Origin: Candidatus Limnocylindria bacterium
Lineage (GTDB): Bacteria > Chloroflexota > Limnocylindria > QHBO01
Reading direction: 5' to 3'
Length of the DNA stretch: 63,810 bases
Assembly (NCBI GenBank): GCA_036380455.1
Contig: DASVEQ010000035.1
Coordinates: 1 to 63,810 of the forward strand
Below the pieces are notes generated by a model that was not told the origin of the DNA, did not search any database, and worked only from the letters and a program-made list of their open reading frames with translations. A program made the position numbers and the translations under genes. Of this stretch, positions 1 to 63,810 are shown piece after piece (the first letter of the stretch is position 1; each line of letters starts with the position of its first letter).

Positions 1-244
1 TCGCCTCTCGCCAATCGGCTCCGTCGCCGGGGACCTCGATCGCCGCCACCACGAGATCGACGATCCCGTCGAGGATGTCGTCCTTGTCCGACACGTGCTT
101 ATAGAGCGACATGGCCTCGACGCCGAGCTCCGCGCCGAGCCGGCGCATCGTGAGCGCACCGAGCCCTTCGCGATCGGCGAGGCTCATGGCGGCCTGGAGG
201 ACCCGATGCCGGGACAGCGGTTCGCGACTTCGATCTCTGGTCAT
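1..244 (-). CDS. TetR/AcrR-family transcriptional regulator, N-terminal HTH part (3' end outside the window)
   Basis: Reverse-strand ATG at 244-242. The translation MTRDRSREPLSRHRVLQAAMSLADREGLGALTMRRLGAELGVEAMSLYKHVSDKDDILDGIVDLVVAAIE... is a typical TetR HTH. It is absent from the ORF track because the window edge truncates it. Confidence 0.85.
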   Translation of the reverse strand, partial: MTRDRSREPLSRHRVLQAAMSLADREGLGALTMRRLGAELGVEAMSLYKHVSDKDDILDGIVDLVVAAIEVPGDGADWREA

Positions 245-247
245 GCC

Positions 248-277
248 TTGACAAGATTACTAAGTAATGCCAAGACT
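248..277 (+). promoter_or_regulatory. Candidate promoter TTGACA-N18-AAGACT with a perfect palindrome ATTACTAAGTAAT (256-268) in the spacer; likely TetR operator
   Basis: AT-rich island in a GC-rich genome between the divergent TetR gene and the membrane-protein gene. The 13-bp perfect palindrome and the -35/-10-like hexamers were read directly from the sequence. Confidence 0.5.
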
Positions 278-409
278 ACAAAGTAAGCCGCCATCCCTGC
301 ATCCAGCGGGGGCGGATCTTCACCCAAGGAGTCACTCACCACCACCACCACCGGGTACGAGCCCCTCCCCGTCAACGTCAGAATCAAGATCTCGGCCCTG
401 TGGACGGCC

Positions 410-712
410 ATGCTGATCGTGTTCGCGTACGTCGACATCTTCGGCCTGTTCCGTCGCGACGTCCGAGCTGCCATCGAGGCCGGCGAGATCAGCGGGTTCA
501 GGATCGACCAGGTCTTCCTCCTGGCGACGACGATCTACATCGTGATTCCGACCCTCATGCTGGTCGCCACGCTGTTGCTGCGACCGAGACTGAGTCGCAT
601 CCTCAACGTGATTCTCAGCGTGATGTATGCCCTCACCATCGTCGTCGGGGCGATCGGGGAGTGGAGCTTCTACGTTCTCGGAAGCGCCGTCGAGGTGGCC
701 CTGCTCGGCTAG
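410..712 (+). CDS. Small integral membrane protein (resembles the DUF6326 family); true start probably upstream of 410
   Basis: Three to four hydrophobic helices. The in-frame upstream codons (from ~377) encode VNVRIKISALWTA, which looks like part of the conserved N-terminus. A Shine-Dalgarno AAGGAG lies at 326-331, but there is no in-frame ATG/GTG/TTG between 287 and 410. Confidence 0.7.
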   Translation: MLIVFAYVDIFGLFRRDVRAAIEAGEISGFRIDQVFLLATTIYIVIPTLMLVATLLLRPRLSRILNVILSVMYALTIVVGAIGEWSFYVLGSAVEVALLG

Positions 713-820
713 ATTGCCTATTGCGCCTGGACCTGGCCGCGCGCCACTTCATCGCGGGTCGAGACGGAGCCACTTCCCGCTCCTCGCGCCGTCGGCACGC
801 CCGCCGGATAGCAGCCGACG

Positions 821-1996
821 TCAGAGGCAGGCGCCGGTGTCGACGGCCGCCGTGGAGCCGATGAATGGGCCGATGCGGGCCACCGCCTCGTCGGCGCCGA
901 TCGCGTAGCCGACGTCCGGGTTCATTCGCGAGGCGCCGAAGATCACCCCGCCGACCAGCCCCGGCTCGATGACCAGCGGTCCGCCGCTGTTCCCGCGGCG
1001 CACCGCCGCGCGGAGCTCGACGACGCTGCGCTCGTACGCGCCGTCGCCGTAGATATTCGGACCGGCGATCTCATGCGAGGCGGTCACGCCGGCCGCGGTG
1101 ACGGTGAGATCGCCACCGCCGGGAAACCCGAGCGCCACCCCTGTCGTGCCGCGCGTCGGGGAGGTCGTGGCCAGCCGCAGTGCCGGGGCGCGAGCGGCGG
1201 GCGCGTGAAGCAGCGCCAGGTCCGCCTCCTCGTCGAAGGCGACCACCACCGCATCCAGGGTCTGCCCGCCGAGGGTCACCGTGGTCGCCTCGCTGCCGGC
1301 GACGACGTGCGCGTTGGTCACCGCATGGGTGGACGAGACGAAGAAGCCGCTCCCGACCGACAGATTGGCGCCGCAGCCGCCGGCGGTGATGCGAGCGGTC
1401 GAGGCCAGCGCGGATTCTGCAAGGGCGCGCGCCTCCGCATCGGCCGGCAGCTCGACCGGCTCCGCGGGCAATGGCTCCAGGCCGCCGAACAACGGTGGCA
1501 GGTCGGTCGTATCCAGAAGCGCGAGGAGACGGCCCGCCACGGTCATCGGCGGGGGCAGCCGCTCTGTGGCGATCCGGACGGCCACCGAGTCGTGCGCGAG
1601 CTGGCCGATCGACGGCGCCATGCCCATCGCCAGCATCCCGCCCAGCAGCCAGATCAACAGCACCACGTGGGCCGCTCCGACCAGCGCGCCACCCGCGGCG
1701 TCGATGGGCCGGAACGCGCTCCGACGCAGCCCATGGCTCATCTGCGCGCCGATCGCCGCCCCGGTCGCTTCGCCCGTGACGACGAACGCTCCCAGGCCCA
1801 GCACGGTCACCAGCGCTCGCATCGGCTGCTCGATCTGCGCGAGCTGCTCGCGCAGGACCGAGGCGAGGAAGAGCGCGAACGCGAAGCCGATGACCGCACC
1901 GGCCAGGCCGAGGATCGGGCCCAGGAACCCGGCGCGCGCTCCGGCCACCACGGACAGCAGCAGCAGGAGGATGGCGAGGGCGTCCAGCAGGTTCAT
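821..1996 (-). CDS. marP: MarP-family membrane serine protease (CvpA-like 4-TM domain plus trypsin-like S1C domain)
   Basis: The N-terminal hydrophobic CvpA-like region is followed by the catalytic triad contexts TNAHVV (His), DLALL (Asp) and GNSGGP (Ser). Confidence 0.85.
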   Translation of the reverse strand: MNLLDALAILLLLLSVVAGARAGFLGPILGLAGAVIGFAFALFLASVLREQLAQIEQPMRALVTVLGLGAFVVTGEATGAAIGAQMSHGLRRSAFRPIDAAGGALVGAAHVVLLIWLLGGMLAMGMAPSIGQLAHDSVAVRIATERLPPPMTVAGRLLALLDTTDLPPLFGGLEPLPAEPVELPADAEARALAESALASTARITAGGCGANLSVGSGFFVSSTHAVTNAHVVAGSEATTVTLGGQTLDAVVVAFDEEADLALLHAPAARAPALRLATTSPTRGTTGVALGFPGGGDLTVTAAGVTASHEIAGPNIYGDGAYERSVVELRAAVRRGNSGGPLVIEPGLVGGVIFGASRMNPDVGYAIGADEAVARIGPFIGSTAAVDTGACL

Positions 1997-2030
1997 CGGC
2001 CGCCAAGCCTAGCGGGTTGCCGCACCTAAT

Positions 2031-2202
2031 CACCCGCAGCGTTCAGGCGCCGCGAGAGCGCCTCGTTCCGTGGCGCCTGACTGCCCGCAGCGATCACCGA
2101 CCGCGGGAGCGCCTCGTTCCGTGGCGCCTGACTGCCCGCAGCGATCGCCGACCGCGGGAGCACCTCGTTCCGTGGCGCCTGACTGCCCGCAGCGATCAGG
2201 CT
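2031..2202. repeat. Tandem repeat, 51-bp unit x3 plus a partial fourth copy (consensus CCGCGGGAGCGCCTCGTTCCGTGGCGCCTGACTGCCCGCAGCGATCRCCGA)
   Basis: TGGCGCCTGA recurs at 2071, 2122 and 2173, giving a period of 51 bp. The array fills the intergenic gap between the stop of the 2201..2737 gene and the marP start. Confidence 0.95.
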
Positions 2203-2737
2203 ACCGCCGGCGGAACGCGAGCGCCGATGCCGCGGCGGCGAGAACGACGACCAGTCCCGTGAGCAGCAGCGCCGGCGGGATGGACTCGCCGCCTGCCGGC
2301 TCATCCGCAACCGATCTGGCCATGGCCGGTCGAAGCGCCTCCAGTTCGGGGCGCCATTCGGTCGTCCCCGTGCAGATGCTGTCGCGCAGGGTCTCGCCGT
2401 CGATCCATGGGACGACGAGGTACGTTGCACCGGCGGTCCACTGGCGGTCGTCCTCGCTGAAGCCGCCGCCGAAGGCGGCGTCCGCGCCGCCTTCGTCCGA
2501 GAGGCCGCGGACCTCCACCACGTCGTCCACGTCGCCCGCCCAGATGTCGCGGACGGCGATCGTGGCGACCGGACCAGCCGTCGCGGTGACAACCCCGACG
2601 AAGGCTACCGGAGCCACGGCGAGCGCCTCGTCGACCGGCCCGGCCGGCTGGCAATCGGCACCTGCCGGCCCGGCAGCCAGCACCGTCAGGCCGAGCGCCA
2701 GGATCGCGGTGGCGGACAGGCGTCGAGGTGGCTGCAT
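2201..2737 (-). CDS. Exported protein with N-terminal signal peptide and C-terminal TM anchor, two Cys; function unknown
   Basis: The signal-like N-terminus is MQPPRRLSATAILALGLTVLAAGPAGADC and the C-terminal hydrophobic helix is ALLLTGLVVVLAAAASALAF followed by RRR. GC3-biased coding frame. Confidence 0.7.
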   Translation of the reverse strand: MQPPRRLSATAILALGLTVLAAGPAGADCQPAGPVDEALAVAPVAFVGVVTATAGPVATIAVRDIWAGDVDDVVEVRGLSDEGGADAAFGGGFSEDDRQWTAGATYLVVPWIDGETLRDSICTGTTEWRPELEALRPAMARSVADEPAGGESIPPALLLTGLVVVLAAAASALAFRRR

Positions 2738-2845
2738 CAGGGCTCAGACGCATCGGCCGGCGGTGTGGGTTCCGAGGGTTGTCGCGAGGGCGCGGTGTAT
2801 CGTATCGATCCCATTCGAGCATCAACACCGGAGGGCCCAGGCCAC

Positions 2846-3694
2846 ATGGCGCGAATCATCCGCGCGGCACTGCTCCAGGCGGAGTGGACCGGCGACAAGG
2901 AGTCGATGATCGAGAAGCACGAGAAGTACGCGCGCGAGGCCGCAGCCCAGGGCGCGAAGGTCATGTGCTTCCAGGAGCTCTTCTACGGCCCCTACTTCTG
3001 CCAGGTCCAGGACCCGCAGTACTTCAGCTACACCGAGCACATCCCGAACGGTCCGACCACGAAGCGGATGCAGGAGCTCGCCAAGGAGACCGGAATGGTC
3101 CTCATCGTGCCGATGTACGAGGAGGACGAGCAGACGACCGGGATCTACTACAACACTGCGGCGGTGATCGACGCCGATGGGATGTACCTGGGCAAGTACC
3201 GCAAGACGCACATCCCGCACGTCAAGGGCTTCTGGGAGAAGTACTACTTCCGCCCCGGCAACACCGGCTACCCCGTGTTCGACACCGCCGTCGGCAAGGT
3301 GGGCGTCTACATCTGCTACGACCGGCACTTCCCCGAGGGCGCGCGGGCGCTGGGCCTCAACGGCGCCGAGCTGGTCTTCATCCCGTCGGCGACGTCGCGT
3401 GGGTTGAGCGAGTACCTGTGGCGCGTCGAACAGGTCTCGCACGCGCTGGCGAACGGGTATTTCGTGGGGACGATCAACCGGGTCGGCATCGAGCCACTCG
3501 GCGACGATGACTTCTACGGCCAATCGTACTTCGTCGACCCGCGCGGCCAGTTCGTCGGCGAGGTCGGCGATGCGCACGAGGAGGAGCTCATCGTCCGTGA
3601 CCTCGACCTCGACAAGATCGAGGAGGTCCGCCAGACATGGCAGTTCTTCCGCGATCGCCGTCCGGACGCGTACGAAGATCTTGTCCGACCGTAG
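2846..3694 (+). CDS. Carbon-nitrogen hydrolase, beta-ureidopropionase / N-carbamoyl-amino-acid amidohydrolase-like
   Basis: CN-hydrolase Glu-Lys-Cys contexts are present: CFQELF, YRKTHIP and ICYDRHFPE. The start was moved to ATG 2846 (MARIIRAALLQ), which is preceded by GGAGGG at 2830-2835. Confidence 0.85.
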   Translation: MARIIRAALLQAEWTGDKESMIEKHEKYAREAAAQGAKVMCFQELFYGPYFCQVQDPQYFSYTEHIPNGPTTKRMQELAKETGMVLIVPMYEEDEQTTGIYYNTAAVIDADGMYLGKYRKTHIPHVKGFWEKYYFRPGNTGYPVFDTAVGKVGVYICYDRHFPEGARALGLNGAELVFIPSATSRGLSEYLWRVEQVSHALANGYFVGTINRVGIEPLGDDDFYGQSYFVDPRGQFVGEVGDAHEEELIVRDLDLDKIEEVRQTWQFFRDRRPDAYEDLVRP

Positions 3695-3699
3695 GACCG

Positions 3700-4074
3700 A
3701 TGCGACCGGAGCTCATTCGGCGCGCGGAGCGTCGACCGGCCACCGGCCTGCCCGCGGGCAGCATCGGCGAGGAGGCCTTCGCCGATCCCGGCGCGTGGGT
3801 CGGGTTCATCGAGCTGACGCCGGGTTCGACGTCAGGCTGGCATCACCACGGTAAGTGGGACAGCTACGCCTGCGTTCTGGCCGGCGTCCTTCGCTGGGAG
3901 TTCGGGCCCGGCGGCACCGATGCGATCGAGGTCGGTGCCGGCGACACGGGCCGGATGCCCGCCCACATCGTGCACCGCGATGTCAGTGCCGGCGACGAGG
4001 CCCTGTCGATGATCCTGTTCCGGGCCGGAGATGGTGAGCTCACGGTGAACGTCGACGGTCCGGACCGGGGGTGA
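3700..4074 (+). CDS. Cupin-domain protein
   Basis: Cupin-like motifs GWHHHG and PAHIVHRD. The start was chosen at ATG 3700, just after the upstream stop codon. Confidence 0.7.
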   Translation: MRPELIRRAERRPATGLPAGSIGEEAFADPGAWVGFIELTPGSTSGWHHHGKWDSYACVLAGVLRWEFGPGGTDAIEVGAGDTGRMPAHIVHRDVSAGDEALSMILFRAGDGELTVNVDGPDRG

Positions 4075-4267
4075 TGGTGTCAGGCCTGCGATGGGCGCAC
4101 GGCAGGCAGCCAGAACCGGCGGCCGGGACCGATGCAGGCTGGCTTCCCGAGCGTGCGCTCGCGCCGATGCGCCGGATCGGCCACCGTGGCGTCGCCGAAC
4201 GTGACGCGGGGGTCACGAATGTCAGCAGCCGGGGGCACGCGAACGCAGACGGAGGACGAAGACGATC

Positions 4268-5269
4268 ATGAAGTTCGGGATCACCCTCAAGCCGGACCAC
4301 CGGTACGAACGGAGCATCGAACTCACAAAGCGTGCCGAGGGGAATGGGTTCGCGTATGGCTGGATGTTCGACTCGCACGTGATCTGGCGCGACCCGTACC
4401 CGATCCTCACGCTGATGGGCGAGGCGACCACGGAGATGCGGCTGGGCACGTGCGTGACCAACCCGGCCACGCGCGACGTCACGGTCACCGCCTCGGCCCT
4501 GGCCACGATGAACGAGATGACCGGCGGCCGGATGGACCTCGGCATCGGCCGCGGGGACAGTGCGCAGCGGGTCATGGGCAAGAAGCCGACGACGGTCGCG
4601 TACATGGAGGAGTGCTGCCGGGTCGTCCGCGCGCTCACCGCCGGCGAGAAGATCATGCTGGACGGCACCGAGGTCCAGATGCCGTGGGTGACCCATGGCC
4701 CGGTTCCGATCTGGGTGGCCGGCTATGGACCGATGGCGCTCTCCGCTGCCGGCCGAGTCGCGGACGGGATCATCCTCCAGGTCGCCGATCCGGACATCAT
4801 CCGCTGGTGCCTGGGCTTCGTCCGCGCCGCCGCGGAGGAGGCCGGCCGCGATCCCGACTCGATCGAGGTCATGGCCGCCGCCCCGGCCTACGTATCGGAC
4901 GACCTGGCCCTGGCTCGTGACAAGGTGCGCTGGTTCCCGGCTCTCGTGAGCAACCACGTCGTCGACCTCATCAACAAGTACCCGAAGGACGACCTGCCCG
5001 AGTCACTGTGGAAGTACGTCGAGAACCGCGAGGGCTACGACTACCTTCATCACGCCGAGGTCGGCAGCGACAACGCCCGCTTCGTTGGCGACGAGATCAC
5101 CGATGCCTTCGCCGTTGTCGGGCCCGCATCGGCTCACCGGGAGCGGCTCGAGCAGCTCCGCGAGGTCGGGGTCACGCAGTTCAACATCTATCTGATGAAC
5201 GGGAATGAAGAGGAGCAGCTGGACCTCTACCGGCCGATCATCCACGAGCAGGCCGCCGCGCCGGCGTGA
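4268..5269 (+). CDS. Luciferase-like monooxygenase (LLM) class, probably F420-dependent oxidoreductase
   Basis: LLM-type sequence (MKFGITLKPD..., GIGRGDSA, VAGYGP). An RBS GGAGGA lies upstream. F420 biosynthesis genes are present in the same window. Confidence 0.8.
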   Translation: MKFGITLKPDHRYERSIELTKRAEGNGFAYGWMFDSHVIWRDPYPILTLMGEATTEMRLGTCVTNPATRDVTVTASALATMNEMTGGRMDLGIGRGDSAQRVMGKKPTTVAYMEECCRVVRALTAGEKIMLDGTEVQMPWVTHGPVPIWVAGYGPMALSAAGRVADGIILQVADPDIIRWCLGFVRAAAEEAGRDPDSIEVMAAAPAYVSDDLALARDKVRWFPALVSNHVVDLINKYPKDDLPESLWKYVENREGYDYLHHAEVGSDNARFVGDEITDAFAVVGPASAHRERLEQLREVGVTQFNIYLMNGNEEEQLDLYRPIIHEQAAAPA

Positions 5270-5311
5270 GCCGCTGGCGGTCGACCGGACCTTGACGACG
5301 ATGACCTCGAG

Positions 5312-6115
5312 ATGAGCCGTTCCCCCGACGGCCACGGTCACCCGCTGGCTGGGGCCGTCGAGCGCGACTTCGTCGCGGCCTGGTGGCTGCTGGCCGATGC
5401 CGCCGACGTCGAGCGCGAGGACACCGGGACCCTCCGCTGGTACCACTCCGGCCTTCCCGACATGCACCTGAACGCGGTGCTCACCACACACCTCGAGTCG
5501 GACGGGGCCGACGGAGTCATCGACGAAACGCTGGCGCGCTTCCGCGAGCGACGCGCGCCGTTCATCTGGTGGGTCATGCCGAGCGCCTCGCCCGCCGACC
5601 TCGCCGAACGGCTGACGGCACGCGGCCTGGCGGACGACGGCAGATGGCCAGCCTACGCCGTCACCACCGATGGGCTGGTGGATCCGCCGCCGGTCGACGG
5701 GCTGGAGATCCGCCGGGTGAGGACGCCGGATGAGCTCGACATCTACCTCGGCCTCTACGCCCCGATCCTCAGCCCGTCCCCGGCCTTCACCGAGCTGTTC
5801 GTGGTCGCCGCGAGGCGCATCGGCTTCGGCGAGGACGCGTCGGAGGAGCACTTCATCGGCCTCCTCCGCGGCGAGCCGGTTGCGACCGTCAGCGTCGTGA
5901 CCGCCGGGGGAGCGGCGGGCATCTACAACGTGACGACCGTCGAGGCGGCCCGGGGGCGCGGGATCGGCGCGGCGATGACGGTCGCGGCGGTGCGACACGG
6001 CGCAGGCCGCGGCTTTCGGTTGGCGACCCTGCAGGCCTCGACCATGGGTCGCCCGGTCTACGAGCGACTCGGATTCGAGTTCGTCTGCGACCTGCTGCCG
6101 TACCGCATGCCGTGA
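5312..6115 (+). CDS. GNAT-family N-acetyltransferase
   Basis: The C-terminal acetyl-CoA motif RGRGIGAAM and YERLGF are present. The stop overlaps the next gene's start (GTGA). Confidence 0.8.
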   Translation: MSRSPDGHGHPLAGAVERDFVAAWWLLADAADVEREDTGTLRWYHSGLPDMHLNAVLTTHLESDGADGVIDETLARFRERRAPFIWWVMPSASPADLAERLTARGLADDGRWPAYAVTTDGLVDPPPVDGLEIRRVRTPDELDIYLGLYAPILSPSPAFTELFVVAARRIGFGEDASEEHFIGLLRGEPVATVSVVTAGGAAGIYNVTTVEAARGRGIGAAMTVAAVRHGAGRGFRLATLQASTMGRPVYERLGFEFVCDLLPYRMP

Positions 6116-7242
6116 CGGGCACGGCCCTTGCTCCGATCGGCGGCATGACCTCCACGCCGACCACCACGAAGCCCGGGCCGGACCAGGCCTTCCTGCACGC
6201 CCTCATGCGCATCCTGGCCGAGGCGGAGTCGACGGACGCACCGATCATCAGTGCCTACATCGACGTGCGCCCCGAGGCCCACGGCGCGCGACCCGCCGAA
6301 CGGAACGAGCTGACGGTGGCACGCGCGCGGCTCGACGAGATCGCCGCATCGCACGATGCGCACTCGCCCGCGCGAGAGTCGGTGGATGCGGATCGCGAGC
6401 GGATCGACCGCCTGCTCGAGGGCGAGGATCTGAGCGGCGTCGGGGGTGTCGCGATCTTCGCCTGCGACCGCATCGGCCTGTGGGAGGCCATCCGGGCGGA
6501 GGTCGCCTTCGACACGCAGGTCAGCGCCGGTCCGACGGCGGAGCTCTTCCAGCTGGCGCGCCTCCTGGATGACCAGGTCAGTGCGGTCGTGGCGGTGGTG
6601 GACACGAACACCTGCCGGCTCTTCGTCACACGTCGCGGTGGCCTGTCGGAACGCCGAGGTCCCGACGAGGGTCCGGACGAGCACCGGCGCCGCGCGGCCG
6701 GCGGATGGTCGCAGGCCCGCTATCAGCGCCACATCGACATGCAGGATCTGCGGTTCGCGAAGGAGGCCGCCGAAGCAATCGACGCCCTGGTCCGGCGGGA
6801 GAAGCCGTCGCACGTCCTGTTGGCTGGCGACGAGCGGGCGATCTCGGTCCTCGAGCCGGAGCTGTCCGGGGCGGTGCGCCCGCTGGTCGAGCACGTCGCC
6901 CGGATCGGGATGCGCGCGAGCGCGGATGACGTTCGCGAGGAGATCGTGCCGATCCTGGCCGCGCTCGAGGAGGCGGACGGCGCAGATGCCGCGGATCGGG
7001 CAATCGCCGGCTGGCGAGCGGGGGCGCTGGGGACCGTGGGGATCGATGGCTCCATGGCGGCACTGGAGGCCGGGCAGGTCGACGAGCTGATCATCGACGA
7101 GACCGCGAACCTCGATGAGGACCTGCGCGCCGAGCTCGTCCGTCAGGCGTCGCTCACCCATGCCATGGTCGAGATCGTCCGCGGGCACGAGCGCCTGCTG
7201 CGCCACGACGGCGTGGGCGCCACGCTTCGCTATCGGCGGTAG
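6112..7242 (+). CDS. eRF1/Pelota/Vms1-like (bacterial aeRF1, baeRF-type) protein
   Basis: A Gly-Gly-x-Ser-Gln loop (AAGGWSQARYQRHID) is present and the C-terminus ends in GVGATLRYRR, like eRF1/Pelota domain 3. The GTG start overlaps the GNAT stop. An alternative start is ATG 6145. Confidence 0.65.
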   Translation: MTGTALAPIGGMTSTPTTTKPGPDQAFLHALMRILAEAESTDAPIISAYIDVRPEAHGARPAERNELTVARARLDEIAASHDAHSPARESVDADRERIDRLLEGEDLSGVGGVAIFACDRIGLWEAIRAEVAFDTQVSAGPTAELFQLARLLDDQVSAVVAVVDTNTCRLFVTRRGGLSERRGPDEGPDEHRRRAAGGWSQARYQRHIDMQDLRFAKEAAEAIDALVRREKPSHVLLAGDERAISVLEPELSGAVRPLVEHVARIGMRASADDVREEIVPILAALEEADGADAADRAIAGWRAGALGTVGIDGSMAALEAGQVDELIIDETANLDEDLRAELVRQASLTHAMVEIVRGHERLLRHDGVGATLRYRR

Positions 7243-7266
7243 GCCTCCGCGCGGCGTCGGCCGCCG

Positions 7267-7485
7267 TCAATGGCGCTGGGCGACCTGCGCCGTGCAGTCG
7301 GAGCAGACGTCCGTGAGCTCGGCGAGCGCGTGAGCCTCGACGTCCGCGCCGTAGTTCCGACCGCAGTACGTCCGGTGGCCGATGAGCTGGGCGTCGCTCC
7401 ACCGTTCGGCCGCGGCGACGTGCCAGATGTTCTCGTTCGATCCCTGGAGCCCGAACGGTGGCTCCGGGCGAAGCTCTTCTGCCAT
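7267..7485 (-). CDS. Small hypothetical protein (72 aa, three Cys)
   Basis: GC3-rich frame lying 48 nt downstream of the HhH-GPD gene on the same strand. No recognisable family. Confidence 0.5.
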   Translation of the reverse strand: MAEELRPEPPFGLQGSNENIWHVAAAERWSDAQLIGHRTYCGRNYGADVEAHALAELTDVCSDCTAQVAQRH

Positions 7486-7533
7486 GGCTCCAGTGTACGT
7501 GCGGGCCCGCCGACAGCTCCGCGCCGGCGAGTG

Positions 7534-8097
7534 TCAGCCCTGGCGAGCGCGCAGCTCCGCCTTGTGTGCCCGCTTCTTGGCCTGGTAGTCCGTCAGCGCC
7601 TGCGGTGAATCCACGTCGCCCAGGGTCGGATGCTTCGGCATCACATCCTCGATGCCCGGGGGGCGAACGTCGAATCGGTTGACAAGCACCGCCGTCAGGG
7701 AGGCGACCTTCATCGCGCCGAAGCCCGGAGTCGCGCCGATGCGCCGCTGGAGATCCCGCCCATCGGACGCCTCGGTCCAGAGGCGGGCCGCATCGCCGTC
7801 GTAGGTCGTCACGATGTGCTGCGCCACCTCGCGGACGCGCTTCGCCATGGCCGCCGGGAAGCGGTGGATGGCCGGCGGACCTTTGGCGGCCGCAAGCAGC
7901 GCATCGTCGTCGACCGTCGCCAAGGCCCGCGCGTCGATGCTCCCGAGGCGATCCAGCAGCACCTTGGGGCCGGAGAAGGCCTTCTGCACCGGCACCTGCT
8001 GGTCCAGCGCGAAGCCGATGAGCAGCGCCATCGGCTCGGTTGCCAGCAGGCGGTCGGCCTCGTCGTCGCCGGTCAGGTAGAGCCGGTCCACGCTCAT
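7534..8097 (-). CDS. HhH-GPD-type base-excision-repair family protein
   Basis: MSVDRLYLTGDDEADRLLATEPMALLIGFALDQQVPVQKAF resembles the uncharacterised HhH-GPD family. The start at 8097 is supported by a TACCAT box 7 nt upstream. Confidence 0.7.
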   Translation of the reverse strand: MSVDRLYLTGDDEADRLLATEPMALLIGFALDQQVPVQKAFSGPKVLLDRLGSIDARALATVDDDALLAAAKGPPAIHRFPAAMAKRVREVAQHIVTTYDGDAARLWTEASDGRDLQRRIGATPGFGAMKVASLTAVLVNRFDVRPPGIEDVMPKHPTLGDVDSPQALTDYQAKKRAHKAELRARQG

Positions 8098-8104
8098 GCG
8101 GCCC

Positions 8105-8110
8105 ATGGTA
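8105..8110 (-). promoter_or_regulatory. -10-like box TACCAT, 7 nt upstream of ATG 8097 (leaderless-type)
   Basis: TANNNT hexamer-N7-ATG read on the minus strand. Confidence 0.4.
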
Positions 8111-8329
8111 GCGCGGCCATGCGGGTGACGGCCGGCTCCGACTTGCCTGAGCGGCAATCAACGAACAGTTTCGACGCCAATCTGATCGTGGTTTGCCGCC
8201 GGCACAAGCCACGACCACCATGCGGCCTCCCGCGCGCCAATGCTGGTCGTTGTTTGCCACGTAGAAAAAGGTTGGTTGCGGCGGCTGTAGCATGGCGGCC
8301 GTGTCGATGATCAGATGACGGAGGTACCG

Positions 8330-9721
8330 ATGCGCACGCTCATCAAGGGTGGAACGATCGTCAACGCTGACGTCAGCATCGCTGCCGACGTCCTGGTGGA
8401 CGGGGAGCGGATCGCGCTCATCGGCGAGTCGCTCGACTCCCAGGCAGACCGCACGATCGACGCGGCCGGCAAGTGGGTCATCCCCGGCGCCATCGACGTG
8501 CACACCCACATGGAGCTGCCGTTCGGCGGCACGTTCGCGAAGGACACCTTCGAGACCGGGACCCGTGCGGCGGCCTTCGGCGGAACGACGACGATCATCG
8601 ACTTCGCGGTCCAGGGCAGAGGGCAGGCGCTGCGGGAGGGCCTGGATGCCTGGCACGCCAAGGCCGAGGGCAAGGCGACGATCGACTACGGCTTCCACAT
8701 GATCATGTCGGATGTCACCGATGCGACCCTCGCCGAGATGGACACGCTGGTCGACGAGGGGGTCACCGACTTCAAGCTGTTCACCGCCTACCCCGGCGTC
8801 TTCTTCTCCGATGACGGAGCGATCTTCCGCGCCATGCAGCAGACCGCGAAGAACGGTGGCCTGATCCTCATGCATGCCGAGAACGGGCTGGCCATCGACG
8901 TCGTCGCCGCTCAGACGTTCGAGGCCGGCAACACCGATCCCTACTACCACGGGACCTCGCGCTCGCCGGTCATGGAGGGCGAGGCCACGAACCGCGTCAT
9001 CCGCCTCGCGCAGGTCGCGGGCGTGCCGGTGTACATCGTCCACCTGTCCGCGATCGACGCGTTGAACGAGGTGCGCCGCGCCCGTGACGAGGGCCTGCCC
9101 GCCTATGCCGAAACGTGCCCGCAGTACCTGTTCCTCACCCTCGAGGACATGGGCAACGGGTTCAACGGCGCGAAGTTCGTCTGCTCGCCGCCGCTCCGAC
9201 CGGAGGAGCACGCGCCTGAGCTGTGGAAGGGCCTCGCCAAGGACGACCTACAGGTGGTGAGCACCGACCACTGCCCGTTCGACTTCCACGGCCAGAAGGA
9301 CCTGGGCGAGGGCGACTTCCGCAAGGTTCCCAACGGCCTCCCGGGCGTCGAGGACCGCGTGAACCTGCTCCACGACGGGGGCGTCGCGGGCGGCCACCTC
9401 AGCCCGAACCGGTGGGTGGAGGTGATCAGCGCCGCTCCCGCCCGCATGTTCGGCCTGCAGGGTCGCAAGGGCGTGGTTGCCGTCGGTGCAGATGCCGACC
9501 TCGTCGTCTACGACCCCGCGGCGAAGCACACCATCAGCGCGACGACGCATCACATGGACGTCGACTATTCCTGCTACGAGGGCCGCGAGGTGACCGGCAG
9601 GGCCGAGATCGTGCTGTCGCGCGGCAAGGTCATCGTCGACGGAGTCGAGTGGCTCGGAGCGGCGGGCGATGGTCGCTTCCTGAAGCGCGCACCGACGGGT
9701 GAGCTCCTCGGCCGCGCCTGA
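8330..9721 (+). CDS. Dihydropyrimidinase / D-hydantoinase (cyclic amidohydrolase)
   Basis: DVHTHMELPFGG metal-binding motif and DFKLFTAYPG (carboxylated Lys context). GGAGG lies 5 nt upstream of ATG 8330. Confidence 0.9.
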   Translation: MRTLIKGGTIVNADVSIAADVLVDGERIALIGESLDSQADRTIDAAGKWVIPGAIDVHTHMELPFGGTFAKDTFETGTRAAAFGGTTTIIDFAVQGRGQALREGLDAWHAKAEGKATIDYGFHMIMSDVTDATLAEMDTLVDEGVTDFKLFTAYPGVFFSDDGAIFRAMQQTAKNGGLILMHAENGLAIDVVAAQTFEAGNTDPYYHGTSRSPVMEGEATNRVIRLAQVAGVPVYIVHLSAIDALNEVRRARDEGLPAYAETCPQYLFLTLEDMGNGFNGAKFVCSPPLRPEEHAPELWKGLAKDDLQVVSTDHCPFDFHGQKDLGEGDFRKVPNGLPGVEDRVNLLHDGGVAGGHLSPNRWVEVISAAPARMFGLQGRKGVVAVGADADLVVYDPAAKHTISATTHHMDVDYSCYEGREVTGRAEIVLSRGKVIVDGVEWLGAAGDGRFLKRAPTGELLGRA

Positions 9722-9975
9722 AAACCGTCGATCCTGGTCGCTCGCCGGCGGGACCAACGGCCAAGATGTCGCTGACGCTCCCGCATTGAAGGACGATTTG
9801 GCCAACGTCGGGCACCCTGTGATGCCGGCTGTCCCGCAGGTGCGCACGGTCGGCCACGACGTGGCCGGTACTCCCGCCCCGCGAAAACGCGCAGCGGGAA
9901 TGAGGGGCGAGTGGGCACGCCAGCCATTGGCCGCTATCCTGCACGGGCTGCAGAACCACCCACGAGGATTCCTTT

Positions 9976-10620
9976 GTGAAGCGCATTTCCATCCCGCTCG
10001 TCCTGGCGCTGACCGTCGTCGTCGCCGCGTGCTCGAGCGAGGAAGCCGCATCGGCCGCTCCGTCCGAGGCGGTGGCGACCATTCAGCCAACCCCCGAGCC
10101 GGCCGAGTCGGCCGAAGCCAGCGAGGAGCCGTCCGGCTCCCAGCTCGCCCTCCCGTCCTTCGACCTCAACGGCGACCCCGAGCTGGCGGCGCGCTTCCCC
10201 GACACCGTGGGCGGCGAGCCGCTCCAGGTGACGAGCATGCGCGGCGACCAGATGGGCGCCCTCGGAGGCTCAGACCCGACGTTCGAGGAGTTCCTCGACT
10301 CGATTGGCGCCGAGCTGTCTGACGTGTCGTTCGCCTTTGGCGGCGTGATGAGCACGGAGAGCGTGTTCAGCGTCGGTGCCTTCCGCATCGTCGGCGCGAA
10401 CGAGGACGACCTCGAGCGCGAGTTCATCGCCGCCAGCGAGGACGCCGGTGACATCAGCGGCTTCGAGGACGCGTCCGTCGGGGGCAAGGACGTCCTCACC
10501 GGACTCGACCCGAGCGGCGAGACCGATGCGAGCTTCTACCTCTACACGAAGGACGACACCATCTACTTCCTGACCGGCACCGAGGAGCAGGCGGCCGAAG
10601 TGCTGGAGGTCCTCCCGTAA
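9976..10620 (+). CDS. Lipoprotein, function unknown
   Basis: Signal peptide with lipobox (LTVVVAAC), followed by an acidic Ser/Glu/Pro-rich linker. Confidence 0.75.
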   Translation: MKRISIPLVLALTVVVAACSSEEAASAAPSEAVATIQPTPEPAESAEASEEPSGSQLALPSFDLNGDPELAARFPDTVGGEPLQVTSMRGDQMGALGGSDPTFEEFLDSIGAELSDVSFAFGGVMSTESVFSVGAFRIVGANEDDLEREFIAASEDAGDISGFEDASVGGKDVLTGLDPSGETDASFYLYTKDDTIYFLTGTEEQAAEVLEVLP

Positions 10621-10781
10621 CCACCGCGGGCGCGGCCGTCTTCCTCAACGAGGGGGCCGGCAGCGCGCGCACCGATCGCGTCCATCGCGCCGTCGACCTC
10701 GTTCGGCGCGCGCTGGACGCGGACCTCCACGTCACCGATACCCGTGATTCGGCCGAGCTGTCCGAGTGGCTGACACCCCGG

Positions 10782-11498
10782 TTGGGCGACTACGCCACGG
10801 CGGTGATGGTCGGCGGTGACGGCACCCTGGGCGTCGCGTACAACGTGGCGGCCGGCCGCGATGGCCTGTCGCTCGGCTACGTCCCGGCCGGCTTCGGCAA
10901 CGCGTCGGCGCACCTGCTGCGCCTCCCCCGCGATCCTGAGGATCTGGTCGAGGTCCTGCGCGCCGGTGACGCGCGGGCGGTGGACCTCGTCGAGGCCGAC
11001 GGCCGTCTGGCGCTGTTCGCCGGCGCCGGATGGGATGCCCTGGTGGCCGGTCGGTATGCGGCCGCCGGCGCCGGGCGCTTGCCGGGTTGGGCGGTGGCCG
11101 TGGCACGCTCCGTCCCGGACCTGTGGCGGCGCCAGCCCGTCGAGGTGCGGGCCGACGAGTGGGTCGTCCATCGCGGGCCGATGGAGCTGCTCGTCGTCGG
11201 CACCACGCCGTTCTATGGCCGCGGGCTGCGCGTCAACCCCGGGGCTCGCCCGGATGCCGGTTCGCTGTCCCTGCGGGTCTATCCCGGACCCGCACCGCGC
11301 CTCGCCATCGAGGCCGGCCGCTGGGTGCTCGGCATGGCTCCCCACGCGCGACGGATCGCCGCCCAGCGGGTCGACCTGCGGTCCACGGACGGCACCGACA
11401 TCCCGGTCCAGGCCGATGGGGACCTGCTCGAGGCCCGGCCCGCGTGGACGTTCACGATCCGCCCGCGCGCCGTCCGCCTCATCGGCCGCTGGGGCTGA
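10782..11498 (+). CDS. Diacylglycerol/lipid kinase family protein (YegS/BmrU-like); 5' end unresolved and probably extends to ~10620
   Basis: GGDGT motif (VMVGGDGTLG). The in-frame upstream sequence encodes AAVFLNEGAGSARTDRVHRAVDLV, the expected N-terminal Gly-rich beta-strand, but there is no canonical start between 10620 and the TTG at 10782. Confidence 0.75.
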   Translation: MGDYATAVMVGGDGTLGVAYNVAAGRDGLSLGYVPAGFGNASAHLLRLPRDPEDLVEVLRAGDARAVDLVEADGRLALFAGAGWDALVAGRYAAAGAGRLPGWAVAVARSVPDLWRRQPVEVRADEWVVHRGPMELLVVGTTPFYGRGLRVNPGARPDAGSLSLRVYPGPAPRLAIEAGRWVLGMAPHARRIAAQRVDLRSTDGTDIPVQADGDLLEARPAWTFTIRPRAVRLIGRWG

Positions 11499-12609
11499 GC
11501 CTCCGGACCGCGTCGAGCGCCGCGAACGCCGCCCGCCGGACCCGCTGCGGGCCGGATCCGTGGATCCGCAGCTCGGTCATCGGCATGGCGACCGTGCCCG
11601 CCACCGCGACGCGCACCCGGCTCCGACCGTTCGCGTCCTGCGGCAGCAGCGAGAGCTGGATGACGGCCTCGCCGACGGGCGGGCCGCTCGGCGTGCCGGC
11701 GTCGAGGATGCCGCCCGCGTAGCTCGCCAGCCCCTCTCGCGGGGCCGTTCCGGCCAGGATGGCGAGGAGGGCGCCGCCGGTCTCGGACTCCCAGGTCGCC
11801 ACGCTCGAGGCGCCCAGCTCGGCGATTCGGCGCAGGGCCGCCGACGGGAGATCCTCGTCATCGGTGCCGTACGCGTCGATGCCCAGCAGCTCCACGGCCG
11901 CCGCGACGAGCGGATCGAGATCCGACGGGTCGCCACGGGTCGAGAAGCGCACGTGGACGCCGTCGTCGCGCGCATAGATGCCGACGCCCACCCCGGCGGG
12001 CGGCGCGGTGAGGAGGTCCCCCAGCCGCTCGGCCATCGCCGACTCGCCGATGCCGAATGCCTTCACCGTGCGCATCGCCAGCGGTGGCAGCCGGAAGCGA
12101 CCCGCCAGCCGCGGGCGGACCTGCTCGGCCCACATCCGGCGCATCTCGGACGGCACGCCGGGCATGAGGACCACCACCACGTCGTCGCGGTCGACCCACC
12201 ACCCGGGCGCCGAGCCGATCGGGTTCGGCAGGGGCTCGGCCGACGGGACCAGGAGCGCCTGGCGACGGTTCGCGACCGGCATCTGGCCGAAGGCGGCGAA
12301 TCGCTGCTCGAGAGTCTCGATGAGGGCGGCGTCCTCGGTGAGAACCTCGTCGAGCGCATCGGCCAAGCCCTCGCGCGACAGGTCGTCGTGGGTGGGACCG
12401 AGGCCGCCGGTCGCCAGCACGACCGCGGACCGGGCCCGGGCCGCGGCGAACGCCTCCCGCAGGACCCCACGGTCGTCGGGGAGCATCCGCACCGAGCGCA
12501 GAGGCAGGCCGAGCGTCGCCATCTCGCCACCGAGGAAGGCGGCGTTCGTGTCGACGGTCTCGCCGAGCAGGAGCTCGGCGCCGATCGAGAGCAGCTCCGC
12601 GTTGGGCAT
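11479..12609 (-). CDS. cinA: CinA-like competence/damage-inducible protein (MoCF-binding domain plus CinA C-terminal domain)
   Basis: N-terminal AELLSIGAELLLGETVDTNA and ATGGLGPTHDD motifs, and a C-terminal ESETGG motif. Confidence 0.85.
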   Translation of the reverse strand: MPNAELLSIGAELLLGETVDTNAAFLGGEMATLGLPLRSVRMLPDDRGVLREAFAAARARSAVVLATGGLGPTHDDLSREGLADALDEVLTEDAALIETLEQRFAAFGQMPVANRRQALLVPSAEPLPNPIGSAPGWWVDRDDVVVVLMPGVPSEMRRMWAEQVRPRLAGRFRLPPLAMRTVKAFGIGESAMAERLGDLLTAPPAGVGVGIYARDDGVHVRFSTRGDPSDLDPLVAAAVELLGIDAYGTDDEDLPSAALRRIAELGASSVATWESETGGALLAILAGTAPREGLASYAGGILDAGTPSGPPVGEAVIQLSLLPQDANGRSRVRVAVAGTVAMPMTELRIHGSGPQRVRRAAFAALDAVRRLSPSGR

Positions 12610-12699
12610 CGGTCAGGAGTCTAGGGCTACACTGGATTTCAAAGCGCCCTCCACCACCGACCCGGCCGTGGCATGGGTCCTGCGATCCCAGGAGCATCC

Positions 12700-13116
12700 G
12701 TGACCGATGAAGCCCTGACCGTCCACGCGGTCCTCCCCGACGATCTCCGCGAGTGGCTCACCGCCGACCTGCGCTATCCGGTGCTGGCGGTCCTCACCCC
12801 CGAGGGCGCGCCGAACCAATCGGTGATGTGGTTCGACGTCGACCGCGACCACCCCGACACGATCCTCATGAACACGAAGGTCGGTCGCGCCAAGGAGCGC
12901 TTCCTGCGCCGCGATCCTCGGGTCAGCCTGTGCTTCGAGGAGGGGCTCTTCTGGGTCGCCCTGCAGGGCATCGTCGAGCTCGACGAGGACCGCGCGCGGT
13001 CGCTGGAGGACATCAAGGCGCTGGCACGACGGTACGGGAGCCGGCCGGAGCAGTTCGACGGCCAGCAGCGGGTCACGATCCGGATGAAGGTCGACAAGGT
13101 CATCCGCCACGATTGA
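12700..13116 (+). CDS. PPOX-class (pyridoxamine 5'-phosphate oxidase-like) probable F420-dependent enzyme
   Basis: Split-barrel family sequence (PNQSVMWFDVD, ILMNTKVGRAK). GTG 12700 is preceded by AGGAG; GTG 12673 is an alternative start. Confidence 0.75.
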   Translation: MTDEALTVHAVLPDDLREWLTADLRYPVLAVLTPEGAPNQSVMWFDVDRDHPDTILMNTKVGRAKERFLRRDPRVSLCFEEGLFWVALQGIVELDEDRARSLEDIKALARRYGSRPEQFDGQQRVTIRMKVDKVIRHD

Positions 13117-13172
13117 GGTCGTGCCCAGGGCCGATTGTATCTACCGCACATCCGTCCGCGAAGGAGCGACTG

Positions 13173-14111
13173 TTGGCCGATCCGATCAAGCTCGGGGCGA
13201 ACTCCTGGAACCAGTACACCGAGTGGGCTGCCCTGCGTGAGGCCGGCATCCGGCACGATCGCCTGGGCTACGATTCCATCTGGACCTGGGACCACCTGTA
13301 CCCGATCGTCGGCTCGCACGAGGGGCCCATCCTCGAGGGCTGGCTGACGCTGGCCGCCTGGGCGGAGCGGACGGAGCGCGCCACGATCGGCCTGATGGTC
13401 GGTGCGAACACGTTCCGCAACCCGGCGCTCGTGGCGAAGATGGCGACCACGCTCGACCACATCTGCGGCGGCCGCGCGGTCCTCGGGATCGGCGGCGCCT
13501 GGTTCGAGACCGAGCATCGCGCCTACGGCATCGAGTTCGGCGGGTCCCCCGGCGAGCGGCTGCGCTGGCTCGAGGAGGCGGTGCGGATCATGCGCGGCAT
13601 GCTTCACGGCGAGCGGCCGTCGGGCGATCGCTTCTACGCGACCCACGAGGTGCGCAACGACCCACCGCCGGTCCAGGAGCGGCTGCCGATCCTCATCGGC
13701 GGGGGAGGCGAGCGCAAGACGCTCCGCATCGTCGCCCGGTACGCCGACGCCTGCAACGTCGGCGGCGGCTTCGACAACGTGAGGCGCAAGGACGAGATCC
13801 TGCGCCGCCATTGCGAGGAGGTCGGGCGCGACGAGTCCGAGATCGAGCGGACGGCCAGCATGGGCATCTGCGTGATCCGCGACGACGCCGCCGAGGCGGA
13901 ACGGGTGGCGAACGCGATCTTCGCGCACAACGGTCGGGCCCAGCCCTGGAAGAACCAGATGGTCGGCACGCCGGAGCAGGTCGCCGATGCGATGCGCCCC
14001 TTCCTGGGCATCGGGTTCCGGAGCTTCATCATCGGCTTCCCGTCGCCGTACGACGAGGAGTCCGCCGAACGGCTGATCCGCGACGTCAAGCCGGAGCTCG
14101 AGCGCGGCTGA
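13173..14111 (+). CDS. LLM-class F420-dependent oxidoreductase
   Basis: LLM motifs (GYDSIWTWDHL, LGIGGAWFETEH). TTG 13173 lies 6 nt after AAGGAG (13161-13166). Confidence 0.8.
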   Translation: MADPIKLGANSWNQYTEWAALREAGIRHDRLGYDSIWTWDHLYPIVGSHEGPILEGWLTLAAWAERTERATIGLMVGANTFRNPALVAKMATTLDHICGGRAVLGIGGAWFETEHRAYGIEFGGSPGERLRWLEEAVRIMRGMLHGERPSGDRFYATHEVRNDPPPVQERLPILIGGGGERKTLRIVARYADACNVGGGFDNVRRKDEILRRHCEEVGRDESEIERTASMGICVIRDDAAEAERVANAIFAHNGRAQPWKNQMVGTPEQVADAMRPFLGIGFRSFIIGFPSPYDEESAERLIRDVKPELERG

Positions 14112-14159
14112 GGCGCGCCAGCTCCGTGGCCGATTGGGATATCGGCCCGCAAGCTGGCT

Positions 14160-14315
14160 GTTGTCCGAGTCGAGCGCGCTGGAGTCGGATAACTGGCCGG
14201 CTCCCGAGCAATAGGCGGCCGCCTGGGTCGCACTCGGCGCCGCACGAGCGTGACGCGACGGCCGCCGGCGGGTTTCGGCCAGCTAATGCGCGCACCGCGG
14301 CCAGTGATCCGAGTC
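14160..14315 (+). repeat. MITE/REP-like palindromic element, copy 1 (arms GTTGTCCGAGTC / GAGTCGGATAAC / N110 / GTGATCCGAGTC)
   Basis: 12-mers related to GACTCGGATAAC and its reverse complement were read at 14160, 14182 and 14304. The interior between arm b and arm c is exactly 110 nt. Confidence 0.8.
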
Positions 14316-14335
14316 GGTGAATCGACCACAGCCAC

Positions 14336-14341
14336 TACGCT
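14336..14341 (+). promoter_or_regulatory. -10-like box TACGCT, 6 nt upstream of the cofD ATG (leaderless-type)
   Basis: TANNNT-N6-ATG. Confidence 0.4.
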
Positions 14342-14347
14342 GAGCGC

Positions 14348-15271
14348 ATGAACGTCACGATCCTCGCAGGCGGCACCGGCGGCACGAAGCTGGCACACGG
14401 CTTCGCGATGCTCGCGCCCGAGGTCGAGCTGACGGTGATCGCCAACGTCGGCGATGACGTCGACGTGCATGGCCACCTCGTCTGCCCGGACATCGACGCG
14501 CTGCTCTACACGCTGTCCGGCCTCATCGACACCGAGCAGGGCTGGGGCGTGCGCGGGGACACGCACACCGCGCACGCGATGTTCGAGCGGCTCGGCGAGC
14601 CAGTCTGGTTTCGGATTGGCGACGCCGATCTCGCGACCCACACCCACCGTGCCCGCCTCATGCGCGAGGAGGGTGCGACCCTGACCGATGCGATCGCCGC
14701 GATGGCGAGGGCGCTCGGGATCGGCGCACGGATCCTGCCGGCGACGGACGATCGGTGGCGCACCCTCCTCGAAACCGACGACGGGCCGATGGAATTCCAG
14801 GAGTATTTCGTCCATCGCCGCCAAAAGCCGGAGGTCCGTGCGGTCCGCTTCGGCGGCCAGGCACGCCCCACCCCGGCGGTGCTCGAGGCCATCGGCGAGG
14901 CGGATCTGCTCGTCATCGGCCCATCGAACCCGATCGTGAGCATCGGCCCGATCGTCGCGTTGCCCGGCATCCGCGAGGCGCTCCTCGAAGCATCGGCCCC
15001 GACCGTCGCCGTCAGCCCGATCATCGCCGGCCGCGCACTGAAGGGGCCCGCCGACCGGATGCTCGCCAGCCTCGGCCACGAGCCCACCTCGCTGGGCGTC
15101 GCCCGCATCTACGACGGCCTGGCCGATCGGTTCGTGATCGACGAAGCCGATGCGGCGCTCGGCCACCACATCCAATCCGAGACCGGCCTGGCCGTCAGCG
15201 TGCTGCCGACGGTGATGCGCAGCGACGGCGACCGACGAGCACTGGCGGTCGCGATCCTCGGGGCTGCCTAG
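14348..15271 (+). CDS. cofD: 2-phospho-L-lactate (LPPG:FO) transferase, F420 biosynthesis
   Basis: N-terminal ILAGGTGGTKLAHG motif and overall CofD/FbiA-like sequence. Confidence 0.9.
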   Translation: MNVTILAGGTGGTKLAHGFAMLAPEVELTVIANVGDDVDVHGHLVCPDIDALLYTLSGLIDTEQGWGVRGDTHTAHAMFERLGEPVWFRIGDADLATHTHRARLMREEGATLTDAIAAMARALGIGARILPATDDRWRTLLETDDGPMEFQEYFVHRRQKPEVRAVRFGGQARPTPAVLEAIGEADLLVIGPSNPIVSIGPIVALPGIREALLEASAPTVAVSPIIAGRALKGPADRMLASLGHEPTSLGVARIYDGLADRFVIDEADAALGHHIQSETGLAVSVLPTVMRSDGDRRALAVAILGAA

Positions 15272-15732
15272 GCTCCCGGCTTCGCCACCATGAGGAAGAC
15301 GATCACGGTGATCGACAGCATGAGGATCGTCGTCGAGAGCACGCCCCGCTGATCATGGATCGCGGCGGTCAGCGCGGGTGAGGGGGTATCGGTCGAGCTC
15401 TCGGACGCGGCTTCGGCCATTCGCCCGGCCCACGGGCCGCCAACCAGAGCACCGGTCGCCATGGCGATGGCGAAGATCACGTATGCGCCGATCAGCCACG
15501 GTTGGAAGAAGTCGAGCTCGCCCGCCCAGGCGGCGAGAAGGCCGAAGACCAGCCCGGTCACGAAGAGGACGGGGATGACCTTGCCCACCTGGGCGGTGAG
15601 CGGAAGGTATCCCCGGAGACCGGCAACGTCACCGCGGCGCGCCATGATGTGGAGCCAGATCTCTGGGACGAAGGCCGCGGCGACCGCGGCGAACATCGTG
15701 AGGATGTGGAGGTACTTGAACAGAACGAACAC
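15268..15732 (-). CDS. Integral membrane protein (DUF2269-like)
   Basis: Four hydrophobic helices with an MFVLFKYLHILTMF start. It is convergent with cofD and shares a palindromic CTAG stop with it. Confidence 0.7.
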   Translation of the reverse strand: MFVLFKYLHILTMFAAVAAAFVPEIWLHIMARRGDVAGLRGYLPLTAQVGKVIPVLFVTGLVFGLLAAWAGELDFFQPWLIGAYVIFAIAMATGALVGGPWAGRMAEAASESSTDTPSPALTAAIHDQRGVLSTTILMLSITVIVFLMVAKPGA

Positions 15733-15793
15733 CCAGGGCCCCTCTCTCTCGGTTCTCCGGACACGGTACGGGGACCGTCAAGGACGCACGCGA

Positions 15794-15799
15794 TATGCT
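15794..15799 (+). promoter_or_regulatory. -10-like box TATGCT, 6 nt upstream of the cofC GTG (leaderless-type)
   Basis: TANNNT-N6-GTG. Confidence 0.35.
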
Positions 15800-15805
15800 G
15801 CTCCT

Positions 15806-16408
15806 GTGTCGACCCGGATCATCGTCCCGCATCGAGGGCTGGAGGCTGCCAAGACGCGCCTCGCCCCGAGCCTGGACCCCGAGGAGCGGATCATGCTCGC
15901 CAGCCAGCTGCTCCAGCGCGTGCTGGCCGTGGCCCACGAGGTGAGCGACGACGTCGTCGTGATCTCGCCCTCCCGTCCGCTCGCGGAGATCGTCGAGGCG
16001 TCCGGCGCGCGGCTGACCGTGCAGCGCGGGATGGGCCTCAACGAGGGCCTCGACCAGGCGCGATCGGAGGCGCTGCTCGACGGCGTCGACACCTTGATCG
16101 TGCTCCACGGCGACCTCCCGAACCTCCGCACGGCGGACATCCTGACCCTCGTCGACGCCCTTCCCGCCGATGGCGGACCCGGCGTGGCGATCGCCCCGGA
16201 CCGGGCCGGCACCGGGACGAACGGCCTGGCACTGCGGCCGCCCGGGGTCGTCAACTTCCGGTTCGGTGCCGGCTCGTTTGCCGCGCACGCCGCCGAGGTG
16301 GAGCGTGCCGGCGTGCCCTGCGTGGCCGTCAACCGCTCCGGACTGGCCTTCGACCTCGACACGCCCGCCGACCTGGCCCGCTGGCTCGAGCTCGGGGACG
16401 CCGCGTGA
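15806..16408 (+). CDS. cofC: Phospho-lactate/phosphoenolpyruvate guanylyltransferase, F420 biosynthesis
   Basis: IIVPHRGLEAAKTRLAP and GTGTNGL motifs typical of CofC/FbiD. The stop overlaps the cofE start (GTGA). Confidence 0.85.
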   Translation: MSTRIIVPHRGLEAAKTRLAPSLDPEERIMLASQLLQRVLAVAHEVSDDVVVISPSRPLAEIVEASGARLTVQRGMGLNEGLDQARSEALLDGVDTLIVLHGDLPNLRTADILTLVDALPADGGPGVAIAPDRAGTGTNGLALRPPGVVNFRFGAGSFAAHAAEVERAGVPCVAVNRSGLAFDLDTPADLARWLELGDAA

Positions 16409-17163
16409 GCTCGCGCATCGAGCTCATCGGCCTGGACGGCATCGGCGAGGTTGGGCCCGGCGACGACCTTGCCGCCCTGATCGCCGATACGGCCGCCGGC
16501 TCCGGCGAGCAGCTGCGCGACGAGGATGTGGTGGTCGTCACCCAGAAGATCATCTCGAAGGCGGAGGGCCGCCTCGTCGACCTCGCCACGGTCGAGCCAT
16601 CGGCGCTGGCCCGGGACTGGGGCGAGCGATGGGAGAAGGATCCTCGCCAGGTCGAGCTCGTCCTCCGCGAGTCGGCCTCCATCGTGCGCATGGGGCCTGG
16701 CGGCCTGATCATCAGCCGCACGCGCCACGGGCTGGTGTGCGCGAACGCCGGGGTGGACGTCAGCAACGTCGGCGGCGGTGACGTCGCCGCGCTCCTGCCG
16801 GAGGACCCCGACGCATCGGCGCGGCGGATTCGGGAAGGGCTGCGCCAGCGCACCGGCGCGACGCCGGCGGTGATCGTGAGCGACTCCTTCGGGCGCCCGT
16901 GGCGCAATGGCATCGTGAACGTGGCGATCGGTGCCGCCGGCATCGAGCCGCTGCTCGACCTGCGGGGCGAACCGGACGTGGCGGGCCGACCCATGCGGGC
17001 CACGATCATCGCCGTCGCCGACGAGCTCGCATCGGCGGCTGACCTGGCGGGCGGCAAGGTCGATCAACGGCCCGTGGTGATCGTTCGCGGCTACCGGTGG
17101 CGGCCGTCCGACGCCGGAGCATCGGTCCTGGTCATGGAAGCGGAGCGCGACCTGTTCCCGTAG
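16405..17163 (+). CDS. cofE: Coenzyme F420-0:L-glutamate ligase, single-domain form (no nitroreductase-like C-terminal domain)
   Basis: VVVTQKIISKAEGR, VCANAGVD and IVSDSFGRPWR motifs. The product is only 252 aa. Confidence 0.9.
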   Translation: MSSRIELIGLDGIGEVGPGDDLAALIADTAAGSGEQLRDEDVVVVTQKIISKAEGRLVDLATVEPSALARDWGERWEKDPRQVELVLRESASIVRMGPGGLIISRTRHGLVCANAGVDVSNVGGGDVAALLPEDPDASARRIREGLRQRTGATPAVIVSDSFGRPWRNGIVNVAIGAAGIEPLLDLRGEPDVAGRPMRATIIAVADELASAADLAGGKVDQRPVVIVRGYRWRPSDAGASVLVMEAERDLFP

Positions 17164-17210
17164 CGGCCCATGGCTTGCAGGGACGAGAAGCGCCCGCCGA
17201 GCGGGCGAGC

Positions 17211-18539
17211 ATGAACGACCAGCGGATCCTCGACCGATATCGGCTCATCGAGCGCCTCGCCGCCGGCGGGAGCGCCGAGGTCTGGCGCGCCCACGACGAG
17301 CAGCTCGACCGCCCGGTCGCGGTGAAGCGCCTCCACCCGCACCTCTTCTCCGACGATGCGTCGCGGAATCGCCTGGCCGCCGAGGCACGGGCGGCGGCGC
17401 GGCTCTCCCATCCGGTGATCGTCGGGATCTACGACGTGGACGCGACGGGGGATGCCCCGGCCCTCGTCATGGAGCTGGTGACGGGCGAGTCGCTCGCGGC
17501 GCGGATCGAGCGGGCGGGCGCGCTCCCGCCGCGCGAGGCAGCCGCCATCGTCGCGGACCTCGCGGAGGCGCTCTTCCACGCGCACCAGCAGGGCGTCATC
17601 CACCGCGACATCAAGCCGGGCAACGTTCTCCTCGATACCAGCGGGCGGACGCGGCTCGTGGACTTCGGCATCGCCCACAGCCTGGCGGAAGCCGCTGCCC
17701 GGCTCACCGTCACCGGCACGGTGATCGGGACGTTGAGCTCCATGGCGCCCGAACAGCTCGCGGACGCGGCCATCACGCCGCGCACCGACCTCTACGGGCT
17801 CGGCGTCGTGCTCCACGAGGCACTGACCGGCAGCCCGCCGTACCCGACGGGATCGCCGCTCGCGCTCGCCGAAGCGCAGCGGGCCGGGCCGCCCACGCTG
17901 GAGGGACTGGACACTGGGCTGGCGGCGGTGGTTGCCGGATGCCTCGCGCTCGATCCCGCCGATCGGCCGCTGCATGCCGGCGCACTGGCCGATGCCCTGC
18001 GCTCCTGGCTGGCCGGGGACCCGGCACCGGCCCTCGCCCTGGCGCCACTGCCGATCGGGCCGGTGGACACCGCGGCGGTGACCCAGCCGGTTCCCGTGGT
18101 GGCGTCGCCCCTCGCACCGGCAGAGCCGCGGGACCCGGTTCGCTGGTCGTCCCGGTTGGCACCCATGCTGGCGGGGCTCGCGGCCCTGGCCGTGGTCGCC
18201 GTGCTCGTCGCCTTCGCCGCGAACCGGCCGGAGGCGGCTGGCCAGTCACCGGTCGGGTCATCGGCCGCGTCGGCCGCACCAACCGTCACGCCACCGCCGG
18301 AGTGGCTGACAGCTCTCGTCCAAGAGGTCGAAAAGGAGTGCGACGCCGAAGCCGCCGCGGCGGCAGAGGCCGACATGGCGACGATGACCGAGGACGAGGC
18401 GAAGGAGCACGCGGATGCCGTCGTCGAGGCGTGCAAGGGCGACGGCGATGGCGACGGCGGCGGCGACGGCGGTGGAGGGAACGGGAACGGCCGCGGGAAT
18501 GGCAACGGCAATGGGAACGGCCGCGGCAATGACGACTGA
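17211..18539 (+). CDS. Ser/Thr protein kinase with one TM helix and an extracytoplasmic tail ending in Gly/Asp/Asn repeats
   Basis: Hanks motifs VAVKRL, HRDIKPGNVLL, DFGIA and APEQ. The TM helix is LAGLAALAVVAVLVAFAA. The tail is GDGDGDGGGDGGGGNGNGRGNGNGNGNGRGNDD. Confidence 0.9.
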   Translation: MNDQRILDRYRLIERLAAGGSAEVWRAHDEQLDRPVAVKRLHPHLFSDDASRNRLAAEARAAARLSHPVIVGIYDVDATGDAPALVMELVTGESLAARIERAGALPPREAAAIVADLAEALFHAHQQGVIHRDIKPGNVLLDTSGRTRLVDFGIAHSLAEAAARLTVTGTVIGTLSSMAPEQLADAAITPRTDLYGLGVVLHEALTGSPPYPTGSPLALAEAQRAGPPTLEGLDTGLAAVVAGCLALDPADRPLHAGALADALRSWLAGDPAPALALAPLPIGPVDTAAVTQPVPVVASPLAPAEPRDPVRWSSRLAPMLAGLAALAVVAVLVAFAANRPEAAGQSPVGSSAASAAPTVTPPPEWLTALVQEVEKECDAEAAAAAEADMATMTEDEAKEHADAVVEACKGDGDGDGGGDGGGGNGNGRGNGNGNGNGRGNDD

Positions 18540-18551
18540 GAGCGGCCCGCG

Positions 18552-18887
18552 CTAGTTCGGGGTCAGGAAGAGGCTGACGATCTGGCCGTTCTCGACGCGG
18601 AAATTGGCTTCGACGTGCATCGGGTCGATGCCGGGGCGCATGACCGTCACGTCCGCCACGTAGCTGGCGCCCATGTTGCGGCTGTCGTTGATGAACATCC
18701 GGAATCCGTCTCCGGCGCGCGTGAACCAGCCGCCGACCTTGTCGCGGCCGCGGAGGTTCGTCCGCTCGTCGCTGCCCGGCACGCTGATGCCCATCACCGC
18801 GTGTTCGGCGAGCAGCTCCACGGCCTTCTCGCGCCGATCCTCGTTGATGAGCTCGAAGAACAGGTCGACAGTCTCAGTGGCACCCAT
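18552..18887 (-). CDS. SnoaL/NTF2-like small protein
   Basis: 111 aa with an alpha+beta cone-like pattern (DLFFELINEDRREKAVELL ... NGQIVSLFL). Confidence 0.6.
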   Translation of the reverse strand: MGATETVDLFFELINEDRREKAVELLAEHAVMGISVPGSDERTNLRGRDKVGGWFTRAGDGFRMFINDSRNMGASYVADVTVMRPGIDPMHVEANFRVENGQIVSLFLTPN

Positions 18888-19030
18888 GTGCGGCCCAGTC
18901 TAGCGACGGCCGCTCCGATCCGTTCGCCGCGCCACTCCTGCCGACCCCACGGTTCCCCTGGTGTCCACCTGCTCCGCGAAATGTGCGCACGTGTGTTGAC
19001 ACTCCGATGCCTCGCGTCCGGCGAGGGCCG

Positions 19031-19036
19031 TAGACT
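19031..19036 (+). promoter_or_regulatory. -10 box TAGACT, 6 nt upstream of the hom ATG (leaderless-type)
   Basis: TAGACT-N6-ATG. A TTGACA hexamer lies further upstream, but at too long a spacing to serve as the -35. Confidence 0.45.
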
Positions 19037-19042
19037 GGCCGT

Positions 19043-19966
19043 ATGGAACGCCTTCGCATCGGCCTCATCGGGTGGGGAACGGTTGGGGCTCCCTTCGGGC
19101 AGCTCGTCATGGATGGGCCGCTGCCGGTGACCCTCGCCGGGGTTGCCGTCCGCGACCCCGAACGAGCGCGCGAACGCGGCCTGCCGAAGGGCGTCCCGAC
19201 CATGTCGGTCGAGGAGGCGCTCTCGAACGACGTGGTCGTCGAGCTGGCCGGCGGCCTGGACGGCCCCCGCGAATGGGCGCGCGCGGCCCTCGACCGGGGA
19301 ACGCCGTATGTCACCGCCAACAAGGCGCTGCTCGCCACGCACGGCGGTGAGCTCGCCGAGCTGGCCGAGCGCCGCGTGGCCGCGCTGCTCGGCAGCGCCA
19401 GCGTGGGCGGCGGGACCCCGATGGTCGAGACGGTCATGCATCTCGCCGCGGCCGGCGAGATCGTGCGCCTCCGCGGCCTCCTGAACGCCACCACGACCTT
19501 CATCCTCAGCGCGATGGGGCGAGGCCAGGGCTACGACGAGGCGCTGTCCGACGCGCAGGAGGCCGGCTACGCCGAGGCCGATCCGAGCTTCGACGTCGAG
19601 GGACGGGATGCCGCGCAGAAGCTGGCCATCCTCGCCTCGGTCGCCTGGGGCCGGTGGCGCCCGGAGTCGGACGTGCAGATCGCCGGCATCCTCGACGTGG
19701 CGGTCGCGCCCGGTCAGGCGGTCCGCCTGGTGGCCGACGCTGACAAGCAGGCGCTTCGCGTGGCTCCCGCCAGCCTCGACGCCTTCGATCCGCTCTCCGC
19801 ACTGGACGGCGTCGAGAGCATGCTCGAAGTCGTCTCGTCCGACGGGACGACCGTTCGGGTCAGCGGCCCCGGCGCCGGCGGGCGGGTCACGGCCGGCGCG
19901 GTGTACGCCGATGTCGCACGACTCGTCGCTGGAGAGCGACCGATCCTCTTCGGCTCGCGGAGCTGA
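19043..19966 (+). CDS. hom: Homoserine dehydrogenase-like protein, short form lacking the C-terminal ACT domain
   Basis: NAD-binding IGLIGWGTVG, the YVTANKALLA motif and the DVEGRDAAQKLAILA catalytic-domain motif. The product is 307 aa. Confidence 0.8.
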   Translation: MERLRIGLIGWGTVGAPFGQLVMDGPLPVTLAGVAVRDPERARERGLPKGVPTMSVEEALSNDVVVELAGGLDGPREWARAALDRGTPYVTANKALLATHGGELAELAERRVAALLGSASVGGGTPMVETVMHLAAAGEIVRLRGLLNATTTFILSAMGRGQGYDEALSDAQEAGYAEADPSFDVEGRDAAQKLAILASVAWGRWRPESDVQIAGILDVAVAPGQAVRLVADADKQALRVAPASLDAFDPLSALDGVESMLEVVSSDGTTVRVSGPGAGGRVTAGAVYADVARLVAGERPILFGSRS

Positions 19967-20114
19967 CCTCGATCTCTCAGCCCGTGGCGAAGGCGCGCAC
20001 CGTGAATCGCGCTCCGCCGGGATCGCACAGGACGGCGCTTCGGACGGGCGGGATGTCGACGGGTTCGACGATCACCGTGCCGCCGAAATCGAGGTTGTGC
20101 GGTATCTTCGGCAT

Positions 20115-21146
20115 GTGAACGCGTGGCCAACCGTCGGTGTCGCCGGCGCCCGGGGCGTCGTCGGCGGCGTCTTCTGCTCCATCCTCGCCGATGCCGGCCT
20201 GCCGGCCGGGTGCCTCCGCGCGTTCGGGCACGAGGAGGGCAACACGGTCGAGTTCCGCGGGCAATCGGTGCCGGTGCGCGTCCTGGACGACGAGCGGGCG
20301 CAAGAGCTCGACGTGCTGTTTCTCGCCGTCGACGCGGTCCAGAGCCGCGAGATCATGGCGGGTCCGGGGCGCCTGGTGTCGCTCGTCGTCGACAACTCGA
20401 GCGCCTTCCGCCTGGCCGATGACGTTCCGCTCGTCGTGCCGGAGGGCAACGCGCATGCGGCGCGGCACCGCAGCGCCAACCTCATCGCGAACCCGAACTG
20501 CACGACCGCCGCCGTCATCGTGGCGCTCGCGCCGATCCGGGACCTGGCCGGCCTCGAGTCCGTCGACCTCGCCAGCTACCAGGCGGTGAGCGGAGCCGGC
20601 CGCAAGGGGCTCGATGCCTGGGAGTCGGAGCGCGCGAGCGACCACCGCAGCCAGGCCGACGCCTCGCCCTTCCACGGCCGCATCGCCGACTCGGTGGTGC
20701 CGCAGATCGACGTTCTCGGAGACGACGGCTGGACGGGCGAAGAGCGCAAGATCCACGCCGAGCTGCGGAAGATCCTCGAGATGCCGGACCTCGACGTGGC
20801 CGCCTCCGCCGTCCGGGTCCCGGTGCGCACCGGCCACTCGGTCGCCCTTCACGTTCGGACCCAGCGGCCCACGACCGTCGAGGAGATCGAGGACGCGCTG
20901 CGCGCCGCGCCCGGGCTCGAGTACCGGCCGGCGGACGGGTCCGAGCGCCATCCGATGCCGCTCGACGTCGAGGGCCGGGATCCGGTCCTCGTCGGCCGGC
21001 TGCGTGCCGTGCCAGGCCGCGAGCGTGGCTTCGCGCTCTGGCTGAGCAGCGACAACCTGCGGAAGGGCGCGGCACTGAACGCGATCCAGTGCGCCGCCGC
21101 GGCCGACCCGGAACGGTTCGGACGGCTGCTGCCACCCCCGCGGTGA
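20115..21146 (+). CDS. asd: Aspartate-semialdehyde dehydrogenase
   Basis: GARGVVGG, the active-site ANPNCTT, QAVSGAG and RVPVRTGHS motifs. Confidence 0.9.
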   Translation: MNAWPTVGVAGARGVVGGVFCSILADAGLPAGCLRAFGHEEGNTVEFRGQSVPVRVLDDERAQELDVLFLAVDAVQSREIMAGPGRLVSLVVDNSSAFRLADDVPLVVPEGNAHAARHRSANLIANPNCTTAAVIVALAPIRDLAGLESVDLASYQAVSGAGRKGLDAWESERASDHRSQADASPFHGRIADSVVPQIDVLGDDGWTGEERKIHAELRKILEMPDLDVAASAVRVPVRTGHSVALHVRTQRPTTVEEIEDALRAAPGLEYRPADGSERHPMPLDVEGRDPVLVGRLRAVPGRERGFALWLSSDNLRKGAALNAIQCAAAADPERFGRLLPPPR

Positions 21147-22036
21147 GCGGCGGCCCACAGCTCGCGGCCCTGCTCGAGGTCCTCGACCGGCACGAGGTGG
21201 CGTTCGTCATCGGCGGATCGGTCGCCGCGCTCGCCCACGAGGCCCCGAATGTGGCTCCGGGCGACCTCGACGTGATTCCGGCGACGGACGCAGAGAATCT
21301 GCGGCGCCTCGCCGCTGCCCTCGATGAGCTTGGCGCCGTGCCGGCGCCCGAGACCGGCGGCTGGGTCACCGACGATGACGGCGAGCACCGCTGGGTCGAG
21401 GACGGCCTCCAGCGACCGGCGGCGGACCTCGACCCGATGAATGCCGAGACCTTCGACCACTCGTTCGTGACATCGCTCGGCCGGCTCGACGTGGTGCCGC
21501 GCATCGCCGGACGCCACGACGACCTCCGCCGACGCGCCACGCGGCTGCCGGTGGACGGCCGAGAGGCGTGGGTCGCCGCCCCGGTCGATCTACTGGCCGG
21601 CATGACGGCCCCCCGACGGCCGAAGGACGTCTCCCGCGTGCGCCACCTCCGGGCGGTGGGACCTCCCGCCCAGGGGATCGGCTTCATCGGCTTCCGGACC
21701 GACCGGTACGAGGCGATGGTCGCCCTGTTCCGCGACCGCATTGGTCTCTTAATCATCCACGAGGCCCCCGCGGCCGCCTGGTTCCGCCTCGGGGCGGATG
21801 CGGAGCTCCACGTCTACGCCGACACCGATCCGGACCACGCGTTCTTCACCACCGGCCCGGTCGTCGGCCTGCGGGTCGCCGACGTGGACGCCACGCGCGC
21901 CGCGCTGGAGGCCGATGGGCTGCGCATGCTCACCGACGTCGAGCGCACCGAGTCGGCATCCTGGTGCCACTTCGAGGCGCCCGACGGCACGATTCTGGAG
22001 ATCATCGGCCCGGCCGCGCGGGGGCCGTCGGGCTAG
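21143..22036 (+). CDS. Fusion protein: minimal nucleotidyltransferase-like N-domain plus VOC/glyoxalase-like C-domain
   Basis: The G-S-x(n)-D-x-D pattern is GGSVAALAHEAPNVAPGDLDV. The C-terminal ~125 aa look VOC-like (FIGFRTDRYEAMVALF ... WCHFEAPDGTILEIIG). The GTG start overlaps the asd stop (GTGA). Confidence 0.6.
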   Translation: MSGGPQLAALLEVLDRHEVAFVIGGSVAALAHEAPNVAPGDLDVIPATDAENLRRLAAALDELGAVPAPETGGWVTDDDGEHRWVEDGLQRPAADLDPMNAETFDHSFVTSLGRLDVVPRIAGRHDDLRRRATRLPVDGREAWVAAPVDLLAGMTAPRRPKDVSRVRHLRAVGPPAQGIGFIGFRTDRYEAMVALFRDRIGLLIIHEAPAAAWFRLGADAELHVYADTDPDHAFFTTGPVVGLRVADVDATRAALEADGLRMLTDVERTESASWCHFEAPDGTILEIIGPAARGPSG

Positions 22037-22072
22037 ACTGGTCGCTCCCGGGCCGCACACAAGTGGAGCCGC

Positions 22073-23704
22073 ATGCCGTCGTTTGCCGACCTGACCACCG
22101 AGTTCCTCGACGCCGAGTTCGCGGAGTCGCCCGTTCGGGCCAGCAGCCTCGGCCTCACCGAGTTCGACGACCGCCTCGATGACCTGTCCGAGGAAGCATT
22201 CGAGCGCCGCCGCGCCGCCGACGGCGCCTGGCTCGAGCGGTTCCGTGCGGCAAGCGGCGAGGACCTGTCGTTCGACGACCAGATCGACCGGGACCTGGTG
22301 ATCAGCATCCTGCGCGGCCGGCAGATCGTCGAGGACTGGGAAGTCTGGCGGCGCCAGCCGGATACGTACCTCAACCCGGGCTTGACCGGGATCTTCGGCC
22401 TCTTCCTGCATCGGCTGCGCCCGCTGGAGGAGCTGGTCGACGCCGCCGTGGCCCGCATGGGGCTGATTCCGGAGAACCTGGAGGCGGGAAAGCGGAACCT
22501 GCATCCGGACCTCGTCCCGTCGATCTTCCTGGACCGCGCCGCAAACCAGGCGCGCGCCGGCGCGCGCTACGTCCGCGAGATCCTGCCCTCGCAGATCGAC
22601 GAGGGGCCGATTCGGGCGAAGCTGGCCGAGGCAGGCGAGGCTGCCGCATCGGCCTACGACGCCTACGTGGACTACCTCGAGGAGATGCGCCCATCGGCCG
22701 CAGGCGAGTGGGCGCTGGGGGAGGCGCGCTACAGCGCGCTGCTGCAGGAGAAGGAGCTGCTCGGCTTCGACGCGCGCCAGCTTCGCGATCGTGGCCAGGC
22801 GGCCTACGACGAGCTGGCCACCGAGCTGACCCGGTGCGCCAGGCAGATCGGCGGCACCGACGACTGGAAGCGGGTGCTCGACGATCTCAACGAGGACCAC
22901 CCGAACACGCCGGAGGAGATGCGGGTCGGATACGAGGACTGGACCGAGCGGGCCCGCGCCTACCTGCGGGAGCATCGGCTCGTCTCCTTCCCGCAGGGCG
23001 AGGAGTGCGACGTGGTGCCGTCACCACACTTCCAGCGGCCCGTGCTTGCCGTCGCCAGCTACATGCAGCCGCCGGCGTTCAGCGATCGCATGAAGGGCCA
23101 CTTCTTCGTGCCCTTCCCACCGGACGGCGCCTCCGAGGACGAGGTCCAGAAGCGGCTGGCCTCCAACTCCTATCCCGGCATCCCGACCACCGCCGTCCAC
23201 GAGGCCTATCCCGGGCACCACTGGCACCTGGTCATGTCGAAGGCGAACCCGAGCCGGCTGCGGCAAGTGTTTCGCACGCCGTACTTCAGCGAGGGCTGGG
23301 CGCTGTACGCCGAGCGGATGATGCGCGAGCAGGGCTTCTTCACCGAGCCGCGCCACGAGATGTTCCAGTACGAGGCCACGATCTTCCGCGCGGCGCGCAT
23401 CATCGTGGACACCTCGCTCCACATCGGCGAGATGAGCTGGGAGGAGGCCGTCCGCTTCATGCTGGAGCACACCGCGCTAACCGAGCCGACCGCGAAGGCC
23501 GAGGTCACTCGCTACTGCGCCTGGCCGACGCAGGCGTCGTCGTACCTGACCGGGTGCCTGGAGATCGTGCGCATCCGCGAGGCCTTCTTCGCCGCCCACG
23601 GATCGTCCGACACCGATGCGCTGCGCGCCTTCCACGACGGGATCACCAGCAGTGGCGGCCTGCCGATCGCCCTCGCCGAGCGCGCGGTCCTCGCCACAGC
23701 CTGA
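22073..23704 (+). CDS. DUF885-family protein (putative metallopeptidase-like)
   Basis: HEAYPGHHWH motif and overall similarity to the second copy at 37224..38885. GGAG RBS upstream. Confidence 0.8.
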   Translation: MPSFADLTTEFLDAEFAESPVRASSLGLTEFDDRLDDLSEEAFERRRAADGAWLERFRAASGEDLSFDDQIDRDLVISILRGRQIVEDWEVWRRQPDTYLNPGLTGIFGLFLHRLRPLEELVDAAVARMGLIPENLEAGKRNLHPDLVPSIFLDRAANQARAGARYVREILPSQIDEGPIRAKLAEAGEAAASAYDAYVDYLEEMRPSAAGEWALGEARYSALLQEKELLGFDARQLRDRGQAAYDELATELTRCARQIGGTDDWKRVLDDLNEDHPNTPEEMRVGYEDWTERARAYLREHRLVSFPQGEECDVVPSPHFQRPVLAVASYMQPPAFSDRMKGHFFVPFPPDGASEDEVQKRLASNSYPGIPTTAVHEAYPGHHWHLVMSKANPSRLRQVFRTPYFSEGWALYAERMMREQGFFTEPRHEMFQYEATIFRAARIIVDTSLHIGEMSWEEAVRFMLEHTALTEPTAKAEVTRYCAWPTQASSYLTGCLEIVRIREAFFAAHGSSDTDALRAFHDGITSSGGLPIALAERAVLATA

Positions 23705-23823
23705 AATCAATGCTCGCCGCGCACCGACTCGAAAGCCGGCACGCACCAAGCGAGCAACCGTCTGCTGGCCGGCACGGCGTGCGGTCGGGTGGGTGGGTGC
23801 GAGCGGCGGTACGCGTCGGCCCC

Positions 23824-24017
23824 GACTCGGATAGCGCGCCGTTTCGTGAGCACCACGTGGTCGATCCGCGGACGGCCGCCGTCCGTCGAGCGTGAAACCG
23901 GGCGGTCGCGGTCGCATCGGGCGCGTAACGTGCCCCTGGTGGTCAGTTATCCGACTGGAGCTCGTTTGGAACGCCCCGACTCGGATAACCGACCACCTCG
24001 CGGCCGCCGTCCGAGTC
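23824..24017 (+). repeat. MITE/REP-like element, copy 2 (one full 134-bp unit 23824-23957 plus an abutting partial unit 23978-24017)
   Basis: GACTCGGATAGC (23824), GTTATCCGACTG (23946), GACTCGGATAAC (23978) and GTCCGAGTC (24009). The interior of the full unit is again 110 nt. Confidence 0.8.
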
Positions 24018-24046
24018 AGGGTCCGCCGAATCCGGCTGTCGGCGGT

Positions 24047-25615
24047 TCAATACCGAAGGCGATCGGTGATGTCGAACATCTCGTAGAAGTGGTAGAGGTC
24101 GGTGTGTGACAGGACCGTGTCCGGCAGGAGCGGGAGATCGGTCCCGAAACGGGCGTTGAAGATGATGCGGAACGCGTTTACCGGGGTGAGCGCATCGTGG
24201 AAGCCGTGCTCTTCGAGGTCGGCGCCAGGGACGCGCATCGCGTACAGGATCCCGAACTTCTCCTCGAGCTCGAGGTCGGTGGCCTCGCGCCAGTCGAAGT
24301 TCCAGCCGTCGGCGCGGTAGCGGGCGGGGAACGGCCCCTCGTCGGCCTGCAGCATGATCACTGCATCCGGATCCGACGCGATGATCCGATCCATCAGTGA
24401 CAGCATCCGGCTGTTCGCATAGCTCAGCTGCCGCCGGTAGCTCTCGATCTCCCCGAGCTCGGCGACCTGCGAGCGTCCGGTGAACGAGCCATCGGCGTTG
24501 TGGACGTACGGGGGATGCGTCGTCACCAAGTGCGCGAACACGTACTTGGGGCCTGGAAGCTCCGTGATCTCGTCCAGCCGATCGAGCGCATACAGGTTGT
24601 TCTCGCGCATGACCGGCCAGTCCCACGGGTCGTCAGGCGCGGCGTTTGGATCGCCGAAGGCCCGCAGCAGCGTGGTCTGGGCCAGCACCGATGAGAACTC
24701 ATCCTGCCCGGTGTAGCGGAGCACGCGATCGGCGTCCTCGTTGCGCTGAGTGGGCGTCCACCAGTTCGCGACCTGGAGATACGTGTAGCCGAGCTCCTTC
24801 AGCGCGGTCGGGACGGCCAGTCGCTCCTGGAGATCGCGGTGGATCGGCTCGCGGTCGCGGCCGCTCTCGGCCTCGGCGGCCAGGGCATCGGTGTCGAGCA
24901 TCTCCATGTTGAGGGAGCTGACGAGTGAGAGGGGCGTCTTGATGTAATTGGCGTGCGCGTGCCGCGCGACGTCGAAGCCGCGCTCTTCGAGCGCCGTGAG
25001 GAACGGCTCGTTGTCGTAGTCGTAGACCTCGCGGAGCGCCGTCGGCCCGGCATAGCGGTCGAGGATGATGTAATAGACGTCGGGCAGGTCGGCCGGGTCC
25101 GGGGGCGCGAGCTCGACCTCGGTCAGCTCCCCGGACGGGTTCGTCGCTCCGATCGCGACCATCGCAGTCGCGACGCTCCAGCAATTGAGACCGACGAGCA
25201 CGGCGGCCACGAAGTTCAGGCCACGCGTCAGCGGAACGGCGAAACGCCGCGTCCTCCAGGCCAGGACGAGCGCGAGCGCGAGCGCCAGCGTCCAGCCGAC
25301 GATGAGCGGCCACTGGCTGTCGACGTACGGCGCGGCCGCGTTCCAGGCATGGCCGTAGCCGAAGAAGGCGACGACCAGGACGGTGGTCAGGAGGCCGGCG
25401 CGGAGCCAGTCGCGCAGGACCACGCCCAGGACGCCGAGCACCGCCGCGGTGACGCCCACCGCGAGCGCGAGCGGCAGCCAGAGGGGCTCCGTGGTCACCT
25501 GCTCATCCGCGTTGATCGCGAAGAGGAACACCACCGGGTACGCCGCGGCAAGGATCGGGTGGAGCGGCAGCGTCGTGGGGTCCGAGTGGCCCTCACGCCC
25601 CCATGCGGTTACCAT
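24047..25615 (-). CDS. Sulfatase-like / alkaline-phosphatase-superfamily membrane protein (LTA-synthase-like architecture)
   Basis: About five N-terminal TM helices are followed by a soluble domain (YYIILDRYAG ..., HLVTTHPPY). The start ATG 25615 is supported by a TAGTGT box 7 nt upstream. The upstream 75 codons of the track ORF look non-coding. Confidence 0.75.
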   Translation of the reverse strand: MVTAWGREGHSDPTTLPLHPILAAAYPVVFLFAINADEQVTTEPLWLPLALAVGVTAAVLGVLGVVLRDWLRAGLLTTVLVVAFFGYGHAWNAAAPYVDSQWPLIVGWTLALALALVLAWRTRRFAVPLTRGLNFVAAVLVGLNCWSVATAMVAIGATNPSGELTEVELAPPDPADLPDVYYIILDRYAGPTALREVYDYDNEPFLTALEERGFDVARHAHANYIKTPLSLVSSLNMEMLDTDALAAEAESGRDREPIHRDLQERLAVPTALKELGYTYLQVANWWTPTQRNEDADRVLRYTGQDEFSSVLAQTTLLRAFGDPNAAPDDPWDWPVMRENNLYALDRLDEITELPGPKYVFAHLVTTHPPYVHNADGSFTGRSQVAELGEIESYRRQLSYANSRMLSLMDRIIASDPDAVIMLQADEGPFPARYRADGWNFDWREATDLELEEKFGILYAMRVPGADLEEHGFHDALTPVNAFRIIFNARFGTDLPLLPDTVLSHTDLYHFYEMFDITDRLRY

Positions 25616-25622
25616 CCGGTTA

Positions 25623-25628
25623 ACACTA
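25623..25628 (-). promoter_or_regulatory. -10-like box TAGTGT, 7 nt upstream of ATG 25615 (leaderless-type)
   Basis: cTAGTGT-N7-ATG on the minus strand. Confidence 0.4.
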
Positions 25629-25645
25629 GCCGAGGCGTTTGCGCC

Positions 25646-25846
25646 GTGCTCATTCTGGGATATATCGATCCGGGCTCCGGCAGCATGCTGCTCCAGGTGA
25701 TCCTGGCGGGCGCGCTGGCGGTCCCGTTCTTCTTCCGGCGGCTGATCGCCGATGCCTGGCACAGGGTGCGCGGCACCGACCGGACCGACACCGCCGCCGA
25801 GCGGGTTCCCGCCGACGGCCGCGACGAGACCGATTCCCACCGCTGA
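25646..25846 (+). CDS. Candidate micro-protein (66 aa) with one TM helix
   Basis: A GTG start gives VLILGYIDPGSGSMLLQVILAGALAVPFFFRRL... with GAGG 10 nt upstream. It overlaps the annotated 5' end of the next ORF by 95 nt, so one of the two start calls is wrong. Confidence 0.4.
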   Translation: MLILGYIDPGSGSMLLQVILAGALAVPFFFRRLIADAWHRVRGTDRTDTAAERVPADGRDETDSHR

Positions 25847-27230
25847 CGGGCCGGAGATCGATCCGGCCTCCTTCCGCGATCCGTCCGGCTTCGTCTTCCG
25901 GCGCGATGGCGTCCTCTATCGCCAGGTCCAGCCGCCCGCCGCCGCCGACTGGGAGGCCTACCGAACCTCCGGCCTCCACGAGCGCCTCACCGCCGATCGC
26001 CTCGTCATCGAGCACGAGGAGGCCGCAACCGAGCTCGCCGCGCTTCCCGGTGCGGTCGCCGTCATCCGGCCGCGGATGCTCGACCTCATCTCGTATCCGT
26101 ACGAGTGGTCGTTCTCCCAGCTGAAGGACGCGGCGCTGCTCACCCTGGAGCTTCAATCGCGAGCCCTGGACGCCGGGATGCGGCTGAAGGACGCCAGCGC
26201 CTACAACGTCCAGCTCGAGGACGGCCGACCGGTCCTCATCGACACCCTGAGCTTCGAGGTCGCCGATGCCACCCAGCCGTGGCCGGCCTACCGCCAGTTC
26301 TGCGAGCACTTCCTCGCCCCGCTGGCCCTCATCGCGCACCGCGACGCGCGATGTGGCCTGATGCTGCGCGACTTCATCGACGGGATCCCGCTCGACCTCG
26401 CCACGACGCTGCTGCCCGGGCGCACGCGGCTCAATCTCGGCCTCGCCAGCCACCTCCACCTCCACGCCGGCGCCCAGCGGCGAGCCGCCCGCGGGGCGGG
26501 GCCGGCACCGGACGCTCCCGCTCCCACGCGTCGCATCAGCGCCACCGGCCAGCGCGCCCTCCTCGACTCGCTGCGCCGCACGGTGGAGGGACTCCGCTGG
26601 CGTCCGACCGGTCACTGGGCGGGGTACGCGGGCGCGACCTCGTACTCCGAGACGGCCACCGCGAGCAAGGCACAGCTCGTCCGCGAGATGCTCGACACGG
26701 TGGGCGGACGCGCCGCCTGGGACCTGGGCGCCAACACCGGAGCCTACAGCGCCATCGCGGCCGATGCCGGCTATCGGGTGGCCGCCTGGGACCAGGACGC
26801 CGCGAGCGTCGATGCCCACTGGCTGCGCCTTCGCGGCACGGCCGGGCGCGCGATCCTGCCGCTGATCGGCGACCTCGCCAACCCCTCGCCGTCGCTCGGC
26901 TGGGGGCTGGAGGAACGGCGCTCCTTCCTCCAGCGCGGCGAGCCGGACGTGCTGCTCGCCCTCGCCCTCGTCCATCACCTGGCGATCGGCAACAACGTCC
27001 CGCTGGCGGGAATCGCCCGCTTCTTCGCCCGCATCGCGTCGTGGGCGATCGTCGAATTCGTGCCGAAGGAGGACCCGATGACGCGGCGGCTGCTCGCCGC
27101 ACGGCGGGACATCTTCGACGGCTACACGATCGACGGCCTCCGGGCGGCCTTCGGCGAAACGTTCGAGATCGTTCGCGAGGCGCCGATCACCGATTCCCCG
27201 CGCACGCTCTTTCTGCTCCAGCGTCGCTGA
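25752..27230 (+). CDS. Two-domain protein: conserved N-terminal domain (FRDPSGFVF ... YPYEWSFSQLKDAALL ... LKDASAYNVQ) plus class I SAM-dependent methyltransferase
   Basis: The SAM motif I-like sequence is AWDLGANTGAYS. The first ~30 codons are low-complexity, and there is no canonical in-frame start between 25752 and the conserved region beginning ~25860. Confidence 0.75.
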   Translation: MPGTGCAAPTGPTPPPSGFPPTAATRPIPTADGPEIDPASFRDPSGFVFRRDGVLYRQVQPPAAADWEAYRTSGLHERLTADRLVIEHEEAATELAALPGAVAVIRPRMLDLISYPYEWSFSQLKDAALLTLELQSRALDAGMRLKDASAYNVQLEDGRPVLIDTLSFEVADATQPWPAYRQFCEHFLAPLALIAHRDARCGLMLRDFIDGIPLDLATTLLPGRTRLNLGLASHLHLHAGAQRRAARGAGPAPDAPAPTRRISATGQRALLDSLRRTVEGLRWRPTGHWAGYAGATSYSETATASKAQLVREMLDTVGGRAAWDLGANTGAYSAIAADAGYRVAAWDQDAASVDAHWLRLRGTAGRAILPLIGDLANPSPSLGWGLEERRSFLQRGEPDVLLALALVHHLAIGNNVPLAGIARFFARIASWAIVEFVPKEDPMTRRLLAARRDIFDGYTIDGLRAAFGETFEIVREAPITDSPRTLFLLQRR

Positions 27231-27283
27231 GCGCTGTGCGGCCTGCACAGCCATTCGGTTCGACACCGCCGTCGGTCGGCCCC

Positions 27284-27289
27284 TAGCAT
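27284..27289 (+). promoter_or_regulatory. -10-like box TAGCAT, 7 nt upstream of ATG 27297 (leaderless-type)
   Basis: cTAGCAT-N7-ATG. Confidence 0.4.
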
Positions 27290-27296
27290 CGATGAC

Positions 27297-28088
<792 letters not shown>

Positions 28089-28110
28089 CGCAGCCCGCTC
28101 CTGGCCGCCA

Positions 28111-28263
28111 GCGGCCCGTGGCGCCTGATCGCTGGCAGCAGTCACCGCCCGCGGATGAGGCGCGGCCCGTGGCGCCTGATCGCTGGCAGCAGTCACCGCC
28201 CGCGGTTGGGGCGCGGCCCGTGGCGCCTGATCGCTGGCAGCAGTCACCGCCCGCGGTTGAGGG
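28111..28263. repeat. Tandem repeat, 51-bp unit x3 (GCGGCCCGTGGCGCCTGATCGCTGGCAGCAGTCACCGCCCGCGGWTGRGGS), related to the array at 2031-2202
   Basis: TGGCGCCTGA recurs at 28119, 28170 and 28221. The array is intergenic, between the HAD and GNAT genes. Confidence 0.95.
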
Positions 28264-28374
28264 CATCGCTCCTCGTCGATCGGTGGAGACTCCCGGGTCA
28301 CGATACGAGCCGCCGGAGCTGTCGCTGTCCCGAAACATGACGGCACTCGTCATGGCCTCGGTGGACAATGGGCC

Positions 28375-28986
28375 ATGACCGATGGGACGCTCGGCCTCGA
28401 GATCCTGCCGCTGACCCGCGAGCGGCTGCCGCACCTCGCCGTCCTCTTCGGCCAGGGAGGCGACCCGAAGTGGTGCTGGTGCGCCTCGTTTCGCGTGCGC
28501 AGCATCGACTTCACGAACGCCGACGTGGCCGCCAATCGGCAGGTCCTCGAGGGCGCCGTCGAGACGACCGCGGCCGAGCGCCGCGCACCAGGCCTGATCG
28601 CATACCGCGATGGTGCGGCCATCGGCTGGGTCAGCGTGGGACCGCGCGACGACTACGAGCGCCTGAAGCACTCCCGGGTGCTGGCGCCGGTCGACGAACG
28701 GCCGACCTGGTCGATCGTGTGTTTCGTGGTGGCCCGCACCGCGCGGCGCCAGGGCGTGGCGGAGGCCCTGCTCGACGCGGCCGTCCGCTATGCCGCCGAA
28801 CATGGCGCGACCCTGGTCGAGGGCTATCCGGTCGACACCGGAGGCGGGCGGATCCCATCGGCGAATGCCTACATGGGCACGCTGGGCATGTATCGCCGCG
28901 CCGGGTTCACCGAAGTGGAGCGGCGACGGGCGAACCGGACCTCCGTAGAGCGGCCGATCGTGCGGAAGCGGCTGTCGCCCGGGTAG
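28375..28986 (+). CDS. GNAT-family N-acetyltransferase
   Basis: RRQGVAEALL acetyl-CoA motif and YRRAGF. Confidence 0.8.
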   Translation: MTDGTLGLEILPLTRERLPHLAVLFGQGGDPKWCWCASFRVRSIDFTNADVAANRQVLEGAVETTAAERRAPGLIAYRDGAAIGWVSVGPRDDYERLKHSRVLAPVDERPTWSIVCFVVARTARRQGVAEALLDAAVRYAAEHGATLVEGYPVDTGGGRIPSANAYMGTLGMYRRAGFTEVERRRANRTSVERPIVRKRLSPG

Positions 28987-29059
28987 TTGCGGGGCGGGCG
29001 TATGCTGTCGGTACGCCCGGAGGGGCAACGCGACCGCGGCACTCGACCCGCATCGAGCC

Positions 29060-29093
29060 GGAGCACGTAGGCGGCAACGTCGGAGCACGTAGG
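29060..29093. repeat. Direct repeat GGAGCACGTAGG x2, 22-bp period
   Basis: Identical 12-mers at 29060-29071 and 29082-29093, in the convergent intergenic region. Confidence 0.8.
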
Positions 29094-29105
29094 TTCGGTC
29101 CAATC

Positions 29106-29143
29106 GAGACGTCGCCGGATGAGCGAGTCACTCCGGGCGTCTC
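29106..29143. terminator. GC-rich compound hairpin (GAGACG..CCGGA-loop-TCCGG..CGTCTC) between convergent genes
   Basis: 6-bp outer and 5-bp inner stems read by eye, 8 nt from the stop of the 29152..29697 gene. There is no U-tract. Confidence 0.3.
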
Positions 29144-29151
29144 CGCGGCCC

Positions 29152-29697
29152 TCAGCCCTCCCGCGCGTACCGGCCCGACAGCTGGGCCTCGGCCAGGATG
29201 TGGCCGGTCATCGCCTGGCGCGCATCCGACGCCGACGCCCCGTCGCCGACGGCGACCGGCTGCGACACGGCATACAGCGTGAACACGTAGCGGTGCTCGC
29301 CCGACGGCGGGCACGGACCACCCCAGCCTGCCGCACCGAAGCTGCTACGTCCGGGACGTCCGATGCGGTCCCCCTGGCCGGCGGGCATGTCGTCCGTATC
29401 GCCGGGAATGTCGGTCAGGAGCCAGTGCACGAAGTTGCCGGCATCCGGATCCTCGACGACGAGGACGAATGCCTCGGTGCCCTCAGGCGCCCCGGACCAG
29501 GCGAGCGGCGGTGATACATCCTCTCCGTCGCACGAGTGCTCGGTCGGAATGCGTCCTCCATCGTGGAACGCCGAGCTCGTCAGCTGCATGTCGGTCTCCT
29601 CTCGCGTGCTGGCGACCGGAGGCGAGGAACAGCCGCCGATGGCCAGCAGCATCCACATGCCGAGCACGGTCCGTGCCGGGCCGGCCATCCGCATCAA
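29152..29697 (-). CDS. YbhB/YbcL-family (PEBP / Raf-kinase-inhibitor-like) lipoprotein
   Basis: Lipobox LLAIGGC and the PEBP motifs EDPDAGNFVHW and GEHRYVFTLYA. Confidence 0.85.
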   Translation of the reverse strand: MMRMAGPARTVLGMWMLLAIGGCSSPPVASTREETDMQLTSSAFHDGGRIPTEHSCDGEDVSPPLAWSGAPEGTEAFVLVVEDPDAGNFVHWLLTDIPGDTDDMPAGQGDRIGRPGRSSFGAAGWGGPCPPSGEHRYVFTLYAVSQPVAVGDGASASDARQAMTGHILAEAQLSGRYAREG

Positions 29698-30179
29698 CTC
29701 TCGACCGTGATGTCCACGATCTCGGCGCCGAGGTGTGCGGCGAGGTCGCCCGGACGAACGTGGAGGTTGACGCCGCGGGCACCGCCGCCGATGGCGACGT
29801 TCTCATGCTCCAGGGCGGCGCGGTCGACGAGCACTGGCCACGCGCGAGTTGCTCCGAACGGCGTGATGGCACCGCGCTCATACCCGGTCACGTCGCGGGC
29901 CTCGTCGGCATCGGGCAGCGAGAGGCGGCTCACGCCGAGATGGGCGCGCAGCTTCGGCCAGTCGAACCGCCGGCCTCCCGGGACGAGGACGAAGAGGTAG
30001 TCGTCCTTGCCGCGTCGCACGACGAGCGTCCGCAGCAGCGCCCCGAGCGGGATGCCCTGCAGGTCGGCGCTCTCCTCGGGGCTGCCGGCGGGACGCGTGC
30101 GCACGACCCGGTGCTCGATGCCGGCCGCCTCGACCGCCTCGAGCGCTGGCGTCGTGTTGCCGGGATGTTCGTCACTCAT
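29694..30179 (-). CDS. YbaK/EbsC-type aminoacyl-tRNA trans-editing (deacylase) domain protein
   Basis: LRTLVVRRGKDDYLFVLVPGGRRFDWPKL, the GAITPFG motif and NVAIGGGARG. Start at ATG 30179. Confidence 0.75.
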   Translation of the reverse strand: MSDEHPGNTTPALEAVEAAGIEHRVVRTRPAGSPEESADLQGIPLGALLRTLVVRRGKDDYLFVLVPGGRRFDWPKLRAHLGVSRLSLPDADEARDVTGYERGAITPFGATRAWPVLVDRAALEHENVAIGGGARGVNLHVRPGDLAAHLGAEIVDITVES

Positions 30180-30361
30180 CGCGAGGCGCCAGGTTTCGCC
30201 ATGACCGATGCGACGCGTCGTTCGGGATGGCCACCGCGGTCCGCGACCACGTGTTGCCCGAGGTTCCGGGCCCCGATCGCGCTCATCGGTCGCCAACCAT
30301 CGCCACCGGAGACGACTGGTGCCGCCGGGCGACGTGCTCGCGTCACGCAGCTCGCCATCGC

Positions 30362-31090
30362 TCAGGCGTCGACCACTTCGATCCGGATCCGCTTGTTGAT
30401 CCGGCCCTTGCTCTCGTAGCCGGTCACCTTCACCCGTCCGATCTCGCCGGTGTGCGCCACGTGGGTTCCGCCATCGGCCTGGAGGTCGAGTCCGACGATC
30501 TCGATGGTCCGAACCTCGACGATGTCCTCGGGGAGGAGGTTGATCTTCGTGCGGATGAGATCGGGGATTGCGAAGGCCTCCTCGCGCGGCAGGATGGCGA
30601 CGCGGATCTCGCGTTCGGCGGCGATCTCCTCGTTGACGCGCCGCTCGATTTCCTCGACGAGGTCACCGGACATCGTCTCGAACTCGAAGTCCATGCGGCC
30701 CGACAGCGGCTCCATGTTGCCCCCGGTGACCGATGCCTGATGATCGCGCCACACGACGCCGCACAGGACGTGGAGCGCGGAGTGGGTGCGCATGAGCTGG
30801 TGGCGGCGCTCCCAGTCGATCTCGGCGGTGACCCGCGTGTCGACCGCCGGCAGCCCCTCGCCCTCGGCGACGGTGTGCCAGATGTCTTCGTCACGCCGCT
30901 TCGCGCCAACGACCCGCCACGAGCCGCCGGCGTCGCCGATGAGCTGGCCGGTGTCCGCCGGTTGCCCGCCGCCGCCGGGATAGAAGACCGTTCGGTCCAG
31001 GAGCACGGCGTGGGCCTCGGCATCGGTTTCGACGACCATCGCCTCGGCCTGGCGCGCATACGCATCGGTGTAACAGACGTTCTCGCTCAT
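30362..31090 (-). CDS. alaX: AlaX-type alanyl-tRNA editing protein
   Basis: FYPGGGGQP and the HxxxH motif (THSALHVL) are present. The second Zn motif reads DGGTH rather than the CGGTH I expected. Start at ATG 31090. Confidence 0.8.
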   Translation of the reverse strand: MSENVCYTDAYARQAEAMVVETDAEAHAVLLDRTVFYPGGGGQPADTGQLIGDAGGSWRVVGAKRRDEDIWHTVAEGEGLPAVDTRVTAEIDWERRHQLMRTHSALHVLCGVVWRDHQASVTGGNMEPLSGRMDFEFETMSGDLVEEIERRVNEEIAAEREIRVAILPREEAFAIPDLIRTKINLLPEDIVEVRTIEIVGLDLQADGGTHVAHTGEIGRVKVTGYESKGRINKRIRIEVVDA

Positions 31091-31155
31091 CGTGCCCAAG
31101 GCTAACGCAAGACGACGATCGCCACGGCCACACCCAGATTGAGCATCTGCGGTGC

Positions 31156-31413
31156 GTGGGGACTCATACTTCACACACGGCTCCGAGGGTTCCGCTGCCC
31201 GGATCCCGGACGGTGGATGCTCCGTGCGCACGACGTGGAACGGTCGACGAGGTCTCCCGCGTCTCCGCGCACCGCGAGCACGACCGGATCTGGATCATCG
31301 ACGTGAACGGCACGCGCCTGGTCCTCACCGCGTTCGCCATTCGCGACGCGACCGATGAGCAACGCGATGAGCTCCGCGCGATGGTCGAGTCCGTTCGGAT
31401 CGAAGCACCCTGA
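31156..31413 (+). pseudogene. Probable remnant (C-terminal ~65 aa) of a fourth ECF-partner paralogue
   Basis: ...DAPC...HREHDRIWIIDVNGTRLVLTAFAIRDATDEQRDELRAMVESVRIEAP matches the C-terminal motif of the genes at 32354, 34688 and 36291. It has no signal peptide or TM helix and no sigma gene upstream. Confidence 0.45.
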
Positions 31414-31431
31414 GCCGGGAGGAGCGTTGTC

Positions 31432-31692
31432 ATGCCCACGTACCTCGACATGCACACCATGCCGGGTGTCACCACCAGTCACGTCCCGGGCGTCCCGAAC
31501 GATGCGGCGGAGCTTGGCGGCGAGGAGGCCGAGGTCCGCTCATTCGTTTGCGCGGGATACACGTGGCTCCAGATCACCGCCCTGCACGGGGGTAATGGGT
31601 ACGTCGTCTGGTTGGTGGCAACGGCCCCGCCCGACCCCGAGCAGCGCCCGATCAACGATCAGCTCCTGGGCACCTTCCGCTTCACCGACTGA
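31432..31692 (+). pseudogene. Chimeric or decayed ORF: DUF4242/SCO4226-like N-terminus (MPTYLDMHTMPGVT) joined to a C-terminus resembling the ECF-partner family (GYVVWLVATAPPDPEQRPINDQLLGTFRFTD)
   Basis: Motif-level resemblance only. It may still be expressed. Confidence 0.35.
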
Positions 31693-31723
31693 CGCGCTGC
31701 CGTGGCTTGCGCGGCGGGCCGAA

Positions 31724-31757
31724 GATTGAGTCCTGCCCTCGCCGATGCGCCCATACC
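31724..31757 (+). promoter_or_regulatory. Conserved upstream motif GATTGA-N20-CCCATACC, ~50 nt before sigma gene 1
   Basis: The same motif occurs with the same spacing upstream of sigma 2, and with N16 upstream of sigma 3. Confidence 0.45.
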
Positions 31758-31808
31758 CTGTGAGCGGGCCGGCCCGAGCGAACACCGGCCCGCAACGCGG
31801 ATGAGGGC

Positions 31809-32357
31809 ATGGACACCGATCTCGTGACTCGAGCACAGCGTGGCGACGAAGAGGCCTTCGCGAGCCTCGCCGTGGCCGCGGGCGATCGGCTCCACGCGGT
31901 TGCGCATCGAATTCTGCGTGACCTCGATCTCGCCGAGGACGCCACGCAGCAGGCGCTGCTGGCCATCTGGCGGGACCTCCCGCAGCTGCGCGACCCGGCA
32001 CGCTTCGATGCCTGGTCGTATCGGCTCCTCGTGCGCGCCTGCTACGCCGAGGGCCGACGTTCCCGCGCGTGGACCCCGAACATGCGCCTGCTTCCGTCCG
32101 ATGGACTGAGTCAGGCGGACGGCTCCAGCGCCGTCGCCGACCGCGACCAGCTGGAGCGTGGCTTCCGACGTCTCTCAATCGACCACCGCGCGGTGGTCGT
32201 GCTGCATCACTACCTCGACATGCCGCTCGACCGGGTTGCCGAAGCGCTCGGCATCCCGGCCGGCACGGCCCGATCGAGACTTCATCACGCGATGCGTGGG
32301 CTGCGCGCGGCTCTCGATGCCGACGCACGGCCGCCCGCTCGGGAGGTGGTGCAATGA
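31809..32357 (+). CDS. ECF-type RNA polymerase sigma-70 family factor (paralogue 1)
   Basis: Region 2 (DAEDATQQALLAIW, FDAWSYRLL) and region 4 (LDRVAEALGIPAGTARSRLHHA). The stop overlaps the next start (ATGA). Confidence 0.9.
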   Translation: MDTDLVTRAQRGDEEAFASLAVAAGDRLHAVAHRILRDLDLAEDATQQALLAIWRDLPQLRDPARFDAWSYRLLVRACYAEGRRSRAWTPNMRLLPSDGLSQADGSSAVADRDQLERGFRRLSIDHRAVVVLHHYLDMPLDRVAEALGIPAGTARSRLHHAMRGLRAALDADARPPAREVVQ

Positions 32358-33238
32358 GCACCGATCGCGAGACGACCCGCATCGTTCGGTCGTGGCTGGA
32401 GGACGGCGTCACCCAGCTCCCGGACAGCGTCCTGGACGCGGTGCTCGACGAGCTCCCCTCGACCCATCAGCGTCGCGCCACCTGGTGGCCGGCGCGGAGG
32501 CTGTTCCACATGAACAAGGCATTGGCTTACGGCGTCGTTGCCGCGACCGTCGTGATCGTCGCGATCCTCGGCATCAGCCTTCTCGCACCCACTGGCCCAA
32601 GTGTGGGAGACCAGGCTGAGAGCACGACCGCGACGCCGATTCCAACCCGCCCACGAACAGCGCCGACTGGTGGGCTCGAGCCGGGCACCTATCGCGTTGC
32701 CGAGTTCACCCTGCGCGCCTTCACGATCACCGTTCCGAGCGGCTGGAGCCGCGAGGACAACTTCCTGTCAACCGGGACAGGGACGGTCGAGACCGATGCG
32801 TTCGAGGGCGACAGCGTCTACCTGGCAACCTGGCCAGTCTCGCACGTGTACTCCGACTCGTGTCAGTGGGAAGGGTCGCTGCGTGAGGCGCGTTCCCTCG
32901 CCGAGCTCACTGAGGCGCTGGCCGAGCAGACCGGCCACGACACGACGGGCCCTGAGGAGACGCAGCTGGGCGGCTACCCTGCCACGCGGTTCGAGTTCTC
33001 CGTTCCCTCCGACTTCGACATCAGCGCCTGCGATCAGGAGTTCTTGCGGCTCTGGCCCGATGCGGGACCGAACGAGAACTTTGGACTTCCCATCACCGTC
33101 GGCCAAACGGCAACGGTCTACGTCGTGGACCTCGACGGCCAGGGCCAGCTGGTGATCGCCGGGCAAAAGGAAAGCTCGTCCGCAGCCGATGTCGCCGCGC
33201 TCGAAAGCGTCGTCTCATCGATCAGCTTCGAGCCTTGA
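32354..33238 (+). CDS. Single-pass membrane partner of the ECF sigma (putative non-ZAS anti-sigma) with an uncharacterised ~200-aa extracytoplasmic domain (paralogue 1)
   Basis: N-terminus MSTDRETTRIVRSWL...HQRRATWWPARR, TM helix ALAYGVVAATVVIVAILGISLL, two conserved Cys, and the C-terminal VYVVDLDGQGQLVIAG motif. Confidence 0.8.
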   Translation: MSTDRETTRIVRSWLEDGVTQLPDSVLDAVLDELPSTHQRRATWWPARRLFHMNKALAYGVVAATVVIVAILGISLLAPTGPSVGDQAESTTATPIPTRPRTAPTGGLEPGTYRVAEFTLRAFTITVPSGWSREDNFLSTGTGTVETDAFEGDSVYLATWPVSHVYSDSCQWEGSLREARSLAELTEALAEQTGHDTTGPEETQLGGYPATRFEFSVPSDFDISACDQEFLRLWPDAGPNENFGLPITVGQTATVYVVDLDGQGQLVIAGQKESSSAADVAALESVVSSISFEP

Positions 33239-33361
33239 CCATTCGCCCCCGCGGCGACGGACACCGGTCCAGATGTGCACCTTCACCTCTCAGAGCCGGC
33301 GGCACAGCCGCCGGCTCTGATACGCCGGCGTGGCCACCGTGTCCGGGTACCCCAGCGAACC

Positions 33362-33511
33362 GTGCCTGCGCGCTGCGCCGGCGGCGTGCTGCCCATCGGC
33401 GTGTCGTTCATCGGCGGCGCGCGGGACGAGCCGCAGCTCATCGGCTTCGCCTACGACTTCGAGCAGGCGACGCTGGTCCGGCTCCCCCCGCCGTTCCTCT
33501 CGACGCTCGAC
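33362..33511 (+). pseudogene. Remnant of an amidase (amidase-signature family, GatA-like) C-terminus
   Basis: VPARCAGGVLPIGVSFIGGARDEPQLIGFAYDFEQATLV resembles the conserved ...GLPIGLQLIG..FDE..LL..AYAFEQAT terminus. No upstream amidase body is present. Confidence 0.4.
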
Positions 33512-33517
33512 TGCGGT

Positions 33518-34036
33518 CTACCAGCGCTCATCGTGAACGAGCGATTCGAGCGGTAGCCGTCCACCCGTTCGGTTCGGCGCGGTCAGCTTCGCCGGATCGG
33601 CAGGATGGCCGAACGAGAGGAGAAAGTCGCATCGGCGGTCGTCCGGAAGTCCGAGCAGCCGATGCGCGAGCTCATGGTCGTAGACCGTGGCCGGCACGCT
33701 GCCGATGCCAAGCTCCCACGCGGCCAGCACCATGTTCTGCGCCGCCCGGCCGGCATCCCACATCACGGAGTTGTTGTAGTGGCCCGATGCGTCGGACGTG
33801 ACCATCGCGATCGCCACCGTCGCGCCGGCGAGATGGCCCGCGTAGTGGCCGACGGCGGCCAGCTCTCGGAGGTGCTCTCGGTCGCGGAGCACGATGAAGG
33901 CCCAGTGCTGGTCATTCTTCGAGCTCCCGGTCCGCCGCCCTGCGTTGAGGATGCGCTCCAGGTGTTTCTCCTCAATCGGCTCGTCGCTGAACTTCCGCAC
34001 CACGCGGACGGTGTTGATCGCCTGCCATGTCTCCAT
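33518..34036 (-). CDS. Nitroreductase-family protein
   Basis: AINTVRVVRKFSDEPIEEKHLERILNAGRRTGSSKNDQHW is a typical nitroreductase N-terminus. Start at ATG 34036. Confidence 0.8.
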   Translation of the reverse strand: METWQAINTVRVVRKFSDEPIEEKHLERILNAGRRTGSSKNDQHWAFIVLRDREHLRELAAVGHYAGHLAGATVAIAMVTSDASGHYNNSVMWDAGRAAQNMVLAAWELGIGSVPATVYDHELAHRLLGLPDDRRCDFLLSFGHPADPAKLTAPNRTGGRLPLESLVHDERW

Positions 34037-34060
34037 CGGTCCATGATCGCGCATCGGCCG

Positions 34061-34094
34061 GATTGAAGATTTCACCGGCCCGGCGTCCCATACC
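34061..34094 (+). promoter_or_regulatory. Conserved upstream motif GATTGA-N20-CCCATACC, ~49 nt before sigma gene 2
   Basis: See 31724..31757. Confidence 0.45.
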
Positions 34095-34142
34095 GTGTGA
34101 CGCGCATCGGTCTGAACCGATGCGGCCAGGTGGAAGAGGCCG

Positions 34143-34691
34143 ATGGATACCGATCTCGTGGTCCGAGCCCAGCGAGGAGACAAGGCGGCGTATGCCGACC
34201 TTGCCTTCGGGATCGCGGACCGGTTCCTGGCCGTGGCGCGCAGGATCCTGCGCGACATCGACCTCGCCGAGGATGCGACGCAGCAGTCGCTGCTGAGCAT
34301 CTGGCAGGACCTTCCACAGCTGCGCGACCCGGCCCGCTTCGAGGCCTGGTCGTATCGCATCCTCCTTCGCGCCTGCTACGCGGAGGGGCGGAAGCAGCGC
34401 CGCTGGGCACCGAACCTTCGCCTCCTGCCGGCTGACGAGCCGGCGCGCGGCGACGGGATGAGCTCGGTCGTCGATCGCGACCAGCTCGAGAGCGGCTTCC
34501 GCCGCCTCTCCTTCGATCATCGAGCGGTGGTGGTCCTGCACCACTACCTCGACCTGCCGATCGACCGAGTCGCCGACCTGCTCGGCATCCCGGTCGGGAC
34601 GGCCCACTCTCGACTTCATTACGCGATGCGCGGGCTGCGCGCGGCACTCGATGCCGATGAGCGGCATCCGACGCAGGAGGCTGCCCGATGA
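34143..34691 (+). CDS. ECF-type sigma factor (paralogue 2)
   Basis: Highly similar to 31809..32357 by eye (both begin MDTDLV.RAQRGD). ATGA overlap with its partner gene. Confidence 0.9.
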   Translation: MDTDLVVRAQRGDKAAYADLAFGIADRFLAVARRILRDIDLAEDATQQSLLSIWQDLPQLRDPARFEAWSYRILLRACYAEGRKQRRWAPNLRLLPADEPARGDGMSSVVDRDQLESGFRRLSFDHRAVVVLHHYLDLPIDRVADLLGIPVGTAHSRLHYAMRGLRAALDADERHPTQEAAR

Positions 34692-35614
34692 GCACCGATC
34701 GCGACACCACGCGCATCGTTCGGTCGTGGCTGACAACGGACGAGAACGAGTCTGCGGACCGCATCCTCGGCACCGTGCTCGATCGACTCGACACGACCCC
34801 ACAGCGCCGAGCCACCTGGTGGCTGGCGCGGAGGTTCTCCGATATGCACACGTTCGCGAAGGTCGCGATCGCGGCCGCCGCCGTCGTGGCCCTCTTGCTG
34901 GTCGGCATCGTGTTGCTCCCCGGATCCCGACCGAGTGTCGGCGAACCGGATGCGTCCGCTTCTGCGAGCGCTTTGCCATCGGTGCCGCCGACTCCGTCTG
35001 AGCCGTCACCGACGCCGGATGCCGCTTTTCCGCCCACGGGAGAGCTTGCGATCGGGACGCACCGCGTGACGCTCAGCGGCGTGCGGGTCATCTTCGACCT
35101 CACGACCGACGGCTGGGTTAGCAACGGGTCGTTCGGCATCGACAAGGGCAGGCCCGAGGCTCCGGAGTCAGCCGGGTTCATCTTCTGGTCGCTCTCGGCA
35201 CCCGACACCGTCTTCGCCGACCCGTGTACGGGCGTGCCGCTCAGCCCTGCGCCGGAACCATCGATTGCCGCACTCGCGGCGGCGGTGGCGAGCCTGCCGG
35301 GCACGGAGCTCGTCATTGGTCCGACGGAGGTGACGGTGGGCGGATATCCGGCCCAGCATGTGGCAATCATGGTGCCCGACGACATCGGCTGTGAGCCGAA
35401 CGAGTTCTACCTGTGGGAGGACACCGACAACCCCGGTCAAGCCCGATACGCCACTGACAAGGGATCGACGATCCACACGTGGATCATTGACGTTGACGGG
35501 CGCCTCGTCTGGATCGACGGCGAGACATACGCGGCCTCCGATCCGGCGGCGGAGCGGGAAATCCTGGAGATCATCGGCTCGATCCGTTTCAGGCAAGACC
35601 AGGGTCCGGGATAG
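34688..35614 (+). CDS. Single-pass membrane partner of the ECF sigma (paralogue 2)
   Basis: MSTDRDTTRIVRSWL...PQRRATWWLARR, a TM helix, two Cys, and IHTWIIDVDGRLVWIDG...IIGSIRF. Confidence 0.8.
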   Translation: MSTDRDTTRIVRSWLTTDENESADRILGTVLDRLDTTPQRRATWWLARRFSDMHTFAKVAIAAAAVVALLLVGIVLLPGSRPSVGEPDASASASALPSVPPTPSEPSPTPDAAFPPTGELAIGTHRVTLSGVRVIFDLTTDGWVSNGSFGIDKGRPEAPESAGFIFWSLSAPDTVFADPCTGVPLSPAPEPSIAALAAAVASLPGTELVIGPTEVTVGGYPAQHVAIMVPDDIGCEPNEFYLWEDTDNPGQARYATDKGSTIHTWIIDVDGRLVWIDGETYAASDPAAEREILEIIGSIRFRQDQGPG

Positions 35615-35679
35615 GCCGGGGTTCAGGCTAGCGCGGGGTCGAGCCGGCCCCAGCCAACGGGCACCAGGGTGCGAGTTTC

Positions 35680-35709
35680 GATTGACTTCTGCCGCTTCAC
35701 GCTCATACC
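35680..35709 (+). promoter_or_regulatory. Related upstream motif GATTGA-N16-CTCATACC (also reads as TTGACT-N18-TACCTA) before sigma gene 3
   Basis: Read directly; it lies 43 nt before GTG 35752. Confidence 0.45.
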
Positions 35710-35751
35710 TATCAGGCGGGCCAATTAAGGACCGCATCTCGAGGCAGGATC

Positions 35752-36294
35752 GTGGAGCGGCAGCTGGTGGTACAGGCGCAGCAGGGCGACCAGGACGCCT
35801 TCGACCAGCTCGCCTACCACCTGGCGGATCGGCTCTACTCGGTCGCCTACCGCATCCTGCGGAACGGACCCAGCGCCGAGGACGCGACGCAGCAGGCACT
35901 GGTCGATGTCTGGCGCCACCTCCCGTCGCTTCGCGACCCTGACCGTTTCGACGCCTGGGCGTATCGGCTGCTGGTGCATGCCGCCTACGCCGAACACCGC
36001 CGCCGACGTCGGCAGGCTCCTCCGGGAGCCCTGACCGATGGCGCAACCGACACCGATCCCTACCCATCGGTCCATGATCGGGACCAGCTGGAGCGGGGAT
36101 TCGCCCGACTGACCGCCGAGCACCGTGCCGTCCTCGTCCTGCAGCACTACCTGGACATGACCCACGACGAGATGGCCGAGGTGCTGGGCGTCCCCGTGGG
36201 CACCGTTCGTTCGCGACTGCATGGCGCCCGCGGAGCCATGCGTGCCGCGCTCGAAGCCGATGCCCGGCCGGCGACGGGGGAGTGGTCGGCATGA
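35752..36294 (+). CDS. ECF-type sigma factor (paralogue 3, more divergent)
   Basis: Region 2 and region 4 motifs (AEDATQQALVDVW, MAEVLGVPVGTVRSRLHGA). GTG start and ATGA overlap with its partner gene. Confidence 0.9.
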   Translation: MERQLVVQAQQGDQDAFDQLAYHLADRLYSVAYRILRNGPSAEDATQQALVDVWRHLPSLRDPDRFDAWAYRLLVHAAYAEHRRRRRQAPPGALTDGATDTDPYPSVHDRDQLERGFARLTAEHRAVLVLQHYLDMTHDEMAEVLGVPVGTVRSRLHGARGAMRAALEADARPATGEWSA

Positions 36295-37151
36295 ACGACC
36301 GCAGCATCGACCAGCTTCTCGATGCGTGGATGGATCTGGGGCCGACGGTCGCGCCCGCCCGGGTTGCCGAGGCCGCGCGCCACGAGGCCCGCTCCACGCG
36401 CCAGACCGCCAGCCTGCGTGGCTGGCCACCGCGGAGGTTTCCCGAGATGAACGCCATGGTCCGACTTGGAGTCGCTGCAGCCATCGTGGCCGCAGCCGCC
36501 GTACTCGGCTTCACATATTTCGCCGATCGGAACGTTGGTGACCCCGACCCAACAGATTCGACTCCTTCGCCGGCGGGGCTCTTGAACGAACAGGAGGGCC
36601 CGCTCGAGCCGGGATCCGCCTACCTCATCGACGGTGTCCCGGGCATGCGGATCATCGTCACCGCCCCCGAGGGGTGGGTGAAGAACTTCATCTCGGACAC
36701 CATCTGGACGAGCGGCTCGGTGGCCCACGTCGGATTCGGCACTGTGGACAACCTGCAAGCCAACCCCTGCGTTGCCGCCGAGGGCGAAATGGACCCGCCG
36801 GTGGGACCGAGCGTGAGCGACTTTGTCGCTGGGCTGGGCCGGCTGCCCGGCTTGGACGCAACCAGTTCTGAGGTCACAGTCTCAGGATTCCCGGGCACCC
36901 ACGTGGAGCTCACGGTCACGGATCCGATCGACGGCTGCTACCGGGATGCCGACGGCGGCATCTGGGAGCTTCCCAACGGAGAGTTCGCTCCGCCACCCGG
37001 GCCGTTCGCTCGCCACCACTTCTGGGTCGTCGACGTCCAGGGAACGCGCCTCGTGATCTCCGCGGAGATCCGTTCGGCCGGTACCCTGCAGGACCAGGCT
37101 GACGTTGACTCGATCATCGAGTCGCTCCACGTCGAGGCAACATCCCCGTAA
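36291..37151 (+). CDS. Single-pass membrane partner of the ECF sigma (paralogue 3)
   Basis: The N-terminal domain is followed by TM helix VRLGVAAAIVAAAAVLGF, then an extracytoplasmic domain with two Cys and HHFWVVDVQGTRLVISAE. Confidence 0.8.
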   Translation: MNDRSIDQLLDAWMDLGPTVAPARVAEAARHEARSTRQTASLRGWPPRRFPEMNAMVRLGVAAAIVAAAAVLGFTYFADRNVGDPDPTDSTPSPAGLLNEQEGPLEPGSAYLIDGVPGMRIIVTAPEGWVKNFISDTIWTSGSVAHVGFGTVDNLQANPCVAAEGEMDPPVGPSVSDFVAGLGRLPGLDATSSEVTVSGFPGTHVELTVTDPIDGCYRDADGGIWELPNGEFAPPPGPFARHHFWVVDVQGTRLVISAEIRSAGTLQDQADVDSIIESLHVEATSP

Positions 37152-37223
37152 CCGCGCGGAGCCCGGGCACCCGACCGTCGATGCGGTCGGGTGCCGCTGC
37201 CTTCGATTTGGCACCATGTACCC

Positions 37224-38885
37224 ATGAGCTTAGCCACCGCACAGGACGCCTTCTTCGCGGGCTTCTTCAGTCACTACCCGACCCACGCCACCGAGGCGGG
37301 CAACCACGAGCACGATCTTCTATGGCCTGACCTGACCGATGCGGGCCGAGAGGAGCGCCTTGGCTGGCTGGCCGAGATCCGGCGCACCATCGAGGGTGCC
37401 GAGGGACTGACCCGCGACGAGGAGATCGACCGGCGCGTCCTGCTGGGCACCATCGACGAGCTGCGCTTCGAGGAGGAGGACCTCGACGAGCTGTCGTGGA
37501 GCCCGATCGTGTACAGCTACCTGCTGGGCGGCGGCCTCTTCGCGCTTCTGTCGCGCGAGTTCGCCCCGCTGGGTGAGCGGCTGGCCAGCGCTGCCGGTCG
37601 CATGGAGGGCATCCCGGCGGCGCTCGACGCAGCCATGTCGAATCTCACCTCCGGCCGTGGCAGAGCGGTCAGTGGCTTCCACGTCGAGAAGGCGATCCAG
37701 ACCATCCCGGGCGTCTCCGACCTGTGCCGCACGGCGGTGGAGATGGCGAAGGACGTCGACGAGTACACGAGTGGACGCGTCGCCGCTGCGGGCGAGACCG
37801 CCATAGCGGCGGTCGAGGCGTTCACCGCATGGCTCCGCGACGACCTGCTGCCCAGCGCCGACGGCGACTTCCGCCTCGGCCGAGACCTGTACGAGCGCAA
37901 GTTCGCGGCGGTCCTCAAGGCCACGATCAGCCCCGCCGAGCTGGAGCAGCGCGCCGCGAAGGCATACGACGACGTCCGCGGCGAGATGCTGCGGCTCGCC
38001 CGCGAGCTGTGGCCGCTCTGGATCGGCGACGAGCCGATGCCCGAGGATCCCGACGCGCTCACGCGCCGGGTGCTCGACGCCATCGCGGTCGACCATCCGA
38101 AGGCCGATGAGCTGCTCGACTTCTGCCGCGCCGAGCACGATCGGATCCTCGCCTTCGTCCGCGAGCGCGACCTCATCGGTCTGCCGGACGACCCGCTCCA
38201 GATCATCTGGACCCCGCCCTTCCTGCGCGCCTTCGGCGGCGCGATGCTCATCCCGCCGGGGCCGCTGGACAAGGGCCTCGACAGCTTCTTCGCCATCACG
38301 CCGCCGCCGGAGTCATGGACCGATGAGCAGGTGGAGTCGATGCTCCGCGAGAACAACGCCCGCTCGCTGAAGGTCCTCACCGTTCACGAAGCGACGCCCG
38401 GGCACTACCTGCAGCTGGCCTGGTCGAACCGATGCGAATCCCTGCCGCGCGCGGTCTTCGGCTCCGGCGTCTTCGCCGAGGGCTGGGCCGTGTACGTGAC
38501 GCAGGTGATGATGGATGCGGGGTACGCCGATTGCGACCCCGCCCTCCTGCTCGCGCACTGGAAGTACTACCTGCGCGCGGTCACCAACGCGCTCATGGAC
38601 ATCCGCATCCACACGGGCTCGATGACCGAGGACGACGCAATGTCGATGATGGTGGACGGCGGCTTCCAGGAGCGATCGGAAGCGTCGGAGAAATGGAATC
38701 GAGCACGCCTGTCGTCGACGCAGCTGTGCTCCTACTTCCTCGGCGGCGCGGAGATGACTGAGCTGGAGCACGAGGCCCAACGCCGATCCGGCGATGCCTT
38801 CGAGTGGCGGCCCTTCCTCGAGTCGGTGATCAGTCACGGGACGCCGCCGATGCCGATCATCCGCGACATCCTGTACGGCGACTGA
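37224..38885 (+). CDS. DUF885-family protein (second paralogue)
   Basis: HEATPGHYLQ motif. Similar to 22073..23704 along its whole length. Confidence 0.8.
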   Translation: MSLATAQDAFFAGFFSHYPTHATEAGNHEHDLLWPDLTDAGREERLGWLAEIRRTIEGAEGLTRDEEIDRRVLLGTIDELRFEEEDLDELSWSPIVYSYLLGGGLFALLSREFAPLGERLASAAGRMEGIPAALDAAMSNLTSGRGRAVSGFHVEKAIQTIPGVSDLCRTAVEMAKDVDEYTSGRVAAAGETAIAAVEAFTAWLRDDLLPSADGDFRLGRDLYERKFAAVLKATISPAELEQRAAKAYDDVRGEMLRLARELWPLWIGDEPMPEDPDALTRRVLDAIAVDHPKADELLDFCRAEHDRILAFVRERDLIGLPDDPLQIIWTPPFLRAFGGAMLIPPGPLDKGLDSFFAITPPPESWTDEQVESMLRENNARSLKVLTVHEATPGHYLQLAWSNRCESLPRAVFGSGVFAEGWAVYVTQVMMDAGYADCDPALLLAHWKYYLRAVTNALMDIRIHTGSMTEDDAMSMMVDGGFQERSEASEKWNRARLSSTQLCSYFLGGAEMTELEHEAQRRSGDAFEWRPFLESVISHGTPPMPIIRDILYGD

Positions 38886-39074
38886 CCGGCAGCGATGCGC
38901 CGGGTGACTCTAACGGCCGGCGGATGGCCTGATATGCCCACCATGTGGGTCGAACCGCCACGCCAGGACGCCGACGGTGGCTGTTGCAGGCATCGGCTGC
39001 ATCGGTCCGCTGGCCGGTGGCGCTTGGAGTCACCGGGTGCATGCCCGCCGCCGCGCCCGTCCGTGACTCCCGGC

Positions 39075-40337
39075 CTAGTCGCCCAGCGCCAGCTCCAGCA
39101 GCGAGGGCCCGCTCCCGGGCTCGGCGGTGAGCATGCCGCCGAGGTCGACGTGGCTCCGGTTCACGAGCAGCGCCACGGTCACGCCCTCCGTCGGCAGGTG
39201 GTAGAGGAGCGTGGTGTACGTGTTCAGCAGGCCGGTGTGGCCGTATCCGGGGGCGCCGTCGACCTCCACTTTCTGAACGCCGTAGCCGTAGTCGTGGTCG
39301 TTGAGCTCGAGCATCAGCGCACGGCTCGACGGCTCGAGCACCGCTCCCGCGTACAGGGCGTCGCCCCAGCGGGCGAGGTCGGCGGCCGACGCGCTCATCG
39401 CGCCCGAGCCCCAGAAGATCGATGTCCAGGCCGGCTCGAGGGGTCCGCCGGGCGTCCTCCCGTCCAGGATGCCGGTCGAGTCGAGGCCCAGAGGAGCGAG
39501 GAACCTGCGGGTGAGCTCCTCGGTCAGGGTCGATCCCGTCATGCGCTCGATGACGAGGCCGAGCAGGTAGTAATTGGTGTTCGCGTAGGCCCAGCCCTCC
39601 CCGGGCTGGTACCACGGCGCGTGGAGTGTGGCGAGCACCTCGTCCGAGGTCCAGGCGTGCTCCGGATGCTCCTCGAGGCCGATCCGCGTCTCGTCGTTGA
39701 ACAGGTCCGCGAGGCCGCTGGTGTGGTCGAGGAGCTGGGCAATCGAGATCTCCCGGCTCAGGCTCCCGAGCTCGGGGAGGTGGCGGCGAACGGGATCGTC
39801 GAGGCGCAGGCGCCCCTCTTCGACGAGCTGGAGGACGGCGGCCGCCACGAAGGTCTTCGTCACGCTGCCGATCACGAGCGGCGTCCTCGGCGTCAGCGGT
39901 GTTCGTCCGTCGCGCGCCCGGCCGCTGCTGCCCGCCCACAGGAGCTCGCCGTCGCGCACGGCCGCGAAGGTGACGCCGTACGCCCCGGCCGCTGAGCGCG
40001 CGGCGTCGAGCGCCGACTGGTAGCGCAAGGCTTCGGACGCGACCTCGGCGACGGCCCGTGGCGGTGGGGCGACCAGCTCCAGGACCATGTCGAGGAGCGG
40101 CACCACCCGGACCCCCCGCGTCGGCCGCCCGCCGGATTCCGATCCGGCTTCGGCCGCGATCGCCGGTCGGGGCTCGGACGCGTTCAGCGGGGCGAGCGCG
40201 AGGGTCGGCGAGAGGAAGGCGAGCGTCGAGAGCAGGACCGATGCGACGGGCGCGCGCAGGCGCGGACGGGTTCTGGGGCGACGGTCCCCCCGGACCGGGA
40301 TCGCTCGGGCCTGGCTGCGTGCTCGGTTCGTCCGCAC
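39075..40337 (-). CDS. Secreted serine hydrolase, beta-lactamase / D-Ala-D-Ala carboxypeptidase (class C-like) family
   Basis: S-x-x-K motif (GSVTKTF), a YANTNY motif and an N-terminal signal-like segment. The exact start is uncertain. Confidence 0.8.
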   Translation of the reverse strand: MRTNRARSQARAIPVRGDRRPRTRPRLRAPVASVLLSTLAFLSPTLALAPLNASEPRPAIAAEAGSESGGRPTRGVRVVPLLDMVLELVAPPPRAVAEVASEALRYQSALDAARSAAGAYGVTFAAVRDGELLWAGSSGRARDGRTPLTPRTPLVIGSVTKTFVAAAVLQLVEEGRLRLDDPVRRHLPELGSLSREISIAQLLDHTSGLADLFNDETRIGLEEHPEHAWTSDEVLATLHAPWYQPGEGWAYANTNYYLLGLVIERMTGSTLTEELTRRFLAPLGLDSTGILDGRTPGGPLEPAWTSIFWGSGAMSASAADLARWGDALYAGAVLEPSSRALMLELNDHDYGYGVQKVEVDGAPGYGHTGLLNTYTTLLYHLPTEGVTVALLVNRSHVDLGGMLTAEPGSGPSLLELALGD

Positions 40338-40419
40338 ATCATGGAGTATCGCGCACTGTCATCACAACCCGCCCGATGGTCCGACAGCCGGCTGCCGGTT
40401 GCCGAATGACTCCAAAGTG

Positions 40420-40434
40420 GTTAACATAGCTAAC
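40420..40434 (+). promoter_or_regulatory. AT-rich element GTTAACATAGCTAAC immediately upstream of the MFS gene start
   Basis: This is the most AT-rich local stretch. It contains the direct half-sites GTTAAC and GCTAAC 9 bp apart and ends 2 nt before ATG 40437. Confidence 0.3.
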
Positions 40435-40436
40435 TA

Positions 40437-41825
40437 ATGACGATCAGCGAGCTGCCGCGCCGCCTCCGCGACGCGATGCCGACCCGGATGCGTTCCGAGC
40501 GCCGCCCCGACGGGGCGGCGTCACTGCCGCCCGCCCGCGGCGGCGGGTTCGCTCGCGGCTTCGTGGCCATGCGTCATCCGAACTACCGCCGCTACTGGTT
40601 CGGGCAGATCGGCAGCCTCGTCGGCGCCTGGATGCAGTCGGTGGCGCTGCCGTGGCTCGTCCTCCAGCTCGGCGGTTCGCCGCTGCAGCTCGGCCTGGTC
40701 ATGGCCTTCATGTTCGGCCCCTCGCTGTTCCTCGCGCCGCTCGGGGGCGTCCTCGCCGACCGGGTCGATAAGCGCCGCATGCTGATCGCCGTCAACATCC
40801 TCGCCATGGCGCAGGCGGCCACGCTGTTCGTGCTCGCGCTCAGCGGCGTCGTCGAGATCTGGCACGTCTTCCTGCTGGCGCTGGTGGCCGGGTTCGTGAA
40901 CGCCATCGAGATGCCCCTGCGCCAGGCGTTCGTCGCGGAGCTCGTGCCGCGCGAGGACCTCGTGAATGCCATCGCGCTCAGCTCGACCTCGTTCAACCTG
41001 TCGCGCGTCATCGGTCCGGCCGTCGCCGGTGTGACGATCGCCGCGTTCGGGGTCGCCTCGAACTTCGGCGTCAACGCGGTCAGCTACGTGTCGGTTCTCA
41101 TCGGCCTGTTCCTCATCCGCACCGATGCGCTTCACCGCGCCGAGCGGCCAACGACCTTCCCGTCGATCCGCGCCAGCCTCGGCGAGGGGTTGCGCTTCGC
41201 GCGTGCCACGCCGACGGTGCTATGGCCGCTCGTCCTGCTGGGCGGGATCGCGGCCCTGGCGATGAATTTCCAGACGCTCCTGCCGTTGTTCAGCCGCAAC
41301 ACCCTGGGCCTCGACTCGGGCGGCTATGGCGCCCTGTTCGCGACGATGGGCGCCGGGTCGCTGCTCGGTTCGCTGACCCTCGCCTTCGCGACCAGCCAGC
41401 GGCCGCTGCTGCGGCTCATCCTGGGCGGTGCGGCGGCGTTCCTGGCGCTCGCGTTCGCGCTCGGCTTCGTGCGGATGCCGCTCTTCGCCTTCCTGCTCGT
41501 GGCCGGCATCGGATTCGCCTCCATGCTGATGATCAACACGATCAACGTCACGATCCAGAACTCGGTCCCGGACGCGATGCGCGGGCGCGTGATGTCCCTG
41601 TACGTGACCGTGTTCGCCGGTTCCGCACCGCTCGGCGGGCTCCTGGCCGGCTCGATGGCCGAGGCATGGGGCGCGCCGGTGGCCTTCAGCGTGGGCGCCG
41701 CGCTGGCCAGCGCAGTCCTGCTGCTCGTCGCCTGGCGGCTGCGGAGCGTCCGCATGCCGGAGGCGGGCGCTTCGGCGCCGGCCAGGCCCCAGGTCGTTCG
41801 CGAGGCCGCACGCGAGGCGGCATGA
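40437..41825 (+). CDS. MFS transporter (EntS/MFS_3-like), paralogue A
   Basis: About 12 predicted TM segments. NYRRYWFGQIGSLVGAWMQ, GVLADRVDKRR. Confidence 0.85.
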   Translation: MTISELPRRLRDAMPTRMRSERRPDGAASLPPARGGGFARGFVAMRHPNYRRYWFGQIGSLVGAWMQSVALPWLVLQLGGSPLQLGLVMAFMFGPSLFLAPLGGVLADRVDKRRMLIAVNILAMAQAATLFVLALSGVVEIWHVFLLALVAGFVNAIEMPLRQAFVAELVPREDLVNAIALSSTSFNLSRVIGPAVAGVTIAAFGVASNFGVNAVSYVSVLIGLFLIRTDALHRAERPTTFPSIRASLGEGLRFARATPTVLWPLVLLGGIAALAMNFQTLLPLFSRNTLGLDSGGYGALFATMGAGSLLGSLTLAFATSQRPLLRLILGGAAAFLALAFALGFVRMPLFAFLLVAGIGFASMLMINTINVTIQNSVPDAMRGRVMSLYVTVFAGSAPLGGLLAGSMAEAWGAPVAFSVGAALASAVLLLVAWRLRSVRMPEAGASAPARPQVVREAAREAA

Positions 41826-41875
41826 CGCGCCCGCGCGAGGTCGTTAGCATGGGCAATCTCTCGGAGAGCTGAGCC

Positions 41876-43276
41876 GTGGCTGCCAACCATTCCGGGTCGC
41901 GCCCCGACCAACCGCGTCCGCTCCCGCTCGACGCCCCGCAGGGCGGACTGAAGCGCGGGTTCGCCGCGCTCGGCATCCGGAACTACCGCCTCTACTGGCT
42001 GGGCCAGGTCGTGAGCCTCATCGGCACCTGGATGCAGCAGGTGAGCCTGCCGTGGCTCGTGCTGGCGCTCGGCGGATCGCCGATCCAGCTCGGCTTCGTC
42101 GCCGTCCTCCAGTTCGGCCCGGCGATGGTGCTGGCGCCGTTCGGCGGGGTCGTGGCCGATCGGATCGACAAGCGACACGCGTTGATGGCGACGCAGGTGG
42201 CCGCATCGGCGCAGGCGTTCATCCTGTTCCTGCTCACCGCCACGGGCGTCGTCGAGATCTGGATGGTCATGACCATGGCCCTGTGGCTCGGCGTCGTGAA
42301 CGCCGTCGACATGCCGCTCCGACAGGCGATCGCCGCGGACCTCGTGCCACGACACGTGCTGACGAACGCGATCGCCCTCAACTCGATGGCCTTCAACTCC
42401 GCGCGCGTCGTGGGTCCCGCGCTGGCGGGCGTGATCATCGCCGTCGGCAGCCAGGTGACGGGATCCTCCACGGCCGGCGTGGCGGTCAACCTGGCCTTGA
42501 ACACGCTCACCTACTCCGCGGTCCTGGTCGGGCTGTGGCGCATGAACCCGCGTGAGATCCGCCAACACGAGCGGCCGGAGCGCCACCCGCCCGTGCTCGA
42601 GAGCCTGCGAGAGGGCATCGGTTACTCCGTGCGCACGCCCCTCGTGCTCTGGTCGCTCGTGCTGCTGGCCGGGATCGCCGCCTTCGGATTCAACTTCCAG
42701 ATCCTGCTTCCCGTCTTCGCCACCGGCGTGCTCCAGCTCGGCGCCGACGGGTATGGCGCCCTGTTCGCGGCGCTCGGCGTCGGGTCCCTGGCGGGCTCGC
42801 TGACACTCGCCTTCATGCGGCAGCGCCGCGCGATCCCGCTGATGTTCGTCGGCGGCGTCGCGTTCTCCCTGCTGCTCGTGGGCATCGGGCTGTCGCGCAC
42901 GGTGTGGGTCGTCGCCCCGCTGGTGATCGGCGCCGGCTACGCGAGCATGCTGATGATCAACACGATCAATGCGACCGTCCAGGCCAACGTCACCGATGCG
43001 CTGCGCGGCAGGGTGATGTCGCTGTACGTCACCGTCTTCGCGGGATCCGCGCCGCTCGGTGGCCTGTTCGCCGGAGCCGTGGCCGAGGCGTGGGGCTCGC
43101 CGGCCGCCTTCCTGGTCGGCGCGGCGCTGTCGGCTGCGACCCTGGTCGTCGTGGCGCTCGGCCTGCGCGGTGCCCGAGGGCGGGGCCCGCTCGGGGTCAC
43201 CACCATCGACAGTTCGTCGCGGCGGCCGGGGAGCCGCAGCTCGCCCGAGCCGCGACCGGCGTCAGCGCCGCGCTGA
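41876..43276 (+). CDS. MFS transporter (EntS/MFS_3-like), paralogue B (tandem duplicate)
   Basis: NYRLYWLGQVVSLIGTWMQ, GVVADRIDKRH. Collinear with paralogue A. Confidence 0.85.
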   Translation: MAANHSGSRPDQPRPLPLDAPQGGLKRGFAALGIRNYRLYWLGQVVSLIGTWMQQVSLPWLVLALGGSPIQLGFVAVLQFGPAMVLAPFGGVVADRIDKRHALMATQVAASAQAFILFLLTATGVVEIWMVMTMALWLGVVNAVDMPLRQAIAADLVPRHVLTNAIALNSMAFNSARVVGPALAGVIIAVGSQVTGSSTAGVAVNLALNTLTYSAVLVGLWRMNPREIRQHERPERHPPVLESLREGIGYSVRTPLVLWSLVLLAGIAAFGFNFQILLPVFATGVLQLGADGYGALFAALGVGSLAGSLTLAFMRQRRAIPLMFVGGVAFSLLLVGIGLSRTVWVVAPLVIGAGYASMLMINTINATVQANVTDALRGRVMSLYVTVFAGSAPLGGLFAGAVAEAWGSPAAFLVGAALSAATLVVVALGLRGARGRGPLGVTTIDSSSRRPGSRSSPEPRPASAPR

Positions 43277-43759
43277 ATGCTCGGGGAGCAGGACCTGGAG
43301 CTCCTCCAGGGCGGCGGCCACGGCCGCGCGACGCTCCTCGGGAAGCGGCTCCAACAGCTCGTGCGCAGCGGCCAGCAGGTCGCGGCGCATCGCCCGTGCA
43401 CGCCGGCGCCCGGTCGGCGTCAGCTCGAGCAGGACGGCGCGACGGTCGCGGGCATCGGCATGTCGTTCCACCAGGCCGGCGTCGACGAGAGCCGATGCGA
43501 GCCGCGTGACGACCGGCGCGGTCACCATGAGGCGGCGCGCCACTTCGGCCTGCGGCTGGGGCCCCATGGTGTCGATCATGCGCAGCACGTTGTACTGCTG
43601 GTACGTGAGCTCGCTCCACGTGCGGCGGCGTCGGGCGTGGGCGACGAGGTGCCGCATCACGGGCGCCACGGTGGCGACCAGGCTGGCCTCGAGGCTGGGC
43701 GCCTCGCGGCTGCCGTTCTTCGACGTCGCCCCCGCGGAACGTGCGGCTGAGGTGGGCAT
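43262..43759 (-). CDS. MarR-family transcriptional regulator
   Basis: LTYQQYNVLRMI, wHTH AEVARRLMVTAPVVTRLASALVDAGLV, and DRRAVLLELTPTG. Confidence 0.85.
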   Translation of the reverse strand: MPTSAARSAGATSKNGSREAPSLEASLVATVAPVMRHLVAHARRRRTWSELTYQQYNVLRMIDTMGPQPQAEVARRLMVTAPVVTRLASALVDAGLVERHADARDRRAVLLELTPTGRRRARAMRRDLLAAAHELLEPLPEERRAAVAAALEELQVLLPEHSARR

Positions 43760-44985
43760 CGCCGGTGGATCGTAACAGCCCTCCGGCGCGGGCCGGGCTG
43801 ACCCTCGCCCTGCTGTCGGTGGCGCACGCGGCGATCCACGCGCAATCGGCGCTCATGCCGCTCGTCTACCCGCTCGTCATCGTCGAGTTCGCGCTCGACC
43901 CCGGCGATATCGGCACGTTCATCGCCATCACCACCGCGGTCGGCGGCACGATGCAGCTGGCCTATGGCTTTCTCACCCGCTATGTCGCGCGCCCAGCGCT
44001 CCTGGCGGGCGGGCAGCTGCTGTTCGGCGCCGGCCTGCTGGTCGGCGGGCTCTCGCAGTCGATGGCGCAGCTGCTGGCCTCGATCAGCCTCGCGCGCATC
44101 GGCGCCAGCCCGCAGCACCCGGTCGGGAACGCGCTGCTCTCCGACCTCTACCCGCCTGAGCGCCGCGGGTTCGCCATCAGCGCCCACATCAGCGGCGGCA
44201 ACGTCGGGACGATCCTCGTTCCGTTCGTCGGCGGCGCGCTGCTCATCGCCCTCGGTTGGCAGGCCACGATCGCGCTGTTCGGGATCCCCGCCCTGGTCAT
44301 CGGCATCCTGCTGGCCAGCTTCGTGCGCGAGGATCACGCGGCCTACCGCCGGCGCGCGCGGGACTCCGGTTCGGTGCGCTCCCACCTCCGCCAGGTACTG
44401 GGCCGCGGCGACCTGCGGCTCATCCTGGCGGCCTCGCTCGTGGCCGCCGGCGGCCGCGGCCTCGACATCGTGGCGGTGTTCATGGTGCTCTACCTGGCGG
44501 GGCCGCTCGGCTTCGACGACGCCACCGTTGGGCTCCTGTACGCGCTGCTGCTCGTCGGCGCCGTGGTCGGACCGATCCTGGCGGGCACGCTCTCCGACCG
44601 GATCGGTCGGCGCCGGACGCTGGTGGCGTACTACCTGCTCTCGGCGGCCGGCATCCTGGCCTTCGTGGCAGCCGGGGCCAACCTGTTCCTCCTCGTCCCG
44701 CTGCTGCTGCCGTTCGGCACGGCCGTCTTCAGCGAGTCGCCGGTGCTCCAGGCCTACCTCGCCGACCGGGCCACTGGGCCGATGCGCGACGTCGCGTTCG
44801 CGGTGTACTTCACGTTCGCCTTCGGGATCGGGGCGTTCTGGGCGTTCGTCATCGGCCAGGTGGCCGCCACCTTGGGCTACCCGGTGGCATTCGGGGTGAT
44901 GGCCGCGTCGTACGTGGCGGCAGCGGTGCTGCTGGTGGCCGTGCGGAATGGTGGTGGCCTGCCCGGCTCAAGCTCAACACGATGA
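43741..44985 (+). CDS. MFS transporter (different subfamily)
   Basis: About 12 TM segments with a GTLSDRIGRRRT loop motif. The start is uncertain (GTG 43741 or GTG 43765). It is divergent from, and nominally overlaps, the marR start. Confidence 0.8.
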   Translation: MRLRWASPVDRNSPPARAGLTLALLSVAHAAIHAQSALMPLVYPLVIVEFALDPGDIGTFIAITTAVGGTMQLAYGFLTRYVARPALLAGGQLLFGAGLLVGGLSQSMAQLLASISLARIGASPQHPVGNALLSDLYPPERRGFAISAHISGGNVGTILVPFVGGALLIALGWQATIALFGIPALVIGILLASFVREDHAAYRRRARDSGSVRSHLRQVLGRGDLRLILAASLVAAGGRGLDIVAVFMVLYLAGPLGFDDATVGLLYALLLVGAVVGPILAGTLSDRIGRRRTLVAYYLLSAAGILAFVAAGANLFLLVPLLLPFGTAVFSESPVLQAYLADRATGPMRDVAFAVYFTFAFGIGAFWAFVIGQVAATLGYPVAFGVMAASYVAAAVLLVAVRNGGGLPGSSSTR

Positions 44986-45072
44986 GGGCAGTGCGCAGGC
45001 CGCCTGGTGCGGGCGCGAAGCCCGCGTCGCTCCGCTGGCGGCATGGCCGCACCGTAGTGAGGCGGCGCGGCC

Positions 45073-45456
45073 TCAGCAGACGGGCACGCCCTCGCAGATC
45101 TCGTCCACCCGCCGATCGAGGGCGGTGACGCGCGCCAGCACGTCGTCGATGCGGTCGAGGATCTCGTCCGCGGACGATCCGCCGGCCGGCTGGCCGGCAT
45201 CGGACTCGAAGCCCCCGTCCGCGCCGGTGGCGATCAGCCAGTCGCGGATGCCGGATTCCAGCTCCGCCAGCTCGCGCCGCAGGTCGTCGGGCGCGACGGT
45301 CTCGAGTGTGTCGACCCGCGACTTCAGCGCCCCGACCTCGTCACGTGCCTGGCGGAGCTCGTCGCGGAGGCTCATCGACTGGAGCAGGACGAGGACGAGC
45401 ACCGCGGCGGTGGCGATGCCCAGGACGATGAGGATCGGACCGATCGGTGAGCGCAT
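45073..45456 (-). CDS. Membrane-anchored coiled-coil protein, unknown function
   Basis: N-terminal TM helix (ILIVLGIATAAVLVLVLL) followed by heptad-like, charged segments. Confidence 0.6.
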   Translation of the reverse strand: MRSPIGPILIVLGIATAAVLVLVLLQSMSLRDELRQARDEVGALKSRVDTLETVAPDDLRRELAELESGIRDWLIATGADGGFESDAGQPAGGSSADEILDRIDDVLARVTALDRRVDEICEGVPVC

Positions 45457-45491
45457 CCCTCTTGTTGGTCAGCAAGTGTCGGGCCGCGAGA

Positions 45492-45614
45492 TCAGCTGGC
45501 GACGACGCCCGCCTGCACGAGGGCACCCGCGAGCCCGAACAGTGCCGCGGAACCGATGCGGATCACGCGCGGCGACAGCCGAGCGCCGAGCCGCCGGCCG
45601 ACCGCGACCGCCAC
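45492..45614 (-). pseudogene. Possible remnant of a UPF0016/GDT1-like membrane protein C-terminus (40 codons)
   Basis: VAVAVGRRLGARLSPRVIRIGSAALFGLAGALVQAGVVAS resembles the last TM repeat of that family. An in-frame stop lies immediately upstream. Confidence 0.25.
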
Positions 45615-45876
45615 TCACGGCCGAGCTGGCACCTTCGGTCGCGCGTGCTGCAACGAGCGGTTGACCCGTGGGGCGGGTCTACGGACGCCGGAGCGGTCCG
45701 CATGGCCGACCTCCGGCGTCGCCTGACCCGCACATGCGAGTGACTTGCACCAGAGGTCGGCGTCCGGCATCCGTTGACCCGCGGCACGGGTGACCGGCCG
45801 CGGATCCCACGTGCCTTTCGCGCCCGCCGCGACCCGACGCCGGTCGCGGATTGCGCGGGTCCCTCGCCACGGGCCC

Positions 45877-45882
45877 TAGAAT
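45877..45882 (+). promoter_or_regulatory. -10 box TAGAAT, 6 nt upstream of the acs ATG (leaderless-type)
   Basis: cCTAGAATCGGcgaATG, almost identical to the context at 50935. Confidence 0.5.
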
Positions 45883-45888
45883 CGGCGA

Positions 45889-47862
45889 ATGACGACCGAA
45901 GATCGCACCGACGCCGCGACGATCGAGAACCTGCTGAGCGAGGAGCGGACCTTTCCGCCCCCACCGGCGTTCGTCGCCAACGCCCTGCTGGGCGATCCCG
46001 GCATCCACGAGCGCGCCGCGACGGAGGAGGGCTTCCGCGCCTACTGGACGGAGGAGGGGAACCGCCTCGATTGGATGGAGCCGTGGAGCGAGCTCTACAC
46101 CTGGGAGCCGCCGTACGCCCAGTGGTATCTCGGCGGCAAGCTCAACGTCAGCGTCAACTGCCTGGATCGTCACGTCGCGAACGGCCTCGGGGAGCGCGTC
46201 GCCTACTTCTGGGAGGGTGAGCCGGGGGACACGCGCACGATCACCTACGCCGAGCTGCTCGACGAGGTCTGCCGCTTCACGAATGCCCTGCGCGATCTCG
46301 GCGTGAAGAAGGGCGACAAGGTCGCCATCTACATGCCGATGATCCCGGAGCTGCCGGTGGCCATGCTCGCCTGCACCCGGATCGGCGCCGTGCACAGCGT
46401 CGTCTTCGGCGGCTTCAGCGCCGATGCCCTGGCGGGGCGCATCGACGACGCCAGCTGCACCGTCGTCATCACCGCCGACGGCGGGTACCGGAAGGGCGCC
46501 ACGGTCCCGCTGAAGCACAACGCGGACGACGCGATCGCGCGGACCTCGTCGATCGAGCACTGCGTCGTGGTCCGCCGCACCGGCGACGAGGTCGGCTGGA
46601 CCGAGGGCCGGGACCACTGGTACCACGACCTCGTCGAAGGCCGGCCGACGATGGCAGACCCCGAGCCGATGGACTCCGAGGACCTCCTCTACCTGCTGTA
46701 CACCTCGGGGACGACAGCGAAGCCGAAGGGGATCATGCACACGACCGGCGGCTATCTCGCCGGGGTGGCCGCCACCCATCGGTCCATCTTCGACATCCAC
46801 GCCGACACCGACGTCTACTGGTGCATGGCCGACATCGGCTGGGTGACCGGCCATTCGTACATCGTCTACGGACCGCTGGCGAATGCCACGACCGGGATCA
46901 TCTACGAGGGCGCCATCGACTTTCCGGAGAAGGACCGATGGGCGCAGATCGCGGCGAAGTACCGCGCCACGATCCTCTACACCGCCCCGACCGCCATCCG
47001 AGCGCTGATGAAGTACGGACACGACGAGTTCGCCGATGACGACCTGAGCTCGCTGCGGCTGCTCGGCAGCGTTGGTGAGCCGATCAATCCCGAGGCGTGG
47101 GCCTGGTACTGGAAGTACATTGGTGGCGAGCGCTGCCCGGTGGTCGACACCTGGTGGCAGACCGAGACCGGGATGATCATGATCACGCCGCTGCCCGGCA
47201 TCACGACCCTGAAGCCGGGTTCGGCCACCTTCCCCTTCCCGGGCGTCCTGGCGGACGTGGTGGACGAGGCGGGCAGCAGCGTCCCGCTGGGCTCCGGCGG
47301 CTACCTCGTGCTCGAGCGGCCCTGGCCGGCGATGCTGCGCGGCATCTACGGCGATCCCGAGCGCTACGAGCAGACGTACTGGAGCCGCTACCCGGGACGT
47401 TACTTCCCCGGCGACGGCTGCAAGCGCGACACCGAGGGCTACTACTGGCTGCTCGGCCGAGTCGACGACGTGATGAACGTCTCCGGGCACCGGATCTCGA
47501 CCACCGAGGTCGAGTCGGCGCTCGTCTCCCACCCCTCGGTGGCCGAGGCGGCCGTGGTCGGCCGCAGCGATCCGCTCACCGGTCAGGCGATCTTCAGCTA
47601 CGTGATCCTGCGGGCGGGCTTCGAGGCCTCCGACGGCCTCGGCGCGGAGCTGCGCGAGCACGTGGCGGAGATGATTGGCAAGTTCGCGCGCCCGAAGCAG
47701 ATCCTCTTCACCCCGGACCTGCCCAAGACGCGCTCCGGCAAGATCATGCGCCGCCTGCTGCGCGACATCGCCGAGCAGCGAGACCTGGGTGATGTGACGA
47801 CGCTCGCCGATGCGAACGTCGTCAGCACCATCCGCGACCAGTCCGGCCGCGGCGAGGACTGA
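45889..47862 (+). CDS. acs: Acetyl-CoA synthetase (AMP-forming)
   Basis: YTSGTTAKPKG AMP-binding motif, WWQTETG, and the C-terminal SGKIMRRLLRDI motif. Confidence 0.95.
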   Translation: MTTEDRTDAATIENLLSEERTFPPPPAFVANALLGDPGIHERAATEEGFRAYWTEEGNRLDWMEPWSELYTWEPPYAQWYLGGKLNVSVNCLDRHVANGLGERVAYFWEGEPGDTRTITYAELLDEVCRFTNALRDLGVKKGDKVAIYMPMIPELPVAMLACTRIGAVHSVVFGGFSADALAGRIDDASCTVVITADGGYRKGATVPLKHNADDAIARTSSIEHCVVVRRTGDEVGWTEGRDHWYHDLVEGRPTMADPEPMDSEDLLYLLYTSGTTAKPKGIMHTTGGYLAGVAATHRSIFDIHADTDVYWCMADIGWVTGHSYIVYGPLANATTGIIYEGAIDFPEKDRWAQIAAKYRATILYTAPTAIRALMKYGHDEFADDDLSSLRLLGSVGEPINPEAWAWYWKYIGGERCPVVDTWWQTETGMIMITPLPGITTLKPGSATFPFPGVLADVVDEAGSSVPLGSGGYLVLERPWPAMLRGIYGDPERYEQTYWSRYPGRYFPGDGCKRDTEGYYWLLGRVDDVMNVSGHRISTTEVESALVSHPSVAEAAVVGRSDPLTGQAIFSYVILRAGFEASDGLGAELREHVAEMIGKFARPKQILFTPDLPKTRSGKIMRRLLRDIAEQRDLGDVTTLADANVVSTIRDQSGRGED

Positions 47863-47889
47863 CCACCGCCGCCGCCCCGCGGCCGGGCG

Positions 47890-49248
47890 TCACCCGCAGG
47901 GGGCGTCCGGCCACGCGTACGCCGAGCGGTTCGTGTCGCTGGCGAACGCGTCCACCGAGACGTTGATCGGCTCCTCGAGCGGGAATCGTCCGCTCTGGTA
48001 GTCGGCCGCGGCCAGCTTGATCCACGCTTCCGGACCGCCGGAGGCCGGCGACAGCTTCAGGCTGTCCTGGTTGTACACGTGCACGACGCTGCATTGCCGG
48101 GTGCTGGCCGACCGGCTCACGTCGATGGCATCCCCGCGCTGGGTCACGTTGACGTTGAGACAGCCGCTGGTGCCGTCGTTGGCCAGCATGCTCACGATGG
48201 TCGCGATGTTCGTGGACATCCGGTTGTCTGCAGGCCCGCCCACCAGGAGGGTCGGGTGCACGACGGTGGGCTCCATGACCTGCGACCCCAGTGGGGTGTC
48301 GCCGTCTTCGGTGGGCTCGAGCCGGTAGAGCGGACCGTCCCTGGTGGCGCGTCCGCAGGCGCTCACCGCGAGCTCTGTGCTCAGCTCGGGCCGGCCGTCG
48401 GATCCAAGGCGGGCGGTGAAGCACATCTGGTCGCCCATGCCGCGCAACAGCTCGGCTCCGCCGAGGGTGGCGTCGTGGAAGGCCGACGCCGGCAGCGCGA
48501 AATCACCCACGCGGAGCACCTCGTTCGGCGTCGCCACGCCGCTCTCGACGGTGAACACCGCGCGGCGGACCTGTCCGCATTCGCTGATCGTCGGATCCCG
48601 GGCGATGGTCTCGAGGGCGGGAGCGGCCTCCGCGCCGCTGGACGCCCACCCGGTCGCGCCACCGAGCGAGACGACGCGGTACCAGTTTTCGCCGTCGACG
48701 GCGGCCGGGCCTTCGGCCACGTGGACGATCGCCCCGCGGACGAGCCGATACACCGGTGTCTCGCTCGCATCGGGAGCGTCGCGGATCTCGATCTCGTCCA
48801 GCGCGACCGTCGCCCAGCCTGCGACGGCGACCTGTGCCGGCGGGCCGGCGGGTGTCGGCTCGGGGGTCGGGTCGGGCGAGGCCGCTGGATCCGGGCTCGG
48901 GTCGGAAGGAGCCGCGGAGGCCTCTGTGGCGGAAGGAGTCGCCGACGGCAGCAGCGAGGCGACGGCGGCGCCGTTGTCGTCACGCGCGAGCACCGAGAAG
49001 CCGATGAAGCCGACGAGCGCCAGGATGCCGAGGCCCATTGCCCCCAGCAGGACGACCTGCCGATCCAGCGTGCGGCGCCCGGCCGGACCCGGGGAGAAAT
49101 CGCTCTCCGGGGTCGGGCGCGACCGCATGGGGGCGTGTGGCGCCGGTCGGTCTGCCGCCTCGCGGCGAGCCTCGGGCATTCCGGCGCCGGCATCGTCGAC
49201 GTCGGGCTTGGAGAAGATCGACGGTCGGTCCTGGTCGTTGCGGTCCAT
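47890..49248 (-). CDS. Membrane-anchored protein with an SH3b-like domain and a Cys-containing C-terminal domain; unknown function
   Basis: TM helix VVLLGAMGLGILALVGFIGFSVL, a Pro/Ser linker, and an SH3-like segment (IRDAPDASETPVYRLVRGAIVHV...ENWYRV). Start ATG 49248 has GAGGA 7 nt upstream; the longer ORF reaching 49443 is possible. Confidence 0.6.
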   Translation of the reverse strand: MDRNDQDRPSIFSKPDVDDAGAGMPEARREAADRPAPHAPMRSRPTPESDFSPGPAGRRTLDRQVVLLGAMGLGILALVGFIGFSVLARDDNGAAVASLLPSATPSATEASAAPSDPSPDPAASPDPTPEPTPAGPPAQVAVAGWATVALDEIEIRDAPDASETPVYRLVRGAIVHVAEGPAAVDGENWYRVVSLGGATGWASSGAEAAPALETIARDPTISECGQVRRAVFTVESGVATPNEVLRVGDFALPASAFHDATLGGAELLRGMGDQMCFTARLGSDGRPELSTELAVSACGRATRDGPLYRLEPTEDGDTPLGSQVMEPTVVHPTLLVGGPADNRMSTNIATIVSMLANDGTSGCLNVNVTQRGDAIDVSRSASTRQCSVVHVYNQDSLKLSPASGGPEAWIKLAAADYQSGRFPLEEPINVSVDAFASDTNRSAYAWPDAPCG

Positions 49249-49484
49249 GGGCGAATCCTCCGATTCGGCACGCTCGGTGGCGCCGAACACGGACATCCTG
49301 CGCCTGCACCCCTGCGGGAGGACTGCGGAGATGGGACGCATGACCAACGGAGGCTGTGGCACGGGGAACGGGGGGCGGAGCTCGTCCGGCGGGAAATCCC
49401 GGGCCAGCGGCCGGTCGTGAGCGGCTTGCCGGGGGGTGTACATTCAGCGTGCTGCTCGTCCGAGCGAGGTGACGGAGGATTCCG

Positions 49485-50906
49485 ATGAGCCGGCGTGCCC
49501 TGAGCCTGATCCTGCTGTCGGCGTTGCTGCTCAGCCTCGCCCTGCCGACGGCGGTGGCGGCGGCCGATCCGCCGCTGCCGAGGTCGATGGCCGCTGTCGG
49601 CGACTCGATCACCCAGGCGGCCAGCACGGGTGGGACCCTCGGCGCCGACTATCCGCAGAACTCGTGGTCGACGGGCACGAGCTCGACGGTGAACAGCCAC
49701 TACCTGCGGCTGCTCGCGGCCAGCGCGCCGATCAGCGGCCAGAACCACAATCGCTCCGTGAGCGGCGCGATGATGGTCGATCTCGATGGCCAGATGGCGA
49801 ACGTGGTCACGCTCCAGCCGGACTACGTCACCGTGCTCATGGGCGGCAACGACCTGTGCACCGACACGGTCGCCCAGATGACGTCGGTGACGAACTTCCG
49901 GTCGCAGTTCGAAACGGCCATGAACCGGCTCATCGGCGGCACGACCACGACCGTCGTCTACGTCGTCAGCATCCCGGACGTGTACCAGCTCTGGAACCTG
50001 TTCAAGAACAACTTCTGGGCACGCTTCATCTGGTCGAGCGCCGACATCTGCCAGTCGCTGTTGGCGAACCCGACCTCCACCCAGGCCGCCGACGTGCAGC
50101 GTCGTGCGCAGGTGCGTCAGCGGAACATCGACTTCAATACCCAGCTGGCCGAGGTCTGCATGTCGTACGACCGCTGCCTGTGGGACGGGAACGCCGTGTT
50201 CGGGACGGCCTTCACCTCGAGCGACGTCTCGGGCGACTACTTCCACCCCTCGGTGACGGGCCAGGCGAAGCTCGCGGCCGTCTCGTGGGCGGCCGGGTAC
50301 AGCTGGGCGGCGACACCGCCGCCGAACCAGCCACCCAGCGCCGACTTCACGTTCGGCTGTCTCGAGCTGACCTGCACGTTCACCGATGGCTCGTCCGACG
50401 ACGCCGGGATCGCGACTCGAACCTGGCAGTTCGGCGACGCCGCAGGGTCAACCGCGACGAACCCGACGCACACGTACGCCGCCGCCGGCACCTACTCCGT
50501 CACCCTCACCGTGACCGACGAGGAGTCGCTGAGCGACTCGGTGACCAAGTCCGTGACCGTGGCGAGCGAGCCCGAACCTCCTCCGGCCGAGTACGTGATC
50601 GTCGAGTCGCTCACGTCGTCGAGCGAGAGCACCGGAAAGAACACCTGGCGGGCCTCGGTGACGGTCTTGGTCACCGGCCCCGACGGGCGCGGGGTGCCCG
50701 ACGCGGTCGTCACGACCACCTGGTCGGCGGGCGCCGGCGACACCTGTACGACCGGCTCCCTGGGCACCTGCACCGTCCTCAGCGACAACCTCAACAAGCG
50801 CAAGGTGGGGTCGGTGACGCTCACCGTGACCGATGTCAGCCACGCGACGTATGAGTACATTGACCCAGACCCGCTTCCCTCCGTGATCGTGGCGCGCCCC
50901 GCCTGA
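49485..50906 (+). CDS. Secreted SGNH/GDSL hydrolase with a PKD-like domain and a C-terminal beta-rich domain
   Basis: Signal peptide, the GDSIT block, GGND, and DYFHPS (the D-x-x-H block). The PKD-like segment is FTFGCLELTCTFTDGSSD...HTYAAAGTYSVTLTVTD. Confidence 0.85.
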   Translation: MSRRALSLILLSALLLSLALPTAVAAADPPLPRSMAAVGDSITQAASTGGTLGADYPQNSWSTGTSSTVNSHYLRLLAASAPISGQNHNRSVSGAMMVDLDGQMANVVTLQPDYVTVLMGGNDLCTDTVAQMTSVTNFRSQFETAMNRLIGGTTTTVVYVVSIPDVYQLWNLFKNNFWARFIWSSADICQSLLANPTSTQAADVQRRAQVRQRNIDFNTQLAEVCMSYDRCLWDGNAVFGTAFTSSDVSGDYFHPSVTGQAKLAAVSWAAGYSWAATPPPNQPPSADFTFGCLELTCTFTDGSSDDAGIATRTWQFGDAAGSTATNPTHTYAAAGTYSVTLTVTDEESLSDSVTKSVTVASEPEPPPAEYVIVESLTSSSESTGKNTWRASVTVLVTGPDGRGVPDAVVTTTWSAGAGDTCTTGSLGTCTVLSDNLNKRKVGSVTLTVTDVSHATYEYIDPDPLPSVIVARPA

Positions 50907-50935
50907 GCCGGAGCGCTGCACCCGGGGGCGACGGC

Positions 50936-50941
50936 TAGAAT
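50936..50941 (+). promoter_or_regulatory. -10 box TAGAAT, 6 nt upstream of ATG 50948 (leaderless-type)
   Basis: gGCTAGAATCGGtcgATG. Confidence 0.5.
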
Positions 50942-50947
50942 CGGTCG

Positions 50948-51712
50948 ATGGCGCAGACGACGATCGGGGAGCCCACCGAGGCGGCCGCCGAGTACCTGAT
51001 GACGATCCGCTACATGCACGGCGAGGGGCAGCCCGTGATCGCCGCTCGCCTGGCGGAGCGGCTCGGCGTGAGCGCGGCAACGGTGAGCGAGATGATCACG
51101 CGTCTCGTTCGCGAGGGCCTCCTGCTCGTCGACGGCGATACCCGGCAGCTCAACCTCACCGATGCCGGCCGCACCGCGGCCGAGCGCACGTTCCGCCGGC
51201 ACGCACTGTCGGAGTGGCTGCTGACCGAGGTCATCGGCCTCGGCTGGGCGGACGCAGACGAGGAGGCGCACCACCTTCAGCATGCGCTCAGCGATCGCGT
51301 GACCGACAGGATCGACGATCTGCTCGGACGGCCGCCGACCTGCCCGCACGGGAACCCGATTCCACGGGATGGTCACACGCCCGAGCGCCCCGCCGGCGTG
51401 CCGCTGTCGTCGGCCCGCGCCGGCACGGACGTGACGATCCTGCGGGTGACCGAGGAGGCCGAAGAAGACGCGCGGCTGCTCACCTTCCTCCAGGTGAACG
51501 GCGTGCGTCCCGGCCACATCTTCGACGTCGTGGAGGTGGCGGAGCACATCGGGACGATGACGCTTCGTCGAGTCGCCGGGGGAGCGAACGATGGCGCGCA
51601 GGTCACCATCGGCCTCAGCGCCGCGGCCAAGCTCAGAGTGCTCGAGGGCCGTGCCGATCAGAGGCTGTTCCACCGCGTTCCGGAGCGTGCCCGGCTCGCG
51701 GCGGCTGGCTGA
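50948..51712 (+). CDS. DtxR/IdeR/MntR-family metal-dependent transcriptional regulator with a FeoA/SH3-like C-terminal domain
   Basis: wHTH IAARLAERLGVSAATVSEMITRL, metal-site region RRHALSEWLL...EEAHHLQHALS, and PTCPHGNPIP. Confidence 0.85.
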   Translation: MAQTTIGEPTEAAAEYLMTIRYMHGEGQPVIAARLAERLGVSAATVSEMITRLVREGLLLVDGDTRQLNLTDAGRTAAERTFRRHALSEWLLTEVIGLGWADADEEAHHLQHALSDRVTDRIDDLLGRPPTCPHGNPIPRDGHTPERPAGVPLSSARAGTDVTILRVTEEAEEDARLLTFLQVNGVRPGHIFDVVEVAEHIGTMTLRRVAGGANDGAQVTIGLSAAAKLRVLEGRADQRLFHRVPERARLAAAG

Positions 51713-51737
51713 GCCTTCCTGCTAGGATTCGCCGAGC

Positions 51738-51941
51738 ATGGTTCGAGATCGAAGCCGGCGTGCCGTCATCGCTGCCGTCGTCACCGTCCTCTGGCTGGCG
51801 TACATGGCCATCGGCCTGCCGGTCATCGATGCTGCGGCGCCGACCGTCGGTGGCGAAGGCCCCGAGGGCACGGCCGCCTTCGTGGGACTGCTGTTCGGGG
51901 TCGTCACCGTCGGTCTCATCATGTGGGCGGCCTCCGACTGA
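51738..51941 (+). CDS. Small two-TM membrane protein
   Basis: 67 aa with two hydrophobic helices. A TAGGAT box lies 9 nt upstream. Confidence 0.5.
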   Translation: MVRDRSRRAVIAAVVTVLWLAYMAIGLPVIDAAAPTVGGEGPEGTAAFVGLLFGVVTVGLIMWAASD

Positions 51942-52048
51942 GCCTGTCCCTGGGCAGCGGGGAAGCGCCCCTCAGGTGCTCGAGAGGTCGTGATCGGAAG
52001 CCTTCGCTATGATTCGCCGGTGAGCCGTGCACCCAGCGGGCTCCGCGT

Positions 52049-54742
52049 ATGAGCGGTCCATGGGACCGGCCGACCCCGGATCCGGATGCGGACTGGCCCA
52101 CGGAGGACCTCGAGCCCTCTCGGCAGCCTGACCCGCAGCAGTCCGAGGGCGACGCGTGGGCCTCCGCTCCCGGAGATCTCTGGCCGGACTCGTCGCCCGA
52201 CGCCGCGCCGGCCTGGGGCGACTGGTCAGCACCCGCGCAACCTGACGAATACGTCGTCGACGAGCCTCAGCCCACGCTGAGCGATCCGTGGGCTGAGTCC
52301 TGGACCGACGAGGCTCCCGATCCGTTCGCCCCGTCCGGTGAGCCGCGGCTCGACGACCGCCGTGAGGCGGTGCCGGCGGCGCCGATCGAGGAGCCCACGG
52401 TTCCAATCGACCGTGCGCCGCCCGAGCCGGAAGCCCCATGGCGTCCCGCGGCGCCGTCGGAGGACGAGGCGCCCGAGGCCGATGCCCCGATCGCCGAGAC
52501 GGACACCGCACGCTGGATGCCCCCCGAGGAGCCTGCCCCGCCGGCCATCGAGCCGTGGGCCGTCGACACGGATCCATGGGGTTCCGCCGCGCCCGTCGAG
52601 CCGGCGATCGACGAAGCGCCCGTCGACACGGCGGCGGTCGACGAGGGGACCTCCGATGTCGCGGCACCGCCGGATGAGCCGGCGGTGGCCGAGGCACTCC
52701 CGGAGGAGCCGGATGCCGGCGAGCCGATCGCGCCCGCGCCGCGAACCGCTCCCTCGTGGCTGCCCGATTGGCTCGCGGAGCCGCTTCCGGAAGCCGAGCC
52801 CGAGCCCGAACCAGGGCCGGATCTCGAGCCGGAGCCGGAACCCGAACCGGAGCCGGAACCCGAACCGGAGCCGGAACCCGGGCCGGATCTCGAGCCGGAG
52901 CCAGAACCCGAACCGGAGCTCGAGCCTGAGCCCGAACCGGAACCCGAACCGGAGCCGGAACCCGAACCGGAGCCGGAACCCGAACCGGAGCCGGAACCCG
53001 AACCGGAGCTGGAACCCGAACCGGAGCCGGAACCCGAGCCCGAACCCGAACCCGAACCGGAGCCGGAACCGGAGCCCGAGCCGGAGCCTGTTGTCGCCGA
53101 CGACGCGGCGCCCGTCGCGAGCTGGCGGCGGTTCGTACCGTGGCCAGCCTCAGCCGTACCCACCGTGCCGGACGCGGAGCCTGGGGCCGAGGCGGAACCC
53201 GAGCCGGAGCCCGAGCCTGAACTGGAACCGGAGCCGCAACCCGAGCGAGAACCGGAGCCGGAGCCCGAGCCAGAACCGGATCCCGAAACCGGGTCTGCGT
53301 GGGACAACGATGAGCTGTGGCCAACACCAGCTCCACCGGACGTCGCGGAGTCCGAATCCGTGGCCGACGCGCCGTGGCCTCCCATCTCTCCGTGGGCCAC
53401 GCCGACCGCCGAGGTCGACGAGATCGAAACCCAGCCGGGGACAGCCGGACCGCACCCGGGGACGGAGGCCCCCGAGTCGACACAGGTGTTCCCAACCTCC
53501 TGGTCGCCGGCACCGCCACCCGCCGTCGATGAACGTCGCGTCCTCGAGCCGGTGGAGGGCGAGGCGCGGACGCGGCTGGCGATCCCGGACGCTGACCTCG
53601 ACGAACAGGGGGAGCCGGAACCGTCCACCGCCGAGCAGGCAGTGCCGTGGCTCATCGGCTTCATCCTGCTGCTGGCGGGAATGGTGATCGTGCTGTTGGC
53701 GCTGATCTTCGCCGGAGACGAGTCGCTGGGGGCCGGGGGGCCGGGCGCATCGGCGTCCGAACCGGCGGTGGCCTCCCCGACCGTGGCGGCAACGACGCCG
53801 CCGACGCCGGAGCCGAGCAACACGGACGATCCCGACGGCAGCGCATCGCCGTCGGAGGCGGCAGTGCCCGCACCCGAGTTCGGGCCGCTCGAGATGGTCT
53901 ACCAGGGTCGGGCGGCGGCGCTCGCGCCGATCTACCTGCTGCGCCACGACTTCACGACCGAGGACGAGCCTTTCACGATGGCCCAGGATCCCAGCCTCGA
54001 CGTGCGACGTTTCGCCTGGGCGCCGGACGGCACGGTGGGCGCCGGGCTGCTCGCCGACATCCTCGTCTCGATCGAGGAGGGCGAGGACAAGCGACGGCTC
54101 GGCGACGAGATCGTCACCATCACCTTCGGCAAGAACGCTTCCACGGTGTACGCGGTGCGGATCACGGAGGATGGGGCGAATGACGTCGCGACGGTCCTCG
54201 CGATCGACTTCGCGTCCGGCGAGACGGACGAGCTGGCGAGCATCAACTATCCACGTCCGGAGATCGCGGCGGAGGCCGCGTTGGCCGAAGCGCAGTTCGC
54301 CGATGACGGCGGCGCGGTGCGCCTGTACTGGATGCGCTCCGGCTCGCTGCGCCTCTGGGCGCTCGGCGGCGGCACGTGGGACATCGACCCGGCGAGCGGC
54401 GCGGTGACGGACCTGGAGGAGGCCGTGCCCGCCCTATGGGCGCCCGACGGCCGCCAGCGGATCTCGATGAGCGAGGACGGCGGCACGACCACCATCACGG
54501 TAGTCGACGCCGACGACGAGACGCTGGCCACCACGACCGCCGACGGGCTGGTGAGCCACATCCGATGGTCGCCGGACGGCGAGCGCGTCGTGTTCACGCT
54601 CGGTCGATCGGCATCGGGCGGCGGCATTCTCCAGGACCTCTTCCTCTGGGACCTCGGCAAAGAACCGCCGATGCAGCTGACCTCGACCGGCGCCGCCTTC
54701 GGCGCCGAGTGGCTCGGCGCGTCCGCGCGCTGGCAGGACTGA
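52049..54742 (+). CDS. Large acidic protein: ~530-aa Trp/Pro/Asp/Glu-rich disordered N-terminus with (Glu-Pro)n tracts, one TM helix, and a PD40/TolB-like beta-propeller-type C-terminal domain
   Basis: There is no N-terminal signal peptide. TM helix [25 protein letters not shown]. The C-terminal repeats include WAPDG, WAPDGRQ and [10 protein letters not shown]. Confidence 0.8.
52793..53089 (+). repeat. In-CDS hexanucleotide-based repeat encoding ~100 residues of (Glu-Pro)n with an embedded [22 protein letters not shown] higher-order repeat
   Basis: GAGCCG/GAACCC iterations read directly. Confidence 0.9.
53175..53290 (+). repeat. Second in-CDS (Glu-Pro)n tract
   Basis: It encodes [32 protein letters not shown]. 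Confidence 0.85.
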
Positions 54743-54747
54743 GTCCG

Positions 54748-55071
54748 ATGCCCGACATCGTGAACCCCATCGGCGTAGAGCTCGACGAGACCGCGCGTCG
54801 CATGCGCATCCGCTGGGACGACGGCCACCTCGGGGACTGGTCGTGGCTGACCCTCCGCCGCGCGTGTCCGTGCGCGCTCTGCTCGGGCGAGGGGAGCCTG
54901 CCGGGCATCGTGACGCTGGAGACGGCCTTCACCGAGGAGCAGACCCGGATGAACGAGGTGCGCTGGATCGGCCGATACGCCCTTGCGCCGATCTGGGCGG
55001 ACGGCCACGACACCGGCCTGTTCACGTATACGAAGCTCCGCGAGCTGTGCGAGTGCCCGGAGCACGCCTGA
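54748..55071 (+). CDS. DUF971-family protein (gamma-butyrobetaine-hydroxylase N-terminal-like, Cys-rich)
   Basis: IRWDDGH...LRRACPCALC...YALAPIWADGHDTGLF...LRELCECPE. Confidence 0.75.
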   Translation: MPDIVNPIGVELDETARRMRIRWDDGHLGDWSWLTLRRACPCALCSGEGSLPGIVTLETAFTEEQTRMNEVRWIGRYALAPIWADGHDTGLFTYTKLRELCECPEHA

Positions 55072-55922
55072 CCTTCCGGGACGGCTTCACGCTGGCGCTG
55101 GGAGGCGGCGGGGCACGCGGCTGGGCCCACATCGGCGTGGCGCGCGCGCTCCAGGCCCAGGGGATGCGGCCGACGCGGATCGTCGGCACGAGCATGGGCG
55201 CGATCATCGGCGCCGGCATGGCGGCCGGCCACTCGCCGGAGGAGATGGAGGCCGTCGCGCGGAGAACGTCGGTGTACCGCCACATGCGCCGGGGCCGGCT
55301 TGCCCTGTTCGATGCCCACGAGCTGCTGGTGCGGACGGCGGCCGCGCTCGGGAACCCGCGCATCGAGGAGCTGCCACACCCGCTCGGAGTGACCACCTAT
55401 GACCTCGTCGCCGGTCGACCGGCGCTCATCACCAGCGGGCCGCTGGTCGAGGCGCTCGAGAAGAGCATCGCGGTGCCGTTCTTCCTTCCGCCGAAGCGCG
55501 ACGCGGCGGGCGTGTGGTGTGACGCCGGACCCTGGGAGGGGGTGCCGGTCACGCTCGCGCGCGTATGGGCGCCCGACCAGCCGGTGATCGGGGTCCTGGC
55601 CGACATCCCGAAGCCGGCGTTCCTTGCCAGCCGGATGGGCGCGGCCACGCTGCGCCGAGCGTCGGCCAGGCTGGCGCCCCGCGATGGAGGCGAGCGGCTC
55701 ACCGCTCGTCGCTACCTGTCGCTGCTGACGGCGCGCTGGGCCGAGCCGGTCGTCGTCGAACCGCCCGACCTGCTCATCGCGCCGCGCCTGCGCTGGATGA
55801 ACGCGCTCCAGTTCGGCAACATCGGGCGGGCGATCGCGATCGGGGAGCGCGACGCGTTGGCCGCGCTGGCGACCATCGGCGCGCCCCGACCGATCCGTAG
55901 CGAGGTGACTCCTGGTGCCTGA
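55053..55922 (+). CDS. Patatin-like phospholipase
   Basis: The oxyanion motif GGGGARG, the nucleophile elbow GTSMG and a later D-A-G are present. The GTG start (55053 or 55047) overlaps the DUF971 gene end. Confidence 0.8.
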   Translation: MPGARLTFRDGFTLALGGGGARGWAHIGVARALQAQGMRPTRIVGTSMGAIIGAGMAAGHSPEEMEAVARRTSVYRHMRRGRLALFDAHELLVRTAAALGNPRIEELPHPLGVTTYDLVAGRPALITSGPLVEALEKSIAVPFFLPPKRDAAGVWCDAGPWEGVPVTLARVWAPDQPVIGVLADIPKPAFLASRMGAATLRRASARLAPRDGGERLTARRYLSLLTARWAEPVVVEPPDLLIAPRLRWMNALQFGNIGRAIAIGERDALAALATIGAPRPIRSEVTPGA

Positions 55923-56847
55923 GGCCCACGGCGGCGTCCTGTTCGTGCACGCGCATCCCGACGACGAGTCGATGGCCACCGGCGGCACGATCGCCCGGCT
56001 CGTGGCCGAGGGCACGCGCGTCGACCTCGTCACCTGCACCGATGGCGCCGAGGGCGAGATCCACGACCCCACCCTGGACCCCGAGGAGGCGCGCCCGCGG
56101 CTGGCCGCCATCCGCGTGGACGAGCTCGCCTGCTCGGTCGCGGCGCTCGGCGGCGGCGCCATCCACCAGCACCTCCTCGGATACCGGGATTCGGGGATGA
56201 TGGGCACCGATTCCAATTCGCACCCCGACTGTTTCTGGCAGGCCGACGTCGAGGCCGCGACGCGCCGGCTCATCGAGGTCGTCCGGGCCGCGCGCCCCTC
56301 CGCGATCGTGAGCTACGACGAGAACGGCAACTACGGGCATCCCGACCACATCAACGCCGCCCGGATCGCCCGGGAGGCGTACCGCTGGTCGCAGGGGACG
56401 GACTGGGCCGTGAGCCGCTTCTACGAGGTGGCCTTCCACCGCGATGCCTGGTTCGGTCTGATGACGGAGATGAAGGCGCGGGGCATTCCGCTGCCGTGGG
56501 ACATGGACGCCGTCACCGACGCGACTCCGGCCGATGAGCTGAACCCGACCAACGCCGCCGCCCTCGGCCAGGTGGCGGAGTCGCTCGACGAGGGCGCCGC
56601 CACCTCCTGGGAAGAGAGCTTCGGCCGCGCCGACGAGGAGGTCACCACACGGGTCGACGTGTCCGGCCACCGTGCGGTCAAACGGGCGAGCATGGACTGT
56701 CACAAGACCCAGCGGCAGGACCTCGGTTGGCTGCTCGACCTTCCCGCCGACCTCGCCGATCGCGCCATCGAGACGGAGTACTACGTCCTCCGCTGGCTCG
56801 CCGGCGAGGAGGTGCCAGCGTCGCACCGGGAGACGTGGCTCCTGTAG
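55915..56847 (+). CDS. PIG-L family deacetylase (Mca/MshB-like)
   Basis: VHAHPDDES and YGHPDHINA Zn-binding motifs. The GTG start overlaps the patatin gene stop. Confidence 0.8.
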   Translation: MPEAHGGVLFVHAHPDDESMATGGTIARLVAEGTRVDLVTCTDGAEGEIHDPTLDPEEARPRLAAIRVDELACSVAALGGGAIHQHLLGYRDSGMMGTDSNSHPDCFWQADVEAATRRLIEVVRAARPSAIVSYDENGNYGHPDHINAARIAREAYRWSQGTDWAVSRFYEVAFHRDAWFGLMTEMKARGIPLPWDMDAVTDATPADELNPTNAAALGQVAESLDEGAATSWEESFGRADEEVTTRVDVSGHRAVKRASMDCHKTQRQDLGWLLDLPADLADRAIETEYYVLRWLAGEEVPASHRETWLL

Positions 56848-56854
56848 GGCTCGC

Positions 56855-57038
56855 GACTCGGACAACGCTCCCATGGCGGCATATTCTCCGAGTCGAGAGA
56901 CTCCGACTCGGATAACGGCCGCCTGGCGGCACGATATGTGGCAGATCCGTGCGCTCCACACGTCCGCCACGCCCGCATGGACCCGTCTTCGGCACCATCG
57001 GCCACGTAATGGTCACGGAGCGGCACGTTATCCGAGTC
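56855..57038 (+). repeat. MITE/REP-like element, copy 3 (arms at 56855, 56883, 56905; 110-nt interior; terminal arm at 57027)
   Basis: GACTCGGACAAC, ATTCTCCGAGTC, GACTCGGATAAC, N110, GTTATCCGAGTC. Confidence 0.85.
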
Positions 57039-57102
57039 CAGCCCGTGCGGCGGCCCAGCGCACCCCGATCCTGGAGGGGCCGGAGCGGTACCATGCGCCG
57101 GC

Positions 57103-57753
57103 ATGTCGAACCGCACCCTGAACCTCACCGACGACCTGCTCGCCTATGTCCGCCGGCACGGGGTCCGCGAGCCCGCCGTCCTCGAGCGGCTGCGCGAGGA
57201 CACCGCCCGGATGCCGATGGCGCAGATGCAGATCGCGCCGGAGCAGGGCGCCTTCATGGCGCTCCTCGTCAAGCTCACCGGGGCGACCCGCATCCTCGAG
57301 ATCGGCACGTTCACCGGTTACAGCTCGACCGCCATGGCGCTCGTGCTGCCGCCGGACGGCCGCATCACCTGCCTGGACGTGAGCCGCGAGTGGACCGATC
57401 GCGCGCAGGAGGCATGGCGTGACGCCGGCGTGGCCGATCGCGTGGATCTTCGCATCGGCCCTGCCATCGAGAGCCTGCGCGAGCTCGAGGACGATGCGTT
57501 CGACCTCGCCTTCATCGACGCGGACAAGAACTCGTACGACGCCTACTACGAGGGCTGCCTGAGAGTCGTTCGGCCGGGCGGCCTGATCCTCATCGACAAC
57601 GTCCTCCAGGCTGGCCGGGTGGCCGAGGCAGGCGCCGATGACGCGAACGTCGCCGCCATTCGCGCCCTGAACGAGAAGATCGCCGTCGACGATCGGGTCG
57701 ACATGACCATCCTGCCGGTGGCCGACGGCCTGACGATGGCCCGCGTCCGCTAG
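57103..57753 (+). CDS. Class I SAM-dependent O-methyltransferase (caffeoyl-CoA OMT-like)
   Basis: LEIGTFTGYS (motif I), FIDADKNSY and LILIDNVL. Confidence 0.85.
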   Translation: MSNRTLNLTDDLLAYVRRHGVREPAVLERLREDTARMPMAQMQIAPEQGAFMALLVKLTGATRILEIGTFTGYSSTAMALVLPPDGRITCLDVSREWTDRAQEAWRDAGVADRVDLRIGPAIESLRELEDDAFDLAFIDADKNSYDAYYEGCLRVVRPGGLILIDNVLQAGRVAEAGADDANVAAIRALNEKIAVDDRVDMTILPVADGLTMARVR

Positions 57754-57760
57754 CCGCCGG

Positions 57761-59071
57761 ATGTCGCTGGAGACCCCGACGCCGAGACAGCCGTCGGAAT
57801 CGGAGCTCGCCGCCGTCGCGCCCCACCGCCCCTCGCTGTGGCGTCAGCGCGACTTCATGAAGCTGTGGACCGGCCAGACGATCAGCCAGTTCGGCGACGA
57901 GATCACCCTCCTGGCGCTTCCGTTTCTGGCCATCGTGGACCTCGGCGCCGATGCGTTCGAAATGGGCATCCTCGGGGTCGTCCGCTTCCTGCCATGGATC
58001 GCCTTCACGCTGCCCGCCGGGGTGTGGGTCGATCGGATGCGGCGGCGGCCGATTCTCATCGGCGCCGATCTCGCCCGCGCCGCTGTCCTGGCCTCGATCC
58101 CGCTCGCCTTCCTCGGAGGCTGGCTGACGCTGGTCCAGGTCTATCTCGTCGCCTTCCTGGCGGGGACGTTGGAGGTCTTCTTCGACGTCGCCTACCAGTC
58201 CTACCTGCCGAGCATCGTCCAGCGCGACGAGCTCGTCGAGGGCAACTCGAAGCTCGAGCTCTCGCGCGCGGGATCCTCGGTCGTCGGTCCCACGGTCGCC
58301 GGATTTCTCGTCGAGCTGGTGCGGGCTCCGTTCGCGATCGCCTTCGACGCGATCAGCTACCTCGGCGCGGCGCTGTTCATCGGCCTGATCCACCGTCCCG
58401 AGCCCGTGCCTGCGAAGCACGACCCCGCGGACGGCAGGCGGCCGACCATGTGGCAGGAGGCACGCGCGGGCCTGACCTACGTTCGTGACAGTCCGTACCT
58501 GCGCAACATCGCGGCATGCACCGGCTCAGCCAATCTGTTCGCGAACATCGGCGGGGTCGTCACGCTGCTCTACCTCGTGCGGGAGCTGGAGCTGAGCGCG
58601 GGCACCATCGGCCTCATCTTCGCCATCGGCAACATCGGCGTCGTCATCGGCGCACTCACCGGCGGACGAGTGGCCAGGGCGATGGGGATCGGTCCGACCA
58701 TCGTCGTCGCGGCCATGCTGAGCGGGGTGGCGCTCGCGTTCGTGCCGCTCGCGCCGCGCGACGATCCGTTCTGGTTCCTCGTGATCGGCGGGATCATCGG
58801 CGGCTGGAGCGTCGTGACCTACAACGTGAACCAGGTCGGATTGCGGCAGGCGATCACGCCGCACAACATGCTGGGACGGATGAACGCCACGATGCGCCTG
58901 ATCGTGTGGGGAACGATCCCGATCGGATCGCTGGCCGGCGGCATTCTCGGGACCGCCATCGGCTTCCAGTCGGTCCTGTGGATCTCCGCCGCCGGTGCCT
59001 TCCTCGCCTTCCTGCCGGTCTTCCTCTCGCCCGTGCGAACCCTGCGCGAGATCCCGGCGCAGGCCGAATGA
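57761..59071 (+). CDS. MFS transporter (EntS/MFS_3-like), paralogue C
   Basis: RDFMKLWTGQTISQFGDEIT, GVWVDRMRRRP, about 12 TM segments. Confidence 0.85.
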   Translation: MSLETPTPRQPSESELAAVAPHRPSLWRQRDFMKLWTGQTISQFGDEITLLALPFLAIVDLGADAFEMGILGVVRFLPWIAFTLPAGVWVDRMRRRPILIGADLARAAVLASIPLAFLGGWLTLVQVYLVAFLAGTLEVFFDVAYQSYLPSIVQRDELVEGNSKLELSRAGSSVVGPTVAGFLVELVRAPFAIAFDAISYLGAALFIGLIHRPEPVPAKHDPADGRRPTMWQEARAGLTYVRDSPYLRNIAACTGSANLFANIGGVVTLLYLVRELELSAGTIGLIFAIGNIGVVIGALTGGRVARAMGIGPTIVVAAMLSGVALAFVPLAPRDDPFWFLVIGGIIGGWSVVTYNVNQVGLRQAITPHNMLGRMNATMRLIVWGTIPIGSLAGGILGTAIGFQSVLWISAAGAFLAFLPVFLSPVRTLREIPAQAE

Positions 59072-59940
59072 CGCTCATCTCGTCGCCGATGCGGTGCTCG
59101 GCGCGGTCCGAGGAGCTCGGCGAGCCGATGATCGGCAGCGTCGATCAGCGTGTTCGCTGGCTGCTCGTCGAGGACCGCAGCGCGTGGGGCGAGAAGGCCG
59201 TGCGCGAGGTGCTGGGCGCAGGCCTCGAGGCCGCGGCGAAGGAGCGCGGGATGCGGCTCCTGCTCATTCGCCGCCGGGAGGGCGACCCGGCCGCCGATGC
59301 GGTCCGTCGCGCGTTCCTCGTCGACACCGAGGCGGGCGCGATGGCCGTTCGTTCCGTGTCGTCGCTCGACGAGCTGCCCGCCCTCCTGGACCTGCCGGTG
59401 GCCGACTTTGGCGCTCCGCTGTCAGATCCGATCCTCCTCGTCTGCACGAACGGCAAGCGCGACGCCTGCTGCGCCCTGCGCGGGCGGGCGCTGGTCACCG
59501 CGCTGGCTGCTGACCATGGCGAGCGAACCTGGGAGTGCACCCACCTCGGCGGTCACCGCTTCGCGGGCAACCTCGTCTGCCTTCCCCACGGGATTGTCTA
59601 CGGCCGGGTGAGCCCGGCGGATGGGCCTCGCCTGGCCGATGCGTACCTAGAGGGTCGGCTGGATCCCGCGTTGCTGCGCGGACGATCCGCGTGGCCTGTA
59701 CCGGCGCAGGTGGCCGAGCAGGCACTCCGCCAGTCACGCAGCCTGTTCGGGCTGGATGACGTGGCACTGGTGGACGTCGCCGTCGCCGGGGACGACGCGA
59801 GCGTCGTTCTTGCGGCTGTCGGCCGGATCCATCACTACGACCTTGTCGCGGAACGGGGTGATCCCCGTCCGATCAGCTGTCGGGCCGACGAGTCGGAGAG
59901 CCCCGAGCACTGGCGGGTCGATGATGCCCCCGCCCGTTGA
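59068..59940 (+). CDS. Sucrase/ferredoxin-like (thioredoxin-like [2Fe-2S]) family protein
   Basis: CTNGKRDACC and CTHLGGHRFAGN motifs. ATGA overlap with the upstream MFS gene. Confidence 0.75.
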   Translation: MTLISSPMRCSARSEELGEPMIGSVDQRVRWLLVEDRSAWGEKAVREVLGAGLEAAAKERGMRLLLIRRREGDPAADAVRRAFLVDTEAGAMAVRSVSSLDELPALLDLPVADFGAPLSDPILLVCTNGKRDACCALRGRALVTALAADHGERTWECTHLGGHRFAGNLVCLPHGIVYGRVSPADGPRLADAYLEGRLDPALLRGRSAWPVPAQVAEQALRQSRSLFGLDDVALVDVAVAGDDASVVLAAVGRIHHYDLVAERGDPRPISCRADESESPEHWRVDDAPAR

Positions 59941-60065
59941 CCCGCGCCACGAGTCAATGGCCGCCTGAGGCGCGGCTCAGACGCGATCCACCCGTGAGTG
60001 CGGGTCATCCGATGCCGGAGCGGGGCCCTCCGGGTGCTCCGGCAGCCGGAGACCCGTTGGCCGGG

Positions 60066-60476
60066 TCAACGGCGCGGGACCTGCGCGTCCAGTTCCTGAA
60101 ACAGGGTGAGCTGGAGTCCCGCCGGGGCGGCGAGGCGCGCGTTCAGCGACCTCCACGGCGTCTCGGTCGGCGGTGCGATGAGCTCGGCGCCGGCGTCGAC
60201 GAGGCGCCGGGTGCCCACGGCCGCATCGGCGACCTCGAAGGCGACCCGCAGGCGGGGTGCGACCTGGCGGCCGACCTCGACCTCGTCGATGTACCGCTTC
60301 TGAGCCGGATTCGCCAGCTCGAGGGTCGCGCGGCCGGCGTCGAGGATCGTGACCTGCGCACCGTCGGGGCCGGCGATGGCCAGCTCCTCGGGTAGTCCGA
60401 GGACGTCGCGGTAGAAGCGCACGGCCTCGTCGTAGTCCTCCGCCTCCACGACGAGGCGCATCTGCAGCACACCCAT
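60066..60476 (-). CDS. VOC/glyoxalase-family protein
   Basis: MRLVVEAEDYDEAVRFYRDVLGL... and PWRSLNARLAAPAGLQLTLF. Confidence 0.75.
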   Translation of the reverse strand: MGVLQMRLVVEAEDYDEAVRFYRDVLGLPEELAIAGPDGAQVTILDAGRATLELANPAQKRYIDEVEVGRQVAPRLRVAFEVADAAVGTRRLVDAGAELIAPPTETPWRSLNARLAAPAGLQLTLFQELDAQVPRR

Positions 60477-60564
60477 GCCGCGAGAATAGGCCGATGAACG
60501 ATCCGATCGCGCGGTTCATCGACGGGATCGGCGAGGAGCTCCGACCCGGCGCCCCTCCGACCCC

Positions 60565-61701
60565 GTGACCATGCCGGCCGACCTGCTGCGGGAGGCGGCC
60601 GGGCGCTGGGGCACGCCGCTGTACATCACCGACCTCGACGAGGCGGCGGGCCATGCGCGTGCCTGGCAGGGGTCGCGGGCCGGCGTGCTCGTGGCGTACG
60701 CCGTCAAGGCGAACGCGGACCCCGCCCTCCTCCGCCGGCTGGCGAGCGACGGCATCGGCTTCGAGGTCGTCGGCCCGGTCGAGCTGGCGCTGGCGCTGCG
60801 GGCAGGGGCGACGCCGGAACGGATCGTCGTCAACGGCGTCGGCCAAACCGATGCCGACCTCCGCGACGCGCTCGCCACCGGCGCCCTCGTGAACGCCGAG
60901 TCGCTCGGCGCGCTCCACGCGCTGGTGGCGGCTGGACCGGGTCGCATCGGGCTCCGCCTGAACCCGGCGCTCGAGGCGGCCACCCACCCCCACCTCGCGA
61001 CCGGGTCGGAGCTCTCGAAGTTCGGGATCGCCCTCGAGGAGCTGCCGCAAGCCGTGGCCCGGGCCCGGGGCGCGGGCAGGACGATCTCCTCGATCGGCGC
61101 CCACATCGGCTCCGACATCGGTGACCTCGCGCTGTTCGTGCGTCTGGCGGCGCTCCTCGGCAGGCTCGCCGGCGACCTGGGCGTCGAGCGCATCGACCTG
61201 GGCGGGGGCTTTGCCGGCGATCCCACGCGATATGCCGAGGCGATCCGGCCCTACCTCCCGGACCGACTCGGAGTGATCGTCGAGCCGGGCCGGGCCATCG
61301 TGGCGGAGGCCGGCTGGCTGATCGCCCGCGTCGTGCGCGTCCAGGCGCGCGGCCACCTCGTCGCCGATGCCGGGATGACCGAGCTGCTGCGACCGATGCT
61401 GTACGGCGCCCGGCACCCCGTGAGCCTGCTCGAGCCCGGCGCTGACGTCCCGGTCCGCCGGTGGACGCTGGCAGGACCGATCTGCGAGGCGGGCGATCTC
61501 CTGGCCGAGAACGTGGACCTCGGCGCCCGGAGCGGCGAAGGCGCGCTGCTGGCCATCGGGGAGGTGGGCGCCTATGGCCTGGCCATGGCCTCGAGCTACA
61601 ACGGTCGGCTGCGTCCGGCGCAGGCCGTGATCGAACGTGGCGAGATCCGGCTCAGTCGGCGGCGAGAGACGCTCGAGGACGTTCTGGCACGGGACATCTG
61701 A
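60565..61701 (+). CDS. lysA: Diaminopimelate decarboxylase-like PLP-dependent decarboxylase (short form)
   Basis: AYAVKAN (PLP Lys), the EPGRAIVA motif, GPICEAGD and YNGRLRPA. Start at GTG 60565 or ATG 60571. Confidence 0.8.
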   Translation: MTMPADLLREAAGRWGTPLYITDLDEAAGHARAWQGSRAGVLVAYAVKANADPALLRRLASDGIGFEVVGPVELALALRAGATPERIVVNGVGQTDADLRDALATGALVNAESLGALHALVAAGPGRIGLRLNPALEAATHPHLATGSELSKFGIALEELPQAVARARGAGRTISSIGAHIGSDIGDLALFVRLAALLGRLAGDLGVERIDLGGGFAGDPTRYAEAIRPYLPDRLGVIVEPGRAIVAEAGWLIARVVRVQARGHLVADAGMTELLRPMLYGARHPVSLLEPGADVPVRRWTLAGPICEAGDLLAENVDLGARSGEGALLAIGEVGAYGLAMASSYNGRLRPAQAVIERGEIRLSRRRETLEDVLARDI

Positions 61702-61704
61702 GCG

Positions 61705-62301
61705 TCAGTCGACCGGAGCGAACCCGTGGCCGCCCATGATCCGCCAGCGCAGGCCGTCGTGGGTGAGGCGGTACAGCGCCGGCGTCGGCATGGACATGTG
61801 GAAGTCGAACCCGACGCCCGGCTCGAGCGCCTGGAGGATGAGGCTGATGAGGTTGCCGTGGCTGCCGAGCACGAGGCGGCCGCCGTCCGGGTGCCGGACG
61901 CGCAGCAGGTCGAGCGTGGCGACGGCCCGCCGCTGGGCCTCACGTCCCGACTCTCCGCCGGGCATCGAGAAGTCGGCGTCCGTCCACGCGCGCTCCAGCG
62001 ATTCGCGCCAGCCGTCGTGCTGCTCCGCCGACAGGCGCCGCTCCCGGAGATCGTCGAGCAGCTGGACGCCCAAGCGACGCCGCTCCGCCAGGATGGTCAC
62101 CATCTCGACGGATCGCGCGTACGGCGAGGAGTAGATCGCGGTGATCTCCCAGCCGTCGAGCTCCGCGGCCAGCTCGAGAGCCGCCGAACGACCGGCAGGA
62201 GTGAGCGGGCGGTCGTCATCGGCGATGTCGGGCGTGCCGAACGGCATCGGCTCGGCATGCCGGACCAGAAGGACGTCGAGGGCGGCGAGCGACGAGGTCA
62301 C
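61705..62301 (-). CDS. Histidine phosphatase (phosphoglycerate-mutase-like) family protein
   Basis: LLVRHAEP (RHG-type motif) and GSHGNLI. GTG start at 62301, overlapping the MOSC gene stop. Confidence 0.8.
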   Translation of the reverse strand: MTSSLAALDVLLVRHAEPMPFGTPDIADDDRPLTPAGRSAALELAAELDGWEITAIYSSPYARSVEMVTILAERRRLGVQLLDDLRERRLSAEQHDGWRESLERAWTDADFSMPGGESGREAQRRAVATLDLLRVRHPDGGRLVLGSHGNLISLILQALEPGVGFDFHMSMPTPALYRLTHDGLRWRIMGGHGFAPVD

Positions 62302-62741
62302 GCCGGGCGAACGGGATCGCCGACGCCGATCTCCCCGTCCGACAGGATGCTGGCTCGCAGCCCGGCCCGATGGGCCAGCTCGCGAAGGACCGGCCGGCCG
62401 ATGGATCCCTCCAGCGTGCTGCACGGCTCGCACAGCCGCTCGCCGCGACAGCGCACCTCCCCGACCGTGAACTCCCGACCGACGAGCGAATTCACGTCGA
62501 TGCCGCGCACCGTGATGTTGCGTCGCGTGCTCCCCGGCTCGAGCCCGAGCTCGTCGAGCACCTCGCCGGCCACCAGCGTCAGCTCGCGGTCGCCCGCCGG
62601 GTGGTCGGACCAGGTGCCGCGCTCGGAGGCGTAGCGGTCGCCCTCGATCCCGACTCCGGCCTGGAGCCGGGCTCGCTCGAGCGCCGTCATCGGGCCGCCC
62701 GCCCGATCGGTGATGTGGATCGCTTCGACACGGCCGTCCAA
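62298..62741 (-). CDS. MOSC-domain protein
   Basis: GIEGDRY... and the conserved-Cys context RLCEPCSTLE. Confidence 0.8.
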   Translation of the reverse strand: MDGRVEAIHITDRAGGPMTALERARLQAGVGIEGDRYASERGTWSDHPAGDRELTLVAGEVLDELGLEPGSTRRNITVRGIDVNSLVGREFTVGEVRCRGERLCEPCSTLEGSIGRPVLRELAHRAGLRASILSDGEIGVGDPVRPA

Positions 62742-62797
62742 GGTGGCGAGTCTAGCGCGGCGCGGGGGCGGGATCGACCCGTCGTGGATGCCGAGCT

Positions 62798-63229
62798 CTA
62801 CTCGCCCCCGGACGCCAGGCCCGCGAAGTACGCCGTCACGATGGCCTCCCCATGGGCCGCGAAGAAGTGATCGATGCCCTTCCCGTCCGCGGCCTTTCCG
62901 CCATCCGCGAAGGCCCGGCCGTTCGCGCCGATGAGGTCCCTGGTGAAGATCGTGACCTCGGCGGGCACGCCCATCTCGAGCGCGGCCTCGAAGGCGACCT
63001 CCGCCTGTTCCGCGGTCAGCGCCGTGTCGACGCCGGGGATGCCAAAGAAGTGAATGATCGTGAAGAGCTCGGCGACCGATTCCGTCGACCAGTTGGCCGA
63101 GTGACTCGCCCCGGCGTTGCCCTGCGTGGACCGCGAGGCGTTATAGCACTCGTGGGCCAGGGTGGCACCGGCGGTGACGGCGATGAGCGAGACGGCCAGC
63201 ACCGTGGCCCGTGCGACGCGCGTGATCAT
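62798..63229 (-). CDS. Secreted protein of unknown function
   Basis: Signal peptide MITRVARATVLAVSLIAVTAGATLAHE. Start at ATG 63229. Confidence 0.6.
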   Translation of the reverse strand: MITRVARATVLAVSLIAVTAGATLAHECYNASRSTQGNAGASHSANWSTESVAELFTIIHFFGIPGVDTALTAEQAEVAFEAALEMGVPAEVTIFTRDLIGANGRAFADGGKAADGKGIDHFFAAHGEAIVTAYFAGLASGGE

Positions 63230-63498
63230 GGACTCGAGGTCCTCCCCACATGATTGGCGGTGGCGGCGGAGGGCACCCGCCGCACGGTGACGGCTCCAGC
63301 CTGCGGGGTCGTCCCGGCTGACGACCACGGCCCGACGCCCCGGGATCGGCTACGTCGTTCAGCCGATGCGCTGGCACACCGGACCTGCTCAGACCACCCC
63401 GTTGCCCACCGCTCGCTGCGGCCGATGTAATCCCGGGCCGCCCCCCGCGTTCTGTCGTCGCACTCATCGCGCCCGTATCGACAACGTGGAGGAATTCG

Positions 63499-63810
63499 AT
63501 GTCCGTCTCCGAGAAGAAGCCGCGAAGCGCGACGCGCCTCGCCGCCGCTGGCCCCGGCGCGCTCACCGCCGTCCTGCTGGTCGGGGCGGTGGCGTTCGGA
63601 GCGTCCAGCCTGCGCGGGCCATCGGCCGCCAGCCCGGATCCGAAGCCGGCCGGCGACCAGGTTGCCGAGCTGCTGCCTGCGCCAAAGCACGACGGGAAGC
63701 CGTACCCCGACCAGGCCGACCCCAAGCCGACCGCCAGACCGACCGACAAGCCGAAGCCGACCGAGAAGCCGAAGCCGACCGAGAAGCCCAAGGAAGAGCC
63801 GACGGAGGAG
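63499..63810 (+). CDS. Membrane-anchored or secreted Pro/Lys-rich repeat protein, 5' part only (continues beyond the window)
   Basis: GGAGG at 63488-63492 is followed by ATG 63499. The product reads MSVSEKKPRSATRLAAAGPGALTAVLLVGAVAFGA... then PKPTARPTDKPKPTEKPKPTEKPKEEPTEE. It is not in the ORF track because there is no stop codon within the window. Confidence 0.7.
   Translation, partial: MSVSEKKPRSATRLAAAGPGALTAVLLVGAVAFGASSLRGPSAASPDPKPAGDQVAELLPAPKHDGKPYPDQADPKPTARPTDKPKPTEKPKPTEKPKEEPTEE

Follow-up and report, generated by a model that had tools for sequence, protein, structure and literature searches.

Three sigma factor genes and their partners

The window, by which we mean the whole stretch of 63,810 nucleotides analyzed, comes from Candidatus Limnocylindria, a lineage of uncultured soil Chloroflexota. 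On its forward strand lie three sigma factor genes, sig1 (positions 31809 to 32357, 182 aa), sig2 (34143 to 34691, 182 aa) and sig3 (35752 to 36294, 180 aa, with a GTG start). Each is joined by an ATGA overlap, at 32354, 34688 and 36291, to the start of a gene for a putative anti-sigma/sensor protein. These partners are par1 (32354 to 33238, 294 aa, putatively single-pass), par2 (34688 to 35614, 308 aa) and par3 (36291 to 37151, 286 aa). Pairwise identity is 74, 59 and 55% among the sigma factors, the first value being that of sig1 and sig2, and 34, 28 and 25% among the partners.

All three sigma factors are recognized by Pfam and NCBIfam models. Because each has the Pfam domains Sigma70_r2 and Sigma70_r4_2 with no sigma-3 domain, and because the general ECF model TIGR02937 scores 57.4, 52.0 and 76.7 bits for sig1, sig2 and sig3 against a cut-off of 42.9, we assign them to the ECF (group 4) sigma factors. 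Named ECF subfamilies were not reached; the best scores were 100 to 116 bits, and the cut-offs are 141.55 (TIGR02983, SigE-fam_strep) and 208 (PRK12518). The nearest solved structures are SigW, SigL, SigE and SigH, with SigW best (E = 2.5e-21).

The module family is specific to Candidatus Limnocylindria and hugely expanded there. We found at least 459 relatives, nearly all in metagenome-assembled genomes of Limnocylindria/Chloroflexota, in agreement with the lineage-specific expansion proposed in the initial annotation. Tandem arrays of such modules are common in Limnocylindria.

A short cytoplasmic module that diverges with its sigma factor

The partners share one order of parts: a cytoplasmic module of about 50 aa, a membrane helix, a disordered Pro/Ser linker and an outer domain of about 190 aa. 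A single hydrophobic helix spans about residues 56 to 78 of each; in par2 the cytoplasmic helices occupy residues 4 to 50, the membrane helix 55 to 76, the linker 77 to 115 and the outer domain 116 to 305. The coupling of the three sigma genes to single-pass partners by ATGA is as initially annotated, and two further features read from the sequence at the outset likewise hold. First, the HxxxCxxC motif of zinc-binding (ZAS) anti-sigma factors is absent, the cytoplasmic segments of all three partners being free of Cys. Second, the only two Cys residues of each partner (170/226, 180/235 and 160/216) lie in the outer domain and are invariant in 53 homologues; they probably form a disulfide.

Pfam, NCBIfam and the PDB offer no match to the cytoplasmic module. 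Anti-sigma families in Pfam were matched neither by 59 N-termini at E <= 1 nor by 53 full-length homologues, and none of the solved anti-sigma factors was matched by the N-terminal module. AlphaFold2 predicts three helices in about 50 aa, at a pLDDT of 54 to 70. This brevity, the low model confidence and the lack of detectable likeness to known anti-sigma domains would suit an alternative in which the partner, rather than acting as an anti-sigma factor, is an envelope protein co-transcribed with the sigma gene and serves as an output of the sigma factor or as a positive co-regulator, with the sigma factor controlled in some other way. We regard this as unlikely, since other features of the family point to a sigma-binding role. 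The N-terminus co-diverges tightly with the sigma factor and the rest of the protein does not: in 41 pairs, sigma identity correlates with N-terminal identity (r = 0.76; cluster agreement, ARI = 0.97) and is uncorrelated with outer-domain identity (r = 0.16; ARI = 0.11). The same N-terminal module occurs in 89 of 98 family partners and is fused across the family to many unrelated outer domains, and the ATGA overlap recurs in 83 of 98 family pairs. Moreover, membrane anti-sigma factors have this architecture as their standard one, with a single membrane helix between a cytoplasmic N-terminus and an outer domain (PMC7406223). We infer that residues of the cytoplasmic N-terminus probably bind their own sigma factor physically and sequester it.

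Because the outer domain does not track the sigma factor whereas the N-terminus does, sensor domains appear to have been exchanged between modules. In the window, the DNA of pairs 1 and 2 is 75 to 82% identical through the sigma gene and the partner N-terminus (31809 to 32516 versus 34143 to 34850), and this homology collapses past 32516 and 34850.

An outer domain with a predicted PsbP/Mog1-like fold

Sequence searches against Pfam, NCBIfam and the PDB gave no match to the outer domain, despite its presence in 7423 cluster representatives; the early description of the sensor domain as uncharacterized thus stands. The AlphaFold2 model of this domain has a pLDDT of 93 to 99, and Foldseek searches of the PDB returned Tsi3 (4.9e-4) and PsbP (8.4e-4), and then Apa, DcrB, LpqN, Mog1 and EagT6, with a probability of about 1.0. 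The domain is thus predicted with high confidence to adopt a PsbP/Mog1/DcrB/LpqN-like alpha/beta fold, although the likeness is remote, with target-normalized TM scores of 0.43 to 0.56 and about 10% identity. Pfam families of this fold group were not matched by the three partners or by the 53 homologues.

A two-part motif upstream of each sigma gene

The 63.8 kb contain exactly three copies of GATTGA-N-CNCATACC, one before each sigma gene and none elsewhere (0.00 expected), which bears out the two-part motif noted initially. The promoter-like copies are GATTGAGTC-N-CCCATACC for pair 1 (31724 to 31757), GATTGAAGA-N-CCCATACC for pair 2 (34061 to 34094) and GATTGACTT-N-CTCATACC for pair 3 (35680 to 35709), whose spacer is 4 nt below the family norm; all are on the forward strand. 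A relaxed search gave four matches in the window (0.00 expected). The additional one is an orphan copy, GATTGA-N20-CTCATAC, at 31137 to 31169 on the same strand, upstream of a short open reading frame (short ORF 1) and aligned in register with the sigma promoters.

In dozens of genomes, homologous sigma genes are preceded by the motif at a fixed spacing. Conservation across 80 homologous upstream regions is confined to the blocks GAAgATTGA(A/G)t and CCCATACCgTgTGA and does not extend to the spacer sequence between them. Among 64 motif matches in 791 kb, 55 are located 30 to 75 nt before a sigma gene of the family. The same motif also precedes a few non-sigma genes.

Downstream of the motif, a covarying 5' hairpin recurs across the family. 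Predicted leader stem-loops in the window, all on the forward strand, precede sig1 (31764 to 31793; -24.4 kcal/mol, z = -2.9), sig2 (34103 to 34124; of the GCATCGGTC/TGAA/CCGATGC type) and, more weakly, sig3 (35716 to 35735; -9.4 kcal/mol, z = -1.7), and the mean z for 80 leaders is -2.1. Paired positions swap AU for GC (22:22) and CG for UA (24:23), and none of 500 shuffles reaches the observed covariation score, a signal that shared ancestry could inflate. Rfam gave no match.

We considered whether the upstream blocks might instead serve a different regulator as its operator, or belong to a structured leader RNA, with their likeness to -35 and -10 elements a coincidence. The -35-like block, TTGA plus three bases, lacks the classical ECF AAC, and its spacing to the -10-like block, CCCATAC, is atypical and different for sig3. 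If CATA is taken as the counterpart of the CGTA in SigW-type promoters, this spacing exceeds the usual one by 3 to 4 nt. In some leaders, GTGTGA after the -10-like block can also pair with a downstream ACAC/ATAC-GG, which would place GTGTGA in the transcript. However, a pair of blocks at a fixed distance, with no constraint on the spacer, is what a promoter typically looks like, and in more distant members of the family this position is occupied by the classical TGAACG/GGAAC. The bases that follow TTGA vary with the sigma subfamily (AMI = 0.58, reached in 0 of 1000 permutations), an association that shared ancestry could likewise inflate. The absence of an Rfam match and the copies before non-sigma genes also speak against a leader or operator, a reading to which we give only a small chance. 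From these sequence patterns the motif is likely to be an autoregulated promoter of its own operon, and the autoregulation initially suggested thereby gains support. Cross-talk between the three sigma factors is possible. The three bases after TTGA differ among the window promoters (GTC, AGA and CTT) and follow the sigma subfamily, which argues for at least partial insulation.

Probable relics of further modules and the age of the array

Short ORF 1 (31156 to 31413) appears to be what a deletion has left of a fourth module. Within it, on the forward strand, a remnant at 31210 to 31413 begins with GTG-GAT at 31210, aligned to the ATG-GAT of a sigma start, and continues in the same frame as the final ~45 codons of a partner's outer domain (31279 to 31410). 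The last ~42 residues match the outer-domain tail in profile searches (E = 1.7e-5 and 3.4e-7), and tblastn matches to other loci go down to 1.8e-9. Short ORF 2 (31432 to 31692, forward strand), with which neither a membrane helix nor a sigma gene is associated, is not matched by the profile from par2 homologues. Its residues 19 to 86 (31486 to 31689) constitute a 3' relic of another outer-domain subtype, with reciprocal matches to the final 70 residues of the outer domain in the partner at locus L059 (E = 7e-6 and 1.2e-5). The initial annotation had placed the C-terminal partner motif in both short ORFs; this applies to short ORF 1 as it was put, and to short ORF 2 only through the L059 subtype. 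The DUF4242-like N-terminus proposed for short ORF 2 found no support, no Pfam family matching at E <= 5.

The short ORFs could in principle be functional small proteins, such as secreted or cytoplasmic decoys made from sensor tails, rather than dead relics. Short ORF 1 retains the promoter motif, leader and in-frame GTG-GAT start, and a good ribosome-binding site, GGAGGA, precedes short ORF 2. Nonetheless, neither has a signal peptide or membrane helix, each covers only about 42 to 70 residues of a ~190-residue fold, and tblastn of the fetched loci, a search not aimed at free-standing copies, matched both only within full-length partner genes. We think a functional role improbable and treat both as relics.

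Just after pair 1 lies the amidase C-terminal fragment that had been seen initially (33359 to 33511, forward strand). It comprises the last 51 codons, matches positions 472 to 522 of the 529 of NCBIfam PRK08137 (E = 1e-10) and is 67% identical to residues 487 to 537 of the intact 537-aa amidase at a syntenic locus, L004. Between this relic and pair 2 is a nitroreductase-family gene on the reverse strand (33518 to 34048), outside the module. Both this gene and pair 3 are absent from L004. With two partner 3' relics and a truncated amidase, the locus has indeed been rearranged, as had been proposed.

The expansion had also been called recent, and here our results disagree. Tandem arrangement, a common motif and nearby relics of extra copies would be expected from recent local duplication. 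However, sig1 and sig2 share 74% identity, less than the 87% and 84% that they have with orthologues in other species, and par2 is 54 to 63% identical to its orthologues versus 34% to its paralogue in the window. Orthologues are thus closer than neighboring paralogues, and the duplications are therefore older than the speciation. The synteny comparison suggested earlier agrees: L004 has only a sig2-type pair between the amidase and DUF885 genes, so pairs 1 and 3 owe their position to the rearrangement of old paralogues and not to new duplication. We consider recent duplication very improbable and, judging by these identities, take the paralogues in the window to be old.

Proposed mode of action

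The window probably encodes three related stress-signaling pairs, each consisting of an ECF sigma factor and a membrane sensor that holds it inactive. We place a probability of roughly 0.7 on the full reading, namely, three paralogous modules of an ECF sigma factor and a membrane anti-sigma factor in which the partner's outer domain is the sensor and the sigma factor is autoregulated through the upstream motif. We infer how the sigma factor and partner bind, how release happens, where transcription starts and what kind of signal acts, as follows. The cytoplasmic N-terminus of the partner would sequester its own sigma factor, and the outer domain would sense a signal, probably a ligand or protein derived from the cell envelope. 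The most likely route of release is regulated proteolysis of the partner. The freed sigma factor would guide RNA polymerase to its own operon at TTGA(+3 subfamily-specific bases) ... CCCATACC, giving a transcript that probably begins with a stabilizing stem-loop. A sigma factor that activates its own operon would establish positive feedback.

A broader scheme is more speculative, and we hold it only tentatively, as doubtful on present evidence. The Limnocylindria sigma factor and its ~50-aa module might form a fixed, co-evolving chassis with a previously unclassified kind of anti-sigma domain, onto which outer sensors, among them many PsbP-like subtypes, beta-propellers, Kelch-like repeats and others, have been repeatedly swapped by recombination in the Pro/Ser linker. 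Genome-wide sensor arrays would then feed closely related promoters, and the orphan sensor 3' ends of the window would be by-products or donors of the exchange.

Comparison with known systems

As a type, an ECF sigma factor with a membrane sensor is ordinary; its sensor parts here belong to large families without any description so far. SigW-RsiW of Bacillus subtilis and SigK-RskA and SigL-RslA of Mycobacterium tuberculosis likewise have sigma factors with only sigma-2 and sigma-4, a co-translated partner whose cytoplasmic N-terminus is joined through one membrane helix to an outer domain, and a two-part motif before the operon that is consistent with autoregulation. They differ in the partner, whose N-terminus here is about 50 aa with three predicted helices, no zinc motif and no match to anti-sigma models, and whose outer domain is unrelated. 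They differ also in the promoter: the SigW-type consensus has TGAAAC/GGAAC at -35, whereas the -35-like block here is TTGA(GTC/AGA/CTT) and the spacing is longer. Class I anti-sigma (ASDI) domains have four helices, and the partner module is shorter, with three, and is matched by no family model.

The predicted outer domain shares its alpha/beta sandwich with the PsbP/Mog1/DcrB/LpqN/Apa/Tsi3/DUF1795 (EagT6, SciW) group, dozens of members being retrieved at Foldseek probabilities of 0.9 to 1.0, but identity is ~10%, TM is ~0.5 and no Pfam family is shared. Many members of the group are extracytoplasmic binding proteins. We know of none fused to an anti-sigma module, and full-text literature searches found no report of such a fusion. 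RsiV, the single-pass anti-sigma factor of SigV, has an outer domain that is a receptor for lysozyme. It is a conceptual analogue, in that a globular alpha/beta outer domain serves as a direct sensor. The searches with the partner matched RsiV neither in sequence nor in fold.

In class II anti-sigma factors (CnrY type), the sigma-binding cytoplasmic segment is under about 50 aa (PMC7406223). Compared by description only, the partners resemble this class in their very short cytoplasmic segment. Proteins of the CnrY type are small and rely on a separate sensor in the periplasm, whereas here the short module and a large sensor domain belong to one protein.

Sigma genes and their partners

Three genes in the window, sig1 (31809-32357), sig2 (34143-34691) and sig3 (35752-36294, with a GTG start), encode proteins with the Pfam domains Sigma70_r2 and Sigma70_r4_2 and no other domain. 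Each scores above the threshold of TIGR02937, the model for the ECF superfamily, and below the cut-offs of the named ECF subfamily models, among which PRK12518 and TIGR02983 scored best. They thus appear to lie outside the named subfamilies for which models were scored; the nearest sigma factor of solved structure is SigW. As the initial annotation had proposed, each sigma gene is coupled to a downstream partner gene (par1, par2 or par3) by an ATGA overlap of stop and start codons (at 32354, 34688 and 36291), and each partner start is closely preceded by a GGAGG-like ribosome-binding site. Pairwise identities are 74, 59 and 55% among the sigma factors and 34, 28 and 25% among the partners. No extra copies of either gene were found elsewhere in the 64 kb window, the G+C content of which is ~70%.

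Predicted structure of the partner proteins

Each partner has a single strongly hydrophobic helix (residues ~56-78) and exactly two cysteines, both in the C-terminal domain. The cysteines are invariant among homologues, in agreement with the earlier claim of conservation, and, because the domain is extracytoplasmic, this invariance suggests a disulfide. The N-terminal module has the consensus M.T.RD.TRIVRSWL..G...LPDRVLDAVLD....TPQRR..WPA.R...MN. It matched no Pfam family and no solved anti-sigma factor, and a 58-aa profile of it recovered short fragments only from a large protein database. The HxxxCxxC zinc signature is, as had been noted, absent from all three partners. We considered assignment to the ZAS or class I anti-sigma factors and rejected it on the absence of this signature and of any such N-terminal match; judged by sequence, the partner is not demonstrably a member of either class.

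We modelled par2 with AlphaFold2, using 53 homologues (mean pLDDT 84.7). The model contains short, low-confidence helices at residues 4-16, 20-36 and 40-50, a membrane helix at 55-76, a disordered Pro/Ser-rich linker at 77-115 and an alpha/beta outer domain at 116-305 (pLDDT 93-99). Foldseek comparison of the model with the PDB retrieved Tsi3, cyanobacterial and plant PsbP, Apa, DcrB, LpqN, Mog1 and EagT6/SciW (probability ~1.0, best E 4.9e-4, target-normalised TM 0.43-0.56, identity ~10%). According to this model, the outer domain belongs, as a remote member, to the PsbP/Mog1-like fold group. Its sequence matches none of the Pfam families of that group, and a profile search with the partner found no match among PDB sequences. 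The description of the putative sensor domain as uncharacterised therefore stands at the level of sequence, with a remote fold relationship now added.

A two-part motif upstream of the sigma genes

The window contains three copies of the sequence GATTGA-N(14-22)-CNCATACC (at 31724, 34061 and 35680), where none is expected by chance, and these sites lie 51, 48 and 42 nt 5' of the sig1, sig2 and sig3 start codons. The shared motif reported initially is thus upheld. When 80 homologous upstream regions were anchored on C[AG]TA[CG], only two blocks proved to be conserved, a -35-like cGAAgATTGA(A/G)t and a -10-like CCCATACCgTgTGA, and the intervening spacer is uninformative. Measured from the T of TGA to the C of CATAC, the separation of the blocks is 26 in 50 regions and 25 in 17; it is 25 for sig1, sig2 and a fourth, orphan copy of the motif, and 21 for sig3, an outlier. 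More distant family members have a classical TGAACG/GGAAC at the same position. The pattern TTGA-N20-23-CC[AG]TAC has 64 matches across 791 kb (the relatives' loci plus the window), and in 55 of them a family sigma gene begins 30-75 nt downstream.

Some of the remaining matches precede non-sigma genes adjoining sigma loci (L019 3732-4817, L058 3805-4846, L066 3806-4848, L008 393-1940 and L036 2873-4362). The products are secreted PD40/TolB-like beta-propellers (312-335 aa) and amidohydrolase-like proteins (474-495 aa), and their genes are candidate regulon members.

The housekeeping promoter consensus is TTGACA/TAnnnT. We rejected this identity for the motif, as it would require a 23-nt spacer. 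A search for sigma-70-type promoters found none, and no terminator that it returned was convincing.

Of the 28 members of the sig1 cluster, 27 have GTC as the three bases that follow TTGA; the sig2 cluster has AGN or CAA there, and all 8 members of another sigma cluster have AGG. The association of these bases with sigma subfamily (AMI 0.58) was reached by none of 1000 permutations, and shared ancestry could contribute to it. In the window promoters these bases are GTC, AGA and CTT. The pattern fits autoregulation, which is probable here, as first suggested, together with some promoter-level insulation between the sigma factors.

A conserved hairpin in the sigma leaders

In almost every family member, a stem-loop that varies in sequence and retains complementarity lies ~8 nt 3' of the -10-like block; in the window these are at 31764-31793, 34103-34124 and 35716-35735. 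The initial annotation makes no mention of this element. Eighty leaders, each folded separately, gave a mean z of -2.1, and the sig1 stem-loop has a folding energy of -24.4 kcal/mol (z -2.9). A 7-bp helix was named by hand for a covariation test. Within it, AU and GC are exchanged 22:22 and CG and UA 24:23, and the covariation score was reached by 0 of 500 shuffles. RNAalifold predicted no structure from a MAFFT alignment of the leaders, and Rfam contains no family for the stem-loop and nothing relevant in 31000-37300. In some leaders, GTGTGA pairs also with a downstream ACAC/ATAC-GG.

If transcription starts just 3' of the -10-like block, the hairpin would reside at the 5' end of the mRNA. 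Hairpins at this location stabilise transcripts, and we infer that the leader hairpin may do so for the sigma transcripts.

Co-divergence of sigma factors and partner N termini

For 98 family sigma genes we extracted the gene that follows; 83 of these partner genes share an ATGA overlap with their sigma gene and 89 encode the common N-terminal module. The outer domain is PsbP-like in 49 of these partners, and others carry a ~130-aa 'VDLECTRT' type, PD40/TolB-like beta-propellers, Kelch-like repeats, a 'YGY..YP..W' type or further domains. Many partner ORFs (at L026, L031, L035, L055, L056, L018, L010 and L025) run into Arg/Pro-rich out-of-frame sequence 3' of the N-terminal module. These breaks in MAG loci could be assembly frameshift errors or real decay, and they inflate the apparent number of 'short' partners.

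For 41 pairs with a PsbP-like outer domain, divergence of the sigma factor correlates with that of the partner N terminus (Pearson r 0.76), with a cluster agreement (ARI) of 0.97, whereas the values for sigma factor versus outer domain are 0.16 and 0.11. Two cases make this decoupling plain. More than 10 outer-domain clusters occur on one sigma cluster, and one outer-domain cluster (60-74% internal identity), which includes two adjacent pairs of a single locus (L028), is borne by sigma factors that are just ~51% identical. Pairs 1 and 2 of the window resemble each other in DNA sequence beginning at the sigma start, and the resemblance ceases where the cytoplasmic module of the partner ends. 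The simplest reading is that sigma and putative anti-sigma form a co-evolving unit, in which the N terminus is the probable sigma-binding part and the sensor domain has been exchanged or diverges much faster.

Distribution and age of the family

Limnocylindria (CSP1-4/Ellin6529) are abundant, uncultured soil Chloroflexota. At least 1460 relatives of par2 are present in the database, every one annotated as 'hypothetical' and none with a Pfam domain; those named come almost always from Chloroflexi/Chloroflexota MAGs. A scan with the sigma alignment, using one genome per species, yielded >459 confirmed relatives, and the 79 loci kept are nearly all from Candidatus Limnocylindria/Chloroflexota MAGs, which bears out the proposed lineage specificity. 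Arrays are frequent, with 2-5 family sigma genes within 10 kb (for example, L018, L029 and L070). An exhaustive profile search expanded the partner family to 7423 cluster representatives at 50% identity, of which 4271 have E<=1e-10. In some proteins of 490-717 aa (P0195, P0199, P0211, P0221 and others), the PsbP-like outer domain is present in two or three tandem copies.

The expansion had been described as recent. However, sig1 shares 87% and sig2 84% identity with orthologues from other species, against 74% between the two, and par2 is 54-63% identical to its orthologues and 34% to par1. Because orthologues elsewhere are closer than paralogues in the window, the paralogues are old, and we reject recent duplication.

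Relics and rearrangement

The orphan motif copy, GATTGA-N20-CTCATAC, is at 31137-31169. At ~31210, a GTG-GAT is in register with the sigma start ATG-GAT, and its frame runs into 31279-31410, a segment that matches the C-terminal ~42 residues of a partner outer domain and substantiates the similarity claimed for short ORF 1 (31156..31413). Because of the motif copy, the in-register GTG-GAT and the in-frame partner tail, this ORF is best read as what is left of a fourth module after deletion of the sigma gene and most of the partner gene. Short ORF 2 (31432..31692) had also been likened to the partners. The par2-type profile does not recognise it, but its residues 19-86 are a reciprocal match to residues 172-243 of the L059 partner (243 aa, with a different outer domain), so the likeness holds for that subtype. 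The DUF4242-like N terminus attributed to it was not borne out, as no DUF4242 signal is present.

The syntenic locus L004 has the order amidase, sigma, partner, DUF885 and beta-lactamase-like gene. Its sigma factor is 82% identical to sig2, and the DUF885 and beta-lactamase-like genes are 79% and 63% identical to those of the window. Compared with L004, most of the amidase has been lost beside pair 1, an opposite-strand nitroreductase gene has been gained, and pair 3 lies between par2 and DUF885; the locus has thus been rearranged, as proposed. The amidase fragment noted after pair 1 (33359-33511) represents the C-terminal 51 residues of the intact L004 amidase.

At L004 1175-1260, a motif, hairpin and Shine-Dalgarno-like leader have no sigma ORF behind them, and this looks like an orphan promoter relic similar to that at window position 31137. 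An exact 17-nt repeat, CCATCGGTCCATGATCG, occurs at 34033-34049, at the nitroreductase gene 5' end just upstream of the sig2 promoter, and at 36064-36080, inside sig3 (codons PSVHDR). It could reflect chance, or microhomology from rearrangement.

Elsewhere in the window, 51-nt tandem repeat arrays occur at 2033-2198 (3.3 copies) and at 28111-28262 (3.0 copies, apparently intergenic), with 93-97% matches. Units of both contain CGTGGCGCCTGA and an inverted element, CAGCGATCA/TGATCGCTG, and the arrays may represent one intergenic repeat family. An 18-nt repeat, GAGCCGGAACCCGAACCG, is present in 16.4 copies at 52796-53286, flanked by related 6-, 18- and 24-nt repeats.

Relation to known systems

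The number of sigma factors in Limnocylindria varies by habitat (PMC13212565). Our literature search found no report on ECF systems in this group beyond such counts, and a full-text search found none linking anti-sigma factors with PsbP, DcrB, LpqN or DUF1795. The undescribed pieces are the sigma subfamily, a short cytoplasmic partner module recognised by no current model, and an outer-domain family with >7000 cluster representatives at 50% identity and no Pfam entry. Three aspects are of interest: a putative sigma-binding module that no model recognises, a sensor-domain family that is very large and unnamed, and the evidence that sensor domains are exchanged. The pairs offer a testable case of modular sensor evolution, with a putative sigma-binding part that co-diverges with the sigma factor and a sensor part that appears to be exchanged. 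From the family alignments, new models could be built to annotate thousands of 'hypothetical proteins', and the sigma/promoter/partner sets are possible parts for a toolbox of orthogonal ECF switches. The understanding of ECF signalling in general is unchanged by these findings. In function, the pairs look like standard systems of an ECF sigma factor and a single-pass anti-sigma factor, and the system as a whole appears to be of this known type, an ECF sigma factor with a membrane anti-sigma factor.
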